Shown here: piece by piece, positions 1 to 62,394 of the stretch
Layout: each line of letters starts with the position of its first letter
Numbering within the stretch: the first letter of the stretch is position 1
Origin: a virus
Virus record (IMG/VR): IMGVR_UViG_3300003375_000002
Direction: 5' to 3' (one strand)
Length of the DNA stretch: 62,394 bases
Program-made: the position numbers and the translations under genes
Notes under the pieces: model-generated
What the model saw: the letters and a program-made list of their open reading frames with translations, nothing else
The model's database searches: none
What the model was told of the DNA's origin: nothing

Positions 1-130
1 AGCCGTCGCCGTAGCCGTAGCCGTAGCCGTCGCCGTTGCCGTAGCCGTAGCCGTTGCCGTAGCCGTAGCCGTTGCCGTAGCCGTCGCCGTTGCCGTAGCC
101 GTAGCCGTAGCCGTTGCCGTAGCCGTCGCC
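1..130. repeat. Tandem 6-nt coding repeat (units gccgta / gccgtc / gccgtt)
   Basis: Direct reading: uninterrupted hexanucleotide units from base 1 to about 130. The same repeat family occurs at 62262..62394. Confidence 0.95.
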
Positions 131-154
131 GACAGGCTTAAAATTTTCGCTCAT
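1..154 (-). CDS. Gly-X dipeptide-repeat protein, N-terminal part (runs off the window start; continues at 62394..62218 if circular)
   Basis: ATG at 154-152 overlaps the TGA of ORF 151..456 (ATGA). My translation is MSENFKPV followed by GDGYGNGYGYGYGNGDGYGN... Too short in-window to appear in the ORF track. Confidence 0.6.
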   Translation of the reverse strand, partial: MSENFKPVGDGYGNGYGYGYGNGDGYGNGYGYGNGYGYGNGDGYGYGYGDG

Positions 155-456
155 TTGATTCCCCAATCGTCAGAAACTTGAACTGCGAAAATCTCCGCTC
201 CAGCAGGAATATCGACATCTTCAACCGGGCGAAGATCTGCCTTGGCCTTCTTAGGATCTTCGATCATTCCCGCGAAACCGATACTCTCCCATTTGAAAAC
301 ATGAAGTGCACGAGAGAGCTTTATTCTGCCATTCTCCCGCGTGACGTCGCCAGCAAAAATCCATCCGCGATCGACGACGATCACTGCACGATTTCCATTG
401 CTCTTGACAGGAGCATATTCAACGCCATTGATTGTGATGATATTCGACATTTCCAT
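151..456 (-). CDS. Hypothetical early protein (101 aa)
   Basis: ORF track. GAGGAG Shine-Dalgarno upstream (a second ATG at 450 has better spacing). Stop overlaps the start of the repeat ORF. Confidence 0.7.
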   Translation of the reverse strand: MEMSNIITINGVEYAPVKSNGNRAVIVVDRGWIFAGDVTRENGRIKLSRALHVFKWESIGFAGMIEDPKKAKADLRPVEDVDIPAGAEIFAVQVSDDWGIK

Positions 457-463
457 TCTCCTC

Positions 464-505
464 TAAAAAAGATTCCGGCAGAGAACCTTCGCTCCCTGCC
501 GGAAT
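464..505 (-). terminator. Rho-independent terminator-like hairpin
   Basis: Perfect 10-bp stem attccggcag (472-481) / ctgccggaat (496-505). In minus sense it is followed by CTTTTTT (465-471). Confidence 0.55.
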
Positions 506-508
506 TTA

Positions 509-1327
509 TCACATGGCAGCAGTGTCGGAGTCAACTTCCGGCGCAGCGATGTCGCCCTTGATCTCGCCCTTCTTCAGGCTTTCGCGGAATGAAAGCGCAT
601 CACGATAAAGCGCTTCCCAACCTTCGAGTTCGGAGAGCTTCTTGCCGCGCTCGATCTTCCAGCCCATCCAGTCGCCTTCGGCGTTGCTTTCATCGGCGAC
701 GGAAATGTCATACACCCGATAAAACAACGGGGGCGTATAGCTGGTGCCGTCGGAGCGGACGACCTTTTCCGACGTCGCGAGCGTCAGCCACTTCCGCGAC
801 TTCTTGAGCTGGGTGGAGGCCATCGGTAGGAAGCATCGCCTTCCACCCGCAGACAGGTTGAGGCCGAAAAATTGGGCAGTCTCCTGCACCAGATTTCCGT
901 CTTTCGTAAAGGGCCGGTTCTTTTCGTCGCGGGTGCAAGCTTCAAGAATGTCAGCATTCTCGTGAACGGCCACAAGACCCTTGCCGGTGGAGCGCGGTGC
1001 CCATTCCAGCCATTGCTTGACGTAATGAACAGGCAGGAACAAAAGCGGCGGATCGAAAATCTCCTGAGTTCCGACATCGCAGATGTCTCCGATGCTGGCG
1101 CCAGCGATGTATTCGGGCTTTTTTGGTTGGACCTGAGGGCTCAGCGCCTGAAGGATCGTCAAACGAGGAATGATCAAATCGGTCGACTTGACATTCTCAA
1201 GGCCTGAACCGGCTTCAGCCTCGAAAACATCGAGGCTCGTGGCGAGGGCTGTGCTCTTGGGGGTGACGGTGGCGAGGGCCGGTTCGGTTTTCTCCGGCTC
1301 TTTCTTCACAGTTGGCGATTTGGCCAT
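509..1327 (-). CDS. Conserved phage early protein, function unknown (acidic C-terminal tail; possibly ssDNA-binding or recombination-associated)
   Basis: ORF track, 272 aa. First gene of the minus arm. C-terminus is EVDSDTAAM. No motif I can name with confidence. Confidence 0.65.
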   Translation of the reverse strand: MAKSPTVKKEPEKTEPALATVTPKSTALATSLDVFEAEAGSGLENVKSTDLIIPRLTILQALSPQVQPKKPEYIAGASIGDICDVGTQEIFDPPLLFLPVHYVKQWLEWAPRSTGKGLVAVHENADILEACTRDEKNRPFTKDGNLVQETAQFFGLNLSAGGRRCFLPMASTQLKKSRKWLTLATSEKVVRSDGTSYTPPLFYRVYDISVADESNAEGDWMGWKIERGKKLSELEGWEALYRDALSFRESLKKGEIKGDIAAPEVDSDTAAM

Positions 1328-1580
1328 ATTTACACTCCTTGCATGCTTGGGGTCCGACTACCGGAGATCCACTTTTGATGCGATTTGAAGCTTGCCTCGG
1401 ATTTTTATAAAAAGCGCGCTGATTTTTGTAAAATTTTCGAAAAAATTTTCAGCCATTGAAATCATTGATGAATTTCTGAACATTTTTCGCCAAACTGATG
1501 AAAAAGTTGTTTTCTTTTCTGATGAATTGGCGCATAATGCCTTTGTTGGTTCGAGGGAACCTTCTAGATTGGAGACTGAA
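1328..1580. promoter_or_regulatory. AT-rich divergent control region between the two transcription arms
   Basis: 253 nt non-coding, flanked by divergently oriented first genes. Contains the promoter-like site below and three TGATGAA motifs (1467, 1496, 1520). Confidence 0.6.
1404..1432 (-). promoter_or_regulatory. Sigma70-like promoter candidate for the minus arm
   Basis: Minus-sense TTTACA (1432-1427), exactly 17 nt, then TATAAA (1409-1404). Lies about 75 nt upstream of the ATG at 1327. Confidence 0.5.
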
Positions 1581-1859
1581 ATGAGCATCGAACTTAATTC
1601 GCTGGAACGCCGCACACGCGAGCTTTTCGAAAAAGCTGATAAGCCTTTCGGCGAGATGAATCACATCATGCTTTCAAAAGTTTTTGCCACGATGTGGGCG
1701 CACTCTCTTTCAATAAATCGGATAATTAAGATCGCCAAGGCAATTTACGACATTGATGGTCCGATCGATTTTGATCCTGCGCTCAAAAATCTTGTTAAGC
1801 AGAAAGTTCTGCGCACCAGAAAAGTGCAGAACGTCACCCTTTACGAAGTCAATTATTGA
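1581..1859 (+). CDS. Hypothetical protein (92 aa)
   Basis: In-frame ATG at 1581 preceded by GGAG. The ORF-track start at 1392 would lie in the AT-rich intergenic region. Confidence 0.6.
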   Translation: MSIELNSLERRTRELFEKADKPFGEMNHIMLSKVFATMWAHSLSINRIIKIAKAIYDIDGPIDFDPALKNLVKQKVLRTRKVQNVTLYEVNY

Positions 1860-1869
1860 GGAGCTCCGA

Positions 1870-2229
1870 ATGACTCGCATCAATCTCGTTCCGCCGGAAG
1901 AGCTCCACGACAAGCACCTGTTGGCCGAATACAGAGAACTGCCGCGCATCTTCCGACTGGCAAGGCGCGCGCCGGAGGCTCCTGAGGTTTACACGCTCGG
2001 GCGCGGGCATGTCATGTTTTTCTACGACAAGCTGGCATTCCTCGCGCAGCGTCAGCGCTCTCTGATCAATGAAATGATCCGGCGAGGCTTCCGGCCGCAA
2101 TTCACAAATATCGATGAATTGATGAATTCGTGCCCGGATGAATTCAAGGGCGATTACGTACCGACGCCTGCCGCCCTCGACCTCAACCGCGCGCGCATCC
2201 TCGCCCGTCAGCCTCAGGAGCGGAAATGA
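1870..2229 (+). CDS. denV: Pyrimidine-dimer DNA glycosylase (T4 endonuclease V family)
   Basis: [27 protein letters not shown]... and [15 protein letters not shown] closely match my memory of T4 DenV ([42 protein letters not shown]). Thr2, Arg3, Arg22, Glu23 and Arg26 are all present. Confidence 0.9.
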   Translation: [119 protein letters not shown]

Positions 2230-2636
2230 CCACTGTCAATTGCATTCCTCTCGAAGAGTTGACCGATCGTCAGCTCAAAGCCGAATATTACGAAATCCAG
2301 CGGGTTTTCAAATGGGTCAACGCGAGCCTGAAAAACGGCAAGCCGATGAAAATTCCTGAGACCTACAGTTTCGGCCCCGGTCATGCGAAATTTTTCTACG
2401 ACAAACTGCAATATTGTGCTGACAGGCTGATCGAAATAATCGACGAGCTGAAATTCAGAAAAATGCGCGTTCAACCGCTCGAACGATTGCCGACTGGCAT
2501 CCCGAAAAGGTTTTTCGGCCGATGGCAACCGACGTCCGCCGATCAGGAGCTGAACCGCGAATGGCTGGCCCGGCGCGCAGCTCTCCAGCCGGAGAAGCCC
2601 AAAAGGCCAGTTTTGACTCCCCGAAACTGGGACTGA
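2226..2636 (+). CDS. Divergent second endonuclease V-like paralogue
   Basis: MTTVNCIPLEELTDRQLKAEYYEIQRV and GPGHAKFFYDKLQY keep Thr2, Glu23 and Arg26 but replace Arg3 and Arg22. ATGA overlap with denV. Confidence 0.8.
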   Translation: MTTVNCIPLEELTDRQLKAEYYEIQRVFKWVNASLKNGKPMKIPETYSFGPGHAKFFYDKLQYCADRLIEIIDELKFRKMRVQPLERLPTGIPKRFFGRWQPTSADQELNREWLARRAALQPEKPKRPVLTPRNWD

Positions 2637-2643
2637 TAAAAAT

Positions 2644-2679
2644 AATTCGTCCTATTGGACGAATTTTGTTTTCTTTTTC
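2644..2679 (+). terminator. Rho-independent terminator
   Basis: Stem aattcgtcc (2644-2652) / ggacgaatt (2657-2665), loop tatt, followed by ttgttttctttttc. Confidence 0.7.
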
Positions 2680-2739
2680 TAAAAAATCAGGCATAACTCT
2701 TTTATCGGTCAACGGGACCGATCAGACAGGAGACACGAG

Positions 2740-3306
2740 ATGAAGATTTACGCTTTCGACTTCAAAAACCTCACCATCACCGCTTATCCCACGGTCGCCG
2801 ATGCTCAGGCTGCCGGCAACGGACGCACCCTCGCCGCGAATGCCGACGACCTTATGAAGGCGCTGGTTTCGGGAGATCAGATGGTCAATCTCTACAACAA
2901 TTACGTCCCCGATTTCCCCATCAAGAAGTTCGAGACCAAGCTCAAGGGCGCCGAGCGCCTGATCCTTCTCGCTCAGTCGAAGGCGACTGAGGGGAAAACC
3001 GCCCCCAAGGAGGCTGAACCAGTGGCAAGCAAGACCAATCCTGAGTCTGTCAAGAAGTCCCCGACCAAGAAGGCCGAAGGCGAAGGCAAGCGCGGTCGCA
3101 CTTCCGAATTCGTCGGCAAGCGCATTTTCCCTGTCGAAGGGCTGGAGGGCAATCCCCGGCGCGAGGGAACTGGCGGATACAATTCGATGAGCATCATCAT
3201 CTCGGCCGGCAAGCGCGGCATCACCTTTGAGAATTTCATCGAAAAGGGTGGACGCGCGGTCGATCTGCGCTGGGACCTCGCCCACGGCAGCGTCATCGTC
3301 GAGTGA
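2740..3306 (+). CDS. Hypothetical protein (188 aa) with a Lys-rich central linker
   Basis: ORF track. AGGAG-type Shine-Dalgarno (caggagacacgagATG). Confidence 0.7.
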   Translation: MKIYAFDFKNLTITAYPTVADAQAAGNGRTLAANADDLMKALVSGDQMVNLYNNYVPDFPIKKFETKLKGAERLILLAQSKATEGKTAPKEAEPVASKTNPESVKKSPTKKAEGEGKRGRTSEFVGKRIFPVEGLEGNPRREGTGGYNSMSIIISAGKRGITFENFIEKGGRAVDLRWDLAHGSVIVE

Positions 3307-3317
3307 TGCAACAGCTT

Positions 3318-3338
3318 GGGGCCGGAATTTCCGGCCCC
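3318..3338 (+). terminator. GC-rich hairpin without U-tract (possible terminator or RNA stabiliser)
   Basis: ggggccggaa t ttccggcccc, a near-perfect palindrome 12 nt after the stop at 3306. Confidence 0.35.
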
Positions 3339-3376
3339 AGTCCGATGCACCATCCGCATCAAGATAGGAGATTCAA

Positions 3377-4042
3377 ATGGAAGAGAAAATCGAAATCAAA
3401 AAGCGCCTTACCGGCGAGGTAATTTTTTCCGCCAGCATTGATTGCGAACCCGGCGCGCTGCCATCTGTTAAATTAGGTTTGGCCGTTATGTTGGCTATTA
3501 AAAGCCGCGCGTACCTCAGCCGCGCGGACCTCAGTGGCGCGGACCTCAGTGGCGCGGACCTCAGTGGCGCGGACCTCAGCCGCGCGGACCTCAGTGGCGC
3601 GAACTTCAGTGGCGCGAACCTCAGTGGCGCGAACCTCAGCCGCGCGGACCTCAGTGGCGCGAACTTCAGTGGCGCGAACCTCAGTGGCGCGAACCTCAGT
3701 GGCGCGGACCTCAGTGGCGCGGACCTCAGCCGCGCGTACCTCAACGGCGCGAACCTCAGCGGCGCGGACCTCAGCCGCGCGAACCTCAGCCGCGCGAACC
3801 TCAGCCGCGCGAACCTCAGCAGCGCGAACCTCGTTGATGGTGGTCAAAGATCAGACGGTTATCGTTTTATTGGGTGGGTGAAAGATTCAATCCTTCAAAT
3901 TCTCGCAGGTTGTCGCGATTTTTCAATTATTGAAGCGCGCGCGCATTGGCTTGCCACGCGCGGGGGGACGCCGCTTGGCGATGAAACGATCTGTATTCTA
4001 GATCACATCGAAGCTGTTGCAAAGATTCGCAAACTTATCTGA
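3377..4042 (+). CDS. Pentapeptide-repeat protein with a conserved C-terminal domain
   Basis: About 22 consecutive A(D/N)(L/F)S(G/R) pentapeptides. The C-terminal ~65 aa is shared with ORF 10107..10820. Confidence 0.9.
3505..3832 (+). repeat. Tandem 15-nt coding repeat (pentapeptide array)
   Basis: Near-identical units such as gcgcggacctcagtg / gcgcgaacctcagtg, read directly. Confidence 0.95.
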
Positions 4043-4097
4043 AATAAATCGTCCTATCGATGATGTAATTTAAAATCCAAACGAAAAGGAACATAAA

Positions 4098-5057
4098 ATG
4101 TCGCACGAAGTTGAAACAATGGCCTACGCCAACGCAGTACCATGGCATGGTTTGGGCAACAAGGTCGACCCAAAAACGACCGTCGACGAAATGCTCGTCG
4201 CTGCTGGTCTTGATTGGCAGGTCAAGCTGCGTCCCCTTTTCGCCCAGACGGAAAACGGCGAAATGATCAAGCTGCCATTGCGGCGGGCGCTGGTCCGCAG
4301 TTCCGACAACAAGATCATGTCCGTCACTGGCGACATCTGGAAACCCTTCCAGAACAAGGACGCCATGGAATTCTTCCGCGACTACACTGAGGCCGGTGGC
4401 GCGCGGCTGGAGACAGCCGGCAGCCTTCATGGCGGAAAGTTGATCTGGGCTCTCGCCTCGATCAACGAGGGCTTTACCGTCAAGCGCACCGACCACACAA
4501 AAGGCTACATTCTGCTGACGTCGCCCCATGAAGTCGGCAAGGCCATCACTGTCCGCACCACGACAGTGCGCGTGGTCTGTGCCAACACGATGGCTATGGC
4601 CGTCAATGGATCTCAGGCGTCTTATTCGCAGAACCACCTGACGAAGTTCAACGCTGCCGCTGCCAAGGAGACCATCGTCCTCGCTCGCGCCCAAGTGCAT
4701 CAGGCGCACATCGATGCTCAGGCTCTGACTCAGCTGCAGCTAAGCGAATTCGACACTGTGCGTTTTCTGGCGCGCTTTTTTCAGCCTGCTCCTGAAGGCG
4801 TCAAGGAGGACGCCCATGCCGAAACCCTCCTCAATGTCCACAACGAGCGCTCCAAGGTCTTCGATGCCATTCTGAAGAGCGTCAACGATGCGCCGGGTGC
4901 CGATCCGGGCACAGGCTGGGGTGTGCTGAATGGCGTCACCCATTGGGCCGACCATGTCGCTGGCAACCAGTCTGCCGCCCGGCTCTACAACGCATGGCTG
5001 GGTGAGCGTGCCGCGACAAAGCTCAAGGTTCGAGATGCCTTGCTCCAGATGGTTTAA
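4098..5057 (+). CDS. DUF932-family phage/plasmid protein
   Basis: N-terminal MAYANAVPWHGLGN and later VVCANT motifs. Length and pattern match my memory of DUF932 (TIGR03299-like). Confidence 0.75.
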   Translation: MSHEVETMAYANAVPWHGLGNKVDPKTTVDEMLVAAGLDWQVKLRPLFAQTENGEMIKLPLRRALVRSSDNKIMSVTGDIWKPFQNKDAMEFFRDYTEAGGARLETAGSLHGGKLIWALASINEGFTVKRTDHTKGYILLTSPHEVGKAITVRTTTVRVVCANTMAMAVNGSQASYSQNHLTKFNAAAAKETIVLARAQVHQAHIDAQALTQLQLSEFDTVRFLARFFQPAPEGVKEDAHAETLLNVHNERSKVFDAILKSVNDAPGADPGTGWGVLNGVTHWADHVAGNQSAARLYNAWLGERAATKLKVRDALLQMV

Positions 5058-5073
5058 ACCTAAGCAATTGAAA

Positions 5074-5097
5074 GGCCGGAGAAATCCGGCCTTTTTC
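5074..5097 (+). terminator. Rho-independent terminator
   Basis: ggccgga gaaa tccggcc followed by ttttt. Confidence 0.8.
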
Positions 5098-5116
5098 CTG
5101 TTTTCAAAATCTCGGT

Positions 5117-5218
5117 TCCGTTTCCATTCTATAGGCATTTCTCACCTCTACAGACGACAACACAGAGAAAAAGAATTTTATATAGAGAAGGAAAACTGGG
5201 GTTAAGAATGGAAACGGA
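5117..5218 (+). promoter_or_regulatory. Conserved ~100-nt element, copy A (leader of the helicase gene)
   Basis: Gapless alignment to the reverse complement of 51452..51553 with a 26-nt identical core (5139-5164). Closed by the inverted repeat tccgtttccattct / agaatggaaacgga. Confidence 0.7.
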
Positions 5219-5248
5219 TCCAGCCGATGCAGCCCTGTTGAGGAGCCG

Positions 5249-6946
5249 ATGAACATCAAGATTGAGGGCAATCGCTGCCGAACGACCAGCGCTTACAATG
5301 TGAGGGTGCTGCGCGCATTGCCGAAACTCGAAGGGATGAAGCGCTGGGGCGCGGAGCGGACGCTCTCGTTCGAAAATACGCCTTACAATCTCGAAATTTG
5401 GCGCCAGACGTTCCCTGAGGCGACGATTGAGGGCGGAATGCCGATCGCGCCAACAGGCGTGGTCGCTGACGCCCTTTTCGACCTCAAGGGCGACCGCCCT
5501 AGGTTCGCCTACAGAACCCAGCCTAGAGCCCATCAGAGGGCCGCGCTTGAAAAGCTAGCTGGGAAACCGGCTGTCGGCCTTTTCATGGACATTGGCACCG
5601 GGAAAAGCTGGACAGCGATCGCGATGATCGGGATGCGCTGGTGCGCTGGTCAGTCCGAACACGTCCTGTTGATCGCCAAGAACGGAGTGCACCAGCAATG
5701 GGTGAGTGAACAGATCCCTCAACACATCAGTCCTGTTGTCCCTTGGAAGGCTTGGGTTTGGAAAGAGGGCAAGACTGCCGCAGCGAAATTTGAAACAATG
5801 CTCAAATTCGATGGCCTAAAGATTTTCGCCATCAACATCGACGCCATCAGAACGAAAAAGGCCGAAGCTTCCATCCTACGATTCCTTCAGGCGGCCAATG
5901 GAACTGCCACAATTATCGAGGACGAAAGTCAGGACATCAAAAATCTCTCGTCCGAGCGCACCAAGGCAGCCATAAAATTTCGCAAATTGTGCAAATATGC
6001 AATGATCATGACTGGCACCCCAATAGCCAAGGATCTTGTCGACCTTTTCAGCCAGTTCGCATTCCTCGACGAAAGTATCATTGGTCATCGATATATGACC
6101 ACATTCAAGAATCAATATTGTGTTTTGCAACCGAACCCATTCAGCCCCAAGCCCAAAGTCGTCGGCCACAAGAATGTTGAAGAGTTGTACAAGCGGATTG
6201 ATCCTTACATTTTCCGAATAACGACCGAAGAGGCTCTCGATCTGCCGCCCAAGGTTTTCATTTCCAGGCCATTCGTGTTGAGTGCCGAACAGATCAAAAT
6301 AATGAAGGACCTCAAGGAGCAATTTTTCTCCGATTTCGGAAATGACGACGCTGCATCAGTCAGAAACGCTGCATCCCTTTTGACCAAACTGCAGCAGGTC
6401 AGCTGCGGTTTTCTGCCGATGGATGATGGATCATTCCGCGAGTTGCCAAATCCTCGCCTCGACGAATTGATGACGATACTCGAACAGCGTGAGGGCAAGG
6501 CGATTGTCTGGTGCCGGTTCAATCGTGACATAATTAATGTCAAGAATGCATTGAACAAGATAGAGCCGGAAAGCGCAGTCGATTATTACGGCAAAACGAG
6601 TGCCGCGATGCGCGCCGAAAACAAAGACAATTTCCTCGATTCAAAATCCGGCGTCCGCTATCTCGTCGCTTCGCCAGAGGCTGCCGGCACCGGCCTCAAC
6701 CTGCAAGGCATCTGCCGGACGAATGTCTATTATTCCAACAGCTTCAATTCGCTCGCCCGTTGGCAGAGTGAGGGGCGCACATGGCGCGATGGAACCACTG
6801 GCACCGTCACCTATTTTGATCTGGTGGCGCGGAAAAGTCCAGACGCCAAAATCTTGGCCAATCTGCGAGCCAAGAAAGATATCAGCACTCTGACATTGGA
6901 CGACTATCGCAAGCTCCTGCTCATGGAGGAAGAAGATGAGATTTAG
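5249..6946 (+). CDS. SNF2/DEAD-like superfamily-2 helicase
   Basis: Walker A DIGTGKSWTA, DExx box IIEDESQD, MTGTP, AAGTGLNLQ, and motif VI QSEGRTWRDG. Confidence 0.85.
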   Translation: MNIKIEGNRCRTTSAYNVRVLRALPKLEGMKRWGAERTLSFENTPYNLEIWRQTFPEATIEGGMPIAPTGVVADALFDLKGDRPRFAYRTQPRAHQRAALEKLAGKPAVGLFMDIGTGKSWTAIAMIGMRWCAGQSEHVLLIAKNGVHQQWVSEQIPQHISPVVPWKAWVWKEGKTAAAKFETMLKFDGLKIFAINIDAIRTKKAEASILRFLQAANGTATIIEDESQDIKNLSSERTKAAIKFRKLCKYAMIMTGTPIAKDLVDLFSQFAFLDESIIGHRYMTTFKNQYCVLQPNPFSPKPKVVGHKNVEELYKRIDPYIFRITTEEALDLPPKVFISRPFVLSAEQIKIMKDLKEQFFSDFGNDDAASVRNAASLLTKLQQVSCGFLPMDDGSFRELPNPRLDELMTILEQREGKAIVWCRFNRDIINVKNALNKIEPESAVDYYGKTSAAMRAENKDNFLDSKSGVRYLVASPEAAGTGLNLQGICRTNVYYSNSFNSLARWQSEGRTWRDGTTGTVTYFDLVARKSPDAKILANLRAKKDISTLTLDDYRKLLLMEEEDEI

Positions 6947-7193
6947 CCGTCGCGAAAGGACATTGATCAAAAGGCTGCAAGTTCTTGAAGGAGATTATTT
7001 CACATTCGAGAAATTGACTGTCAATTGCGAGAACAAAAGGCGCGCCAAATATTTTCGTCAATCACTGCTAATCGGGATACGCAAACTGATGAAAAAGCTC
7101 GACGCAATGGGCATTGAGTTCAAGCGCGTCACCCCAATCGGCCGTGGACATCGCAGCCTTTTCCGGGTAAGTGATAAAATTCACGAAATATAA
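6936..7193 (+). CDS. Hypothetical small basic protein (85 aa)
   Basis: ORF track. 11-nt overlap with the helicase stop. Confidence 0.55.
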   Translation: MRFSRRERTLIKRLQVLEGDYFTFEKLTVNCENKRRAKYFRQSLLIGIRKLMKKLDAMGIEFKRVTPIGRGHRSLFRVSDKIHEI

Positions 7194-7271
7194 AATAACA
7201 GTTTTCTAAGAGGCAAAAACCGGGCAGAATAAAAATTCCTTCGGGACAGATTTTAGATTTGGAGACATCAA

Positions 7272-7691
7272 ATGAGCTACCGCTTCAGCAACAATGGCGA
7301 AAAATCCAACACTCAGCTAGTCTATGAAGAGATCGTCAACCGGCACAAGCTCGGGATTTTGCCGGTTGAGTTTACGTCGAAAAATTTCGTCGAATATCTC
7401 GGGATCAGCATCAACAAAATTTCGAGCTCTTTTAGATATCTCGAAGGAAAAGGTGTTCTTGAGATCAAAAAACAAGGTCTCAACAGCTTGTTCTTTTATT
7501 CTTTTGTCGAAGAGAAAGATTTGGTTTTTCACTCGAAGCCAATTTTCTCGAACAGAAACATTATCAAGGGCGTCCATCGCCCAAGGAGAAAATTCGAGAC
7601 CGAAGATCAAAAAAGCAAGCAGTCAATAAAAACTCTGCTGAATGAGATTTTTGACATAATCTGCGAAATCGAAAAACTTCTGGATCAATAA
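7272..7691 (+). CDS. Hypothetical protein, possible winged-helix DNA-binding
   Basis: ORF track, in an AT-rich block. The segment FVEYLGISINKISSSFRYLEGKGVL resembles an HTH/wHTH recognition unit (weak). Confidence 0.55.
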   Translation: MSYRFSNNGEKSNTQLVYEEIVNRHKLGILPVEFTSKNFVEYLGISINKISSSFRYLEGKGVLEIKKQGLNSLFFYSFVEEKDLVFHSKPIFSNRNIIKGVHRPRRKFETEDQKSKQSIKTLLNEIFDIICEIEKLLDQ

Positions 7692-7692
7692 A

Positions 7693-8064
7693 ATGAAATT
7701 CAAGCGCGCCTTCCTTATGAATCCGAATTTCCGTTTTGAAACGGAAAAGATCCGGCAAGTCGCGGACGAGCTGATTTACGTCTGCGATACGCCAATGTTC
7801 GACAATTTGATCGGTCAGAACAATCGCCGCAGATTTGAAGACAAGATAGCTTCAGCGATGGCAGATTTCGATTTCGAAAATGACGTCATTGTCGTTTACG
7901 GAGATCCGATCATTATGGCGATTATGATAATGTTCGCTTGCATCATGCAATCGCCAACGGAAATTAAACCGATCAATATCGCACGCTGGTCGGCCAGCGA
8001 AGACAAATATCTTGTGCGTCAAATCTCGGAGGAATTTTTCCCCGAAGAAACTGTGGAGAGATGA
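7693..8064 (+). CDS. Hypothetical protein (123 aa)
   Basis: ORF track. Starts 2 nt after the previous stop. Confidence 0.6.
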   Translation: MKFKRAFLMNPNFRFETEKIRQVADELIYVCDTPMFDNLIGQNNRRRFEDKIASAMADFDFENDVIVVYGDPIIMAIMIMFACIMQSPTEIKPINIARWSASEDKYLVRQISEEFFPEETVER

Positions 8065-8065
8065 A

Positions 8066-8398
8066 ATGTCAGGACAGTATGAGAAAACAGCAAGAATTCA
8101 ATCTGGCGACTGGCAAGCTGCTGCAAAATCTGCTGAAAAGCCGAACAACAATGATGCTGAATTGCAGCGCGCTGCGGCTGCTCTGGCTGCGATCATGATG
8201 GTCATGACGCAAGGTGGAAGAACTGTCCCGAACACCAATGATGTTCGAGGCCTCGACATCATTCGTTCGACACTCAATCGCGTTCATGCTCAAGAGTTGC
8301 AGGGCGCATCCCCGACAGGTTTCACTGGCTCGGAGGATCAATTTAAAACGGAAACCGACCCAAAACTCGCCGCTGTTCGTGAGGCGCTGGAAATCTAA
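8066..8398 (+). CDS. Hypothetical protein (110 aa)
   Basis: In-frame ATG at 8066 with GGAGAG 6 nt upstream. The ORF-track start at 8012 overlaps the previous gene. Confidence 0.6.
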   Translation: MSGQYEKTARIQSGDWQAAAKSAEKPNNNDAELQRAAAALAAIMMVMTQGGRTVPNTNDVRGLDIIRSTLNRVHAQELQGASPTGFTGSEDQFKTETDPKLAAVREALEI

Positions 8399-8400
8399 CA

Positions 8401-8916
8401 ATGGCAATAATTTACCGAACTCCTGAAAATCTCGAAAAATTGCGCAAGATGGCAGCCGCCAAGGTGCCAACAATCGAGATCGCTAGGGAGTTCGGTTGTC
8501 GCCACAACACTGTCCGCGCTTGGGCACGTCAGATGAATATAAAATTGAATAGTCAGATGGATTCTTCAAAAGACCCCTCTGTCAAGAAAAATAGAACGGA
8601 AGGCATCATTGCAGCTTGGCGCCGTCCGGAAGTCCGCGCAAAGGTTAAAGCCTATTGGTCAAGCGAACAAGCCAAAATTCATCAGAAACTTGCTGCACTC
8701 GGTAAAAGGCGCAAATATCTCGCGCGCAAGGCGCAGCTGTCTGTACCCAGTTGGGTTCCGGAGCAGTTAAAACAAAAATACATCAATCGTGCCCACAAGA
8801 ATGGAGAGCTGGAAGCAGCCGCTTGGGCAAGAAAACAGAAGCAAAAAATGAATGTTTCTGGCACTCAAGAAAAGCGTAAAATTCAGTTTCAGCAGAAGGA
8901 GAATAACATTGAATAG
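8401..8916 (+). CDS. HTH-containing DNA-binding protein
   Basis: N-terminal VPTIEIAREFGCRHNTVRAWARQ is a helix-turn-helix-like segment. Confidence 0.6.
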   Translation: MAIIYRTPENLEKLRKMAAAKVPTIEIAREFGCRHNTVRAWARQMNIKLNSQMDSSKDPSVKKNRTEGIIAAWRRPEVRAKVKAYWSSEQAKIHQKLAALGKRRKYLARKAQLSVPSWVPEQLKQKYINRAHKNGELEAAAWARKQKQKMNVSGTQEKRKIQFQQKENNIE

Positions 8917-9526
8917 ATCGATCGTTGTCGGTGTTATTTGCGCCTTGAGTTCGAGCGCAGTCAGCTCTCTGGCTTGGGAGGGTGACGATATACCAGCATT
9001 GTTTTTTGCGCGGGATCGTGGACAGATCCCGAGGTCTGTTCAAATTCTGCAGCCTTATGGCAATCTCGACAGCTCTCGCACGCGCAATGCATTGCTCGTC
9101 GCTGAGGCGGTCCGCGCAAGGGTCGGAGAGCGTTGGGTTGCTTCCGCTCTGAAAATAACAAAGATCGAGAGCAACTACCGTTGCAACGCTGTAAACCGGA
9201 AATCCGGCGCAACAGGTCTAGGCCAATTGATGTTCTATTCCGCGAGGGCGCTTGAACCCGGCTCGGAATATCACAGAGACGACTGCGAAACAGGCGCGCG
9301 ATTGATCGCGCTGCATATGCAGGCCTGCCTTTCGGCAGGAGTCACTAATGAAGCAGAGATGGCGAAATGCCATGTTGCAGGAATTCGCGGATGGAATCAT
9401 CGCCTCGCGCGCTGGGCCGAACGATACAAAGCCTCGTATTCGCGCATGGTTTCTGGCGCACATCCAGTTCAACTCGCAGATGCCAGCGGATGGATCGTCC
9501 GTGGAACAATTTCAATATTTAGATAG
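8909..9526 (+). CDS. Exported lytic transglycosylase (SLT domain)
   Basis: TTG start at 8909 after GGAGAA. N-terminal hydrophobic segment IVVGVICALSSSAVSSLA. SLT signature IESNYRCNAV...SGATGLGQLM. Confidence 0.75.
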   Translation: MNRSIVVGVICALSSSAVSSLAWEGDDIPALFFARDRGQIPRSVQILQPYGNLDSSRTRNALLVAEAVRARVGERWVASALKITKIESNYRCNAVNRKSGATGLGQLMFYSARALEPGSEYHRDDCETGARLIALHMQACLSAGVTNEAEMAKCHVAGIRGWNHRLARWAERYKASYSRMVSGAHPVQLADASGWIVRGTISIFR

Positions 9527-9547
9527 AAGAAGTTAGATTGAAAAACA

Positions 9548-9895
9548 ATGAAAAAGCCAATTGAAATGGGAAAACAATATCGCACCGAGGACGGGCGCGA
9601 GGTCAGGATTTACGCGGTGGATGGCTACAAACCGTATCCCATTCATGGCGCAATAAAATTTAGCGATGGGTTTGGAACCGCATATTGGACAGAGCATGGC
9701 GAAAATGCCGCTACGCCAAATTACAGCCTCATCGAAATCAAGCCGAAGCGCAAGATCGAGTTCTGGGTGAATGTGTATCCAGATTGGGGGACTGAATGTC
9801 ATTCAACAAAAGCCGATGCCGACGGGTGCGCGGCTAGTAATCGTCTGGCATGCCTTCACTTCATCCGCGAGTACGAGGAAGGAGAAGGGCTATGA
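9548..9895 (+). CDS. Hypothetical protein (115 aa)
   Basis: ORF track. Confidence 0.6.
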   Translation: MKKPIEMGKQYRTEDGREVRIYAVDGYKPYPIHGAIKFSDGFGTAYWTEHGENAATPNYSLIEIKPKRKIEFWVNVYPDWGTECHSTKADADGCAASNRLACLHFIREYEEGEGL

Positions 9896-10110
9896 CCATC
9901 CGCGACCGCATAGCACGGGCGATAGCGCCATACGAGCTAGAGCCGACGCCGGAGACACTGGCGACCGCTGATCGCGTGATTGAGGCGTTGCGCGAGCCGG
10001 GCGAGGCGACGATTGAACGGATGTGGGAGCGTTTCGTGTTCTCACCAAGTCTGACGGCGATACAAACGAGATTGCGCGCCGCCTACGCGGCCATATGGAG
10101 CGAGAAATGA
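9892..10110 (+). CDS. Hypothetical protein (72 aa)
   Basis: ATG at 9892 overlaps the previous stop (ATGA). First gene of the GC-richer block. Confidence 0.6.
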   Translation: MTIRDRIARAIAPYELEPTPETLATADRVIEALREPGEATIERMWERFVFSPSLTAIQTRLRAAYAAIWSEK

Positions 10111-10820
10111 GCGAACAACGCAAATACGAATTTACCGGCGAAACCAAGGAATGGTGCGGCATCACGTTGCGCCAAATCCGCGCCGTTCGCGCGATTGGTT
10201 GGATCGCTGCCGGAACTGTTGGCGGCTGGATCGAAAGTGAAGAAAATCTCGATCAAGTTTCCGGCAATGCGTGGGTCTACGGCAATGCGTGGGTCTACGG
10301 CAATGCGTGCGTCTCCGGCAATGCGCAGGTCTCCGGCAATGCGTGGGTCTCCGGCAATGCGCGGGTCTACGGCAATGCGCAGGTCTCCGGCAATGCGTGG
10401 GTCTTCGGCAATGCGTGGGTCTACGGCAATGCGTGGGTCTACGGCGATGCGCGCGTCTACGGCGATGCGCGCGTCTCCGGCGATGCGTGGGTCTCCGGCA
10501 ATGCGCGGGTCTACGGCAATGCGCAGGTCTCCGGCAATGCGTGGGTCTTCGGCAATGCGTGGGTCTACGGCAATGCGCGGGTTGTGTCAAAAATTATCGT
10601 TGCAACGCGATCTGACGGCTACACGTTTTTACTAACCCCCGACAAAGACAATATTTTGCGGATTATCGCGGGTTGTCGGTATTTCGACATTGAACAAGCG
10701 CGCAAACATTGGCGCGAAACGCGCGGCGGAACGCAATTAGGCGACGAAAGCCTAGCGATTGTCGATCATTTGGAGCGCATGGCTAAGATTTGCGGGCTTA
10801 TAAATGGAGGCGACAAATGA
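10107..10820 (+). CDS. Hexapeptide-repeat (G-N/D-A-x-V-x) protein with the same C-terminal domain as 3377..4042
   Basis: About 18 consecutive hexapeptides (GNAWVY GNAWVY GNACVS GNAQVS ...). C-terminus is RSDGYTFLL...ILRIIAGCRYFDIEQARKHWRETRGGTQLGDESLAIVDHLERMAKICGLI. Confidence 0.85.
   Translation: MSEQRKYEFTGETKEWCGITLRQIRAVRAIGWIAAGTVGGWIESEENLDQVSGNAWVYGNAWVYGNACVSGNAQVSGNAWVSGNARVYGNAQVSGNAWVFGNAWVYGNAWVYGDARVYGDARVSGDAWVSGNARVYGNAQVSGNAWVFGNAWVYGNARVVSKIIVATRSDGYTFLLTPDKDNILRIIAGCRYFDIEQARKHWRETRGGTQLGDESLAIVDHLERMAKICGLINGGDK
10259..10582 (+). repeat. Tandem 18-nt coding repeat (hexapeptide array)
   Basis: Units such as tccggcaatgcgtgggtc / tacggcaatgcgtgggtc, read directly. Confidence 0.95.
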
Positions 10821-11128
10821 GCGAGAGCAAGCACACGCCGGGGCCGTGGGAAGTCCATCACGGAACCGATGTAACTGGCTATCCATGTTATTTCATTCAC
10901 GGCTTTGGTGGTGACGAAAAACATGACACAGCCATGCACGAAGCCAACGCCCGCCTCATCGCCAGCGCGCCCGATCTGCTTGCCGAGGTCGAGCGGTTGC
11001 GCGCAAGCAACGCGGAACTGCTGGCGGCGTTGAAAGAGTGTTTAGCTTTTGCGACGCGAAATGAACTCGGCAATTTTGCAAAACGATGCCGCGCCGCCAT
11101 CGCCCGCGCGGAAGGAGGCGAGGGATGA
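10817..11128 (+). CDS. Hypothetical protein (PGPW ... ANARLIASAPDLL type)
   Basis: ATGA overlap start at 10817. The motif is common in small phage proteins of unknown function (from memory). Confidence 0.6.
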   Translation: MSESKHTPGPWEVHHGTDVTGYPCYFIHGFGGDEKHDTAMHEANARLIASAPDLLAEVERLRASNAELLAALKECLAFATRNELGNFAKRCRAAIARAEGGEG

Positions 11129-11376
11129 GCGAAAAAACCATTTGGCACAACATGAGCGACGCGCCCACGTCAGGTTCGCGCATTGTCGCGATTTATAACG
11201 ATGGAAGCGGTGCAAGTTGCTTCATTGCTTTAGATGGCAGCCAGCTTCTTGATGCGGATGGATATGAATTGAGTTTTTTGGACATAGCCGAAAACTATGG
11301 CCAATGGGCTTATTTGCCTGACAACATGAAGCTGTGGTGCGAAATTCGCGAACATGACCCGGTGACGCTGCCATGA
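11125..11376 (+). CDS. Hypothetical protein, DUF551-like
   Basis: ATGA overlap start. W..MSDAP..G..IVA pattern. Confidence 0.5.
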   Translation: MSEKTIWHNMSDAPTSGSRIVAIYNDGSGASCFIALDGSQLLDADGYELSFLDIAENYGQWAYLPDNMKLWCEIREHDPVTLP

Positions 11377-11591
11377 CCCGCCGCCCCGCCACGCGCCAGC
11401 AAGTCGCGCGCGCGATAGCCGCGATAGAGGCCATTGGCAAGCCGGTTGCCGCCGTGTCTGTCCACAAGGACGGGACAATCACGGTTCGCATAGGCGATCC
11501 GCTGGACAGGTCAACCGAGAGCCGCGACGATGCCGAATTTGAAAATATCATCGCCGGGGCGAAACATGGTCAGAATCGCCATGCGAATTAG
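11373..11591 (+). CDS. Hypothetical protein (72 aa) directly upstream of the integrase
   Basis: ORF track. ATGA overlap start. Confidence 0.55.
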   Translation: MTRRPATRQQVARAIAAIEAIGKPVAAVSVHKDGTITVRIGDPLDRSTESRDDAEFENIIAGAKHGQNRHAN

Positions 11592-12621
11592 GTATGTGCA
11601 AATCATCCGATCCAAGGGGATCGAGTTTGCCTATTACCGGCGCGACGGTCGCCGTGTGCCGATCAAGGCGCGTCCGATTGCGTCGCCAGCCTTTGCCGCC
11701 GAGGTTGAGGCAATCGAGAAAGCATGGAAAACGACGCCGATTCCCGCGCCCAAGAACACGGTTGGCGTTTTGATCGCGGCTTATAAGAAATCCCCGCGCT
11801 GGAATGAAATCAAGCCCGCGACCCGGGCAAGCTATGAGCGCGCCTTTGCTGCGCTTAAGCCATTGGAGAATTTCCCCGCCGCGTCGCTGGATCGCCCCAA
11901 GATTTTCCGCTTTCGGGATTCCGTGGTGTTCCCAAAAAATGGCCGATGGATGGCGAACTATGCCGTGACCGTTCTAGGGCTGCTGCTGGCCTTTGGCGTT
12001 GACGCTGGCATGGTCAAGGCCAACCCCCTTGCCGAGCCCGTCAGGAAGCTACGGAAGGCCAAGGGAAGCGCAAGGGCGAATAGGCCATGGACCGCCGAGG
12101 AACGCGCCGTGGTGCTCGCCGAGGCCCCTAACCATGTCTTACTGCCCTTGGCCCTGCTGATGACAACCGGGATGCGGAAGGCCGATGTGTTCAAGGCCAC
12201 GCTAGGCGCGATCAAGGACGGCATGATTTCCGTCAGGACCAGCAAGACAGATCAACTGGTTTCCCTGCCCGTTCACCCCGTTCTGGCGTCCGCGTTGGCG
12301 ACGCGCCCGACCGCCCGGAGCCTCCAAATCGCCCTGAACAGCGACAAGAAACCTTGGACGCCGGATGGTTTCGATACCGTATGGCATAGGTTCCGAGGCC
12401 GCTTGGAAGCCGAGGGCAAGGTTGCGCCCGGGCTGACCCTGCATGGCCTTCGCCACACTCTCGGGACGCTCTTGAAAGAAGCCGGGCTAGACGACGGCGC
12501 GATTGCGGACGTTCTAGGCCAATCATCAACCAGCATGGCCCGGCATTACAGCCGGGAGGCGCAACTATCGACGGACACGAAAGCCAAGGTCCGGGCGATC
12601 AATTTTGGAGGCGGCAAATGA
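11566..12621 (+). CDS. int: Tyrosine recombinase / phage integrase
   Basis: C-terminal catalytic region LHGLRHTLGTLL...MARHYS (R-H-R-Y type). Start chosen at ATG 11566 (GGGG 7 nt upstream); 11581 is also possible. Confidence 0.85.
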   Translation: MVRIAMRIRYVQIIRSKGIEFAYYRRDGRRVPIKARPIASPAFAAEVEAIEKAWKTTPIPAPKNTVGVLIAAYKKSPRWNEIKPATRASYERAFAALKPLENFPAASLDRPKIFRFRDSVVFPKNGRWMANYAVTVLGLLLAFGVDAGMVKANPLAEPVRKLRKAKGSARANRPWTAEERAVVLAEAPNHVLLPLALLMTTGMRKADVFKATLGAIKDGMISVRTSKTDQLVSLPVHPVLASALATRPTARSLQIALNSDKKPWTPDGFDTVWHRFRGRLEAEGKVAPGLTLHGLRHTLGTLLKEAGLDDGAIADVLGQSSTSMARHYSREAQLSTDTKAKVRAINFGGGK

Positions 12622-12857
12622 ACAACAAAATACCTTGCGGTCATTGCGATTCAGGAACCTATTGCGTTATTCCTGTTCTCCATGGCCTTTCAGCTTTTGG
12701 AAATTGCAAATCCACCCGGGAAGCTTTGAAAAAAGCGCCGCGTTGCAAACATGACGATAAACATATTTGTTATGGCGCTCGCGATTGGATTGCAGCGACA
12801 CAATTCCCCTTAACGGAAAATAAGCGCAAGGAAATATTTAACGCATGTTTTGTGTAA
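12618..12857 (+). CDS. Hypothetical Cys-rich small protein
   Basis: ORF track. ATGA overlap with the int stop. Confidence 0.45.
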   Translation: MNNKIPCGHCDSGTYCVIPVLHGLSAFGNCKSTREALKKAPRCKHDDKHICYGARDWIAATQFPLTENKRKEIFNACFV

Positions 12858-12884
12858 AAAAATTTCCGAACACGCCCTGAACAA

Positions 12885-13073
12885 AAGTGGCAAACCAAAG
12901 TGGCAAACCGTAGAAGCGAAATTTAAGTTATTGGTGCCCGGGGGCGGAATCGAACCACCGACACTGCGATTTTCAGTCGCACCCTACGCGCGCCGCATCA
13001 ATTACTTAGCCGAAAACCAGAATGGCAAACGGCCCAAAACGGCCAATAGGTTGCGCGAGATTTGGCAAACCGG
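12885..13073. other. attP-like module 1: tRNA-Phe 3' fragment flanked by TGGCAAAC repeats
   Basis: AGTGGCAAACC twice in tandem (12886-12909), the tRNA fragment at 12932-12981, then atGGCAAACgg (13021-13032) and tTGGCAAACc (13061-13072), all in the same orientation. Lies next to int. Confidence 0.6.
12932..12981 (-). other. 3' portion of a tRNA-Phe(GAA) (anticodon arm to CCA); not a complete tRNA
   Basis: The reverse complement reads TGCGA CTGAAAA TCGCA GTGTC GGTGG TTCGATT CCGCC CCCGGGC ACCA. No D-arm or 5' acceptor strand upstream. Confidence 0.8.
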
Positions 13074-13082
13074 AGAGACAAT

Positions 13083-13538
13083 ATGAGCAACAGACCTTGT
13101 TACATTTTCGACATTGACGGGACGTTGGCGGACCTGACGCATCGGCTTCCACATATTCAGAAAAGCCCGAAGGATTGGGATGCTTTTTTCGAGTCGTGCG
13201 ATGACGACGACCCGATTGAGCATGTTTGCACTTTGGCAAATTCGGTGCGGCGCGCGGCGTCGAGCGTGATTTTTGTTTCAGGTCGCAGCGACCGCGTTCA
13301 TGGCAAAACGCGCAAGTGGCTGGAAAGGCATGTCGGATTGTGGGCGCTCACCGCGCCGCTCTACATGCGCCGCGACGGCGACCACCGGCCCGATCATGTG
13401 GTCAAGCTGGAATTGCTGGAGGAAATCCGGGAGCACGGATACGAGCCAATCATGGCTTTCGACGACCGGGACCAGGTTGTGAAAATGTGGCGCGAGGCGG
13501 GCGTTCCATGTGCGCAAGTCGCGCCGGGGGATTTCTGA
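13083..13538 (+). CDS. HAD-superfamily phosphatase (polynucleotide 3'-phosphatase / nucleotidase-like)
   Basis: Motif I FDIDGTL, SGR, and AFDDRD. ATG at 13083 after GGAGAG. Paralogue of 59149..59595. Confidence 0.75.
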   Translation: MSNRPCYIFDIDGTLADLTHRLPHIQKSPKDWDAFFESCDDDDPIEHVCTLANSVRRAASSVIFVSGRSDRVHGKTRKWLERHVGLWALTAPLYMRRDGDHRPDHVVKLELLEEIREHGYEPIMAFDDRDQVVKMWREAGVPCAQVAPGDF

Positions 13539-13546
13539 TCCGCCAA

Positions 13547-13757
13547 TTGATAGAGCACCGATAGAGCACCACCAACCGTCAGAAAGCCTTTAAAATTGGT
13601 CGGAGTGAGAGGATTCGAACCTCCGACCCCCTCGTCCCGAACGAGGGAACCGCGCGCGAAAACAGCGGTTTTATTGGCTTTTCGCGAATTGTGCGGTGCT
13701 CTAAAAGCGCGAACAGAACCGAAACGTGATCTCGTTAAAGCACCGATAGAGCACCCG
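13547..13757. other. att-like module 2: tRNA-Pro 3' fragment flanked by GATAGAGCACC repeats
   Basis: GATAGAGCACC at 13549-13559, 13560-13570 and 13745-13755. An inverted ggtgctcta sits at 13696-13704. The tRNA fragment is at 13597-13647. Confidence 0.55.
13597..13647 (-). other. 3' portion of a tRNA-Pro(CGG); not a complete tRNA
   Basis: The reverse complement reads CCTCG TTCGGGA CGAGG GGGTC GGAGG TTCGAAT CCTCT CACTCCG ACCA. No 5' acceptor strand. Confidence 0.8.
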
Positions 13758-13770
13758 AAGGAGCGAGCAA

Positions 13771-13971
13771 ATGAAATCCAACCTGATCGACATAACCGTG
13801 GTGAAGCATGCGGAAACAACCAAGGCCGTGCTCGTGAGCGACAACGGCGACAAGTCTCGCGGCGTGTGGGTTCCGCTGTCGCAATGCGAGATCGAGCCGG
13901 AAGACGGCGAGAAGGACATTTACGTCCTGACGCTTCCCGAATGGCTGGCGATCGACAAGGGGCTGATCTAG
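13771..13971 (+). CDS. Hypothetical small protein (66 aa)
   Basis: ORF track. GGAG upstream. Confidence 0.6.
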   Translation: MKSNLIDITVVKHAETTKAVLVSDNGDKSRGVWVPLSQCEIEPEDGEKDIYVLTLPEWLAIDKGLI

Positions 13972-14023
13972 GGCGCCCGCCCTGTGGATTACGGGGATTG
14001 ATGGCGGCGCCGGGGCCGCTGGA

Positions 14024-14230
14024 GTGAGGGGATGGAAAGCGATGCGCCGCGAAAAAGAAATGTACGCTGAATATCGCCTGTCTTTTGGGCAGCATGTCGT
14101 AGTCATCTATCAATGGACAACAGACAAAGGCGGATCGTGGCGAACCATAACGAACCTGTTTTGCCCCGACGAGCCTTACGCGCGCGGAATCGTGGCCGCA
14201 TTTCCCGAACGCAAGGGAGACAAGGAATGA
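14024..14230 (+). CDS. Hypothetical small protein
   Basis: ORF track. Start uncertain (14024 or 14042). Confidence 0.45.
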   Translation: MRGWKAMRREKEMYAEYRLSFGQHVVVIYQWTTDKGGSWRTITNLFCPDEPYARGIVAAFPERKGDKE

Positions 14231-14433
14231 CGCAAGAGGATAAGGCTCGCCAGTGGGATTTGAACGCGGCAAAGAATGCGGAGATTAAGCGCCTTCGCGC
14301 CGCGCTGGGCGAAATGCGGGAGTGGCTGCATGACCCGAAACTTGCAATGTGGAGCTATGTTGAAAGCGTCGAAATGTACGATGACATAGTTAAATTGCGC
14401 GCCACAATCGACAAGGCGATGGGGGAAGGGTGA
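14227..14433 (+). CDS. Hypothetical small protein (68 aa)
   Basis: ATGA overlap start at 14227. Confidence 0.55.
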   Translation: MTQEDKARQWDLNAAKNAEIKRLRAALGEMREWLHDPKLAMWSYVESVEMYDDIVKLRATIDKAMGEG

Positions 14434-14633
14434 TGGAATGGCAACCGATTGAGACAGCGCCCAAAAAAGATAATATTGATATTTTAGTTTATCGGCCAAC
14501 ATGCGAGCCAAATGCAAACATCCCCGAGGTCGGGGTTGATTATTATTCAACCCGCCTTGGCGGGTGGGCGAAATCAAATCACGTTCACCAACCTACTCAT
14601 TGGATGCCGTTGCCCAAACCGCCGAAGCCCTAA
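14433..14633 (+). CDS. Hypothetical protein, DUF551-like
   Basis: MEWQPIETAPK...HWMPLPKPP pattern. ATG at 14433 overlaps the previous stop. Confidence 0.55.
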   Translation: MEWQPIETAPKKDNIDILVYRPTCEPNANIPEVGVDYYSTRLGGWAKSNHVHQPTHWMPLPKPPKP

Positions 14634-14685
14634 CCCCAAACACAAAAACCCCGCCCGGCGAACCGGACGGGGCGAAAGGAGATAG

Positions 14686-14940
14686 ATGATGGCAATGAGA
14701 ACCGAACAACAATGGTTTGACGCTATGCGCGCCAAAGGCCATATGCCTTGTGTTGAAAGCACCGGCTATTTAGATATTTTTGTGTGCGATGAAGGGTTTC
14801 ACAACGGCCCCGGCTGCGAAACTTGCCATTGGTCGATATGCTATCATTGTTACGATTTGAAAGACATTCCAGAATGCAAAAACCCCGTTTTGGAATTGCA
14901 AGCATCCGATCAATGCGGCGGCGTTGACGCGCTCAAATGA
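14686..14940 (+). CDS. Hypothetical Cys-rich protein (84 aa); last gene of the plus arm
   Basis: ORF track. GGAG 5 nt upstream. Confidence 0.55.
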   Translation: MMAMRTEQQWFDAMRAKGHMPCVESTGYLDIFVCDEGFHNGPGCETCHWSICYHCYDLKDIPECKNPVLELQASDQCGGVDALK

Positions 14941-14941
14941 A

Positions 14942-15211
14942 TCAATGACCCGTTACCTTCTGCATGAAACCTGAATACAGCATTGCCAATGCTCCTGCTC
15001 CCAGGAAACCGAGTGCTGCAATGAGGCCCTTGGATTTAACAGTTTCAACGCTTACACGCCAATCGCGCAAATGCTGAAAATCTCTCTGCATTTCGAGCAC
15101 GTCTGCGGGCTTGGAAATGTCGACACCTAATGTGACGAAAAATTCAACGAGAGCCTCCTTGGCAGCTCGTTTGGCAATGGCCTCATGTTCATTTTCTCGC
15201 TGAGCAGGCAT
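14942..15211 (-). CDS. Membrane protein with a C-terminal TM segment (lysis-cassette member?)
   Basis: ATG at 15211 after GGGGA. C-terminal GLIAALGFLGAGALAMLYSGF. Last gene of the minus arm. Confidence 0.5.
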   Translation of the reverse strand: MPAQRENEHEAIAKRAAKEALVEFFVTLGVDISKPADVLEMQRDFQHLRDWRVSVETVKSKGLIAALGFLGAGALAMLYSGFMQKVTGH

Positions 15212-15265
15212 CAATAATCCCCAGTCAAAATTATAATTGAGCGACCAAAAGTCGCTCAATTTTAG

Positions 15266-15577
15266 TCAACGGCCGAACTCATTAGAAACTTCCGCATCAT
15301 GAACAGACTTGCCAGCTTCAATTGGAGAGAGATTGATTGTTCGTCCGACAGTGTAAAGCATCGGTCCGTATTCTATCAAAATGTCTGCGACTGCCATTCC
15401 CTGCTGAATTCCGGGAATGAATGCCGCGATCTCGCTCGTCAAATGGCCGAGCGACGGAAACTTGGAGATCACATCGATTGCAGCGGTCGATTGCGTCAGG
15501 TGCTGATAGCCAGCGATGACGTTTTTCAACACGCTTTCGACTGTTCGCTCTCCGTTGATTAGGGTTTGGACGTTCAT
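15266..15577 (-). CDS. Hypothetical protein (103 aa)
   Basis: ORF track. Confidence 0.55.
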   Translation of the reverse strand: MNVQTLINGERTVESVLKNVIAGYQHLTQSTAAIDVISKFPSLGHLTSEIAAFIPGIQQGMAVADILIEYGPMLYTVGRTINLSPIEAGKSVHDAEVSNEFGR

Positions 15578-15578
15578 T

Positions 15579-16043
15579 TCAAGACCCCGCAGTCGGTGCA
15601 GAGACAGCGGCGACCGCTGTAATCTTGCTGTTGGCAGCCTTCACGGCGGCGACTGCCTGAAGGACACCTGTGGCGATCGTCAACGGGTTCTGGCCCGTCA
15701 ATGTGCCGTTGGCTTCCGACTGGACGATCGGCGAAGAGGCGAGCGCGGCAAGCGTCTTGACAGCAGCTTTGTTCGGAGAAATCTGCCCTAGATTTACGGC
15801 AGCCTGCGTCAGATTGTTGACTGCAATGCAGACATTGCACACGGTCTGGATGTCGGCCGCGATCTGTGGCGCAGCGGAGACGATGGCTGCATCACCTTTC
15901 GCAACCGCAGCGTCAATAGCAGCAGCGATTTGACGCAATTTCGCGGCGTCCGTGTTAATGGATGCTTGAATAGAAGACAAATTGCAACCGCCGAGAGCGA
16001 GCGGCGCGAGGGCGATGAAGTGACGACGATTAAACTTGTTCAT
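15579..16043 (-). CDS. Predicted lipoprotein with a twin-arginine-like signal (possible outer spanin or exclusion protein)
   Basis: N-terminus MNKFNRRHFIALAPLALGGC carries an RR motif plus a lipobox Cys. ATGA overlap with the upstream gene. Confidence 0.6.
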   Translation of the reverse strand: MNKFNRRHFIALAPLALGGCNLSSIQASINTDAAKLRQIAAAIDAAVAKGDAAIVSAAPQIAADIQTVCNVCIAVNNLTQAAVNLGQISPNKAAVKTLAALASSPIVQSEANGTLTGQNPLTIATGVLQAVAAVKAANSKITAVAAVSAPTAGS

Positions 16044-16375
16044 TGTGACACCACCTTTTCAGAGGGAACAACAGCTGCGACATCGGGCGTTGTGACGACC
16101 GATTGCACAGCAGGGTTTTTCGAGACCGCGATGATCTGCCAAAGCGGCGAGGCAGTCAAAGCTGCGTACAAGCCCGACCCAAGCCCGATAAGCGTCGTCG
16201 CCCCAGCGATGATGGACTTGACGCCTGTGCTTATCTGATCGATAGCGCCGGTCGCCGAAGCTGCATCCGCAGGCTTAAGAATTGAAAGAACAGCGAGCGT
16301 CGTTACAACAGACGCTGATGCTGTCAGCACATGTCGCCCGAAGGCGGATATTTGAGCAGTTGTTGGGGCTTGCAT
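16040..16375 (-). CDS. Multi-TM membrane protein, holin candidate
   Basis: Hydrophobic stretches VLTASASVVTTLAVLSIL, IIAGATTLIGLGSGLYAAL, LWQIIAV. Directly downstream of the endolysin. Confidence 0.5.
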   Translation of the reverse strand: MQAPTTAQISAFGRHVLTASASVVTTLAVLSILKPADAASATGAIDQISTGVKSIIAGATTLIGLGSGLYAALTASPLWQIIAVSKNPAVQSVVTTPDVAAVVPSEKVVSQ

Positions 16376-16476
16376 TGCGTTTCTCCAAATTGCATTCGCC
16401 TCGGATTGAGTTCGCTCCCGTACCGACAGGAGCGAGCGCGCAGCTCACCGGGCGAACAGGCTGCGCGAAGTTGAAT

Positions 16477-17049
16477 TCATGATGTTAGAGCATGATAGAA
16501 GTGAAGTGCATATCCGGCGATCAGTGCAGCGCGGTCATGACCGTTGATGATGGCGCGCGCATCGACCCAATCGGCGCGAGTTCCGATGAAAAAATCGGCG
16601 AACTTGCGCCCAGTAAACCATCCTTCCGCCATTCCGAACACCATGACAGCGGCAGCAATGTCCGGCCGCATAGCGAGGTCGGGCGAACGCGCGAGATCGA
16701 CATCGTCGCCGATGACGCCATGGGCGCGCAGGCGCGTCGTGGCGCGCTGATAATTCGCGAGCCATGTCAACTGAACGTCGCCGCGTCCGTCGTAGATCAG
16801 GTGCCAAGGGCCAGCAGGATGACCATAAGCTAAGCCGCGCCCATGACCGATCTCTTCGATTGGCTGCATCGTCGAGGCAGTCTCGTGAAAGGCAGTTGCC
16901 AGTGCATAAGCGACCCATCGCGGATCAGCGCCGGGCATGTGCGCGGAAAACGCAGCCAGAATGCTCTCGCAGCCCTCGACTTGAGAATTGGAAATGACTC
17001 CATGAAAGATCGTCGAGCGCAGCGCGTTGTAAAATGCCTGTGAAGCCAT
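16477..17049 (-). CDS. Endolysin, glycoside hydrolase family 19-like
   Basis: AFHETASTM and YDGRGDVQLTWLANY match the GH19 signature (GRG-x-Q-L-T-x-x-x-NY). ATG at 17049 after GAGGGG. Confidence 0.75.
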   Translation of the reverse strand: MASQAFYNALRSTIFHGVISNSQVEGCESILAAFSAHMPGADPRWVAYALATAFHETASTMQPIEEIGHGRGLAYGHPAGPWHLIYDGRGDVQLTWLANYQRATTRLRAHGVIGDDVDLARSPDLAMRPDIAAAVMVFGMAEGWFTGRKFADFFIGTRADWVDARAIINGHDRAALIAGYALHFYHALTS

Positions 17050-17053
17050 CTTT

Positions 17054-17356
17054 TTACCCCTCAATAAGAGCCTGTTTGCGCTGCTCTGAGATCCTGACAA
17101 ATCGCTCGATTGGATCATTTTTTTGAGCAGCTTTTATAACTTCATTGCGGAAACTTTCGGTCGCTGCAGCGCCTTGACGAACTTCATTGGCTGTGTTGAT
17201 CATCAACATAGGCATTGCAGAGATCGAACACATCCATTCGTCAACGTCCTTGCCGGTGTTTGGATTGCGGCCACGCAGAAGGATGAAAAAAGAGCATTTC
17301 AGCTGAATGCAATCTTTCTTAATCAGCGGGCAGAATGTTCCGTTTTTCAGTTCCAT
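17054..17356 (-). CDS. Hypothetical protein (100 aa)
   Basis: ORF track. Confidence 0.55.
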   Translation of the reverse strand: MELKNGTFCPLIKKDCIQLKCSFFILLRGRNPNTGKDVDEWMCSISAMPMLMINTANEVRQGAAATESFRNEVIKAAQKNDPIERFVRISEQRKQALIEG

Positions 17357-17358
17357 GT

Positions 17359-18219
17359 TCAGCTCTTCTGACAGATGATTGCGTCGACATAATTGACCGC
17401 CAAATTGATTGGCGTGCCAGTGAAAGGATGATTGTGGCCTAGGCCGCCACCAGCGCTGCTTGTCCCAGAGGAGGATCCGGTCGGGTAATAAAGTCCGCCA
17501 TTGGCGAAGCCCGGATTGCTGCCTGTGTTGGCAGTGATGAATGTAGCAGTGGCATGAGAGTGAGAAGGAATTTGCGTAATATCGAGAACGGTCGATCCGA
17601 CTGTTCCATTTACAACTTGAGAGGTGAATGCCGCACTGAATGCGACCCCTCCGCCGCTGGCGGCAGTTCCGCTGACGATGCGCAAGGCATAATCATTGTA
17701 CGTCGTCTGCTTGACCCAGCCTGTCGGTGCAGCGCTTTGCACGAAGAGCATTAGCGTTCCACTAGGGATCAGCGGCGTCTGGACCTGCGTATCGGCGAAA
17801 ATGATATTCGTTCCGTCGCTGACGATCGAGCGAGTCTGACCTTGGGGGACGATCAGGTTCGTTCCAGCTCCTCCAGAGACAAATGTTATGTCGCTGTATG
17901 AACCAATACCGCATGCATTGCGCACCACCCACTGACCGCAGACTGTCGAAGGAATGGCGATGGTCGTCGCGCCGACAGGTGTGCCTGTCAGACTTAAGAT
18001 CATCGGGATGTAAGACAATGAAGTCAACGGCGAAGTTACCGGCGGATTGGCAGTGTTGTTGGTCAGAGTTATTGTTCCGCCTGCATATGAAGTCAGATTG
18101 ATCGGCTGAACCGAACCGAGTGCCATGTCAATCGAAGAGAAATCCAGATTCAGCGGAACATCCCAGTTTGAGCTGTTGTTCGCGGGCTGCGTCAGATTCT
18201 TGTTCTGGGTTGTGGTCAT
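17359..18219 (-). CDS. Tail fibre protein with a tail-collar-like C-terminal domain
   Basis: PTGWVK ... LDITQIPSHSH ... GHNHPF resembles the phage tail collar / MdpB-type pattern. Confidence 0.65.
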   Translation of the reverse strand: MTTTQNKNLTQPANNSSNWDVPLNLDFSSIDMALGSVQPINLTSYAGGTITLTNNTANPPVTSPLTSLSYIPMILSLTGTPVGATTIAIPSTVCGQWVVRNACGIGSYSDITFVSGGAGTNLIVPQGQTRSIVSDGTNIIFADTQVQTPLIPSGTLMLFVQSAAPTGWVKQTTYNDYALRIVSGTAASGGGVAFSAAFTSQVVNGTVGSTVLDITQIPSHSHATATFITANTGSNPGFANGGLYYPTGSSSGTSSAGGGLGHNHPFTGTPINLAVNYVDAIICQKS

Positions 18220-18228
18220 TTCAATTCC

Positions 18229-20634
18229 TCAAATCGATTGATTGGCGACATGCAGCGCCTTGGCGACTGCGTTGTCATTGGCATCGAGGAGACTTTCGGT
18301 CCCAGATTTTTCAGCGCGCTTGGCAGATTCGACGAGCCTCATAAGTCTGTCGACGAGATGCTGGTGCCCGACTTTTCCGCCGCGCGCTCGCCCTTCTCTG
18401 CCGTACATCGGAGGCTCCGGTTGTTGAACAAAAGGCGAGCTCGGATTGTTCTTCTCCTGGATGCGGCCCATTGAGGCCGACATTCCCATTTCTGCATTGC
18501 GGATTGCTTCTCTGATCTTATATGACTGAACAGAGGCGTTGTTAATTCTACGGATGTCAGCAGGATCATTTGACGTCAAAAGGCGCGCAATCTGAGGTGC
18601 GAGCGTGCGATCCATGTTATGGTTGTATTTGATCAGAGCTCCAGTCGCGAGCGCAACCGCAGCCGCCCCAGCAGCCTTGAATGGATGGTCGACGATATCC
18701 TCTTTGTTCTCCCAGAGAGCTTTCACTCCCTCTCCGCCAGCCATGCCGAGAGCGATTAACTGCGCAGCAGTGGAGGAATTTCCGCCGACTGCTGTCCGCA
18801 TCATGTTCATCATGCTTTCGCGACGCAAATAACTTTCAATTGCATTCGCGCGATCTGTCCCCATCCCCAGCGCCATTTTTTCGCGCGATTGAGGGCTGTT
18901 GAAAAGACGAACGATGTTGGTTGTGTCTTTTGAATTGGCTGCATCATGCGCTATAGCGCTGGCCATTCCAGTTCCGAACAACTCTTTTTCCGCAGGCGAA
19001 GCTGCAGCGAGCGCTTTCTTGGCCTCTGCAAAATCGAAAACATTCATCCTTTTCATAAAATTCGTGCCAGCTTCAAGCATATCATCTGCCTTGAAGAACT
19101 TGGCAGCGCCAGCGCGCGCGTCGCTGTAGTTCGGAACTTTTGAGTCAAGCGTCTCCCGCAAGCGATCGCGAACATTCTTGACGGAATTTGCTGCGTTGCT
19201 CCCGCTGGAATATAGGCTTTGGACTTGGTCGTCGAGGGCTTGCTTAACTTTGTCCCAGAATTGAAGATTTGGGATTGCGACTGACCCATCCGGGTTTTTG
19301 CGCAGCTGCCATGTTCCATCGTCGCTTTTGACGAATGGATTGACGACGGGCGGCGTGCCTGTCGCGGCGGCATAATTGTTGCCAATTCGTTCGGCATCGC
19401 CGATAGCACTCTGAACAGCCGGAGATGCTGTCATCTGTTCAAATTCTGGGCCCCACATAGCCTGCGCATTCGGGTGCGAATATGCAGCATCATAAGCATT
19501 CTTGTTCTGAGCCTTCGCAGCAACTTTCAATTGATCGCGAATGTCCGGCGCTGATCCGCTGAAAAGATTATTAGCGAAATCAGAGAACCTTGCACCTTGA
19601 GACTGAAACCTGCCCTCCAGCGGAGATTGAAGAATCGTCTTTGCTGTCGGGGAAACATTGGCGACTTGACGCGCCAGATTGCGAGTGTTTTCTCCGCCGA
19701 TGTCTCCAATCATCCAAGGCTGCTGCGCATTATTTGCACCAACAACATCTGAAGCTCCCATGCCCAGCGCCGGAGATTGTGGATTGATCGGCCCGAGCTC
19801 TGCGCGAGTTGCGGCGTCACTTTGCAAGGCGTTTTTGACTTTTGATCCAGCAGCATCGCCCGAGAAAAGCGGCATGCCTGCGCCGACTTCAATGCCCTTG
19901 CCTGCGAGAGGCAATGCAGCGGCCAGCGGAATCTGATAGCCGTAAATGTTAGGTCCAGCTAAGGCCCCTTCCTTGGCGGAGCGGACAGCATTGGCTGCTC
20001 GTTCCCCAAGAGTGTCGCCGGTTTCCGCTCCGCTGGCAGCGCCGTAGGCTGCTGAGAGGCCTCCAGCGCCAGCAATATCTCCGAGAATTCCTCCTGCAGA
20101 GGACACGATCCCCGGTGCGCCTCTTGAGGTAAGATTTGATGCAATGGCAGGTCCGAGCTTGGCTGCACCAAAAGTCGGCAGAACCGGCGAAATAGCCAAA
20201 TCACCGACTGTATTGGCGACAGGGTTACGGGCCTCTGATATTGCTTGTTCTGCTTCGGCCTTGCGGCCGAGATCTGCGTAACGTTCCGACCACGTTGAGC
20301 CGTTGCCTGCACCCATTGCGGCGCTGGCTGCGCGGGCGGCAGCGTCGACCGCTGGAGAGAGGAGGGGGATTTTTGAGGCAGGGTTTGAAGCGTTGATGGC
20401 GGCAGCTGCGCCAGCAGTTGGTCCAAACTCTGAGAATTGATTTGTTTCATTTTTGGAGGCCTCCGCAAGATACGGGGCCATTTTGTCCCGTCGTTCCTTG
20501 GCATGAATGGTCAGGGGCAGCGCGCCGCCTGTGTCAGAAGCAGCATTGTCCAGTGCATCCCAATCCGGAACAGATCCAGAGGGTTGAGAATTGGCACTGT
20601 CCAGTGCATCCCAATCAGGTACGTCCGGCATCAT
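18229..20634 (-). CDS. Large Ala/Gly-rich virion (internal/ejection?) protein, 801 aa
   Basis: ORF track. Position after the 1380-aa protein. N-terminal duplicated VPDWDALD motif. Confidence 0.6.
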   Translation of the reverse strand: MMPDVPDWDALDSANSQPSGSVPDWDALDNAASDTGGALPLTIHAKERRDKMAPYLAEASKNETNQFSEFGPTAGAAAAINASNPASKIPLLSPAVDAAARAASAAMGAGNGSTWSERYADLGRKAEAEQAISEARNPVANTVGDLAISPVLPTFGAAKLGPAIASNLTSRGAPGIVSSAGGILGDIAGAGGLSAAYGAASGAETGDTLGERAANAVRSAKEGALAGPNIYGYQIPLAAALPLAGKGIEVGAGMPLFSGDAAGSKVKNALQSDAATRAELGPINPQSPALGMGASDVVGANNAQQPWMIGDIGGENTRNLARQVANVSPTAKTILQSPLEGRFQSQGARFSDFANNLFSGSAPDIRDQLKVAAKAQNKNAYDAAYSHPNAQAMWGPEFEQMTASPAVQSAIGDAERIGNNYAAATGTPPVVNPFVKSDDGTWQLRKNPDGSVAIPNLQFWDKVKQALDDQVQSLYSSGSNAANSVKNVRDRLRETLDSKVPNYSDARAGAAKFFKADDMLEAGTNFMKRMNVFDFAEAKKALAAASPAEKELFGTGMASAIAHDAANSKDTTNIVRLFNSPQSREKMALGMGTDRANAIESYLRRESMMNMMRTAVGGNSSTAAQLIALGMAGGEGVKALWENKEDIVDHPFKAAGAAAVALATGALIKYNHNMDRTLAPQIARLLTSNDPADIRRINNASVQSYKIREAIRNAEMGMSASMGRIQEKNNPSSPFVQQPEPPMYGREGRARGGKVGHQHLVDRLMRLVESAKRAEKSGTESLLDANDNAVAKALHVANQSI

Positions 20635-23600
20635 TGTCTCTGATAGGCTTTGAGGGCGTCTTCATCTTGCAATGGCTCAACGGGGCTGTTCCTGCCATTG
20701 TAACGGAAAACCTGACCGGGCTTGACGCCCATGACATCAAGTTGCTTTTTCAATTCAGGAGAAGGCTTGACTGGAGCGACATATGTCGAGCCTTCAACCC
20801 ATTCTTTCGTCGGAGGCAGGCTCGATCCTCTGAAATTGCCAATCTGCCTTTGTGCAGCAACGACGAACCCATCCAATGGATTTTGGATCTGCCATTGCTG
20901 ATAATAGGCGGACGGACTTGCCCATCCATCGGGTTTGCCGCGAGTTGCCCAATCGTTCTGAAATTTCTGCTGTTGCAGAAGGGTGCCCAGCGTTTCTGCG
21001 ACGAGGCGCTGATTTGCCTCGGGCCGATTTGTCGTATTCGGTACACCGTCAGCTGCGAGAGCTTTAAATTCCTGCTGAGCAAATTTCGGCTGTTTTGCAG
21101 AAAGAGTGTCAAGCGTCAAATTGACGCCCTCTTTCTTGACCCATTCATAAGCAGCAGTCGCCTGCGGTCCGCCGCCAAGAGCTTTTTCAGCAATGTCGGG
21201 TCGGCCATAAGCTGTCGCATAAGCAGCGATGGCATGCATTGTGTCTTGACCTGCGCCGCTCTGGAATGTCTTGTAGGCTTGACCGAGCGCGCGCAACCTT
21301 TCAATTCCCTGCTGAACAACAGGCGCATTGCCGAGCATGGTCTTGTTGAATTCTGCGTCAGTCTTGGCGAGCTCCTTGGCAGGCTCGCCAATCTCTGTCA
21401 TTTTTGCGCCAGCTGGCAATTTCGGTATCGGGAAACCGCCACCCGGTGGCGGAGGCGGAGAAACAGTTTGAGGCTCTGCAGTCTTCGGATCGATGGTCAT
21501 TTTTTGAGCAGCAGCCGAAGAATTGGCAGCCGGAGCTTCAGCATTGGAGTTGTCGCCTCCTGGACCTGGAAGATATTTCGCACCTTCCGGATTGGCACCA
21601 GCGGCATATTTCTGCTCAATCTGTTTTTTGTTCGTTTCATTGAGCTTGGCGATTTCGGGAGCGGCGAGTTGTTCGCGCTGCGTCATCATATTCTGACGGT
21701 ATTGCTGAGCCAGTGAACGGTTCTGGCCCGCTTGCGCGGTCAGGCGCGCAGCCGCAGCCTCGCCTTGCGGACCGGTGCCGGCCAGCCTTTGGGCCTTTTC
21801 GAGAAGATTATCGGCCTGAGCATCATACCGATCGGCCGTATCTTTCAGATTTTTGATCTGAGGGAGGCTTTCAACTCGGGCATAAATGGCATCTTCTGGG
21901 TGATCGCTGTCGGGCGAGGCTCCAGAATCCGGCTGAATGGGCTTTGCGCTGGCTACGGTGGTCGAGGAAGCCGATGGATTGGTCGGACTAGGGTTTCCTT
22001 CCCCAGAAGAATTTGTCGGCTGGAGGATGGCCGTAGGGCTTGCAATGTTACCGACGATCGCCGACCGCTGTTCCGGGGTCACAATTTTGCCAGTGACTTG
22101 GTCGAAATAAGCCAGATTGTTCTGATGGTCGGTCGTCGGCGTAAACCGCTGCTGCATCAGGCCGAGCGTATTCTTGGCGATCTGAGACTGCTGAAGCTGC
22201 TGTCTGTTGTAAGCCTGAGCCCCGCCTCCGAGGCCCTGAAGAAGCGCCGAACCCAGATATCGGCTTGGAGAAGAGGCCATCGTCCCCAATCCGGTGAGAA
22301 CCGGGACGAGCCAGTTTTGATTCTTGCTAAACCAATCGCCGACGCCGGAGGCGGCATTGCCGATGTTGTCGAGCAATGCCGGAGAATTGTCGTTTTGGCC
22401 ATCGTCTGTCTGGCTAGGAGCAGCGAGACCGATGGCGCGTGAAGCGGGAACATCCGCTGCACTCGGAGGCTTGCTAGAATAAGAATTTACTGAAGCGGCA
22501 TTGCCTGCATCAGCCATTTGAAAATGCGAAGGATCGCCGAAATCGGCACCCGCCTTGATTCCGCGCCAAGGTTGTTTTGCCATGGCGACGAGTGCAGATT
22601 GCTGATTTGGATCATCAGCCGGAATGTCCGCTGCAAGACCCAACTCGTGCATCGAATGACCAGGAGGTGCAGCAAGATTCCCTCCAGCAAGATATTTGGC
22701 GTAAAGGCCAGCCTGCTGAGGGGTGCTGCGGTATCCAGAAATCATATGTGTCGGAATGCCTTCGTCCGATGCATCCTGCTGAAGATCTTGAACGCGATCA
22801 GCGAATGTCGGATCAAGATCTGCGACGTCTGTGTTCTGAGCGATGTTTTCAGCGTAATCACTGAATGTTCTGCCGCCCGGCGCACGATAAACCTTTCCGC
22901 CTCTTTTTAAGAAGATTAAGGGCAGAAGATCTGCAGCACTCTCTCCACCTGCCGCAGCAGCACCTGAGAGCTCCATTGGTGCACTCGTTGCCGCACCGAG
23001 GCCAGAAGTTAAATCTCCGATGCCCGAGGCGGCACTTTTGGCGAGGCCGGGCAATTTTGAAAGTGAAGCGAGATCTCCGAGGTTGCTCGAAGAGTTGTTC
23101 GATTGAGTTCCTGTTCCAGCTCCTGCAGGAACAAGCTTAGCGCTCGGAGCATCATCAGGAATGTCAAGACCATTGTCATTCGAATATGGCATTCCGCCAC
23201 TCGAATATCCGACCAATCCGCCGCGCTTGCGATTGAGCAATTCATCGGACGCCTGCGATGCAGGGTTGTTGTCCTGCGTCATGGCATCAGGTTTATTGAG
23301 CCAAGCGAGAACATCACTGCCAGCATTCTTGGCGCCGCTGGCGAGACTGCTGAGGCTCTGAGCATCTTTCAAAGTGCCCATGACCTGCGACATGCCTGTC
23401 GGGTTTGTGTGCTGGGGAATCTGGGGAGTTTGCATGCGCGCCATGTTTTGAACTGGCGCAGGAACATATCCATGACCATTGCCAGGAATGCCGCCCGGCA
23501 TCCCGCCATAAAATCCATTTTGATTCGGATCGAACATTACCGGCGCATATCCGCCGCCCGCATAAGCGCGCCGCGCCCCAAGTCCCGGTTCAACAAAGCC

Positions 23601-24773
23601 CCCCATCGATGCAGCGTCTTTTGTGGCTTCATCGTAATCAACAGTCTTGTATCCGCCTGCCAGGCCGACAGCTTCAGGATGATGCTTTTCAACATCCTGC
23701 GCAGAAAGTCCGATTTGCTTTGGGCCTTTGTTTCCTTTGTAGCGGAATTTAATGATTTTCTGACCGTCGTGCGTACGACCGATGTCTTCGATTTCCTCCT
23801 TGAGGCGCTCGTCTGAAAAGAATGGTGCAGGAGATGTGGTCGTAGTTGTGCTGCCAGAGTTTGCACCAGTTCCTTCGGCGATGTTCGCCTGGAATTGAGC
23901 GACCTGGAAAGGGTAAGATTGCTGCTGTTCAAACTGATTGTAAAGGGCTGTGAGACCAGCTTGCTGCGTTGCCTGACCGACCTGACCAGCTGCCAGCTGA
24001 GCAGCGCCGCCTTGAAGGCCAGCAGTTTGAGCGCCTGCCCCAAGATTGGCAATTTGAGCACCACCAGCCTGCTCGCGCGCAAGATTGGCTTGCTGCTGAG
24101 AAAGATCGAAACCTTGCTGCTGTTGAGCTGCACCCAGACCAGACGTGTATGCACTTTCATACAATGGATTAATGGCATTGGCAAACGCTAGGCTCTGCTG
24201 TCCAGCGAGATTGGCTGCCGCGATGCCTGCCCTGTCGCCACCGAATGCGCCGCTCTGGATAGCATTGCCAGTCTGGCCGGACATCTGAGATTGTTGCTGC
24301 TGATTTAACAGCTGGGCTGCAGGCGTCACAACGCTCTGAACGAATGGGTTCATATATTTCGAAATGTCAGCACTCGTCAGCTGGCCAACATTCGTCGGGC
24401 CAGAGCCTTGCGCGGTCATTCCAATGCCGGCTGCGAATGCCGGCTGCGCTTCATTAGCGGAAGCATTCGTATTCGCAACGCCTGCATTCTGTGTTGCATT
24501 CATCGGCGCGACGAATGCATTCGGATCTGTGCTATATTGCTGGAATGGAGTTTGAGCAGCTTGGGCTGCTATGTCGTTGACTTGGTTGTAGCGAGCGAGA
24601 ACTTCTGGAGGAACGGTCGTGGTGGAAGTTGACTGCTGAGTTTTTCCGCCGCCGCCGAAAAATTCATGAACAACCCAACTGGGCAAACGCTTCAGACGAA
24701 CATTGTCTGTCTCAACGAAAAATTCATTTCCGTCGAAAAAACTATGACGCCGATCCAGCAGTAAATTGCTCAT
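20631..24773 (-). CDS. 1380-aa virion protein with an internal S74-like autoproteolytic chaperone motif and an M15 (VanY-like) peptidoglycan peptidase domain
   Basis: FFSDERLKEEIEDI at about residue 320. SGYRS...HSMHELGLAAD...DPSHFQ (H-x6-D ... H) at about residues 680-750. Confidence 0.75.
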   Translation of the reverse strand: MSNLLLDRRHSFFDGNEFFVETDNVRLKRLPSWVVHEFFGGGGKTQQSTSTTTVPPEVLARYNQVNDIAAQAAQTPFQQYSTDPNAFVAPMNATQNAGVANTNASANEAQPAFAAGIGMTAQGSGPTNVGQLTSADISKYMNPFVQSVVTPAAQLLNQQQQSQMSGQTGNAIQSGAFGGDRAGIAAANLAGQQSLAFANAINPLYESAYTSGLGAAQQQQGFDLSQQQANLAREQAGGAQIANLGAGAQTAGLQGGAAQLAAGQVGQATQQAGLTALYNQFEQQQSYPFQVAQFQANIAEGTGANSGSTTTTTSPAPFFSDERLKEEIEDIGRTHDGQKIIKFRYKGNKGPKQIGLSAQDVEKHHPEAVGLAGGYKTVDYDEATKDAASMGGFVEPGLGARRAYAGGGYAPVMFDPNQNGFYGGMPGGIPGNGHGYVPAPVQNMARMQTPQIPQHTNPTGMSQVMGTLKDAQSLSSLASGAKNAGSDVLAWLNKPDAMTQDNNPASQASDELLNRKRGGLVGYSSGGMPYSNDNGLDIPDDAPSAKLVPAGAGTGTQSNNSSSNLGDLASLSKLPGLAKSAASGIGDLTSGLGAATSAPMELSGAAAAGGESAADLLPLIFLKRGGKVYRAPGGRTFSDYAENIAQNTDVADLDPTFADRVQDLQQDASDEGIPTHMISGYRSTPQQAGLYAKYLAGGNLAAPPGHSMHELGLAADIPADDPNQQSALVAMAKQPWRGIKAGADFGDPSHFQMADAGNAASVNSYSSKPPSAADVPASRAIGLAAPSQTDDGQNDNSPALLDNIGNAASGVGDWFSKNQNWLVPVLTGLGTMASSPSRYLGSALLQGLGGGAQAYNRQQLQQSQIAKNTLGLMQQRFTPTTDHQNNLAYFDQVTGKIVTPEQRSAIVGNIASPTAILQPTNSSGEGNPSPTNPSASSTTVASAKPIQPDSGASPDSDHPEDAIYARVESLPQIKNLKDTADRYDAQADNLLEKAQRLAGTGPQGEAAAARLTAQAGQNRSLAQQYRQNMMTQREQLAAPEIAKLNETNKKQIEQKYAAGANPEGAKYLPGPGGDNSNAEAPAANSSAAAQKMTIDPKTAEPQTVSPPPPPGGGFPIPKLPAGAKMTEIGEPAKELAKTDAEFNKTMLGNAPVVQQGIERLRALGQAYKTFQSGAGQDTMHAIAAYATAYGRPDIAEKALGGGPQATAAYEWVKKEGVNLTLDTLSAKQPKFAQQEFKALAADGVPNTTNRPEANQRLVAETLGTLLQQQKFQNDWATRGKPDGWASPSAYYQQWQIQNPLDGFVVAAQRQIGNFRGSSLPPTKEWVEGSTYVAPVKPSPELKKQLDVMGVKPGQVFRYNGRNSPVEPLQDEDALKAYQRQ

Positions 24774-25267
24774 TGAAGCGTCTCTTTTTCAGGCTCACTT
24801 TTCCCACGATAGACCCAATAAGCGCCACTCGGCTGACCGAATTGGCGTTCGTAAAGTCTGACTTTACCCGCAGCACGATGCTCAGAGATGACGCCAATTA
24901 CAAGAGCGAGCTCCAGTGTGTCGGCAACCTTTTTGGCAAACTCGCAGAGAAGCCTCGCTCTGCCGCCTTTGGCAGATCTGAATTCCGGAGCAACAAAAAT
25001 TGCTCGCTCAACGAGGCTCGTTTTGTCGGAATACCAAAGTTGATCGATTCGCAGGAGGATTGCAGCTTCTATTTTTTCGCCGGGCTTGCCGATGATGCCG
25101 ACGATTCCGCGCTGATGGGTAAGACCTGCCCAAATTTCAGTCAGCATCTTTGGGACGCTTGGATCGATGAGCCCGTTGTCCTGACAAGCTGCAGCAGCGA
25201 GCTCCATCATCGCATCAATGTCTTCGGGAGTGCCTGTGCGAACAGTTATCTGATCGGTCATGTTCAA
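24770..25267 (-). CDS. GNAT-family N-acetyltransferase
   Basis: 165 aa. The segment VERAIFVAPEFRSAKGGRARLLCEFAKK resembles the GNAT motif A (acetyl-CoA site). Confidence 0.65.
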   Translation of the reverse strand: MNMTDQITVRTGTPEDIDAMMELAAAACQDNGLIDPSVPKMLTEIWAGLTHQRGIVGIIGKPGEKIEAAILLRIDQLWYSDKTSLVERAIFVAPEFRSAKGGRARLLCEFAKKVADTLELALVIGVISEHRAAGKVRLYERQFGQPSGAYWVYRGKSEPEKETLQ

Positions 25268-25842
25268 TCCTGTGCCGGTCCAGGGAGATTTTTCAATGTT
25301 TTGATCGTTTTATCACGATATTGTTTTACGAAATCGTCGAGAACCTTGTGGCCGGTTTCCATGTCGCCATCACCTGCCCAAGCCACTTCATGCGGGGCGA
25401 CGACATGCTCTCCCCCGGCCACAACGCAAGGCACCCCGGACACTTCGCCGCCATCCGCCTTGCCGGGCAATTTTCCGCCGTAGGGTCCGCTGCCGCTGCC
25501 TTTGTAGGGCAGCCCTGCACCACCGTAAGGCGCTCCTCCGAACACTCGTTTAAGCGTCTTGAAACCAGCGATTGTGTTTCCCTCGCCGATTGCGGAAGTT
25601 ATGTCTGCTGGGATTACATAGCTGCCGCTCGGAACATGAACAGGCAGGTGGTCTGTTCTGCCAGCGACAACGGAATGGATCGGCCCAGTATGGAATTTTG
25701 TGACTGTGCCACCGATGGCGCGCGAGTGACGCGCTGTATTCAAGGCAGCTGCAACAGCCTGATTTTTCGGATGGCCAGCCGAAATCATTTCCCGAATGTT
25801 ATTCGAGATTGTGGATTTCGATTTGCCTTTCGACAATGGCAT
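25264..25842 (-). CDS. Hypothetical virion protein (192 aa)
   Basis: ORF track. Gly-rich. Contains RAIGGTV and KADGGEV motifs. Confidence 0.55.
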   Translation of the reverse strand: MPLSKGKSKSTISNNIREMISAGHPKNQAVAAALNTARHSRAIGGTVTKFHTGPIHSVVAGRTDHLPVHVPSGSYVIPADITSAIGEGNTIAGFKTLKRVFGGAPYGGAGLPYKGSGSGPYGGKLPGKADGGEVSGVPCVVAGGEHVVAPHEVAWAGDGDMETGHKVLDDFVKQYRDKTIKTLKNLPGPAQD

Positions 25843-25895
25843 CGTTTGGCTCCGCCCATCTATTATGCTCTGATTTTTTTGCCTTGGAAACTGTG

Positions 25896-26234
25896 TCAGG
25901 AATAGCTTAAAGAAAATGTTTGCCCAGCTCCTGGCGCTGCCACAATTCCGTTCGCGACTGGCATATTGATAACATAAACGCCGACAACCGCCGGAACAAC
26001 CGCTATAGGAGCGGTGGTTACAGAGGTGCTGTTCGAATCGTAAATTACGCCTGCTGCCCCAGCCACTGTTACGCTGATGTTCACGATTCGCCCTGCGCCC
26101 GTCCTAACAACAGTCGCAGAGCTTATGGACGTCTTTGTGGCAGTGCCTTGAACGTTCATATAGTCTTGGCCAATGGTCGAAATCGCCGTAACGATATTCT
26201 TGGCTGTTGTAAAAATGTCAGTCAGCGATGACAT
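25896..26234 (-). CDS. Hypothetical small virion protein (112 aa)
   Basis: ATG at 26234 overlaps the upstream TGA (TGATG). Confidence 0.5.
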   Translation of the reverse strand: MSSLTDIFTTAKNIVTAISTIGQDYMNVQGTATKTSISSATVVRTGAGRIVNISVTVAGAAGVIYDSNSTSVTTAPIAVVPAVVGVYVINMPVANGIVAAPGAGQTFSLSYS

Positions 26235-28369
26235 CAATATTTCCCATCTGGTTGATACCGATAGCGATTGCCACCGAGCCGCCACCAAGTTCCGACGTCA
26301 TTGCTCGATATTGTTATTGAAACGAGCCGACCCCTTATTCTCGGAGTGAAATAAGTGGTGGCTTGGGTGACTGTGTATGGACCATAGGTCCGAGGTGTCT
26401 GACCAGGAAAATCGACAACATTGAAAGTTATGTTCAGAGTCGCATTCTGAGAAGAGCCTTGATACCCGAATTTGAAATCGGGCCACCATTGGTCGATGAA
26501 TGTTTTCACATCAGCTTCAGAGAGTGCGAAATACCCAGTCGTAAACGTCGCCAACAACGGTTGACCGTCGGCGTCTGTAGATATTTCGTGTTGATAGATG
26601 TAGAGGCTGTTCGGATCTGCGCCGATCGGCGGTCCGAGGACACTCTCATTCGTCCAAGCTGTGCGCGCCATGGTTCCGAAATCCCATTTGTCGAGTACAA
26701 CGTTGTATTTAACGTAATTGGTGTTTTCACCCGAGCCTGTCGTCGGATAGAACCAAGATATTTCTCCGAAACGAGAATTCGGTGCAATTCGAATTTTATC
26801 AAGATTGGTCAGATCAAGGTTCTGAAAAACAATGTCCCAGATCGGACAGAACAATGGCTCAACGCCATTCGCTCCAAGTCGATAAAACTGACTTTGACCC
26901 ATCCAATAAACAACACCGCTAAGCGAGCCGGCAGCGCGCTTGGCAATGAGGCCACAGCCTGTGCCGATCTCGTTGAAACTGTAAATGTATGGCTGGCCAA
27001 TATATTGCATTGACCAAAGGGCAAGGTCAGTCCATATCAAACCTTGTTGTGGACCTTGAATTCCGCCGACAATCTTTGAACCTTTCGGAATGCGATATGA
27101 TCCAGCCTGATTGGTGATCAAACCAATCCATGCATTGAAATTATTCACATCGCACCAACGCACAAGCAGCGGATCCTGAATTCCAGTGAATGTTGATCCG
27201 AGTGCAATTATCTGGCGCTGCGGCATCGCAACAAAACAGCTATCATTGACAGGCGGAGCCTGAGCGATGATTGATGCAGTCGGAGAATTTGTCGTTGGGT
27301 CCCACTGATAAATTCCAGTGAATGGAACACCATCAACAAAAGTCCCAGAAGGAGAAGATATCAGGATCTGGCCCCAATTGTCGAGGCTCCAGCTGTCGGC
27401 CGGAATGGCGGAGCCTGTTGTTGCGACAACAGGAGAGCCCACGCCATAGCCTCCGATGCCATAGCCTCCGACGCCGTAACCTGTTGAAGCGATGGCAGGG
27501 CCAACCGTTATGCTGTAAATGAAACGAGCGTTGCCGCCATTTTCGGAAACTGTCGCTCCGGATGTTGCAGTTTGAGGACTTTGGATTGTGAAAGAATTCG
27601 CGTTAGTTACATTCTGAACGATCAAATTGCCATAAAGCGTGACACCGCCAACAGTGGTCGGAACAAGAACCGGGAATGTTGAGCCGACCGACAAGCCATG
27701 GGCTGCGAGCGCCACCGTCACAATTGAAGATGCATTGGTCGTTGTGAATGTCGCGACCGCTCCGCCATTCGTCACATTGCCTGTCGCCGGAACGAGATTT
27801 CCGAGAATGTCGGTCGCCTGAATTTGATACTGTGTCGATCCGACGTTCAATGCAACAGGATAAAGACCATAAAGAACAAGACCGCCGACTGCAACATGTG
27901 TCGCGATGTAAACGCTGTCGTAAGGTGTTATGCCGGTCGTCGTTGAATCTGTGATTGTTACGTTCGGGCTTCCGGTTGTTGTTGTGAATGAAACGGCAAC
28001 ATCATCGCTGATAACTCTCGGAGTTATATCTGCCAGAGATGAAGCTGTCGTTATTCCGTTCGATCCGAGGACACCATTCATAACTGCGAGTTGCGATTGG
28101 CCGGTCAGAGCTCCAGAGGTCCGCGACTGAGAGCCTGATGCGAGCCATTTGTTGGCATTTGTATCTTCCCAAGCCCAAAGCCCGCGAACAATTGAAGCCA
28201 TCTGGGCAGAAAAATAACGCGCCCATCCGCCGATCTTCTGCGGCAGGCCGATGCCCTTTTCGTCTGGAATAAACCGGATCAGATTTGAAGATGAAATTCC
28301 TGCTTCATTCAAGGCAGGCGTTTCATTCAAATCGACGCCGGGGCGAAGCTTGAGGCTGGCATGGGGCAA
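26234..28369 (-). CDS. Large tail/virion structural protein (711 aa; tail-tube/nozzle-like by position)
   Basis: ORF track. Size and position only. Confidence 0.55.
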   Translation of the reverse strand: MPHASLKLRPGVDLNETPALNEAGISSSNLIRFIPDEKGIGLPQKIGGWARYFSAQMASIVRGLWAWEDTNANKWLASGSQSRTSGALTGQSQLAVMNGVLGSNGITTASSLADITPRVISDDVAVSFTTTTGSPNVTITDSTTTGITPYDSVYIATHVAVGGLVLYGLYPVALNVGSTQYQIQATDILGNLVPATGNVTNGGAVATFTTTNASSIVTVALAAHGLSVGSTFPVLVPTTVGGVTLYGNLIVQNVTNANSFTIQSPQTATSGATVSENGGNARFIYSITVGPAIASTGYGVGGYGIGGYGVGSPVVATTGSAIPADSWSLDNWGQILISSPSGTFVDGVPFTGIYQWDPTTNSPTASIIAQAPPVNDSCFVAMPQRQIIALGSTFTGIQDPLLVRWCDVNNFNAWIGLITNQAGSYRIPKGSKIVGGIQGPQQGLIWTDLALWSMQYIGQPYIYSFNEIGTGCGLIAKRAAGSLSGVVYWMGQSQFYRLGANGVEPLFCPIWDIVFQNLDLTNLDKIRIAPNSRFGEISWFYPTTGSGENTNYVKYNVVLDKWDFGTMARTAWTNESVLGPPIGADPNSLYIYQHEISTDADGQPLLATFTTGYFALSEADVKTFIDQWWPDFKFGYQGSSQNATLNITFNVVDFPGQTPRTYGPYTVTQATTYFTPRIRGRLVSITISSNDVGTWWRLGGNRYRYQPDGKY

Positions 28370-29152
28370 TTAGCTCTCCCTCGGAGGCTGTGCCATCGGA
28401 GAAGTCGAAGAAGACGACCAAGCGTCGCCCTCGAACTTTTTGCGGAATTCTTCGCCCATTGCACCCTTCAGAAGGATCTGATAATTCGACTCGTATGTCG
28501 GACCCATCTGGGGATCGTTGCTGGTCGGACCGAAATTGCGCTGGAATTGGCTTATGTAGATCATGCTCGCCTGAATCAGCAGATCTGGAAGATAAGCTGA
28601 AATGAAAGTTGTTGCAGTCGAAGCCAGCGCTGTTGTCGCATTGTAATATAACGAGGGCAAACGAGCAGTTCCAACCAGATGAACAGGATAATTCTGATCA
28701 GGATAAGGCCCAACAAGAATGCTCTGCGTCACATTTCCTGTTGCGTCGCCAGAATAAATGGCGAAATATTTCGGCTGCGCGTAATTAGCGGGTGCACTGT
28801 CGTTGTAAACATTTTGCATCCACTCCATCGCAACTGGCAAAAGTGGTATCGTCGCGGTTCCGTTCACGACGCCAACTGTCTGAAGAGTTACATAATCATT
28901 GATGGAAAATTGAAGCTGATTGCTGCCAGTCGTAAGCGAATGTGTGTCATTGACGACTTGAGCATTTTGCAAATCCATGTCGCGCTGGATCCGCAATTCA
29001 GCATAATTTAGCATCTGAGGAATGATGTTGTTGAACGCAGGATCAACCCCGACAATGACGCCATTTACTTTGGTCGTATCGACGATCGCGAGTGTTGCGA
29101 TCTGAGTTACGTAGTCGTTGTAGCTTAGGGGGTTTGTGTTCGGAGCACTCAT
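28370..29152 (-). CDS. Virion structural protein (260 aa)
   Basis: ORF track. Abuts the next gene with no gap. Confidence 0.55.
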   Translation of the reverse strand: MSAPNTNPLSYNDYVTQIATLAIVDTTKVNGVIVGVDPAFNNIIPQMLNYAELRIQRDMDLQNAQVVNDTHSLTTGSNQLQFSINDYVTLQTVGVVNGTATIPLLPVAMEWMQNVYNDSAPANYAQPKYFAIYSGDATGNVTQSILVGPYPDQNYPVHLVGTARLPSLYYNATTALASTATTFISAYLPDLLIQASMIYISQFQRNFGPTSNDPQMGPTYESNYQILLKGAMGEEFRKKFEGDAWSSSSTSPMAQPPRES

Positions 29153-29386
29153 CTAGTTTCTCCACTGGAGGCCAAGAAGGCGCTTCACAATGAAATTTGA
29201 CATGTGGCACCGCCCGTCTTCGCTGACCTCCCAAGTGCCGACAGTTTGTGTTGACCCTGGGTCGTAGGCGGCGCAACGCGCATCCTGTCGCATCAATATC
29301 CAGTCGCCGTGCATGCTCATGGAAGCCATGAAACCGCAGAAGGTTGCTACAACCCAAACTAAAAGGAAAATTGCGAAAGGTTTCAT
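29153..29386 (-). CDS. Small protein with an N-terminal signal/TM segment (77 aa)
   Basis: ATG at 29386 after GAGGAA. MKPFAIFLLVWVVATFCGFMASMSM. Confidence 0.5.
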   Translation of the reverse strand: MKPFAIFLLVWVVATFCGFMASMSMHGDWILMRQDARCAAYDPGSTQTVGTWEVSEDGRCHMSNFIVKRLLGLQWRN

Positions 29387-29393
29387 GAATTCC

Positions 29394-31016
29394 TCAATTC
29401 GGTGCAATGGTTGTGACGTTTGTTCCTGATATCGAGTTTGCAGCCCATGTTTGAGTTGTCGTTCCGACATTGCCTTTCATGTTCGGACCGATAACTGCAT
29501 TCGCAACATTTGACAATGTCGCGATAAAAGTGTTTGTGCTGACTGTCGCCATCGCGACATTGTAAGCAACAAGGAGCTCTCTCACATTGTCTATATAAAA
29601 AACATAATTGCTGGCAGATCCATCATCATACCAGTAATTGTTTGTTATGATCATCGCTTCAATCCATGGCGATCCGCCAGTGTTGACGGAAACTCCGAAA
29701 TGAGCTAGATTCATGCCATTGTTTGTTATGATGATTCTTCCATAAGAGCCGACGCTGCCTGCCCTTGAAAAAGACATGCAGGCTGTCGCGCAAGCTCCAT
29801 CGAATGTGTTGTAGCCGATGAAGAGTTGGCCTGTGTTTATTGTTTGGCCAGAGTTTGATCCGCCTGCAAGCACAGCGTAGATTCCGAAAAAGCTGCTCAA
29901 GCAAGTGTTGTTGATGAAATGAAACCCGCCAGAGCTGTTCCACTGAACGCAAGCAGTAGATGTCCCAGGAATTCCTTGAATATAAGAGTTTGTGACCTTG
30001 CTGTCGCCGGCATCTCCAAGGCCATAGCCGCCGTCGCCTGTTTCCGCAACGATTATTCCTGCAGAGCTGTAATTTAGACATTTTAGATTGTCAATATTCC
30101 ATGCGAATGCTGCAACTGTCGTGAAACAGGTTGATGCATTCCGGATGACAAGGTCTCGGAAAATAGACTGAGAATTGCCTGCGCCGGTCGGTCCAGTAAG
30201 TGAGATTGCAAATTTACCAGAATTTGCTGCGCCGACATAAATAATGCCGAATTGCTCGAAAACAACAGGCAGATTTGTGTTTACGTCGATGCCATCAATC
30301 GCGACCGAAGGCTGGATAACTGTCGCGTTTCCGCCTCCGCCGACCATCTGGCAAGAGCCAGAAAATGAAAGAGGCGAAGAGGTAATTGATGTTCCAGGAC
30401 TCGCTTCAACGCGGCCATTTGTTGCCTGACACTGATTGACTGCAGCTTGCCAAGCTGTTGTGTCGTCTGTTCCATAATAAAAAATCTTTCCGCTGACAGT
30501 CGTAACAGCTGCAGCGGCAAGCGTAACTGCATGTGCACTAACATAAGCAGAAATTGTCGTTTCGAATGTTGCCCCAGCAGATCCTGCTCCAGATATTCGA
30601 ATCGTTTTATTCACATCTGCATTCGTAAATGTCGCAGAAGCAGAAGTGAAAGCAGTTGATGATGCATTTACAGCACCGTCAGAAAATCCTATCGTGTTCG
30701 TGACTGCGCCATAATCTGTCGGGCTTAGATGAAGAGTCAGGAGCTTGGCGTTGACATTTGAAGTGACTGCGCCGGTTCCCGCCTGCGTAAACGGAATGCT
30801 CGTGCCAGGAAATGTTCCTGTCAGAACGCTCGTCGGGATCGTCGTCGCGAAACTCGCCGCGCTCGCGCCATTGCCATAGAAATAACCAGTTTTCGAAGGA
30901 GTGTAGAAATTTCCATTGACGGTTGTGTTATTGTACGTCGGCGAAGGATAAGACTGAGCCAGCGCCACAGACGCTGCAAAAAGCCAGATCAAAAATGAGC
31001 GACCAAGCATGTTCAT
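29394..31016 (-). CDS. Right-handed beta-helix (pectate-lyase-fold-like) protein with a signal-peptide-like N-terminus; depolymerase/tailspike candidate
   Basis: N-terminus MNMLGRSFLIWLFAASVALAQSYPSPTYN. Long Gly/Asn/Thr-rich repetitive body. Paralogue of 31299..32945. Confidence 0.6.
   Translation of the reverse strand: MNMLGRSFLIWLFAASVALAQSYPSPTYNNTTVNGNFYTPSKTGYFYGNGASAASFATTIPTSVLTGTFPGTSIPFTQAGTGAVTSNVNAKLLTLHLSPTDYGAVTNTIGFSDGAVNASSTAFTSASATFTNADVNKTIRISGAGSAGATFETTISAYVSAHAVTLAAAAVTTVSGKIFYYGTDDTTAWQAAVNQCQATNGRVEASPGTSITSSPLSFSGSCQMVGGGGNATVIQPSVAIDGIDVNTNLPVVFEQFGIIYVGAANSGKFAISLTGPTGAGNSQSIFRDLVIRNASTCFTTVAAFAWNIDNLKCLNYSSAGIIVAETGDGGYGLGDAGDSKVTNSYIQGIPGTSTACVQWNSSGGFHFINNTCLSSFFGIYAVLAGGSNSGQTINTGQLFIGYNTFDGACATACMSFSRAGSVGSYGRIIITNNGMNLAHFGVSVNTGGSPWIEAMIITNNYWYDDGSASNYVFYIDNVRELLVAYNVAMATVSTNTFIATLSNVANAVIGPNMKGNVGTTTQTWAANSISGTNVTTIAPN
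30931..31002. repeat. 72-nt segment identical to 32866..32937
   Basis: Compared base by base. Encodes the shared N-terminus SFLIWLFAASVALAQSYPSPTYN. Confidence 0.9.
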
Positions 31017-31298
31017 CCTAACGAAATCGAGATAACGCTTCCATCGACGTTGATTATGGTTTGCGTGTCCATCATTGACCTCGGCTGGAAAACAAAAGAC
31101 AAAGCAATAGGATGAATTCCTATCGCTTATCAGTCACAACCCAACTATTTTCATTGACCATCCGCATATACTCCGCGACGGTCATATATCCGGCTTCAGC
31201 TAGGGCAAAAGACATTTCCTGCGTCATAATTCTCTCCCGTTACTGTGTGGGCACAAACGAAAAAGCAATTTTGATGCTTTTCATTTTTGATGCTCACC

Positions 31299-32945
31299 TC
31301 AATCAATCTGATAAGTTATGTGGATGACGTAGCTGTAAGGAGCGCCTCCTGTGAAAGTTCCATTAAAAAACTGCGCAGTCAGCGTGCTCGAACCCTGTAT
31401 CGCCTTGATCGCGAGAGCGTAGCCAGTTCCTTGTGTCTCGACGCCGCTTCCAGCCGTGTAGTGATTTGAATTGTTCGCGATTGGGAGGTTTATCGAAAGG
31501 TAGGATGTGCATGACGAGTTTGCTGTCTGCTGGATCTGCAAGTCCAAATTGACGGTCTTATAATTGACGGTGTACTGGCCCGCATTTGTGGTCGTGAAGG
31601 TTCCCGACCCGCTTCCGCAGGTTACCGTTGGCGTATATGAAACCGGCGTATTTTGATTTGTCTGGCCATTGGTTGTTGTCCAGAACAAAGTGCTCCCGGT
31701 TCCGATTGTTGGAAGCGGAGTGCCATTGGTAACATCGTATCCAATAATCTGATTTTGGACCGCGGCGTAAGTGCCGGAACCTGTCCCCTCACTCAAAACG
31801 CCATTGGACCCCGGAGAAAGGTGCACGAAGGTGTTGGCGTTGGCACCTCCATACAAATATCCGGTTTGAGAGGTCGCGCGCAGAACGACACCATACCCAG
31901 AACCCGTCGTGTAGTTTCTGACGTTTATAAAGGTATTGTTGTCGCAAAATTTGCAATCAATACCGTGACCATTCGCGGTCAGCGTATCGATGTTTTCAAA
32001 TGTATTGAATGAGACATTTCCCGAAAATGTTGTGCCGTCGCTTTCGAGGGACAGCGCCGGTGCGCCGCTAGCCGACACGTCAATTGTCCGAACGGAAATA
32101 TTCCGAAACAGATTCATCTGTGTCCCAGTCGGATCGCCGCCAGCTGCATTTGTCGCGATCCTGATCGCCTTGCCGGTTGTGAGCGGGTTCGCGGCCATCA
32201 AATTTTCAAAATCGCCGCCGTACCAATTCACAATTTCAAGGCAAACTGCAGCTAGGCTATTGCAGTCAAATTTGATTTGAGAGACTCCGCCACGCGAACG
32301 ATTCCAAGCTGACGCGCCGCCAGTAAATGAAAACGAAACCATCGTGCCGCCAGACGACCCGGCCCATATAAATCGGGTGCCATTCGGCGCGAACGATACG
32401 TTATGATTGGAGTCCCCGCCGCAGCCCTGCAATTTTACGTTAGTGGTGTTCACGACAAGCCCGCTCGCGAGCTTATACTGTCCGCAACCATAAACGACTA
32501 CCGTACCTGCGCCGCTCAATGCGTAAGAATCGGCCTGATTGATCGCGTTTTGCCAAGCCGTTGCGCTGTCGTTGGTTCCTGTCGGATCGGCGCCATAAGC
32601 GTCGGCCGGAAGAAAAATGTCCTTGAAAATGTTGGAAGTTGGGGTCTGCACCCCCCCTGTCCCGGCAGGCGTCCATACGGCGCTCAGGGACCCGCCGTAT
32701 AAAAGCGTACTGACGCCGTCTGGCGCAGCTCCCGTAAGAAAACCGCTTGTTCCATTTACCGCGTTGCCGAGCGCGGATGCGACGCCGGTTCCTGGCCCAA
32801 TAGCCGAAATAGGCGAGCTTCCATTGCCAACAATAAGACCATTTTTACTTGTAAGGGTAATTGTGTTGTACGTCGGCGAAGGATAAGACTGAGCCAGCGC
32901 CACAGACGCTGCAAAAAGCCAGATCAAAAATGAGCGAATGAACAT
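31299..32945 (-). CDS. Second beta-helix protein with the same signal-peptide-like N-terminus
   Basis: ATG at 32945 after GAGGGGAAA. MFIRSFLIWLFAASVALAQSYPSPTYN. The body is rich in parallel beta-helix-like turns. Confidence 0.6.
   Translation of the reverse strand: MFIRSFLIWLFAASVALAQSYPSPTYNTITLTSKNGLIVGNGSSPISAIGPGTGVASALGNAVNGTSGFLTGAAPDGVSTLLYGGSLSAVWTPAGTGGVQTPTSNIFKDIFLPADAYGADPTGTNDSATAWQNAINQADSYALSGAGTVVVYGCGQYKLASGLVVNTTNVKLQGCGGDSNHNVSFAPNGTRFIWAGSSGGTMVSFSFTGGASAWNRSRGGVSQIKFDCNSLAAVCLEIVNWYGGDFENLMAANPLTTGKAIRIATNAAGGDPTGTQMNLFRNISVRTIDVSASGAPALSLESDGTTFSGNVSFNTFENIDTLTANGHGIDCKFCDNNTFINVRNYTTGSGYGVVLRATSQTGYLYGGANANTFVHLSPGSNGVLSEGTGSGTYAAVQNQIIGYDVTNGTPLPTIGTGSTLFWTTTNGQTNQNTPVSYTPTVTCGSGSGTFTTTNAGQYTVNYKTVNLDLQIQQTANSSCTSYLSINLPIANNSNHYTAGSGVETQGTGYALAIKAIQGSSTLTAQFFNGTFTGGAPYSYVIHITYQID
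32866..32937. repeat. 72-nt segment identical to 30931..31002
   Basis: Compared base by base. Confidence 0.9.
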
Positions 32946-32952
32946 TTTCCCC

Positions 32953-34035
32953 TCACGAGATCGAGATGACGCCGCCATTGTTCCAAAGCACACCCGAAGT
33001 TCCGGGCAGCGTTGTCGGCAGAGAATTCGCCAGTGAAGTCATTATCGTCAAAAGAGTCTGCCAAGTTGGAGCAGCACCTGTGTTGCCAGTCAACACTTGG
33101 CCTGTTGTTCCGACTGCAGTGGTATTCGGAGGTGCGCCTGCGCCGCCGCCGTACATCACCCCATATTGATTCAAAAGTGCAGAGCTCGCCCAAGTTGAAG
33201 CGCTGTTGAAATATGGAATGCCGCCAGAAGTTCCTGCGACAGTCAGAGATGGTGTCGTCGAAGGAGTGTTGACAGATATCAGTCCACCAGTGAATGAGAC
33301 ATTCGTGACTGTCCCCGAAGAAGGAGATGCCCAGACCACGTCTATTCCATTGGAAGAAAGAACATAGCCCGAGGTGCCAATCGGCAGCCTCACAGCGCTA
33401 TTTGTTCCGTTGCCGACAATCAAATCGCCGCGTGTCGTGACTGGCGACAGAGCATTGAATGCAGAAGTCGCATTGCTCTGGCCTGTTCCGCCGTTAACAA
33501 TCGGAACTTGCGAAATCGCAGATACATTTGATCCGTTGCTTGAAAGAATTTGACCTGCAGAAAAACCGCTCGTGAGCGTTGATCCGGCGGTTATTGTGAC
33601 TGTGGTGCTGCCAGGAGAGGCCCAGACTGCTGTCGCGCCATTTGAAGTCAATATATAGCCGTTCGCGCCAATCGGAAGGCGTGTGGCGCTGTTGGCTCCA
33701 TTGCCAATTATGAAATCGCCATTCGAAGTTATTGGTGAAAGAGCATTGAATGCAGCTGTGGCATTTTGCTGGCCTGTTCCGCCATTGGCAATGTTGAGAG
33801 TTCCGCCGAGAGTGAATGTTCCATTACTGGTTATAGGCGAACCAGCAAAAGTCATTCCTGTTGCACCGCCAGAAGCTGAAACGCTCGTGACAGTGCCAGT
33901 AAAATTTCCCGTCACCCAAGAGGCGAATTGGAATGCAGTTATTCTGACCGAAACTCCGCCCTGAACAGCCGCAATCTGTTCAGATCCATTGACTGAAATG
34001 GCAGCTGGCAGATTCGGTATTGTTATGTTTGACAT
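32953..34035 (-). CDS. Tail fibre protein with internal ~85-aa duplication
   Basis: NGGTGQ(Q/S)NAT.AFNALSP.T..GD.I.GNG.NSA.RLPIG..GY.L.SNG...VWASP occurs twice. Confidence 0.7.
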   Translation of the reverse strand: MSNITIPNLPAAISVNGSEQIAAVQGGVSVRITAFQFASWVTGNFTGTVTSVSASGGATGMTFAGSPITSNGTFTLGGTLNIANGGTGQQNATAAFNALSPITSNGDFIIGNGANSATRLPIGANGYILTSNGATAVWASPGSTTVTITAGSTLTSGFSAGQILSSNGSNVSAISQVPIVNGGTGQSNATSAFNALSPVTTRGDLIVGNGTNSAVRLPIGTSGYVLSSNGIDVVWASPSSGTVTNVSFTGGLISVNTPSTTPSLTVAGTSGGIPYFNSASTWASSALLNQYGVMYGGGAGAPPNTTAVGTTGQVLTGNTGAAPTWQTLLTIMTSLANSLPTTLPGTSGVLWNNGGVISIS

Positions 34036-34038
34036 TGA

Positions 34039-34773
34039 TTAAAGTCCAGTTTCTGGAATTTGATCGTAACCTATTGGCAGGCCAACTTGAGCGGTGAAAA
34101 TTTCTGTCGTTGACGTCAGAAGAGATCCAGCGCTTATTGCTCGATTCAATTCATAATTGAATGCGACTGCAGTCGTAACTGTCACAGACCAAATTCCATC
34201 GGCTGAAGAATTGCTTAGCCCTTCTGCAGCAATTTGGCTACCTGTGGAAAGATTGTGCGGAGAAGAGCAAGTCACACTGACGATCGTTGTTCCGAGGACT
34301 ACGACAGAAATCAGATTGAGCGGAATTCTAAAATTTGTTTTGCCATAAAGAGGCATCACTGCGTTGGCGTCCATACCTGTCGGCGTTCCAGTAACTTGCA
34401 TTGTCATATTTTTTCCGTCTTCGGTGACCAAATTTGTCGTCGAAAGAATTGGCAGGCCAGTTCTCGGATCAGTTACAAGGGGCAAGGATATCGTTTGATA
34501 ATTCGTTTCAGCATCCTGGAAATTCTGCGTGCGCGGATTCAGGATCGGCACAGGATCAGAAGGAACAACAATTGCCCTCAACTGGTCTTGAGGAGTGTCG
34601 AGGCAATGTCGACAAACAAGAAGCTGTTTGTTGATCAGGCCAGATCCAGCGAAATCATATTGCCACTGAAGATCGACATGATTAAATCGGAAACCGCACC
34701 TGTCGCAAATGGCATGAGCCTGCGGGCTGCGCAGGCTTGTTCTTGCTCTTCCGGATTGTGAAGCATAGGCCAC
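34039..34773 (-). CDS. Virion/tail protein with an N-terminal CxxC...CxxC zinc-ribbon-like motif
   Basis: CDRCGFRF ... CRHC. ORF track. Confidence 0.5.
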   Translation of the reverse strand: MAYASQSGRARTSLRSPQAHAICDRCGFRFNHVDLQWQYDFAGSGLINKQLLVCRHCLDTPQDQLRAIVVPSDPVPILNPRTQNFQDAETNYQTISLPLVTDPRTGLPILSTTNLVTEDGKNMTMQVTGTPTGMDANAVMPLYGKTNFRIPLNLISVVVLGTTIVSVTCSSPHNLSTGSQIAAEGLSNSSADGIWSVTVTTAVAFNYELNRAISAGSLLTSTTEIFTAQVGLPIGYDQIPETGL

Positions 34774-34787
34774 GTTTTAACCTTCTT

Positions 34788-35465
34788 TCACACTCTGAAA
34801 TAAGAGGAGAGCATTGGTGTTATGTAAGTCTGAGCATTTTCCTCATTCTGACGAGCGGCAATTCCGTAGGCTTCATCTGCAGCCGATTTGAGCATCATCA
34901 CGCGCGGAACCGCGTAAGTCATCGCCAGCCGCGCCGCAAGACCGAATGCAAATGCCTCCCAAAAATAGTATGGGATCTCGACGCTCTGGCCGTTCGAGAA
35001 TTCGCTGTCCTGGATCTGCCTTACGCGATAATAACTGAAACTTGTCTGACTTCCGTCCGGCACATACCAAAGGGTAACTGTCGGAGACAAAAGCCGATCA
35101 AACCAGAAAACTGTCGGTGTTCCAGTCTGATTTGGATTTGGGTAGCTCGCGTATTCTGTTCTGCTTATCGGAAGCATAACGCGGTTCGTTCCGCCTGCTG
35201 TAAAATAAGCATCCAGCATCGCAACAGTGTTGGCTGGCACATTGTAGGTCGACTGACCGGCAACAAGTGGAACAGTTTGAAGATCAACCGACCAAAGGTT
35301 TACGCCGTCAGAAGACCAACGCCCAAGCATCAAATTTGATGCCATGCGAGCAGTTTCCATGTGCTCTTGGAGGATTGCGGTTCCTCGAATGCCGCACATT
35401 CCGAGAGCATAAATCGTCACTTCGCCGAGCGACGGATTGAAATTGTATGTGCCGCTCGTCGTCAT
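34788..35465 (-). CDS. Virion protein (possible head-tail adaptor)
   Basis: ORF track. Position between capsid-side and tail-side genes. Function is a guess. Confidence 0.45.
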   Translation of the reverse strand: MTTSGTYNFNPSLGEVTIYALGMCGIRGTAILQEHMETARMASNLMLGRWSSDGVNLWSVDLQTVPLVAGQSTYNVPANTVAMLDAYFTAGGTNRVMLPISRTEYASYPNPNQTGTPTVFWFDRLLSPTVTLWYVPDGSQTSFSYYRVRQIQDSEFSNGQSVEIPYYFWEAFAFGLAARLAMTYAVPRVMMLKSAADEAYGIAARQNEENAQTYITPMLSSYFRV

Positions 35466-35653
35466 GCAATCGCTCCGTAAGGAGGCTGCACATAGCCGTC
35501 AGGCATGCCGGGGATTCCGAGAGTCAGATATGTCGATAATGCAGGTCTGATTGCAAAACCAAGAAAAGTCAGTTCGTTTCCAAGCGAATTCCTCGACACA
35601 GGAGTGAGCTCCAGGCCGACGCTTGTGCTGTTCCCGTTTGAGAACCCTGCCAT
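35462..35653 (-). CDS. Hypothetical small virion-module protein (63 aa)
   Basis: ORF track. Overlapping start and stop with neighbours. Confidence 0.45.
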   Translation of the reverse strand: MAGFSNGNSTSVGLELTPVSRNSLGNELTFLGFAIRPALSTYLTLGIPGMPDGYVQPPYGAIA

Positions 35654-36304
35654 TTATCGAGGCCCATTGCTGCTCTGCAAAAACGTGCTGACGACCGATC
35701 CAGTTCCGCTGTTGAGTGTTACACGAACGAAAATTGGCTGAAACAGAAAATTGCTCTGCTGAGTTGTCGTTGCAGCAACAACATTTGTGTCTAAAGAGCT
35801 GACCCAAGTCATCAGCGCAGGCACAACAGAGCGGACGGCCTTGTTCGGATCGTCCATCGATGTCTGAACAGTATAATTGACAGTTCCAGTGACTGTACAC
35901 TGAAATGCAATGTTGCTCGGAGCGAAATCGTTGAAGCGCACCCAAGGGCTGGAAGCGACACCTGATGTTCCGACAGTCAACGCATTCGCTGCATTGCCAG
36001 AGATTGTGATCGAGGTGACGGTCTTGTAATCAAGCACCGACTGACCAGTCGTCGCGTTCGGTCCAGTGATCGTTTCAGAGATCGGGCTGTTGGCCCAATC
36101 TGTTCCTGTGATTGTAAAAGTGCGCGAGCTCTCATTGCCTGTCGTGGTGATCAACACACGGCGCGGCACATCGAGCGTCGCGATGCCGCCCGTCGCCAGC
36201 GCGCCATTCAGCGTCAGCGCACCAACAGTCGGTGTTTGCGAAAGGGCAATATTGTTGGCTGATGCAGCAGCAAGAGGGCCAACAGAAACGACAATAGGCG
36301 TCAT
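35654..36304 (-). CDS. Virion structural protein (216 aa)
   Basis: ATG at 36304 after GGGAAGAAGG. Confidence 0.55.
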   Translation of the reverse strand: MTPIVVSVGPLAAASANNIALSQTPTVGALTLNGALATGGIATLDVPRRVLITTTGNESSRTFTITGTDWANSPISETITGPNATTGQSVLDYKTVTSITISGNAANALTVGTSGVASSPWVRFNDFAPSNIAFQCTVTGTVNYTVQTSMDDPNKAVRSVVPALMTWVSSLDTNVVAATTTQQSNFLFQPIFVRVTLNSGTGSVVSTFLQSSNGPR

Positions 36305-36357
36305 GGCCTTCTTCCCTGCAGATTTAAATGGCGCTGGACATGTCCAGCGCCGACGAA

Positions 36358-36705
36358 TCAATCGCGACCCATCGTCTGGCGCTCGAACTTCCGACCTTTG
36401 GCCGGGGTGCCATGCTCAGCGTGCGAGAATGGGCTGGACTCAACCATTCCACCCGCCTTGCGCATTTTCTTGCCGGCGTGGTGCTTGGCCTTTTTGCCTT
36501 CGACCTTGCCGCCTTCCTTGCGCTCTTCGGCTTCCGCGTCGACTTTCTTCGCGTTGGTGCGAGCTTCAGGCTTTTCCTTGAGGTCCTCTTCTTCCTCGTC
36601 CTTGCCGCGCATGGGCGATTCGGCTTTGCCACCCGCCTTGCGATGCTTGGCGATGTGATGCTCAATCTTCTGAGCAGTGTGATGGTGAGCTTTGTGACCC
36701 TTCAT
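36358..36705 (-). CDS. Small highly basic His/Lys-rich protein with K-x-G-G-x-V motifs
   Basis: AGGAG Shine-Dalgarno. KAGGKA, KEGGKV, KAGGMV. HKAHHHTAQKIEHH. Confidence 0.6.
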   Translation of the reverse strand: MKGHKAHHHTAQKIEHHIAKHRKAGGKAESPMRGKDEEEEDLKEKPEARTNAKKVDAEAEERKEGGKVEGKKAKHHAGKKMRKAGGMVESSPFSHAEHGTPAKGRKFERQTMGRD

Positions 36706-36716
36706 GATTCCTGCTC

Positions 36717-37913
36717 CTAGAAGTTGGCGTACTGGGTAACACCAAACAGGCCTGCGGTCGTTGTGATGTTGTAGGCCTGCGGCGACTGGTGAATGACGAG
36801 CTTGTTTGCGCCAGTCCCAGAGGTGAAAGCGGCATAGGTTCCGCGCACGTCGCCGGTGGTCGAGGTTGCAACCGTTCTGTCGCTCGGAAGATAGTTGGTC
36901 GCGGCAGTGATGCCAGTGACCGCCGTCAGAGAAGTCGCGTAGTTGACCGAGATGTCAGCGAAATTGTCGGATCGCAGTGGCAGGCCAAAAACATCCGTTG
37001 TGTCGACCGAATAGGCATGCGTTGTGTCAGCAGTGCCGCCCGAAAGGACAACAGACTTGATATAACGGAATGCTTTCTTGCCAGAAACCTGCGAGCCGGC
37101 AGTGAGGGTGATCGCCTCGACCATCGGATAGCCATAGATATCGTAGCCGGAAACCGTAGCGGTCGCGTAGGTGGCTCCGGAGGCTGCCGTCACCGCGACC
37201 GCACGGCCGATCAAAGCCTGCGCATTCCAAAGATAAATGCTGGGCGTAGGGCCGAGCGGAATAGCGCAGGCGAAAGGATTCGGCAACGCCAGTGTGACGG
37301 TTCCGGAGTTGGCCGAAAGAGCGCTGTTGTTGGTCGAATACGTACCAGCGACACCCTGACCGCCAGTGCCACCAGTCAGCTGACCAGTAATAATGGTGCC
37401 AGCCAATGTGCCAGAAGTGACAGTTCCGCCCGTCAGAACGACCATGCCAGGAGTGATCGGCATGGCGCTGTTGGCAGTGACAGTCATCACACCATTCGCG
37501 AACGACGCAGTCGCCGACGTGTAAGCGTCGAGCGCCACAAGGCCAGCGCCGCCATTTGTGTCGACAACGCCCGTATCAGAACGGGTGATGCTCGGAGTAA
37601 TGTAAACGCCAGTCGTCGCCGAATTGGCGCTGACGAGAGTAAGCGTCGCCGAGGTCGGATTGGCCGAAGCAACAATAGCGCCAGCAGCCTTGGTATAAGG
37701 GACGATGCTGAGCGTGGTGATATCGTCCGTTCCGAGCCAGCCGAAATCGGGCGCAGCCTGAGCCTCGCCCGGCAGGTAAGTGTAAATCGGGCGAGGATCG
37801 AGCAAGCCGATCCCGCCCCAGAAAAGCGACGTCCCAAGATCCGGATTGTATTCGGCACTATATGGATTCTGGCCGAATACAACAAGCGGACCGGAAAAAG
37901 CAGTGATTGCCAT
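36717..37913 (-). CDS. Virion structural protein (398 aa)
   Basis: ORF track. Immediately downstream of the capsid gene. Confidence 0.6.
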   Translation of the reverse strand: MAITAFSGPLVVFGQNPYSAEYNPDLGTSLFWGGIGLLDPRPIYTYLPGEAQAAPDFGWLGTDDITTLSIVPYTKAAGAIVASANPTSATLTLVSANSATTGVYITPSITRSDTGVVDTNGGAGLVALDAYTSATASFANGVMTVTANSAMPITPGMVVLTGGTVTSGTLAGTIITGQLTGGTGGQGVAGTYSTNNSALSANSGTVTLALPNPFACAIPLGPTPSIYLWNAQALIGRAVAVTAASGATYATATVSGYDIYGYPMVEAITLTAGSQVSGKKAFRYIKSVVLSGGTADTTHAYSVDTTDVFGLPLRSDNFADISVNYATSLTAVTGITAATNYLPSDRTVATSTTGDVRGTYAAFTSGTGANKLVIHQSPQAYNITTTAGLFGVTQYANF

Positions 37914-37925
37914 TGTGCTTTCTCC

Positions 37926-38840
37926 TCAGGAGGTGGGGAACGAGCCGTAGATCGAGCGCCAGTTGTAATAACCGAAGCTGTAGCGCTCGTAGCCCTTGAC
38001 CAGCAGGTTGTCGGTGACAAAATCGACCTGCATGTCAGTTTCGAATTTGATGCGCTCCATGTAGGAGAGACCATCAATGTTCGTGAGCAAGAACCAAGCG
38101 TACGCCGAAGTCAAGAAGTCATTCACCATGTAGCCTTCGGGCAGACCGCCCGCAGTCGTCATGATGGCATTTACGTCGTTGTCGGCGGTTCCGGGGCGCA
38201 GCTCCGTTTTGGTCAGGCGGATGGCGACCGGCTCAAGCTGCGGCGGAACGATGAGCTTGCGGCCACGAGCGAACACTTTCAGACCAGCTTGGTCCTTGAA
38301 GTTCGTGCGGATCGCGATCATCGAATTCAGCAACGTGGCTTCATTCAGATCGACCTGCGTGGTCGGCGTATTGGCGACAGTTCCGCCATCGATTGGATGC
38401 GCTGTCGAGCAGAGCGCCACACCGTCACCCGACACCGCGCCGGAGTAAGTCGTCGCGGTGTTCAGGACATTGGCGCCGTAAATCTCCTTGGTCTGCTGAA
38501 AAGATTCAATCAGGCCGAGATTCGACGGATGGAACTGGGTCTTGTAGAGATTGTCGTCGATGGCCTTGCGCGTGATGGCATAGCCGAGGCCGATCTCAGT
38601 GTGTTCCTGGTTGTAAACGTAGCGCTCACCCGCGCCATTGTCGAAGGAGGTCTGACCGCCTTCTGTCTTCAACTGCGCCAGACCCAAGAAGCGCATTTCC
38701 GCCGTGCGCTCAAGCGCCATCTTGGAGTCATGCTTGGTGAAGATCTTGTCGTACTGAGATGGGATCATCTCGTACTTGCCTTCAATTCCCCGGAGACCAG
38801 GAAGGAGAAGGTCTTTGATGGCAGAAAGATTGACAGCCAT
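37926..38840 (-). CDS. Major capsid protein (HK97-fold type, by size and position)
   Basis: 304 aa. Follows the scaffold and a terminator/strong-expression region. Composition is typical of coat proteins. Not verified by search. Confidence 0.65.
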   Translation of the reverse strand: MAVNLSAIKDLLLPGLRGIEGKYEMIPSQYDKIFTKHDSKMALERTAEMRFLGLAQLKTEGGQTSFDNGAGERYVYNQEHTEIGLGYAITRKAIDDNLYKTQFHPSNLGLIESFQQTKEIYGANVLNTATTYSGAVSGDGVALCSTAHPIDGGTVANTPTTQVDLNEATLLNSMIAIRTNFKDQAGLKVFARGRKLIVPPQLEPVAIRLTKTELRPGTADNDVNAIMTTAGGLPEGYMVNDFLTSAYAWFLLTNIDGLSYMERIKFETDMQVDFVTDNLLVKGYERYSFGYYNWRSIYGSFPTS

Positions 38841-38853
38841 TTACCTGCTCCTA

Positions 38854-39468
38854 TCAGCTGATGCCAGTCGGGCCAGCACCATTGCTGCGACCCAACAGGT
38901 TGTTGAAGGCGACGATGACGTAGTTGTAGCCACCAGCACTCAAGTCGGTGCCGTTTTGGCCGGGCGGTTCCGTCACCACATCAACGATTCGGAAAGGCAG
39001 TGTGACAGTCGTCGCCGGATTTTCGACATACATGCCGGAAATTCCGTTGGACGAATTGCCGGTACCGACATTCAGCTGAATGTACTGCCCGACGAGCGAA
39101 GCAGTGACTGTGGTTCCACCTGCCTGACAAAGGAACTGCGCATTCGGGTCATTGACGACATAAGCCGTAACATCGTTGCCCGAGGCAACATCGCTGCCCG
39201 GCCAATAATTGGACCAGACAGTTCGCTTCTGCGCGACAGAGAGATATTTGCAGCCGACGAAGATGCCAGCGAGCGCGACAGTCGAGGCAGTCGCCTGAGC
39301 GATGTAGCCAGTGGCCGAGCCAGTGACCGGAACAACCGCATCGCCAAAATAGATCGGGGTCGAATTGTTGTAGGCGATCTTCATGACCACCTGTTCGTAG
39401 GTCGGCGCGGAGCCGGTGCCTCGAATCTGACGGAAACCGAATGGGCCTTTGGTGTTGTTGTTGGCCAT
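38854..39468 (-). CDS. Capsid-associated protein (decoration/cement candidate)
   Basis: 204 aa directly upstream of the capsid gene. Function is by position only. Confidence 0.45.
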   Translation of the reverse strand: MANNNTKGPFGFRQIRGTGSAPTYEQVVMKIAYNNSTPIYFGDAVVPVTGSATGYIAQATASTVALAGIFVGCKYLSVAQKRTVWSNYWPGSDVASGNDVTAYVVNDPNAQFLCQAGGTTVTASLVGQYIQLNVGTGNSSNGISGMYVENPATTVTLPFRIVDVVTEPPGQNGTDLSAGGYNYVIVAFNNLLGRSNGAGPTGIS

Positions 39469-39575
39469 AGCGGGATCTCCTTTTCAGGAGGTCTGTCGCT
39501 GGCACGCCGGGGCCGCTTCAGATCTGGGATTGGTTAATCCTTCGCACCGGGGAAGGATGGGAGATTATTCTTTGA

Positions 39576-39621
39576 TTTGCAAAAAATGAAAAGGGGATGA
39601 AAAGAAAATTTTCATCCCCTT
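39576..39621 (-). terminator. Rho-independent terminator
   Basis: 13-bp stem aaggggatgaaaa (39591-39603) / ttttcatcccctt (39609-39621). In minus sense it is followed by TTCATTTTTTG. Confidence 0.7.
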
Positions 39622-39627
39622 GTTGAT

Positions 39628-40146
39628 TCACTCCTTGGGGATTGGCATGGCCTCGTAGGATTTCTTTACCTTGATCAAGGGAGAATCCTTGTTCGAGCGT
39701 TCAAACTGACCAGCCGGCGCAGCTGACAGCTGCTCCTCCTTGGCGCGGACCTGATTGCGAGCGCGCCGATTTTCAATGCTGCGAGCTTCTTCCGTCAATT
39801 CGAGGGGACGCTCCATGAGGACCATGCCCTTGCGGGTGATTTGGACGTCCTTGGAATTGACAGGCATCAGCTCCGGATGACGCGAGGCCGGCACAGGCTC
39901 CCAGCCCTTGCGCGCCAAGGCGACCTGATAAGCAGGATCTTCAGCACCCATTACGGTGCGAGTTTTCCATTCGTAACTCCAGCCGTCGGGAATGATCGCA
40001 CTGTCGATGTAAAAATCGTCAGTGCCTTCATCCATGACGCCAATGTGGCCACGGACTTCCGCTGCGCGGCGAGCAGCTCGCTCGCGAGGATCCTCCGCAT
40101 TCATCGGCGGACGAATTGCAGGACGAGTGTTCTTTTCAATGTTCAT
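39628..40146 (-). CDS. Hypothetical head-module protein (172 aa)
   Basis: ATG at 40146. ORF track. Confidence 0.55.
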   Translation of the reverse strand: MNIEKNTRPAIRPPMNAEDPRERAARRAAEVRGHIGVMDEGTDDFYIDSAIIPDGWSYEWKTRTVMGAEDPAYQVALARKGWEPVPASRHPELMPVNSKDVQITRKGMVLMERPLELTEEARSIENRRARNQVRAKEEQLSAAPAGQFERSNKDSPLIKVKKSYEAMPIPKE

Positions 40147-40159
40147 GGCATAATTCCCT

Positions 40160-41074
40160 TCAGTTGAGCTTGCCTTCTTTTTGCAAGGCGGACTTGTTTT
40201 TAGCATATTCAACGTCCGACATTCCCATCATGCTCGCCATCTCGCGCTCTTGCGCTGTCAGGCGGACGATGTTTGGGCGCTTGTCGGGTGCACTGCCGGA
40301 GCGCGAAACTGGCGCTTCAGGCGGAGCATAACGACGCTGAGTGACTTGAGCGGCAGCTTGCGTCGGATCTTCATCATCAACTCTCTGCGGAGCCTTCCGA
40401 GAAATCTTCAGTGTGTTCTCGACTTCACTGAAATAATCGTCAGTGTCCGCAACCAAGCCATCCGCGATCGCCAAATTGTGAGCAGCGATCATTTTTGCAT
40501 TCAGACGCGGATCTGTCGCATATTCAGGATGTGCCCTGACCCATGCAGCGGAACGTGGCGTCAGCTGACTTGCCAATGCCTCAACCGGATCCGCTGCGCG
40601 CGGGCGCTGGGGAGCCTCCTTTGGGCGAGACTCCATGGCTGCCTTGCCATTTTCGAGTTGCAGGAGCTTGGCTGAATTGTCAGCCATGGCATCCTGAATC
40701 TCTGCAGCCTTTTCATAGTCGCCAACTGACATGGCTGCGCTGTATTGGCTGCGCAGAATTTTCTTGTTCTGTGTAACGGTGGCGATGGCATTGTTGACGA
40801 GCTGAAGATTTGTGTCTTCAACTTCACTTTTGGCTGCGTTGACCTGACTGACTGCCTCATTGGCGCGATGTTCGGCCTCTGCACGAGCCTTGCGCTCATT
40901 GTCGAGTTGTCGCTTCAGCTCGGCGATGCCTTCTTCAGCCGGAATTTCGCGCTTCGCAGCGACTTCTTGCTCTTTTTCGGCTTCGACGACCTGAATTTCT
41001 GGCTCTTTTGCTTGATCTTTTGAAAGGTCAAGTTCAATGCCATCTTCTTCGTTCTTTTTCGGTTCTTTTGCCAT
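40160..41074 (-). CDS. Scaffolding-like coiled-coil protein
   Basis: ATG at 41074. Glu/Ala/Lys-rich with long predicted helices. Positioned between the GroES-like gene and the capsid genes. Confidence 0.55.
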   Translation of the reverse strand: MAKEPKKNEEDGIELDLSKDQAKEPEIQVVEAEKEQEVAAKREIPAEEGIAELKRQLDNERKARAEAEHRANEAVSQVNAAKSEVEDTNLQLVNNAIATVTQNKKILRSQYSAAMSVGDYEKAAEIQDAMADNSAKLLQLENGKAAMESRPKEAPQRPRAADPVEALASQLTPRSAAWVRAHPEYATDPRLNAKMIAAHNLAIADGLVADTDDYFSEVENTLKISRKAPQRVDDEDPTQAAAQVTQRRYAPPEAPVSRSGSAPDKRPNIVRLTAQEREMASMMGMSDVEYAKNKSALQKEGKLN

Positions 41075-41075
41075 G

Positions 41076-41465
41076 TTACCAAATCCTATCTGGGTGATCG
41101 ACACGTCCGCGCACGGAAATATCATCCAAAATTCTGCAGAGTTTGCCGTTGACCGTTATCTGCCAACCGTCAGACGGTCGGAAAATGATCCAGTCTCCCT
41201 CGTTGATTGTGACGCCCTTGAACCATTTTCCGTCATCTTCAAAGGCAGACGCACCTTTTTTGATCACGAGGCCGATTTTTGACTGGTGACGGTCTTCATC
41301 GGTCGTTTTGTCAGTCAGGATGATGCCTGACTTGGTCTTTTGTGGTCGGATATAAACAGCGACTAGCGCCTGATTGTTGAAAATTTCAACATTCGTCAGA
41401 TCGCCGACCTCTTGACGCAGCATTTCGGCTGGATCTTTTTCGTGCATCATTATCATTGCTGGCAT
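41076..41465 (-). CDS. GroES/Cpn10-like co-chaperonin
   Basis: ALVAVYIRPQKTKSGIILTD ... GLVIKKG ... INEGDWIIF ... ILDDISVRGRV parallels the GroES pattern (V.V...e.kT.gGI.L.. ... G.V.avG ... v.vGD.V.f ... i.e.dIla). Confidence 0.6.
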   Translation of the reverse strand: MPAMIMMHEKDPAEMLRQEVGDLTNVEIFNNQALVAVYIRPQKTKSGIILTDKTTDEDRHQSKIGLVIKKGASAFEDDGKWFKGVTINEGDWIIFRPSDGWQITVNGKLCRILDDISVRGRVDHPDRIW

Positions 41466-41477
41466 TTCAACTCTCCC

Positions 41478-41681
41478 CTATCGATTGGATTGATCAGCGA
41501 GCTCGCGAGCTTGACTGAACATTTCATTCTTGACAATATTTAGCGCTTCCGCTTGGCCAACGTATTTGGCATAATGGTCATGCGGATGAACGTGCGAGAT
41601 CGCATTGGTCTTGACTCGCTCGATTGCTTCATCAATCAGTTTTCCCAACTCATGCTCAAACAGGCTACTGACAGTTTGCAT
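41478..41681 (-). CDS. Hypothetical small protein (67 aa)
   Basis: ORF track. GGAAAGGAG Shine-Dalgarno. Confidence 0.55.
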   Translation of the reverse strand: MQTVSSLFEHELGKLIDEAIERVKTNAISHVHPHDHYAKYVGQAEALNIVKNEMFSQARELADQSNR

Positions 41682-41704
41682 TGCATTTCTCCTTTCCCAG
41701 AAAT

Positions 41705-41789
41705 GCCCTCCCCGATTTCAACCCGGCAGCGGAGCGGGGAGGGCGACTCCGCTGCCGGGGATCCAGAGGAGAGAGGCGAAACTCTCCTC
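41705..41789 (-). promoter_or_regulatory. Cluster of strong intergenic RNA hairpins with pseudoknot / alternative-pairing potential
   Basis: 13-bp perfect stem 41722-41734 / 41747-41759. Its loop (41735-41744) is perfectly complementary to 41705-41714. An extra 8-bp hairpin is 41766-41773 / 41782-41789. Confidence 0.55.
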
Positions 41790-41797
41790 CGAACTGG

Positions 41798-42538
41798 TTA
41801 ACGGACAGGCTTCAAGCCATAGGCTTTCGGCTTTTCGAGCCGCGCCTCCCCGCCACCCGATCCATTTTCGATCGGGTAAGCTCGACCACCGCGCTTCCGC
41901 CCCATCATCTGTGGCGGGAGGCCTCCAGGACCAGCAGGCATGGGCGGAGGACCGCCTGCACCAGCGCCGGGCGGCAACCCCTGCGGCGGCATCGGGACCG
42001 GCATAGGCGGCTTCGGCTGCATGGGCGGCATCGTCGGTTGACCGGCCATGGGCGCAGCGCCATTGGCGCCTTCCGGCGACTTGTGAGCGATGATGATGTT
42101 GACATTGGTTTTTCCACCAGCCTTTCCGCCGCGCTTGCGGGCGAGGGCGTCGGGCTTGACCATGCGCTTGATCATGGCGCGATCTTCGGCCGCGTCAGGA
42201 TGAACACTGCCGCCCTTCTTCAGAGCGCCGACCTGCTTAATGCCAGAGCGCTCTTCATTGGCGGATTTTTCATTCCGATTGATCATCTTTTCAGCAGTCA
42301 GGCTGCCGCCTGCCTTGCGCGCCCGACGACCAGCGTTGGGCTTGCAAATTTCGCCGTCGACCTTACCGCCCGCCTTGAAAGCGCGCTTGGAGACTGGACG
42401 CATGCCAGTCTTGACGCTGCCTTCAACAGGCGGTTCCGGTGTGAAATCAGAGGCATCGATCTTACCTTTGTGACCTTGGACGTAGCGTTCGGCCTTGGCC
42501 TTGTTGGCGGCGCGGGCAGATTTGCTCATTTCTGACAT
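41798..42538 (-). CDS. Basic Lys/Gly/Pro-rich protein with repeated K-x-G-G-x-V motifs (internal head protein candidate)
   Basis: KAGGKV, KAGGSL, KKGGSV, KRGGKAGGKT, KRGGRA, plus a Pro-rich tract PPMQPKPPMPVPMPPQGLPP. Confidence 0.6.
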   Translation of the reverse strand: MSEMSKSARAANKAKAERYVQGHKGKIDASDFTPEPPVEGSVKTGMRPVSKRAFKAGGKVDGEICKPNAGRRARKAGGSLTAEKMINRNEKSANEERSGIKQVGALKKGGSVHPDAAEDRAMIKRMVKPDALARKRGGKAGGKTNVNIIIAHKSPEGANGAAPMAGQPTMPPMQPKPPMPVPMPPQGLPPGAGAGGPPPMPAGPGGLPPQMMGRKRGGRAYPIENGSGGGEARLEKPKAYGLKPVR

Positions 42539-42547
42539 GATTGGCTC

Positions 42548-45500
42548 CTATGATTTGCGCGCGTCCGCGCTCCGCTTGAGTGATTGCACAGCTGCGTGCG
42601 GATCCGCGCTGAATTTGCTGGTTATTGATAGGGCTCGATCGAGGGCAGATTGTTTTTTGATCGGGCGAGTTGTGTCATTGTGCTTGAGCCATTGCTTAAA
42701 TTCTGAAACAGTTAGACGAGAGACATGGCGAGCACGCTCTGGCCCTTTTCCATCGCTAAAGCCGGCAGAATAATTGCTGAGAGCCTCTTCGCGAGAGTTA
42801 AAGCCGAGCATTGCCTTGTGTTCATCGAACTTGCCAGTGCGATGATCGTGCTGATCGATCAGGAAAACCTGATTCGACATTTTATCCGGACCTATGCAAA
42901 CGTCAACATTATCCCCGTCAGCACCCTCAGTGCGCTTCACATATCCGTAATCGTAGGGCAGCGTCACCGACCAACGCTTGCCATTCGGATCAGTGCCCGA
43001 GCGCTCTGAACCTTTTTTGTTTTCAATCGAAATTGGCAGACCTTGAAACGAGATATGCTCCTTGGCATAATTGCCAGCAGCTTTTTGAGCCTCGCTGGGA
43101 GCAGGATTGACTCTGCCGCCAAGGGCGAATGCCGTCTGCCCTTTCAAGATGCGCGCACGCATCTCCGGGGTGATGCGGATTGATTGGGCGTGAATATTTT
43201 CTCCAGGCTCATAAGTTCCGCGTTCCCCAGAAGGTTCATTGGTTCTAATTCTAGGTTTACCGCTTTTTGGAATTTCGAAAGGCTCAATCTCTCCAGTTCC
43301 GCCAAGCTTCTTGGTCAACTCTTTCAATCGAGTTGGGACGATCTTGTCATAATAGCTCTTCATTCCCTCGCCGCCGATGGAGAGGTCATCACCTTTCAAT
43401 ATTTTCATTCCATGTTCATTTGCAGAATCAGAATTAATAAGTTTCTCGGCAGGCTCCTTGCCGATCAAATCGGCTAATTTTTTAGGCTCAACATCAAATT
43501 TATTCAAAATTATTCTATTATTTTTATCATAAGCTGTAATGGTTTTTAATTGAGGAGAATAACGTATTTCGCTAATCTGCTTGCTCAAATCATAACGCTT
43601 GGCCTGTTCAATTCCAGGCGTCCATGTCAGCCTGTCGTAGCCGCCTTCCGCCGCCTCTTTCAAGGCGCGCTTGAGCCCGAGGTCGGTCCATGCCTGCGTG
43701 TTGGTGACGTAGGGGGCAGGAGGAACTGCTCTGGAAGGTTCATTCAAAGATTCTTGCCATCTTGCATTCGCTTCATCTCTTTTCTGAATTAATTCATTCA
43801 ATTTTTCACGGTAATTGGGATCATTGGCGTGATTATCTCGCCAATTTTCAATTTCTTTTGAAATTCGATCGTGATCCTGCTGGGCCTTTTCTGCGTTTCC
43901 TGTTTTGAATCCCTCTTTCCGGCCTTTCTGCCCCCAATCGCTCTGCAATTCCTCCATGTGGAGGATTTTTTCGTTATTCGGGCCTGTGCGATCGCTCAAG
44001 CGCAGATGCGCAAGGACATTAGGATCGTCCCAGTGAGAGGAGTTAAATTGCTCGTTTTGTTCAAGTTTGTCTTTTGTCTGAGCTATTGAGTCCCATTTTT
44101 TCTGCATTTCTGGCGGAAGAATTCCAATCCTGCCTTCATTTTTGTGTTTCACAAAAAATGACAAATCTTCGCCTGTTATTTTTTGTGCCGGCAGCTTCAG
44201 CAGCACCTCACGATAATTCTGTCCACCAGGAAGAGCGTATGATTCGAATTTTGGAGGCTTCTGGCCTTCATATTTGCCGCGAACATAATGATCAAGATCT
44301 TCAAGATTCTCATAGGTCAGAAAATCTTCACGTTCTGTCGGATTGGCAAATTCATGAAAATTTCTTTCCGTTATTTTTTTCCACAACTGTTCGTCTCTGG
44401 CTGCTTTTTCTGCAATTTCTCCCATTTTTTCTTCTGGAGAAGATCCGCCAAGAACATTTTCCTCGACCTTCGGCATGCTGTCGCGGAAATGCTGAGCGAC
44501 TTCTTCGCGAGTGACGGAATTGCGCCCGGCGAATGCCTGATCGAATCCAGAATTCTCGAATTCTGCAGGCTTGACGCCAGCCTTCTGGAGCATCGCCTTG
44601 AACTGCTGGGGAGAGCCCTTGGCCTGAGGCAAGGCATCAGCAGCCTCCGCACCATGGCTGTAGAGGCCGACGTCATTCAGCTGACGCGGTTGCGCCATGG
44701 CGGATGGGCCAGTTTGGCCGGGCAATCGCTCCCACAAATGCTCTTCAGGGATTGGATCGCCGCGCATCGTCTTCCAATTATTGAATGGAGCATTCTGGCG
44801 GCGCATTTCCATCGGCCAATGTTGACGCTCCTGCGCGGCGCGCGCCATTGCCTCGCCGAAATTGTGCTCGTAGAAATCCTGCGGCGAGCGAATGTTGAAT
44901 GCCTGATAATGAGATTTCAGGAGTTCTTTTGATGCATTGGGATTTTCGGCCGCCCATTTGTCGTAGGCTGCACGCTGAGCATCCTGAAAACGAGGATCCA
45001 TGACATGATCAGCATCATTGGGATTGAACCCCTGACGCATGAGTTGACCATTGACGTAATTGTCTGCGTGGCCTGTTATCCGGTCATATTGGTTGTTCGC
45101 ATTATTGTACATTGCGCGATGAGCATTGATCAATTCAGGATCCAACGGATTGGCGCCCGGAGAAAATCCTTCATTCGCCTGCGCGAGGTGCTGAGTTTCA
45201 TGAAGGGCAATTGAACCAGCTTGATCTTGGTCCTGACCGCGTGCATCAATCGTTGGAGGAAAACCCGGCTCTTCGCGATAGAAAGTGCCAGTCGGCTTTT
45301 CTCCTGTCATTATTTGCTGTTGAAGTTTTCTGTATGTGCCAGGATAGCCTGCTTCAATTTCTGGATGAAATGATCTCAAATTGCCAGCAGGTCCAGGAGC
45401 AAGTTTAAATCCAGCATCAGGATGCTCAGTGTACCATTGGCCACCGGGCGTTTGAGCCCACATCGTCTTCTGCCAGATCTCGTTGCGGTCGACGCCTTGA

Positions 45501-46288
45501 GCGGCTAGCTTTTGAGCAGTGGCCAAGGCGTTGCGGTCGACGTTTGCTGCCATCGGCCCGAGGAAGATGGCATGGCTGAGTGCGCCCGCTGGCACAGCGC
45601 CGGTCGCTGCCAAGGCAGCCTCAATGGGCTTCTGCTGCTTCGCGAAATCGATCAAATCGGAGATTGCTCCGACCGGCGTCAGGCCGAGGATGGAGTTTAG
45701 ACCGCTGGCGACGTTTGAACGCTCCAAGGATGGCTTCCCTTGGCCCTCCAGGGCTGTCTGCAGGAGGTCCCTTTGGGTTGGTGCCGGTCCCGGCTGAAGT
45801 CCGCCGTAGGCCACGCTACCGGCCGAATTTGAGGGGCGCTGCGCCTCGCCGGACTGAGCAACGTCCATGGCATTCCAGAACTGCTCATCTTTATTCAGCG
45901 GCACATTGTTGTTGAAGCTCGGCGTCACATCTATCGGCATTGAGCCAGAGCCTTCTGGCACCGAATAGGTGAAAGCCTGCTTGGGTGTTGGAGGGAGTGT
46001 GCTACCTTCAAGCGTTCGCGTGCGCGCCAGCGCCTTGGCGACGACCGGATCAGTCACTGTGCCATTGCCAGAGAGCTCTGGCGGAATTTCATTGCCGACC
46101 GGCGCTAGGTCGCCTTCATGAACAGTTTCGCCGACTGGCAGATCGGCCTTGTGGATTGTGACGCGCGGAATGTCCGGATACAAATTGTCAGCATCGTCCG
46201 ATCCATCATCAGTCGGTCCGCCGTCGGCGCGCTTACGCCGGGCGATCAACAAAGCTGCTCTGGAAGCTTTGGCGCGATCTTGTTTCAT
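42548..46288 (-). CDS. Large polyvalent virion protein (1246 aa): zincin HExxH domain, central AT-rich domain, C-terminal pyrophosphatase-like domain
   Basis: ALHETQHLAQ (HExxH, residues about 363-367). EELQSDWGQKGRKEG. C-terminal EGADGDNVDVCIGP resembles the inorganic pyrophosphatase DGDPxDV motif. Lies directly after the portal. Confidence 0.7.
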   Translation of the reverse strand: MKQDRAKASRAALLIARRKRADGGPTDDGSDDADNLYPDIPRVTIHKADLPVGETVHEGDLAPVGNEIPPELSGNGTVTDPVVAKALARTRTLEGSTLPPTPKQAFTYSVPEGSGSMPIDVTPSFNNNVPLNKDEQFWNAMDVAQSGEAQRPSNSAGSVAYGGLQPGPAPTQRDLLQTALEGQGKPSLERSNVASGLNSILGLTPVGAISDLIDFAKQQKPIEAALAATGAVPAGALSHAIFLGPMAANVDRNALATAQKLAAQGVDRNEIWQKTMWAQTPGGQWYTEHPDAGFKLAPGPAGNLRSFHPEIEAGYPGTYRKLQQQIMTGEKPTGTFYREEPGFPPTIDARGQDQDQAGSIALHETQHLAQANEGFSPGANPLDPELINAHRAMYNNANNQYDRITGHADNYVNGQLMRQGFNPNDADHVMDPRFQDAQRAAYDKWAAENPNASKELLKSHYQAFNIRSPQDFYEHNFGEAMARAAQERQHWPMEMRRQNAPFNNWKTMRGDPIPEEHLWERLPGQTGPSAMAQPRQLNDVGLYSHGAEAADALPQAKGSPQQFKAMLQKAGVKPAEFENSGFDQAFAGRNSVTREEVAQHFRDSMPKVEENVLGGSSPEEKMGEIAEKAARDEQLWKKITERNFHEFANPTEREDFLTYENLEDLDHYVRGKYEGQKPPKFESYALPGGQNYREVLLKLPAQKITGEDLSFFVKHKNEGRIGILPPEMQKKWDSIAQTKDKLEQNEQFNSSHWDDPNVLAHLRLSDRTGPNNEKILHMEELQSDWGQKGRKEGFKTGNAEKAQQDHDRISKEIENWRDNHANDPNYREKLNELIQKRDEANARWQESLNEPSRAVPPAPYVTNTQAWTDLGLKRALKEAAEGGYDRLTWTPGIEQAKRYDLSKQISEIRYSPQLKTITAYDKNNRIILNKFDVEPKKLADLIGKEPAEKLINSDSANEHGMKILKGDDLSIGGEGMKSYYDKIVPTRLKELTKKLGGTGEIEPFEIPKSGKPRIRTNEPSGERGTYEPGENIHAQSIRITPEMRARILKGQTAFALGGRVNPAPSEAQKAAGNYAKEHISFQGLPISIENKKGSERSGTDPNGKRWSVTLPYDYGYVKRTEGADGDNVDVCIGPDKMSNQVFLIDQHDHRTGKFDEHKAMLGFNSREEALSNYSAGFSDGKGPERARHVSRLTVSEFKQWLKHNDTTRPIKKQSALDRALSITSKFSADPHAAVQSLKRSADARKS

Positions 46289-48600
46289 TTATCAACACCC
46301 TTGGCAGCGGTGTGAGCCTTGGCAGCGATCTTTTCTTTCTCGATGTCCATTAGATCAGAGGTGTGATCCTTTTGAGCATCAATCGCGCTGATTCGTTCTT
46401 TTGTCGCATCCTCGGCAGCGCGGCTTTGTGCCTCGATCTGAGCCTCCTGAATGCGGACAGCGAGTTCCTTGGCCTTGGTCTTTGCATCCTCGGCCTTGAT
46501 CTGCAATTCAGCAGCCGCATTTGGATCGGCCTGCGGTGCCACCGACTCAGGCTTCTGAGCGAATGCACCTTGTTGGATCTTGGCTTGGGTTTCGGCCTGC
46601 TTGGATTGAGCACTGATCATGGAGGCTTGAGCCTTGACGGTGTCAGCTTGAGCAGCAGCCTGCTTCTGCACATCTTCAGGAGAAGGCTTGGATTGTGCGC
46701 TCGGAGGCGCGAAGAACTGCTGCGGATTTGACCAACCCATAGCCTGCAGGGCAGCAGTGTCGATGGCGATCGCGTCGTACATGTTCGGATTGCCCGCCTG
46801 CAGCTGCTTGAGGCCCATGATCTTCATGACGCGCTGGCTGTGACTGGCGGTGTTCGGATCGGCCTGCGGCACAAGATCGCAATCGTCCAGCGCCTTGAGG
46901 AAGGTTTCTTGGTCCCATTGGCGAGCAGGCTTCTTGTTGCGCTGCCAAAAGCTCTCCGGATGCTCCCTGAAACATTCGACCAGCAAACGGAATTCTTCGG
47001 CCTGCGCAGCGTGCATGCGTTTGTGAACAGAGTTTAGAACCTTGGTCGCTTGATCAATCATTGCCAGCGTTGTGCCGACTGGCGCATCCGGCCGACCCTC
47101 GCCGACTTGCGTCTCGCTGGTGCCGCCGACGCGCATGCCAGTTTGAGATATGTCATTCACCAACGCCATCAATGCCTGAGATGGCTCCTTGTAAGGCAGC
47201 GGCATCACAGCCTGATTGATCGGCATGCCGCCTGTCTTGATCTTTGCGCCACCACCCGGTGGCACGCGGAAGATCGTCGTCTCCTGACGTCCGCCAGCAT
47301 CTGAGAACAAGAAGCCAGGGAAATTCGAGAACATTCCAGCATCAAGCAACTCTCGCCAAGCTGCAGTAATGGCATTGGTGGTATTGCCCAATATGTGAAG
47401 CAATCCAATGTCGTAAAAACCCATTCCTGGAACGAACGTGTATTTGACGAAACGCATCCGGGCTTCGGGCAGATCTTTTGTGTCTTCATTGAAGTTGCGG
47501 ACAATGGATAGAATTTCACGAGACGAAACATCGATCGTAACCCTGTATGGAATTTCGAGGCCTGTCGGCTTGCCCTTGATCTTGTGCTCGAAACCTGGAA
47601 TGTCAAGCTCGCAATAACATTCGTAGATTTCACGATCTCGATCTTCGGGATTTGAACTGCTGGCAGAGATGCCTTGCTGATCTTTCTTCGCGTCGCGGAC
47701 GGCATCCTTTTTCGGAGCGAGCGGAATCGAAAGATCAATGTCGCGATAAACGCCAAGAATCTGCAGGCGTTTGACGGTGCTGGGGCGCATCATTGATCGA
47801 TGAGTGATGCGCTTGGCATTTCGAAGATCGGTGGCAGCCTCGTTGACAATCAGATCATCGGCGTCAACCGTTTCGCTGACTGGGCGATTGCGCAATGGGC
47901 AAAAATAGACTTTCTTGAACGCAGTTCCACCAAAACCGAGCATCAGAAGCATTCTGTCAGTGTCAGGATAATATTCCGTCGCTGTGCTGGTCAGATAATG
48001 ATTCATGTCGCGCTCAAGCGCATTGGCGAGTTGATCTTCGCCAAGGGTGGCATTGTTGTCGTCGTTGCGGATCTTCATCGGTCCGTCAGTCGGCAACAAC
48101 TCAGAACGCGCATTTGCTTGAAAGCGCAGGACAGCTTCTTGCAGCAGAGGATGCTGAACGCGGCTCATCCCTTCAACTGGTGCGCCATCGGAGCTGCCGC
48201 CGATGCCGGGCAACTGGACAGTCAGTCCGAGGAGTTTTATGCCTTGGCTACGGTTCTCGATCCAATCAATGCGGCTCTTCAGATCGTCGTCAACGCCGCG
48301 CAAAAGATCGTTGGCGATTAGGCCCAATTGATTCTGATCGATCTTTTCAACCAGATTGTCGAACCAAGCGAGAGGCTTGTCGTCGGCTGCATCCTCAATC
48401 GGCTTGCCGTCAAGACTTACAGTGATCGATCCATCATCGTGCTCGATCTTGATGACTGCGCCACTTTGATCAAACTCAGGAACGTCTCCGCCTTCATCTA
48501 CCATTTGGACGATGATGTCATTGTCATTGACAGATTGATCATCGCCTTGCGGCAATTGGCGAATGTTGGTCGCAGCTCCGAGGCCGGGCGTCATTGGCAT
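46285..48600 (-). CDS. Portal protein
   Basis: 771 aa, immediately downstream of terL (one small ORF between). C-terminal coiled-coil tail. Called by position and size. Confidence 0.7.
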   Translation of the reverse strand: MPMTPGLGAATNIRQLPQGDDQSVNDNDIIVQMVDEGGDVPEFDQSGAVIKIEHDDGSITVSLDGKPIEDAADDKPLAWFDNLVEKIDQNQLGLIANDLLRGVDDDLKSRIDWIENRSQGIKLLGLTVQLPGIGGSSDGAPVEGMSRVQHPLLQEAVLRFQANARSELLPTDGPMKIRNDDNNATLGEDQLANALERDMNHYLTSTATEYYPDTDRMLLMLGFGGTAFKKVYFCPLRNRPVSETVDADDLIVNEAATDLRNAKRITHRSMMRPSTVKRLQILGVYRDIDLSIPLAPKKDAVRDAKKDQQGISASSSNPEDRDREIYECYCELDIPGFEHKIKGKPTGLEIPYRVTIDVSSREILSIVRNFNEDTKDLPEARMRFVKYTFVPGMGFYDIGLLHILGNTTNAITAAWRELLDAGMFSNFPGFLFSDAGGRQETTIFRVPPGGGAKIKTGGMPINQAVMPLPYKEPSQALMALVNDISQTGMRVGGTSETQVGEGRPDAPVGTTLAMIDQATKVLNSVHKRMHAAQAEEFRLLVECFREHPESFWQRNKKPARQWDQETFLKALDDCDLVPQADPNTASHSQRVMKIMGLKQLQAGNPNMYDAIAIDTAALQAMGWSNPQQFFAPPSAQSKPSPEDVQKQAAAQADTVKAQASMISAQSKQAETQAKIQQGAFAQKPESVAPQADPNAAAELQIKAEDAKTKAKELAVRIQEAQIEAQSRAAEDATKERISAIDAQKDHTSDLMDIEKEKIAAKAHTAAKGVDK

Positions 48601-48785
48601 TTGGATGTTCCTGTCTTTCGCGCTTCTGATTCAAAGCGCTCAAGGCCAATCTTCGCAGCCTCGTCATCGCTCTTGGCGAAAATCCTGTAGCTTTTGTTCA
48701 TTGACAATGGCAATGCAGCACGAACATTCACCTGCCACAGCATTGGGCTGATCAGATCAACAGTCGCCTGCGCAGGGATTTTCAT
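48591..48785 (-). CDS. Hypothetical small protein (64 aa)
   Basis: ATGA overlap with the terL stop. Confidence 0.5.
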   Translation of the reverse strand: MKIPAQATVDLISPMLWQVNVRAALPLSMNKSYRIFAKSDDEAAKIGLERFESEARKTGTSKCQ

Positions 48786-50416
48786 GATGGATACAATGCC
48801 GAGGGAGGCTTGCCGATGTGGCGCATGCTGTCATTGATCTCATTCAAGCGTTCAGGCGCACGCTGAAGCAGTCCGAGTTCGCGCAAATGACGCAAGGCCA
48901 TCGACACAGTGTCGACGAGATCGTCGTGCTTGCCTTTCGGGAAAACAGCAACCTGAGTAATGACCATATCTGCCCAGCTCATGTCTGGCGCCCAGATCAT
49001 CCCTTCAGCGAATAAATGCTGAACAGAATAGAGCCTGCTCAATTTGTCAATCGTTTTTGGATCATACATTCTTACGGCGAAATCTTCATTGCCGAACAAG
49101 CGCCTCAACTCTTGAGCGACAGAGTGACCAGCTGCCTTATTTTCAATCAAGATCATGTCGACCTTGAATTTCTTGCATGTTGTGGCAACCTTTTCGACCA
49201 ACTCATGGAGCTCAAGCCGCTGCTGCCAAGCGTTCATCAGCATGACATTCGGCGCACCCTCAGCATACACTCGCTCTATCTGCTGAGGACGACCATTGTG
49301 GCCAATGATCTTGTTGGCATGGGCGACAACGTCGTTAGTAAACACACCCCAAACACTCAAGGCGCTGAAGTCGTTCTCCTGCTTGGTGGTGTAGGCAGTG
49401 TCGAGGCTCGCCACAACAAAGTCCATCGGCGGAAATGTCTCGCTGTTCCACAGCGCCCACCATTCGCGCTTGATTACGCCGCCGCCCTTCACTTCTGGTC
49501 TTTGCTGCAACTGGCCTGCAGCCGCATAAGGGCCGAGCGTGCGCTCAAGCAACTCAACTTCGTCGTCGCCAAATCGATCGGGCCAAAGGAGCTCGCCCTC
49601 CTGTGTGCGCCAATCTTGCCAGCCTATTGATGTCACGAATGATCTGTCTGACTCATAACGCATCGGCAAGCAAAGATGTGTCCAGTCGCCAATGTCCTTG
49701 CTCAAGATGTGGCCTGTTAGATCGTCCTCAGCGAGGCGCTGCTGAATGACGATGAAGGCGCCAGTCTTGGGATTGTTGAGGCGGGTGCTCAAGGCGCTGT
49801 CCCACCAATCGATGGTTGTCTGAATTGTGGCTTCGCTGAATGCCTCTTGAGCAGCATTCGGATCGTCAATGATGATGATGTCGCCGCCTTCACCCGTCAG
49901 CGTCGATCCGACAGATGTGCAAAGGCGTGATCCAGTTCTGCTATTGTCGAAGCGCGTCTTTGTGTTTTGGTCTGAAGTGAGACGGAAATTTTGCCCCCAA
50001 TACTTCTGATACCAAGGACTTTCGATCAATCTCCGACATTTCACAGAATCTCTCAAGCTCAGCATCTGTGAGTATGAAGCATGCAAGAAGTGAGCGCCCG
50101 GCCCAGAGGTCGGCGATGTGCGCCTCTGTGCCCAGACCCACGCAGGAAATGAGACCGAAGTCATCGAGGATTTCGACATACGCGGCGGAATGTTGATGAT
50201 GAGTCGCTTGATGTCGCCGGAGCATACTGCCTCCAGATGTTCGCAGACTGCGTGAAGCGGCTTGCCGTCCATGAATGGCGAAGGATCAAAATATTTCCAA
50301 CCTGCCTTGAAGAATTCGTACAGGCTCTCTTCGTATTCGAGCCTCTCCAATTCAATCAACAGATCTTCTGGCGTAATTCCTTCGAGCGCGGAACTGAAAT
50401 CAAACGCCGCACTCAC
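48782..50416 (-). CDS. terL: Terminase large subunit
   Basis: INIPPRMSKSS (Walker A-like), GGDIIIIDDP (Walker B). C-terminal RNaseH-like nuclease segment ASLDTAYTTKQENDFSALSVWGV. Confidence 0.85.
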   Translation of the reverse strand: MSAAFDFSSALEGITPEDLLIELERLEYEESLYEFFKAGWKYFDPSPFMDGKPLHAVCEHLEAVCSGDIKRLIINIPPRMSKSSMTSVSFPAWVWAQRRTSPTSGPGAHFLHASYSQMLSLRDSVKCRRLIESPWYQKYWGQNFRLTSDQNTKTRFDNSRTGSRLCTSVGSTLTGEGGDIIIIDDPNAAQEAFSEATIQTTIDWWDSALSTRLNNPKTGAFIVIQQRLAEDDLTGHILSKDIGDWTHLCLPMRYESDRSFVTSIGWQDWRTQEGELLWPDRFGDDEVELLERTLGPYAAAGQLQQRPEVKGGGVIKREWWALWNSETFPPMDFVVASLDTAYTTKQENDFSALSVWGVFTNDVVAHANKIIGHNGRPQQIERVYAEGAPNVMLMNAWQQRLELHELVEKVATTCKKFKVDMILIENKAAGHSVAQELRRLFGNEDFAVRMYDPKTIDKLSRLYSVQHLFAEGMIWAPDMSWADMVITQVAVFPKGKHDDLVDTVSMALRHLRELGLLQRAPERLNEINDSMRHIGKPPSALYPS

Positions 50417-50913
50417 TTGATCACCTTGTAGCTCGGCTCTGATTCGTCCTTGCCTTGGAGCTGGGCGACAAGCGTTCTGCGCAGTTGCGAACGCGCTTCA
50501 GCAGTCAATTGCGAGAGATCGATGCGCTGAGTGTTGGTCACATTGGCATTGATGTCCTGCGTAACACGCTCGCCGTATTTGCGCGGGTTCATCTTTGAAG
50601 CGTGCCAGCGTCGAGCGTCCATCCTGTTTCTCGCCATAGGAACATTGGTGTCGTCGTCTGCAATCTCAACAGTTTCATCAGCATAATAATCGGCTTGCAT
50701 CTGCTTTGAACGCGCGTATTTCTCGTAGAGTTTTGGGTCCTCAAGGATCCATCCCATCAACGCGCTATACTCAGGCATTCCTGGTTCTTTGCAGATCTTC
50801 GTTAACGCAACGCCATTCGCCATTCTATGCATGGCTGCATCAAATTTCACCTGATCAAATTTGCGAGACTCAAGGAACACTTCTCGCGGGCGTCGATTTC
50901 TCGTCCCAGCCAT
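50413..50913 (-). CDS. terS: Terminase small subunit
   Basis: GVALTKICKEPGMPEYSALMGWI ... YARSKQMQADYYADETVEIADD matches the common terS pattern. ATGA overlap with terL. Confidence 0.7.
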   Translation of the reverse strand: MAGTRNRRPREVFLESRKFDQVKFDAAMHRMANGVALTKICKEPGMPEYSALMGWILEDPKLYEKYARSKQMQADYYADETVEIADDDTNVPMARNRMDARRWHASKMNPRKYGERVTQDINANVTNTQRIDLSQLTAEARSQLRRTLVAQLQGKDESEPSYKVIK

Positions 50914-50964
50914 TTTCCCCTCAAGGCGAAACGCAATCGCCCGCAGAAACTTCTACGGGCACTC

Positions 50965-50993
50965 GATTATGCATCGAAAATGGGTTTTTGCAA
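50965..50993 (-). promoter_or_regulatory. Sigma70-like promoter candidate upstream of terS
   Basis: Minus-sense TTGCAA, N17, ATAATC, with TGc immediately upstream of the -10 (extended -10 like). Confidence 0.5.
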
Positions 50994-51001
50994 AAGAAAA
51001 T

Positions 51002-51424
51002 TCAAGACAACAAATTTTCCTTTAGCCAAAAGGAAACCTGCTCTTTCATCTTTTCAGGCTCGCCCGAGAGCTCCAAGCATTCACCAATGGAATAGCCCTT
51101 TTTCCAATCACTCATGCGCCTGCCATTGATCAGCGCTGGAATCCATTTGATCTTGCTCAAATTTGAAATCCCGATCAGCATCGCCGAAACGCCACCTGCG
51201 TCCGCGAATGTCCTGTGCCAAGCTATCTGAACCGGCCGCACTTCATTCGGATAAATTCGACCGCTCTTCAATTTCCCAACTTTCAATTCAATTGGCAAAA
51301 CTCTCCCAGAAACCAAAATCTGAATATCGGGAATTCCAATCCCACCTCCAGTCCTCGGCTCGTAACTTTCCAGCCAACCGGACCAGCTTGACCTAAGCCA
51401 TCTTTTAAAATCAATTTCATTCAT
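51002..51424 (-). CDS. VRR-NUC / PD-(D/E)xK nuclease
   Basis: GIPDIQILVSGRVLPIELKVGK (PD...E-x-K) and a downstream Q..W. ATG at 51424 after GGAGGG. Confidence 0.75.
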   Translation of the reverse strand: MNEIDFKRWLRSSWSGWLESYEPRTGGGIGIPDIQILVSGRVLPIELKVGKLKSGRIYPNEVRPVQIAWHRTFADAGGVSAMLIGISNLSKIKWIPALINGRRMSDWKKGYSIGECLELSGEPEKMKEQVSFWLKENLLS

Positions 51425-51451
51425 CAAAAAACCCTCCAAAACCCGAAAAGT

Positions 51452-51553
51452 TCCATTTCCAATCTGGAACCAATTTTCCCTTCTCTAGATAACTTTCTTT
51501 TTCTTTGTGTTGTCGTCTGTAGAGGTGAGAATTATGTTTAGAATGGAAATGGA
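51452..51553 (-). promoter_or_regulatory. Conserved ~100-nt element, copy B (leader of the VRR-NUC gene)
   Basis: The reverse complement aligns without gaps to 5117..5218. The 26-nt identical core is at 51506-51531. Closing arms are 51452-51465 / 51540-51553. Confidence 0.7.
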
Positions 51554-51600
51554 TCCAGCGATTTCTCAATGATTTCAATGCAAGCTTGACCTGAGCCATT

Positions 51601-53886
51601 TCACATCGCCCGCCTCAGGACCTCATCGGCCGATTTCACCATTGACCTCACCTCATTGAAAAAATCGGCCTTTCTAAGCTTGAGCTTGTCGGTACTTTCA
51701 TCCGTTTGTCGACCCAAGATCGCCTCCTGACGAATCAATTTGAGCCCAAATTTCTCCTTCAATTGGTCAAATGCAGCCCTGTTCATTCCAACCAATTGGA
51801 GCCTGTCATTGACCTTTAAACGATCGTCCGTCCATATCACGCCGCATTCTTTCATGACCTTGCGCAGATCGAGATCAGTGTCGAAACTGTTCCTCCTAGA
51901 ATTGTTTTCGTTGACCCAGGAGGCGATGTCTTTCATGCCGAGGGCGACCGGATCCTCCCGACAATTCATCGCCTCAGCGAGCTCTGCAGCCTCTTGCTGG
52001 CCTTCGGAGCGCGAGGAGATGATCAATTCCTTTTTCCGCTCAGTCATCGGCGCAGGCTGGCCAGCGGTGACGTAATCCTTGAAATTCTCTGCCCAATAGC
52101 GAATGACCGAAGGACCACCCGACTGCAGCCAATTGTGAAAGCTGTCGAAGCGCTCACGCGGCCATTTGTCCTCAGTCACCTCGGGATAGAACCATCGCCG
52201 ATCGCTCTCCTCAACCTTGAGCGCCCGCAATGAATTGGAGCAAGCGAACATATGGCACCAATTTTCAACAGTGTAAGTTCGCTGGAATTTCTCGTTGACT
52301 TCAACGGTTCTGTCGGTGATGGCTGATTTCAATTTGTTGTAAGCCTTCCACGAATGACCGGAATAAATCTCATTGACGATGCAGAGGCGCTTGTTGGCCA
52401 GCCAACCGTTGAATTCGCTTTGAACGATAATTCCTTCGGTCGGATAGCTGACGTTTGAAGCGCCAACGAGCGGAGCGAGGATCGACGAGCCGAGGGTTGT
52501 CTTGCCGACGCCTTGCTGCTCGCTCACCAGCAGCAGCCCATATTCCATATGAATATCCGTCCGAGCGATCAGCGTCGCGCACCACCTCATCACCTCATAA
52601 CGCTCGCTCTCATTGGGGAACATGTAGGTCATGAAATCGATGAATGGCTTGATTGAGCCTGCCCGAGACTTGATGGAGGTCGGAGTGTGAAGATTGATGG
52701 CAGAGTTGGATCCGTCATTCACTTTGCGCCCTTTTATATCAGGACGATAGCACATGCGGACGGAATTGCCAGTGTATGCCTTCACAATCAGCGAGCATGT
52801 CGAATTGGTATGGCTGAATGAGGCAAGCATTTTATTCAGCACAGGCTCGGAGCGAATGATCTCTGGCATCTCCGAGCAGACGAACAAATCTGACTCTTCG
52901 ACGTAGGCCCACATGTCCTTGAAATTATCGCGGAGGATTGTTGTGGGCTTGCCTTTTGGATTGGGAACTTGGTCGGTCGCCCATGTGGCCGGATAGAGGC
53001 ATGATCGGAAACTCGGCCCGACATAAAAGCGCTGACCTTCGATGACCTTGAACATTGAGGCAGGGAATTCGTCCGCCAGATCGAAGCCTCCCGGCCATTC
53101 TGTCGAGAATTGAACATGCATTGTCGGTATGCGCAGGTGGAAGGCGATTGAGGGCACCGCCGCCACACCCGGTGCATCATTGTCACTGACGATGTAGGCG
53201 CGCTTGACGCCTGCCTTTTTGAGCGCTGACCAATCTGTCCGGCCCGGCGACAATGCGCCGCCGATCCACCCCACATGCGCGGCAGCCTTCATCTCCTCGC
53301 CCCAAGGATGAGCAGCGCATGCTGCCCGAGCCTCCGGCGTCTCACCCTCGACCATCCAGCGCATGGCGCGAGCAGCCTTGGCTCCTTCATGGATGAAAAC
53401 GGTCGACTGATCCTTCAATTGATCAAGACCCCAGAGCGGCAAATTGCCTTCCGGCTCCATGCGGCGCCACTCATCATCGTCCCAATAGGTCAGCGGAATG
53501 TAGGACCGTTCGCCCTTGCGCTCAATCCGCACTTGGACCATGATGATCTTGCCGTCAAGATCCTTAAATTGAAAAACATCCTTCTCTGGAACATTCCTGA
53601 ATTCCTCCGGCAGATCGATCATCCTCGGCAGCAGTTTCATCTTCGGCCATGAGACAGTGGCGCATTCGGCTTCAATGGCTGCCTTTTCGAGCTCGCTCGG
53701 CGCGTATTCTGGCGGGGCGACGACCTTTCCTTCGGGCGTAATGGAAATGATCGCCACATCGCGCCAATATTTCCCGCTCATCTCGCGGACAGCCGCCTTG
53801 CGCATTGAACGCGGTTCAGCGCCAATCCGCTTCAAATACGAATTGACAGAGTTTATATCAGCCAGCGAACGGATTTTCATTGACAT
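51601..53886 (-). CDS. Primase-helicase (Toprim domain plus SF3/D5-type NTPase)
   Basis: FIHEGAKAARA and IVSDNDAPG (Toprim E and DxD). Walker A SEQQGVGKTT. Start moved to ATG 53886 (AAGGGA Shine-Dalgarno) because a small upstream ORF occupies 53909..54082. Confidence 0.8.
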   Translation of the reverse strand: MSMKIRSLADINSVNSYLKRIGAEPRSMRKAAVREMSGKYWRDVAIISITPEGKVVAPPEYAPSELEKAAIEAECATVSWPKMKLLPRMIDLPEEFRNVPEKDVFQFKDLDGKIIMVQVRIERKGERSYIPLTYWDDDEWRRMEPEGNLPLWGLDQLKDQSTVFIHEGAKAARAMRWMVEGETPEARAACAAHPWGEEMKAAAHVGWIGGALSPGRTDWSALKKAGVKRAYIVSDNDAPGVAAVPSIAFHLRIPTMHVQFSTEWPGGFDLADEFPASMFKVIEGQRFYVGPSFRSCLYPATWATDQVPNPKGKPTTILRDNFKDMWAYVEESDLFVCSEMPEIIRSEPVLNKMLASFSHTNSTCSLIVKAYTGNSVRMCYRPDIKGRKVNDGSNSAINLHTPTSIKSRAGSIKPFIDFMTYMFPNESERYEVMRWCATLIARTDIHMEYGLLLVSEQQGVGKTTLGSSILAPLVGASNVSYPTEGIIVQSEFNGWLANKRLCIVNEIYSGHSWKAYNKLKSAITDRTVEVNEKFQRTYTVENWCHMFACSNSLRALKVEESDRRWFYPEVTEDKWPRERFDSFHNWLQSGGPSVIRYWAENFKDYVTAGQPAPMTERKKELIISSRSEGQQEAAELAEAMNCREDPVALGMKDIASWVNENNSRRNSFDTDLDLRKVMKECGVIWTDDRLKVNDRLQLVGMNRAAFDQLKEKFGLKLIRQEAILGRQTDESTDKLKLRKADFFNEVRSMVKSADEVLRRAM

Positions 53887-53908
53887 TTTCCCTTGGGCAT
53901 TTGTTGGA

Positions 53909-54082
53909 TCAATTCTTCCGCTTGTGCTTTTTGATTCTTGGCTCTGATTTATAATCATTGTCGCTGCCAGAATAATATATATATTTGAACTTAAAAATGT
54001 TCACTTTGTGTGAACTAATCAGCGGACCCTTCCACTTTTCCTCGCACCAGAGCTTGATCTGTTCGGCTGTCATATCAATCAT
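53909..54082 (-). CDS. Small ORF (57 aa), not in the ORF track
   Basis: My translation: MIDMTAEQIKLWCEEKWKGPLISSHKVNIFKFKYIYYSGSDNDYKSEPRIKKHKRKN. Fills the gap between the TM ORF and the primase. Confidence 0.4.
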   Translation of the reverse strand: MIDMTAEQIKLWCEEKWKGPLISSHKVNIFKFKYIYYSGSDNDYKSEPRIKKHKRKN

Positions 54083-54085
54083 CGT

Positions 54086-54250
54086 TCATCCCTTTCTGGC
54101 TGATTCGATAAACATCCACATCAGCAAAACGCTGCAAATTGCACAAATCCAGAAAATTCCAATGGCTGCTGCAACTCCGTAATTCAACACAACGCAAACG
54201 ATCGTTGCTATATAAATCAAGAACAGCAACTCGAAAACAAATCCGACCAT
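54086..54250 (-). CDS. Small two-TM membrane protein (54 aa), not in the ORF track
   Basis: My translation: MVGFVFELLFLIYIATIVCVVLNYGVAAAIGIFWICAICSVLLMWMFIESARKG. GGAGGA Shine-Dalgarno directly after the dnaE stop. Confidence 0.5.
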   Translation of the reverse strand: MVGFVFELLFLIYIATIVCVVLNYGVAAAIGIFWICAICSVLLMWMFIESARKG

Positions 54251-54252
54251 CT

Positions 54253-57200
54253 TCAATCCTCCATATCGCCGATGTAACGCACTGCGGAGATTCGCAGCAT
54301 GCGGAAGCCCTTGGGCACAGTGCCCTTGAAAGCGTAGAGTGCCTTGCCCGGTCGGCCGCGCTCGACGATTTGTCGACCTAGCTTCTCGAACATGTAGCGA
54401 TCAACCTTCCCGAAAATTCTGTCTGTGTCGTCTGCTATTGTCAGATTTAGGCTCTGTGTTGGGCCAGTGAGAACCTTACCGTTGCGCTTGGCAATGTTGA
54501 CCTGCTCATTTTCGTCGCGCGGCTTGATCTGAGCGACAGTCGCGATCACCAATGCATCATAATCCTGATCCTTGCACTGGAGCTTGATCACATTGGTCGG
54601 AACGGTGAAAATGCTGCGCGCCTTCGGATCAGGCATCAGCCGGTCAACTGCATCCTGGATTGGCCAAAGACTATCAATTTCCGTCTGTGCATTTTTCATC
54701 ATCTTTTCCGCACGCGGCGGCAGCGGTTCGCCCCGCGCTCGCGAAGACATGATTGCGCTGACCATCTTGGGGCCGATGCCCTTCACATTCTGGATAGGAC
54801 CGATCAGCACTTTCTTCCCATTCCTGAAACCGGCTGTCCATTTGTCAGTCGACAATTCGGCATCAATCGGAACATAATCGAAACCCTCTGCCTTCATCTC
54901 GCGCAGAATTCGGATCTGCTTCTCCGGATCGTTCTCGTGAGTCAATGTGGCTGCAGCGAATTCGAATGGGTGATGCGCCTTCATGTATGCGCACCAATAG
55001 CTGATAATTCCATAAGCGACAGAATGACTGCGGTTGAACGCCCACGAGCCATAGGCGCAATTATGAACAACTATTCCATTCGCAAGAAAATTGTGATGTG
55101 GTGCCGGCATGTGAATGTCATATACATCTTCAAATCCATGCGGAACGATTGAAACTATTTTATCGCTAAAAATAGCTCTGCCTTTTTTCCAAGGATTTGG
55201 ATTGCTTTCAAGGGCTGCATGGAGTTTCTTGTGGCACTTTCTGCAAACTGCCATCAAATTGTCTATTCTATCATTGCTGTGGTCCATATCAATGTGGTGA
55301 GTCTCCTCATAAGGTGAAATGTGGCAATGCTGACAATTCTTGTAATTGGCTTTTAAATATCTTTTTCCCTCTGCGAGTGTCGGTATACCTTGCTTAATCT
55401 TATACCACCAATTGTGGCCTCCAGAGCCACTCTTTTTTGGAGATTTCCTTTTTGTCGGAATAGTGCCTGCATCGCTGACGACAGAATCTCCAACCTTAAG
55501 ATCTTGCAACGCAGAATAGGAAAGATCTGGCATCAAGAATTTGTGCTCTTTAGTGGCCTTGATTCTGTTTCCACTTTCTGTTGTAAGAAGATATGTCATC
55601 TTCTTGCCAGAATATGTCACCCCGAAATTTTCAAATGGTTTAAGAGACTCTCCATCGAACATCAATATTTTCTGCCTCTTTCTTTTGGCAGAATTTTTTT
55701 CTGTTGGACCGAGTCCTCCTCGATCGTAGAGTTGCTTAATGGTAAATTTTCTGTATCTTCCTTTTGATGGGAATGGATTTTCAATCTCCGTATCTCCAGA
55801 AAGACACAAATCGTCCCACACCTTTCCGCAAACTTCCGCTGGAACGCCCCGCTCAATCGCGCCTTTCTTGAATCTGTCTCCGTATTGGTCGAAATATTCC
55901 TTGCCTAAGCTCTTGCTCATCGCCTTGCGCAATGCGGTCACATCGTCCCAGCTGAGTCCGCCAATCTCGCGACTGACCTGCATTACCTGCTCTTGATAAG
56001 CGACAATTCCGAGTGTATTCTTCAAATAAGGCTCAAACAGCGGATGCGGATAAGTCAGCGGAGATTGACCGTTCTTGCGCTTGACCCATTCGTTGGTGCC
56101 GCCGCTGGCCATCGGCCCTGGACGGGCGAGGGCTGTGATGGCGATGATGTCTTCGAGGCTGCGGACCTTGACCTGATTGGTGATGGATTGAAGGGCTGCA
56201 CCCATGAACTGAAATATTCCGGAGAACTGACCCTTGTTCAAAACGTCGAAGGCTGCCTTGTCGTCCAGCGGAACACTCTCCAAATGATGCATCGGCAGAC
56301 CGGCCATCGTCAATGCATCCTCGAACACACTCAACTGCGTCAGCCCGAGCGCGTCAATTTTCAAAAGGTTGAGCTCTTCGGCATCCTTTTTGTCGCACAT
56401 GGTGGCGCCAGTGCGCGCGTCCACAGCCACATAATCCGTCACTGGGGTCTCAGTGATCACGATGCCGGCTGCATGCTGGCCGAAGTGACGCGGATGGCCC
56501 TCCATCCGCGCTGCGATCATGATCTCCGGATTTTTCTTGAGCAACTCTTGGCCGGATGGCGTTGTGTTCAGCGTGTCCTCAAGCGTCGACAGCGCGCGTG
56601 AGTCGCCGCCCGAGCGAACAATCAGCGAGTCGACGACCTTGTCGCACAGCCACTTCGGAACACCGAGTGCGGTTCCTGCCTCTTCAATGGCTGAACGCGG
56701 ACGGAACAGTGCAACTGTCCCGAGGCGCGCAATGTGATCGCGGCCATATTTATGCTCCATATATTCGAACACGAGATGGCGCTTCTGATCCGAGAAATCG
56801 ACGTCAATGTCTGGCAGATCGGAGCGAGTGATGTCAATGAACCGCTCGAAAAGCAGGTCATACTTCAGCGGATCGATGGTCGTGATGTCGAGCAGATAGC
56901 AAACAAGACTGCCGCAGCTGGAGCCGCGCGCCGGTCCGCAGATCATGCGCTGACGCGCCCAAGTCATCATGTCTGCGACGATGAAAAAATAATCCTCGAA
57001 CTTTTTCTCAGCTATGAGGTCCAACTCGCGCTTGAGTCGGTCGGCATAAACGGGGTCCGTCAGGTCGGTGCCAGTGCGAATGGCGCCATTCCGGCACATC
57101 TTCTCCAGCGTCAGGGGCTTTTCCGGGCTGAGGAGCGTCGCAGTCTTTAGTCTTGCGTTGCAAAGGGTCGCTACATGGTCAGCCGTGGTCCAGGATGCCG

Positions 57201-57843
57201 CAAGAATGTCCGGCGTGACGATTCCCCCACAGGCGATTTTCCAGGCCTCCTGCCCCATCAGGGATTGATCGTAGGTTTGGACCGAAGCGCCACGTCCGCA
57301 GAGCACCTCGTAGAAACCTTCATCCTCCAGCCGTAGGAACTTGTTGTCGCTGACAGCGACCAGCCGGTGGCCGCGCTTCAAGGCTTGATTGATGTAGCCT
57401 TTTGAACAGGCTGGCCCCAGCCCGACATAAATGTCATCCTGAACATCAAAATTTTCCAACAGCGACCGATGGCCGACGATCTTGATGACGCCTTCAGCGA
57501 TGACCGCCTGTTCATAGGTCAACAGCGGCTCATAACGGAATTGAGAAGTCGCGAGCTCGACGAGCTGATTGATAAATTTAACATCATCAATCGCCAGAAA
57601 TGTCCAATAGTCAATTGTCGGCTTCTTGGCGTGAATTGATTCAGTCACTGCCAGTTCAACGCCATAGAGCGGCTTGAGCCCGGCCTTTTTCGACAGCTTG
57701 GCCCATCGCGTCCAGCCGAATGTGCTGGCGCGGTCAGTTATCGGTGCATAGGTCGCGCCATTTTCGATCAGGCGCTCCATCGTCTCATCGATCATTCCTG
57801 CTGCCGCGCGGAAGCTGTAGCCGGTGCGTACGCGGAGGGTCAT
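54253..57843 (-). CDS. dnaE: DNA polymerase III alpha subunit (DnaE-type) interrupted by an intein
   Basis: N-terminal PHP-like region. Core motifs GPARGSSCGSLVCYLL, DIDVDF, KIDALGL, AFNRSHSVAY. Intein at residues 680-928. Confidence 0.9.
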   Translation of the reverse strand: MTLRVRTGYSFRAAAGMIDETMERLIENGATYAPITDRASTFGWTRWAKLSKKAGLKPLYGVELAVTESIHAKKPTIDYWTFLAIDDVKFINQLVELATSQFRYEPLLTYEQAVIAEGVIKIVGHRSLLENFDVQDDIYVGLGPACSKGYINQALKRGHRLVAVSDNKFLRLEDEGFYEVLCGRGASVQTYDQSLMGQEAWKIACGGIVTPDILAASWTTADHVATLCNARLKTATLLSPEKPLTLEKMCRNGAIRTGTDLTDPVYADRLKRELDLIAEKKFEDYFFIVADMMTWARQRMICGPARGSSCGSLVCYLLDITTIDPLKYDLLFERFIDITRSDLPDIDVDFSDQKRHLVFEYMEHKYGRDHIARLGTVALFRPRSAIEEAGTALGVPKWLCDKVVDSLIVRSGGDSRALSTLEDTLNTTPSGQELLKKNPEIMIAARMEGHPRHFGQHAAGIVITETPVTDYVAVDARTGATMCDKKDAEELNLLKIDALGLTQLSVFEDALTMAGLPMHHLESVPLDDKAAFDVLNKGQFSGIFQFMGAALQSITNQVKVRSLEDIIAITALARPGPMASGGTNEWVKRKNGQSPLTYPHPLFEPYLKNTLGIVAYQEQVMQVSREIGGLSWDDVTALRKAMSKSLGKEYFDQYGDRFKKGAIERGVPAEVCGKVWDDLCLSGDTEIENPFPSKGRYRKFTIKQLYDRGGLGPTEKNSAKRKRQKILMFDGESLKPFENFGVTYSGKKMTYLLTTESGNRIKATKEHKFLMPDLSYSALQDLKVGDSVVSDAGTIPTKRKSPKKSGSGGHNWWYKIKQGIPTLAEGKRYLKANYKNCQHCHISPYEETHHIDMDHSNDRIDNLMAVCRKCHKKLHAALESNPNPWKKGRAIFSDKIVSIVPHGFEDVYDIHMPAPHHNFLANGIVVHNCAYGSWAFNRSHSVAYGIISYWCAYMKAHHPFEFAAATLTHENDPEKQIRILREMKAEGFDYVPIDAELSTDKWTAGFRNGKKVLIGPIQNVKGIGPKMVSAIMSSRARGEPLPPRAEKMMKNAQTEIDSLWPIQDAVDRLMPDPKARSIFTVPTNVIKLQCKDQDYDALVIATVAQIKPRDENEQVNIAKRNGKVLTGPTQSLNLTIADDTDRIFGKVDRYMFEKLGRQIVERGRPGKALYAFKGTVPKGFRMLRISAVRYIGDMED
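55060..55806 (-). mobile_element. Class-1 intein (249 aa) with an HNH endonuclease insert
   Basis: Starts CLSGDTEI. Block B is ATKEH. HNH motif is CQHCH...HHIDMDHSNDRIDNLMAVCRKCHKKLH. Ends GIVVHN followed by +1 Cys (CAYGSWAFNRSH). The segment is markedly AT-rich. Confidence 0.9.
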
Positions 57844-58067
57844 CCTTCCTCTCCAGGAGATTTTCCGTCATTTAGACAAGCCCAAAATTCAGGCTTGGTA
57901 TATGTCATGAAAAGTTGCTCGCAATCCTTGCAGAAATGATATCGCATTTCTTGCAATTCCTCGATGCGACCAATTGGCTGAATTCTGAAAAATCTGCACA
58001 AATATTCATTGCTTGGGCCGATTTCCTTTTTGCATCCATCGCAGATGTAGGCGGTCTTCTTCATCAC
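57840..58067 (-). CDS. Zinc-ribbon small protein (75 aa)
   Basis: CDGC ... CKDC. Overlaps its neighbours by 4 nt on both sides. Confidence 0.6.
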   Translation of the reverse strand: MMKKTAYICDGCKKEIGPSNEYLCRFFRIQPIGRIEELQEMRYHFCKDCEQLFMTYTKPEFWACLNDGKSPGEEG

Positions 58068-58591
58068 ACAATCTCCCTTTTCCGTAGCTCAATGAAACAG
58101 CGCGCCAGCGCTCTGACGTCGACTTCGGCCCGATGAGCGCCTTCGAATGCCTCGCCGAACAACTCTTGATGAAGCGCTGAAAGCGAAAGTCTATACCCTT
58201 TTAAAAATTCGGTACACTCGACTGTGCAAATTAATCTAGGCCAACGCACTGTCAATCCGCATCGCTTCATCTCAATGTCGACCATCATTTTGTCGAAGCT
58301 AAGATTGTGCGCGACAATCTCATCGCTATTTTCGATCAGCTCCTTGATTGCTCCGGCCATCTGATCAAACTTCGGCGCATCTTTTAAATCTTCATCTGTC
58401 AGCCGTGTGATCTCAGTGATCTTCTTGTCTAGCTTTTCGCCCGGATTGAACAGGAATGAAACTGACCCATCTTCCTCAAGACCTTCCAGCCCAAGACCAA
58501 AGAATTCAATGATCTTCGGCTGGCGAGCGATCGGCGTCAGCGTGCTCTTGAGCAGCCCTGTCGTTTCAGTGTCGAAAATGAGGGTGTTCAT
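58064..58591 (-). CDS. DnaQ-like DEDDh 3'-5' exonuclease
   Basis: ExoI FDTETTGL, ExoII VAHNLSFDKMM, ExoIII HRAEVDVRAL. Confidence 0.85.
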   Translation of the reverse strand: MNTLIFDTETTGLLKSTLTPIARQPKIIEFFGLGLEGLEEDGSVSFLFNPGEKLDKKITEITRLTDEDLKDAPKFDQMAGAIKELIENSDEIVAHNLSFDKMMVDIEMKRCGLTVRWPRLICTVECTEFLKGYRLSLSALHQELFGEAFEGAHRAEVDVRALARCFIELRKREIV

Positions 58592-58600
58592 GAAAGAACC

Positions 58601-59152
58601 TCAAAACGGATAATTTCCATCGACTTCGCGCGCAGCGATGTCGAGCTCCTTGAGCATCATGGCATAGACTGCCAGATCGTCGAGCGAGTCATCGTGGCCG
58701 CCGCGCTTAAAATTCTCACCGTAGCGTGTGATCTTGGCGAGGACTTGCACGAGGATGCCGAACCGATTGAAATCCTCCGCACTCTTCAATTCAACATTGC
58801 CAAGGATCTCGCGAGCGACAGTGCCGAATCGGAAATAATTATTCCCATATATTTTATTCCTTTGTTCATAAATGTCCGCAGCACTGCAGAGCATTTGGGG
58901 GACAGTTTGCTTGGTTGACATTTTCGGCTCTCCTGAGAAAACTTTTCGCAACTCTTCCAACGACATTTCATTTGTTTCCTCCTTTTCTTGAAATTCATGA
59001 AATAAAGAATCATTAATATTCGTTTTTTGTAATTCCCCAATTTTGAATAATGTTTTATTTACTTCCTCTTTTATTTTGTCTTTTATAAAGTCGAAAATAT
59101 TTCTATTTCCTTCGGTCTTTTCAAGCTTCAAAATTCCAACATCCATCTTCAA
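58601..59152 (-). CDS. All-alpha NTP-pyrophosphohydrolase-like / DUF1599-like protein (nucleotide-modification associated?)
   Basis: The C-terminal half YEQRNKIYGNNY...LAKITRYGEN...HDDSLDDLAVYAMM resembles DUF1599/MazG-like patterns from memory. The N-terminal 80 aa is AT-rich, so the start is uncertain. Confidence 0.45.
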   Translation of the reverse strand: MKMDVGILKLEKTEGNRNIFDFIKDKIKEEVNKTLFKIGELQKTNINDSLFHEFQEKEETNEMSLEELRKVFSGEPKMSTKQTVPQMLCSAADIYEQRNKIYGNNYFRFGTVAREILGNVELKSAEDFNRFGILVQVLAKITRYGENFKRGGHDDSLDDLAVYAMMLKELDIAAREVDGNYPF

Positions 59153-59595
59153 AATCCTCCTGCTGCCGGCTGCAACACTGTCAGCCCATAATTCCGCAGC
59201 CCTTCGACGACGCTGTCGCGGTCATCAATGACGAGCCAAACATTGTCGAGGACATTCTGCTTGCTTCCGAGCGCCTTTTCCAAAAGGGCAATCTTCATTT
59301 CGTGATCCGGACGCCAATCATCATCCGGCCGCATCAGCAGCATATCATGATGCTCGTAGAGGCCTGCTCGAACAAGCCACTGCTCAGTCAGATGCCTGTA
59401 TTTGTTGTTCCGTCCGGTCAAAAGAATGATTAAATGGTGCTTCTCCATTTGGAGCAAAAGGTCAGCAATTGCAACAATTACCGGATCCTCCAAACATCGC
59501 TGATGAAACTCATCCCATTGCTTGGAGTGAGCGTATTGAATGCGATGGGAGCAATCGCTAATTGTCCCATCAATGTCGAACACGACGTACTTCAT
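59149..59595 (-). CDS. HAD-superfamily phosphatase (paralogue of 13083..13538)
   Basis: FDIDGTIS, TGR, IDDRD. Shares RPDDDWRPDHEMK vs RRDGDHRPDHVVK with the other copy. Confidence 0.75.
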   Translation of the reverse strand: MKYVVFDIDGTISDCSHRIQYAHSKQWDEFHQRCLEDPVIVAIADLLLQMEKHHLIILLTGRNNKYRHLTEQWLVRAGLYEHHDMLLMRPDDDWRPDHEMKIALLEKALGSKQNVLDNVWLVIDDRDSVVEGLRNYGLTVLQPAAGGF

Positions 59596-59602
59596 TTTCG
59601 CC

Positions 59603-60331
59603 TCACCTTTTGAGCAGATCAGCCGCCTTGGCCAATTGAGTTCTCAGCTCCTTATCCTCAAGACCCTTGGCGACCGACTCAATGATTTCGATGGCCTTTT
59701 TGTCCTTGGGTTCAAAGAACGGCTCCGCCCATGGCCAGATCTTGAAAACTTCGGCGCGCATGGCCTGAGCGATGAGCGAATATTCGCCCTGCACCCGCAG
59801 GCTGTCGCGCGCGCGCAGCAATTCAACCAGCGATCGCAGATTGTACTTAGCAATCAGATTGCAATGAATATTCATCGGCAGCAAACCGCGCGCATCCTCC
59901 ATTGACTCGCCAGATTCGAGGGAGAGCTTGTAATTCAATATATTCGATTTCATCTTGAAATTATACATCGACTTCGATCTGACACTGTCCGGCACATGCC
60001 AGCTGGCAGCCCGCATATCGGTCACGCGCTGGCTCTGCATGGCGTAGCTGGCCGTCCGAGTGCGAGTTATCTGCTGGGCGCAGGCGCGCGTGACGTCATT
60101 GATGGCGAATGTGACATCAGCAAATTCCCACGAGCTCGGAATTGAATTGCTCATGTAGAGCAATTCCTTCTGAAGCTGATCGATCGGCATCTGGCGAAAA
60201 TGCTCCCAACCGTCGGGCGTCATTTGAAGGCGAGTGTTCTTTGTGTACGCCAGAATTCTGGCCGCGAGCCAAGTCTCGTCCTGCGTGCCTTGACCGGTGA
60301 AATAAAGAATGCTTACTTTTGGATCGTTCAT
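59603..60331 (-). CDS. thyX: Flavin-dependent thymidylate synthase
   Basis: RTRTASYAMQSQRV matches the ThyX signature RHRxxSxxxQSxR(Y/V). Confidence 0.8.
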   Translation of the reverse strand: MNDPKVSILYFTGQGTQDETWLAARILAYTKNTRLQMTPDGWEHFRQMPIDQLQKELLYMSNSIPSSWEFADVTFAINDVTRACAQQITRTRTASYAMQSQRVTDMRAASWHVPDSVRSKSMYNFKMKSNILNYKLSLESGESMEDARGLLPMNIHCNLIAKYNLRSLVELLRARDSLRVQGEYSLIAQAMRAEVFKIWPWAEPFFEPKDKKAIEIIESVAKGLEDKELRTQLAKAADLLKR

Positions 60332-60340
60332 TGTTGTCTC

Positions 60341-61117
60341 CTATTTCCTGTGATTGTAGTTGCCGGAATTTATGATCTTACGTATTACGCGTACATCATT
60401 CACAACATCATCCATCAGTAGTCCCGGTCGCCATGTTGCGAACCTTCCGAGGGAATAGATGTTGAACTTGTCGGTCGCCCACATGATGAAATTTCGGCGA
60501 ACCTTTTCGTCAATCGGTAGGATCTTCGAATATTGCTGTAGCTTGATCTCACCGCTCGAATGATCGACGCTCAAATTTCCGAGGCCGAACATCTCCAGCG
60601 CCTGATCAACCGCTGTCGATTTGTAAATCGGCATGGTCTTAAAATTTTCGACGCGGCCATGAACGTGCTCAAGCGGCATTCCTGGAAATGAAAATTCAAT
60701 CGTCAGTCGGTTGCCGGTGATCGAGATACGATTGAAACCGATCTTGGGATCAGGCACATAAATGCTGGCGTAAACGTCAGCATCCGGAATTTCGACATTT
60801 ATGTTCATGCCGTGAACATATTTGAACTCAGGAATATCAGGATATTCGATCAGTTTCATCAATGAAGGCATCGGAATTGTCGAAATTATATGGAGCCTTT
60901 TGTTGTTAAAAATATCCTTAGCTTCTGTATTAAACCAGCATGTTCCATTTATCCTGTCTGCCATCGCCTGAATAAGATTAGGCGGAGCGATGTAGCGCGT
61001 TTGAGGGGTGCTGTCAGCGCTCAAAATTGAACGCAGAGTCGCGCTGCCATTCGTTTTCATTGAATAGGCGAGGCTGTCCGCGACCGGATTCTTCCATTGC
61101 TGAACGGTCTTGACCAT
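60341..61117 (-). CDS. C-terminal 258-aa part of an FAD/NAD(P)-binding-type protein (separated from its Rossmann N-terminus by an in-frame TAG)
   Basis: ORF track. The ATG at 61117 directly follows, in the same frame, the TAG at 61118-61120. Confidence 0.6.
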   Translation of the reverse strand: MVKTVQQWKNPVADSLAYSMKTNGSATLRSILSADSTPQTRYIAPPNLIQAMADRINGTCWFNTEAKDIFNNKRLHIISTIPMPSLMKLIEYPDIPEFKYVHGMNINVEIPDADVYASIYVPDPKIGFNRISITGNRLTIEFSFPGMPLEHVHGRVENFKTMPIYKSTAVDQALEMFGLGNLSVDHSSGEIKLQQYSKILPIDEKVRRNFIMWATDKFNIYSLGRFATWRPGLLMDDVVNDVRVIRKIINSGNYNHRK

Positions 61118-61291
61118 CTAGACAGGCTTAAACGGAATGTCCAGCGCATCCCCGACGACCGAAGATCTGAACCTGAGCACAGCACTGTGATTGTTCGGCA
61201 ATGAGGCATTGGCCTCATATATCTCGACCTTTCGGTCTCTGATCATTCCTCCGGCCAAAAGGCCGCTCATTCCTGCGCCGACGATTATCAT
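61118..61291 (-). CDS. 57-aa dinucleotide-binding (GxGxxG) fragment, not in the ORF track
   Basis: My translation: MIIVGAGMSGLLAGGMIRDRKVEIYEANASLPNNHSAVLRFRSSVVGDALDIPFKPV-TAG. GGAGAA Shine-Dalgarno. Confidence 0.55.
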   Translation of the reverse strand: MIIVGAGMSGLLAGGMIRDRKVEIYEANASLPNNHSAVLRFRSSVVGDALDIPFKPV

Positions 61292-61405
61292 CTATTTCTC
61301 CTGTTTATTTCCGAAAATCATCGAAACAAAAGTAACAAAATTCATGACTCCTAAACCCATTAAAAAGCCAATCCAAAATGTTGCATCCTCTCCTTTTGTC
61401 CACAT
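61292..61405 (-). CDS. Small TM protein (37 aa), not in the ORF track
   Basis: My translation: MWTKGEDATFWIGFLMGLGVMNFVTFVSMIFGNKQEK. GGAGAA Shine-Dalgarno. TAG directly followed by the next ATG. Confidence 0.4.
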   Translation of the reverse strand: MWTKGEDATFWIGFLMGLGVMNFVTFVSMIFGNKQEK

Positions 61406-61416
61406 TTGCGCTTCTC

Positions 61417-61632
61417 CTAATAATCGCAAACGCGATCGTAAATTTCTTCTGCTTTTTGCTTGCTCAAATTTTCATTTTCGAGCATCATCTCCCCGACGAC
61501 CCAACTTTTGCGCTGTGCACGATGCATCTCGCGCCGCTGTTCAGGCGTCATCGCTTTCGCATCTTCAACATATTGACGCAAGCGCTCAAGGAGCTCAGGA
61601 TCCGTTTTGATTGGTTTCATTCTGAGCGTCAT
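61417..61632 (-). CDS. Hypothetical small protein (71 aa)
   Basis: ORF track. Confidence 0.55.
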   Translation of the reverse strand: MTLRMKPIKTDPELLERLRQYVEDAKAMTPEQRREMHRAQRKSWVVGEMMLENENLSKQKAEEIYDRVCDY

Positions 61633-61642
61633 TTATCCCTCC

Positions 61643-62206
61643 TCACTTTTTCTTGCTCGGAGCCTTGATCTTTGTCGTGCGACCGGCAAACAGCCCGAGC
61701 TTTTCCAGCGGAACAGGATCGCCTGCCTTCATTCGCTCGCGAATGTGCGCCAACAGCGTCTGCGGATGAACGCCCATCTTTGAGCTGACGTCGTAGCCTT
61801 CATTCTCAAGGCGTCCTGCGAGGTCCAAGGCCATGTTGTGCTCGGACTTCTTGAAATTGATCGATAGCTCAGTCTTGATGAGACTTTCTGCTCCATTCAA
61901 CTCAAGCCACTCAATGGCGTCGTCGCGCTCGACTTCATCCTTCGGCAAGCTGCCGGCCAAGAAGTCCTCGACCTTAAGACTCCAGCCACTGTCAAGCGTA
62001 ATGTTGGAAACGCCAGCCTCTGCCATCAAGTCCGGCAGGGCTTGTGTCTTGATGGCATTTAAACGGCGTTTCGCCTCGCTCAAACTTTCTTCCAATTCGG
62101 CGATAATCTGCTCGTTTGAAACAGCTTCTTCCGCTGCAGCGATCAACCGCTGCATGATTGGCGTGCCGTTGTCGGCTGGCTCTTGAAGATCGAAAACATC
62201 TGACAT
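61643..62206 (-). CDS. Hypothetical early protein with an N-terminal coiled coil (187 aa)
   Basis: ATG at 62206 with GGAG 9 nt upstream. The ORF-track start at 62221 is a TTG inside the upstream gene's stop region. Confidence 0.6.
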   Translation of the reverse strand: MSDVFDLQEPADNGTPIMQRLIAAAEEAVSNEQIIAELEESLSEAKRRLNAIKTQALPDLMAEAGVSNITLDSGWSLKVEDFLAGSLPKDEVERDDAIEWLELNGAESLIKTELSINFKKSEHNMALDLAGRLENEGYDVSSKMGVHPQTLLAHIRERMKAGDPVPLEKLGLFAGRTTKIKAPSKKK

Positions 62207-62217
62207 TTTTATCTCCA

Positions 62218-62394
62218 TCAAAAAATTCTTCGCATTCTGTTTGACGAAATTGTTCCTTGACCGTAGCCGTAGCCGTAGCCGTAGCCGTAGCCGTAGCCGT
62301 AGCCGTAGCCGTTGCCGTCGCCGTAGCCGTCGCCGTAGCCGTTGCCGTTGCCGTCGCCGTAGCCGTCGCCGTAGCCGTAGCCGTAGCCGTCGCC
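62218..62394 (-). CDS. Gly-X dipeptide-repeat protein, C-terminal part (enters from the window end)
   Basis: My translation: GDGYGYGYGDGYGDGNGNGYGDGYGDGNGYGYGYGYGYGYGYGYGQGTISSNRMRRIF then TGA at 62220-62218. Confidence 0.6.
   Translation of the reverse strand, partial: GDGYGYGYGDGYGDGNGNGYGDGYGDGNGYGYGYGYGYGYGYGYGQGTISSNRMRRIF
62262..62394. repeat. Tandem 6-nt coding repeat, same family as 1..130
   Basis: Direct reading. The last 34 nt equal the first 34 nt of the window. Confidence 0.95.

Follow-up and report, generated by a model that had tools for sequence, protein, structure and literature searches.

A YdcK-type beta-solenoid repeat protein among the early genes of a temperate phage, with a hexad array of variable length in its family and a C-terminal domain shared with a pentapeptide-repeat protein

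The DNA analysed here, IMG/VR record IMGVR_UViG_3300003375_000002, comprises 62,394 nucleotides and is called the window throughout. It is a phage genome, with a DNA polymerase gene on the minus strand (54253..57843), a helicase gene on the plus strand (5249..6946) and the genes for virion proteins on the minus strand between approximately 18 and 50 kb. The gene described in this work belongs to a row of small genes that all point the same way and have no Pfam family; a tyrosine integrase gene ends the row, and the same cluster also holds the helicase gene (Table 1). Its start codon overlaps the TGA of the upstream open reading frame (ATGA, 10107..10110), and its stop codon likewise overlaps the ATG of the downstream open reading frame at 10817. 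No Pfam family was found for the upstream of these two small reading frames, and none of significance for the downstream one.

Table 1. Positions of the gene, its parts and its neighbours, and of the partner gene, in the window
Feature	Coordinates	Strand	Basis
YdcK-type beta-solenoid repeat protein gene, 237 aa	10107..10820 (stop codon included)	+	ORF/sequence, PF18836, PHROG, homologues
Shine-Dalgarno-like GGAG, 6 nt 5' of the ATG	10097..10100	+	read off the sequence
N-terminal domain, aa 1-52	10107..10262	+	NCBIfam YdcK_fam, alignment, AlphaFold2
18 hexads G-[ND]-A-x-V-x in 18-nt units	10263..10586	+	TRF, unit-by-unit listing
C-terminal domain, aa 161-237, conserved core about aa 168-232	10587..10817	+	AlphaFold2, BFVD, profile search
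Upstream small ORF, 86 aa, stop overlapping the gene's start	9850..10110	+	ORF list
Downstream small ORF, 103 aa, start overlapping the gene's stop	10817..11128	+	ORF list
Other-frame ORF across the hexad array	10162..10590	-	ORF list
Other-frame ORF across the hexad array	10195..10635	+	ORF list
Other-frame ORF across the hexad array	10271..10615	+	ORF list
Tyrosine integrase gene, end of the same co-directional cluster	11530..12621	+	PHROG 1, E=5e-34
Partner gene, 221-aa pentapeptide-repeat protein with the same C-terminal domain	3377..4042	+	PF00805, domain identity
Partner coding array, 15-nt units, 22 pentapeptides	3503..3832	+	TRF, translation
C-terminal domain of the partner protein	3848..4039	+	tblastn against the window

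Three further open reading frames cross the hexad array in other frames; they are located almost entirely within the repeat, and relatives in the databases were obtained only for the frame of the 237-residue protein. A preliminary description of this DNA, drawn up from the letters without database searches, had chosen this same frame by its start codon, its coupling to the upstream frame and its Shine-Dalgarno sequence, and had regarded the others as repeat artefacts. Start, coupling and Shine-Dalgarno sequence were all verified, the N-terminal residues that had been quoted agree with the translation, and the view of the other frames as artefacts is upheld. The gene is real and belongs to the early gene set of a temperate phage.

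In alignments of 16 and of 95 homologues, the protein begins with a conserved N-terminal domain, continues as an array whose number of hexads varies, and ends in a C-terminal module. A repeat that was not conserved as coding among homologues had been named as evidence against the gene, and when these were examined, the repeat was kept as coding. The N-terminal domain contains nearly invariant columns in the 95-sequence alignment, is common to the chromosomal protein YdcK, and was modelled by AlphaFold2 as a beta-hairpin with a pLDDT of about 90. Some members of the family carry other C-terminal modules, for example DUF7666.

Tandem Repeats Finder (TRF) placed 17.8 copies of an 18-nt unit at 10262..10582 (89% matches without indels, score 460), and reading this array in frame gives exactly 18 uninterrupted hexads where about 18 had been estimated; all of them follow G-[ND]-A-x-V-x, and the final unit reads GNARVV. 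Within units 1-17, the codons for Gly, Ala and Val are identical throughout, variation is seen at hexad positions 2, 4 and 6, and almost every difference replaces the residue, the sole silent one being CGG/CGC for Arg at position 4. The 108 residues of the array include 9 Trp, 8 Tyr and 2 Phe, with a net charge of about +2 and a pI of 8.9, and the pI of the entire protein is 7.6. The two other kinds of array that had been reported were also recovered by TRF, the 15-nt array of the partner gene (Table 1) and 6-nt arrays at the window ends (1..131 and 62261..62394). Three long coding arrays had been called unusual for a 62-kb phage; the protein is not unusual in itself, since its family is very large and already catalogued, and coding tandem repeats of the hexad kind are therefore common in phages.

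The longest exact repeat within the array measures 95 nt at an offset of 144 nt, so a short-read assembly could mis-size the array by eight hexads. A count of 18 that is a product of assembly in an otherwise real gene would be in keeping with the length of this exact repeat, which exceeds the usual assembly k-mers, and with metagenome relatives that show two-hexad forms of genes having about 20 hexads elsewhere. However, the units diverge enough for 150-nt reads to span the longest repeat, and arrays of the same size (18 hexads) are present in the isolate genomes of phages Sfi18, Sfi19 and CHPC919, so that we regard such an error as improbable.

The family of the protein was established by several profile searches. 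Pfam PF18836 (YdcK beta-solenoid repeat) matched with 90 bits against a cut-off of 30 (E=2e-26) in nine stretches, and two PHROG families, both labelled as of unknown function in the database, matched over much of their length, namely PHROG 5070 (E=2e-59, profile positions 2-170 of 182) and PHROG 7964 (E=6e-59, profile positions 22-187 of 269). Amino acids 3-94 also aligned with positions 9-99 of the NCBIfam YdcK family model NF040481 (E=6e-24), but the equivalog cut-off of this 326-position model was not reached (84.6 versus 350 bits). Since, in addition, the Hexapep model was left unmatched and transferase models stayed far below their cut-offs, the protein is, judged by its sequence, a member of the YdcK-type repeat family and neither a YdcK orthologue nor a hexapeptide transferase. 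With YdcK of Salmonella and E. coli (2F9C, 2PIG; NF040481) it shares its N-terminal domain and its kind of hexad repeat, whereas YdcK itself is a chromosomal protein of 326 amino acids with irregular hexads and without the C-terminal domain found here.

Among 8,000 candidates, homologues at E<=1e-5 numbered at least 7,938 proteins; 84 GenBank phage records have a homologue and 410 IMG/VR stretches encode a relative, and the best match to the protein is just 58-66% identical. The family ranges over phages of Firmicutes, Proteobacteria, Bacteroidetes and Actinobacteria, and named members occur in Streptococcus phages Sfi19 (orf229) and Sfi18 (gp229), Liberibacter phages SC1 and SC2, Acidovorax phage AP1, Ruminococcus phage phiRM10 and Mycobacterium phage Boilgate. 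When 25 kb of the window were compared by megablast with GenBank phages, the only match was the repeat array of phage AP1. The proteins of Sfi19, Sfi18, AP1 and SC1/SC2 (PHROG 5070/7964) show the same three-part architecture, and orf229 of Sfi19 even has the same number of hexads; the phage members of these two PHROG families are 41-48% identical to the protein described here, and their genes, like this one, lie in early regions. Matches to the family are also borne on plasmids. Seen by itself, the gene of the window is unremarkable within its family. Annotation of the homologues is often misleading, since they have been wrongly named as transferases, glycerol kinase or cytoskeletal protein, the gene of Acidovorax phage AP1 is annotated on the other strand, and orf229 of Sfi19 contains an additional annotated reading frame in an alternative frame. 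A functional study was not found in the literature on YdcK and phages, Sfi19 orf229, PF18836, polymer-forming cytoskeletal proteins or phage pentapeptide-repeat proteins. A preprint on phages of ammonia oxidisers mentions a Qnr-type protein in passing only.

The C-terminal domain (65 amino acids) is predicted to fold into four strands and then two helices (pLDDT 92 and pTM 0.81 when modelled alone with AlphaFold2; pLDDT 92-98 in the AlphaFold2 model of the entire protein) and contains a conserved G-C turn and a T-R-G motif. Pfam scans found no family for it, and neither Foldseek nor a sequence profile found a relative in the PDB. Among the predicted viral structures of BFVD, matches were located at the C-termini of phage pentapeptide-repeat and beta-solenoid proteins, with E values as low as 5e-8 and TM scores near 0.8; they comprised pentapeptide-repeat proteins (E=6e-7, TM 0.79), beta-solenoid proteins named hexapeptide, ydcK or 'beta solenoid repeat', and a protein of only 97 amino acids (E=5e-8).

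A second copy of this domain is encoded in the window itself, as had been claimed from the letters. The partner protein is a pentapeptide-repeat protein (PF00805, 145 bits against a cut-off of 20.2, E=3e-43) whose C-terminal domain is 58% identical to that of the hexad protein across 67 amino acids (E=4e-22), and a tblastn search of the domain against the window returned these two copies only. Pentapeptide-repeat proteins (PF00805; Qnr/MfpA type) thus bear the same C-terminal domain on a repeat rod, here and in other phages, whereas their repeat has five residues and is unrelated in sequence to the hexad array. The pentapeptide-repeat rod is a right-handed four-sided helix. Of the two non-repeat ends, for which separate searches had been recommended, the N-terminal domain is conserved across the family, and the C-terminal domain recurs widely in phages, on either kind of rod or by itself. 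For the latter, an exhaustive profile search retrieved at least 2,000 clusters at E<=1e-3, 494 of them at E<=1e-10, with the domain nearly always at the C-terminus of the protein. Within the best 150 clusters, the N-terminal part was a hexapeptide rod in 77, a pentapeptide rod in 11 by automatic count, and something else in 33, including helix-turn-helix and Bro-N-like parts as well as three with degenerate pentapeptide repeats; another 27 were proteins of up to 100 amino acids, either stand-alone domains or fragments.

Two types of the domain can be told apart. Type 1 (RSDGYxF...AGCRYF..EAR.HW..TRGGT) occurs in the protein described here and on all pentapeptide rods seen, and type 2 reads GFG..RNTTFF...CGCFxGT..EF...THG. 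In this respect the proteins of Sfi19 and AP1, which carry the type-2 signature (xGCFxGT..EF...TH), differ from the one in the window with its type-1 signature (AGCRYF..EAR.HW..TRGGT). Type-1 domains are 53-60% identical regardless of the rod to which they are attached, and the presence of the shared domain on a second kind of rod is therefore a general phage pattern. Separate lineages of the domain for each rod type were also considered and are weakly borne out: in 56 of 62 cases the nearest neighbour sat on a rod of the same type, with mean identities of 0.60, 0.57 and 0.53, so that any such lineages are loose.

In left-handed beta-helices three hexads form one coil (PMC3046976), and 18 hexads would therefore give about six turns. 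Written as V-[YSF]-G-[ND]-A-x, the hexad satisfies the inward aliphatic and the small-residue positions of the canonical motif and fails at the second position, which is Y/S/F (motif: PMC3046976). The crystal structures of YdcK (2F9C/2PIG) matched the protein with E=3e-18 in a single-sequence search, and a profile of 95 homologues against the PDB raised this to E=4.5e-33, with only weak matches to beta-helices other than YdcK, all of them left-handed beta-helix enzymes. YdcK is classified structurally as a left-handed beta-helix. AlphaFold2 of the entire protein produced strands with a period of six in the array at a pLDDT of about 45, and Foldseek of the whole model against the PDB gave YdcK as the best match, a weak one (E=0.014). 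The helix, and above all its handedness, consequently rests on sequence homology. The preliminary description had proposed a left-handed (or similar) beta-helix with structure prediction as its check; the left-handed reading is backed by the homology to YdcK (2F9C/2PIG, PF18836), and the check itself gave strands at a pLDDT that neither confirms nor refutes the helix. We infer that the hexads form a left-handed beta-helix of about six turns of three hexads each, in which Val and Ala would face the interior, and the variable Trp/Arg/Gln and Tyr/Ser/Phe would line the surface. The aromatic residues of the array would then be exposed along the rod.

The number of hexads across the family ranges from about 2 to 35, and a large share of the copy-number evidence stems from metagenomes, in whose assembly repeats may be collapsed. 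Division of the hexad number by three leaves each of the three remainders about equally often, so whole turns are not preferred, which would suit a loose spacer and argues against a precise ruler. Relatives had been suggested as a test of copy-number change, and the number does vary in frame and by whole hexads between near-identical genes. Among fetched proteins, 78 pairs had ends at least 90% identical and unequal lengths, and for 68 of these pairs the difference was a multiple of 6 amino acids. Among isolates, the genes of Liberibacter phages SC2 and P-9PA-3 are an exact 72-nt tandem duplication apart, and the closest relative in IMG/VR, with an integrase 80% identical to that of the window, has 11 hexads versus 18.

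The sequence of the array changes as well, and the hexad arrays of relatives vary far more than the flanking domains. Between the Streptococcus phages Sfi18, Sfi19 and CHPC919, which are near-identical, the array contains 10-14 mismatches in 321 nt, and the flanks contain 0-2 in 369 nt (Fisher p=4e-5 and 0.016 for the excess in the array); 7-11 of the differing codons are nonsynonymous versus 0-1 synonymous. The simplest reading is that units slip or recombine unequally and that variation is retained where residues face the surface, but the concentration of differences in the array could stem from shuffling of units by gene conversion instead of selection. As the unit is a multiple of three, a change in length never breaks the frame. 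A related case is NeuO of prophage CUS-3, which is likewise a left-handed beta-helix protein of a prophage with a coding tandem repeat varying by strand slippage (PMC3046976). NeuO, however, is a true O-acetyltransferase, and its 7-nt repeat lies outside the beta-helix and acts as an on/off switch of the frame, whereas the 18-nt units described here would encode the helix proper and leave the frame intact.

The neighbourhoods of relatives resemble that in the window. Relatives adjoin ERF, SSB and NinB, or a PD-(D/E)XK nuclease, GapR and a family A polymerase (PolA); in Liberibacter phage SC2 the homologue is found between a repressor and an antirepressor plus primase, and orf229 of Sfi19 is placed between the lysis and replication modules, upstream of the latter. 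Because the surroundings in the window and in relatives are those of early and replication genes, the position points to an early accessory gene and not to a part of the virion. The protein, its partner and three neighbours gave no match in PADLOC-DB, which collects defence and not counter-defence proteins. For the host, the exact 51-nt tRNA fragment had no genome match, and a 30-nt part of it matches many Alphaproteobacteria.

Other identities have been suggested by names and weak profile matches and need to be weighed. Homologues are called 'carbonic anhydrase/acetyltransferase-like (isoleucine patch)', 'putative acyltransferase' or 'UDP-3-O-glucosamine N-acyltransferase', and together with weak NCBIfam and PDB matches to such enzymes these names might indicate an LpxA-like hexapeptide-repeat acyl- or acetyltransferase. 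This is extremely unlikely, as PF00132 (Hexapep) was not matched at E<=1, with Y/S/F at the second motif position, the NCBIfam transferase models scored 12-20 bits against cut-offs of 130-666, the hexads are unbroken and free of loop insertions, and no known enzyme is related to the C-terminal domain. A filament-forming protein of the bactofilin type, polymerising end to end, was considered for similar reasons: PF04519 gave E=7.5e-5, and several homologues are named 'polymer-forming cytoskeletal protein' by PGAP. Bactofilins, which are right-handed and form filaments, share with the hexad protein a beta-helix, with turns of about 18 residues, but the profile match is weak (23.3 bits) and lies under the PF04519 cut-off of 27.9, no bactofilin structure is among the PDB matches that are headed by YdcK at E=4.5e-33, and globular domains at both ends of the rod would presumably block end-to-end stacking. 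We consider this assignment very improbable.

Beta-helices are common in tail spikes, and the PHROG search also gave weak matches in families of tail, baseplate and structural proteins (E from 1.4e-5 to 0.018), which could hint at a tail fibre, a spike or a baseplate piece built on such a helix. These matches are, however, confined to the repeat, the gene is located in the helicase/integrase cluster with the virion genes on the opposite strand, and relatives lie next to ERF/SSB/NinB, PolA or repressor/antirepressor genes or, in Sfi19, upstream of the replication module, which leaves a virion part with hardly any probability. A DNA mimic like Qnr/MfpA, which would block gyrase or a restriction or defence nuclease, would account for the early gene position and for the same C-terminal domain on a pentapeptide-repeat rod, since DNA mimics known to protect gyrase have this fold. 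The DNA mimics described so far are strongly acidic, though, while the hexad array is rich in Trp and Tyr with a charge of about +2, and even the pentapeptide array of the partner reaches merely about -2; moreover, the length of the array is free to vary from 2 to 35 hexads. This explanation is therefore very unlikely too.

The account that we prefer, and consider likely, is structural and evolutionary: a non-enzymatic, three-part accessory protein of the YdcK type with a variable hexad rod and a C-terminal domain that is shared with other proteins. It would be expressed together with the early genes, and its rod would serve as a scaffold or spacer that tolerates changes in length and offers an evolvable aromatic surface, lengthened or shortened by replication slippage or unequal recombination between the 18-nt units. 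The C-terminal domain would be the head that does the work and is conserved, and it probably binds a partner from the host or the phage. A role as a binding adaptor, suggested by gene position and by the behaviour of the domains, is the best-supported function but doubtful, and for its biological purpose the best guess, made from the gene position only, is host takeover or counter-defence. More speculatively, and rather unlikely in our view, the domain may be a widespread phage head that is placed on interchangeable rods (hexapeptide, pentapeptide or none), with length and surface changing fast by slippage, and the two genes of this genome may be two versions of one host-directed binding device. 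If true, the pair could act, for example, as an inhibitor or decoy in the arms race between phage and host, and the repeat array would be its fast-evolving part.

What is modestly new here is an uncurated C-terminal domain that is common to two unrelated repeat rods, combined with clear variation of array length in frame. The latter shows cleanly, in a natural case, how repeats can drive change in a structural protein. As the family is among the commoner unknowns in phage genomes, the map of its parts, with an N-terminal domain, a variable hexad rod and a swappable C-terminal module, helps to annotate its members, and the small conserved domain on two unrelated types of rod is a concrete target for a first functional study.

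Homologues of the hexapeptide-repeat protein in two phages are misannotated. In Acidovorax phage AP1, the annotated ORF lies on the strand opposite to the homologue and is therefore an artefact of the repeat. The array DNA of AP1 is 89% identical to that of the window, with the codons GGC-AAT/GAT-GCG-xxx-GTC-TAC common to both arrays, yet the proteins are only 46% identical. The homologue in Streptococcus phage Sfi19 (orf229) has 18 hexads, as does the window protein, and the annotated "orf129", which lies inside orf229 in a different frame, is probably a repeat artefact. Some names given to homologues in GenBank (for instance, glycerol kinase, MFS transporter, and acyl-carrier-protein) are without foundation.

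Features discussed in the window and in the two phages
Feature	Location	Strand	Remark
Pentapeptide-repeat protein	3377..4042		22 near-perfect pentads A-[DN]-L-S-[GR]
tRNA 3' half	12935..12985	minus	just downstream of the integrase
1,246-aa protein	42548..46288	minus	
(AGCCGT)n arrays	1..131 and 62261..62394	minus (coding)	both window ends
AP1 homologue	OM049504.1, 5983..6738		annotated ORF on opposite strand
Sfi19 homologue, orf229	4995..5684		

Two other repeat proteins are encoded in the window. The repeat segment of the pentapeptide-repeat protein (about 110 aa) is almost equal in length to the hexad array (108 aa), and its 44-aa N-terminus is also present in other phage pentapeptide proteins such as P0359. 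The minus strand of the arrays at the window ends encodes one small Gly-Tyr/Gly-Asn/Gly-Asp dipeptide-repeat protein (MSENFKPVGDGYGNGYGYG...GQGTISSNRMRRIF), which is truncated by both ends. Direct end-to-end joining puts this ORF out of frame; thus, the repeat is probably where the contig was broken or trimmed. Elsewhere in the window, the approximately 150 C-terminal residues of the 1,246-aa protein have many PHROG matches with mixed labels, among them minor head protein, endolysin, and DarB-like antirestriction.

The tRNA 3' half beside the integrase is probably the attP core. Judged by its sequence, the fragment is tRNA-Phe-like, because its anticodon loop is GAA; no complete tRNA was found there by ARAGORN. 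About 48 nt of it are identical in the closest IMG/VR relative. Many genomes of Alphaproteobacteria contain an exact match to 30 nt of the fragment, which hints at this group as the host.

Not all members of the hexad-repeat family end in the domain seen here. Six of them (P0050, P0055, P0113, P0016, P0031, and P0068) carry other C-terminal modules, including DUF7666/DUF5758 and an "IGCExHT..W" type, and the C-terminal position in this family is therefore a swap site.
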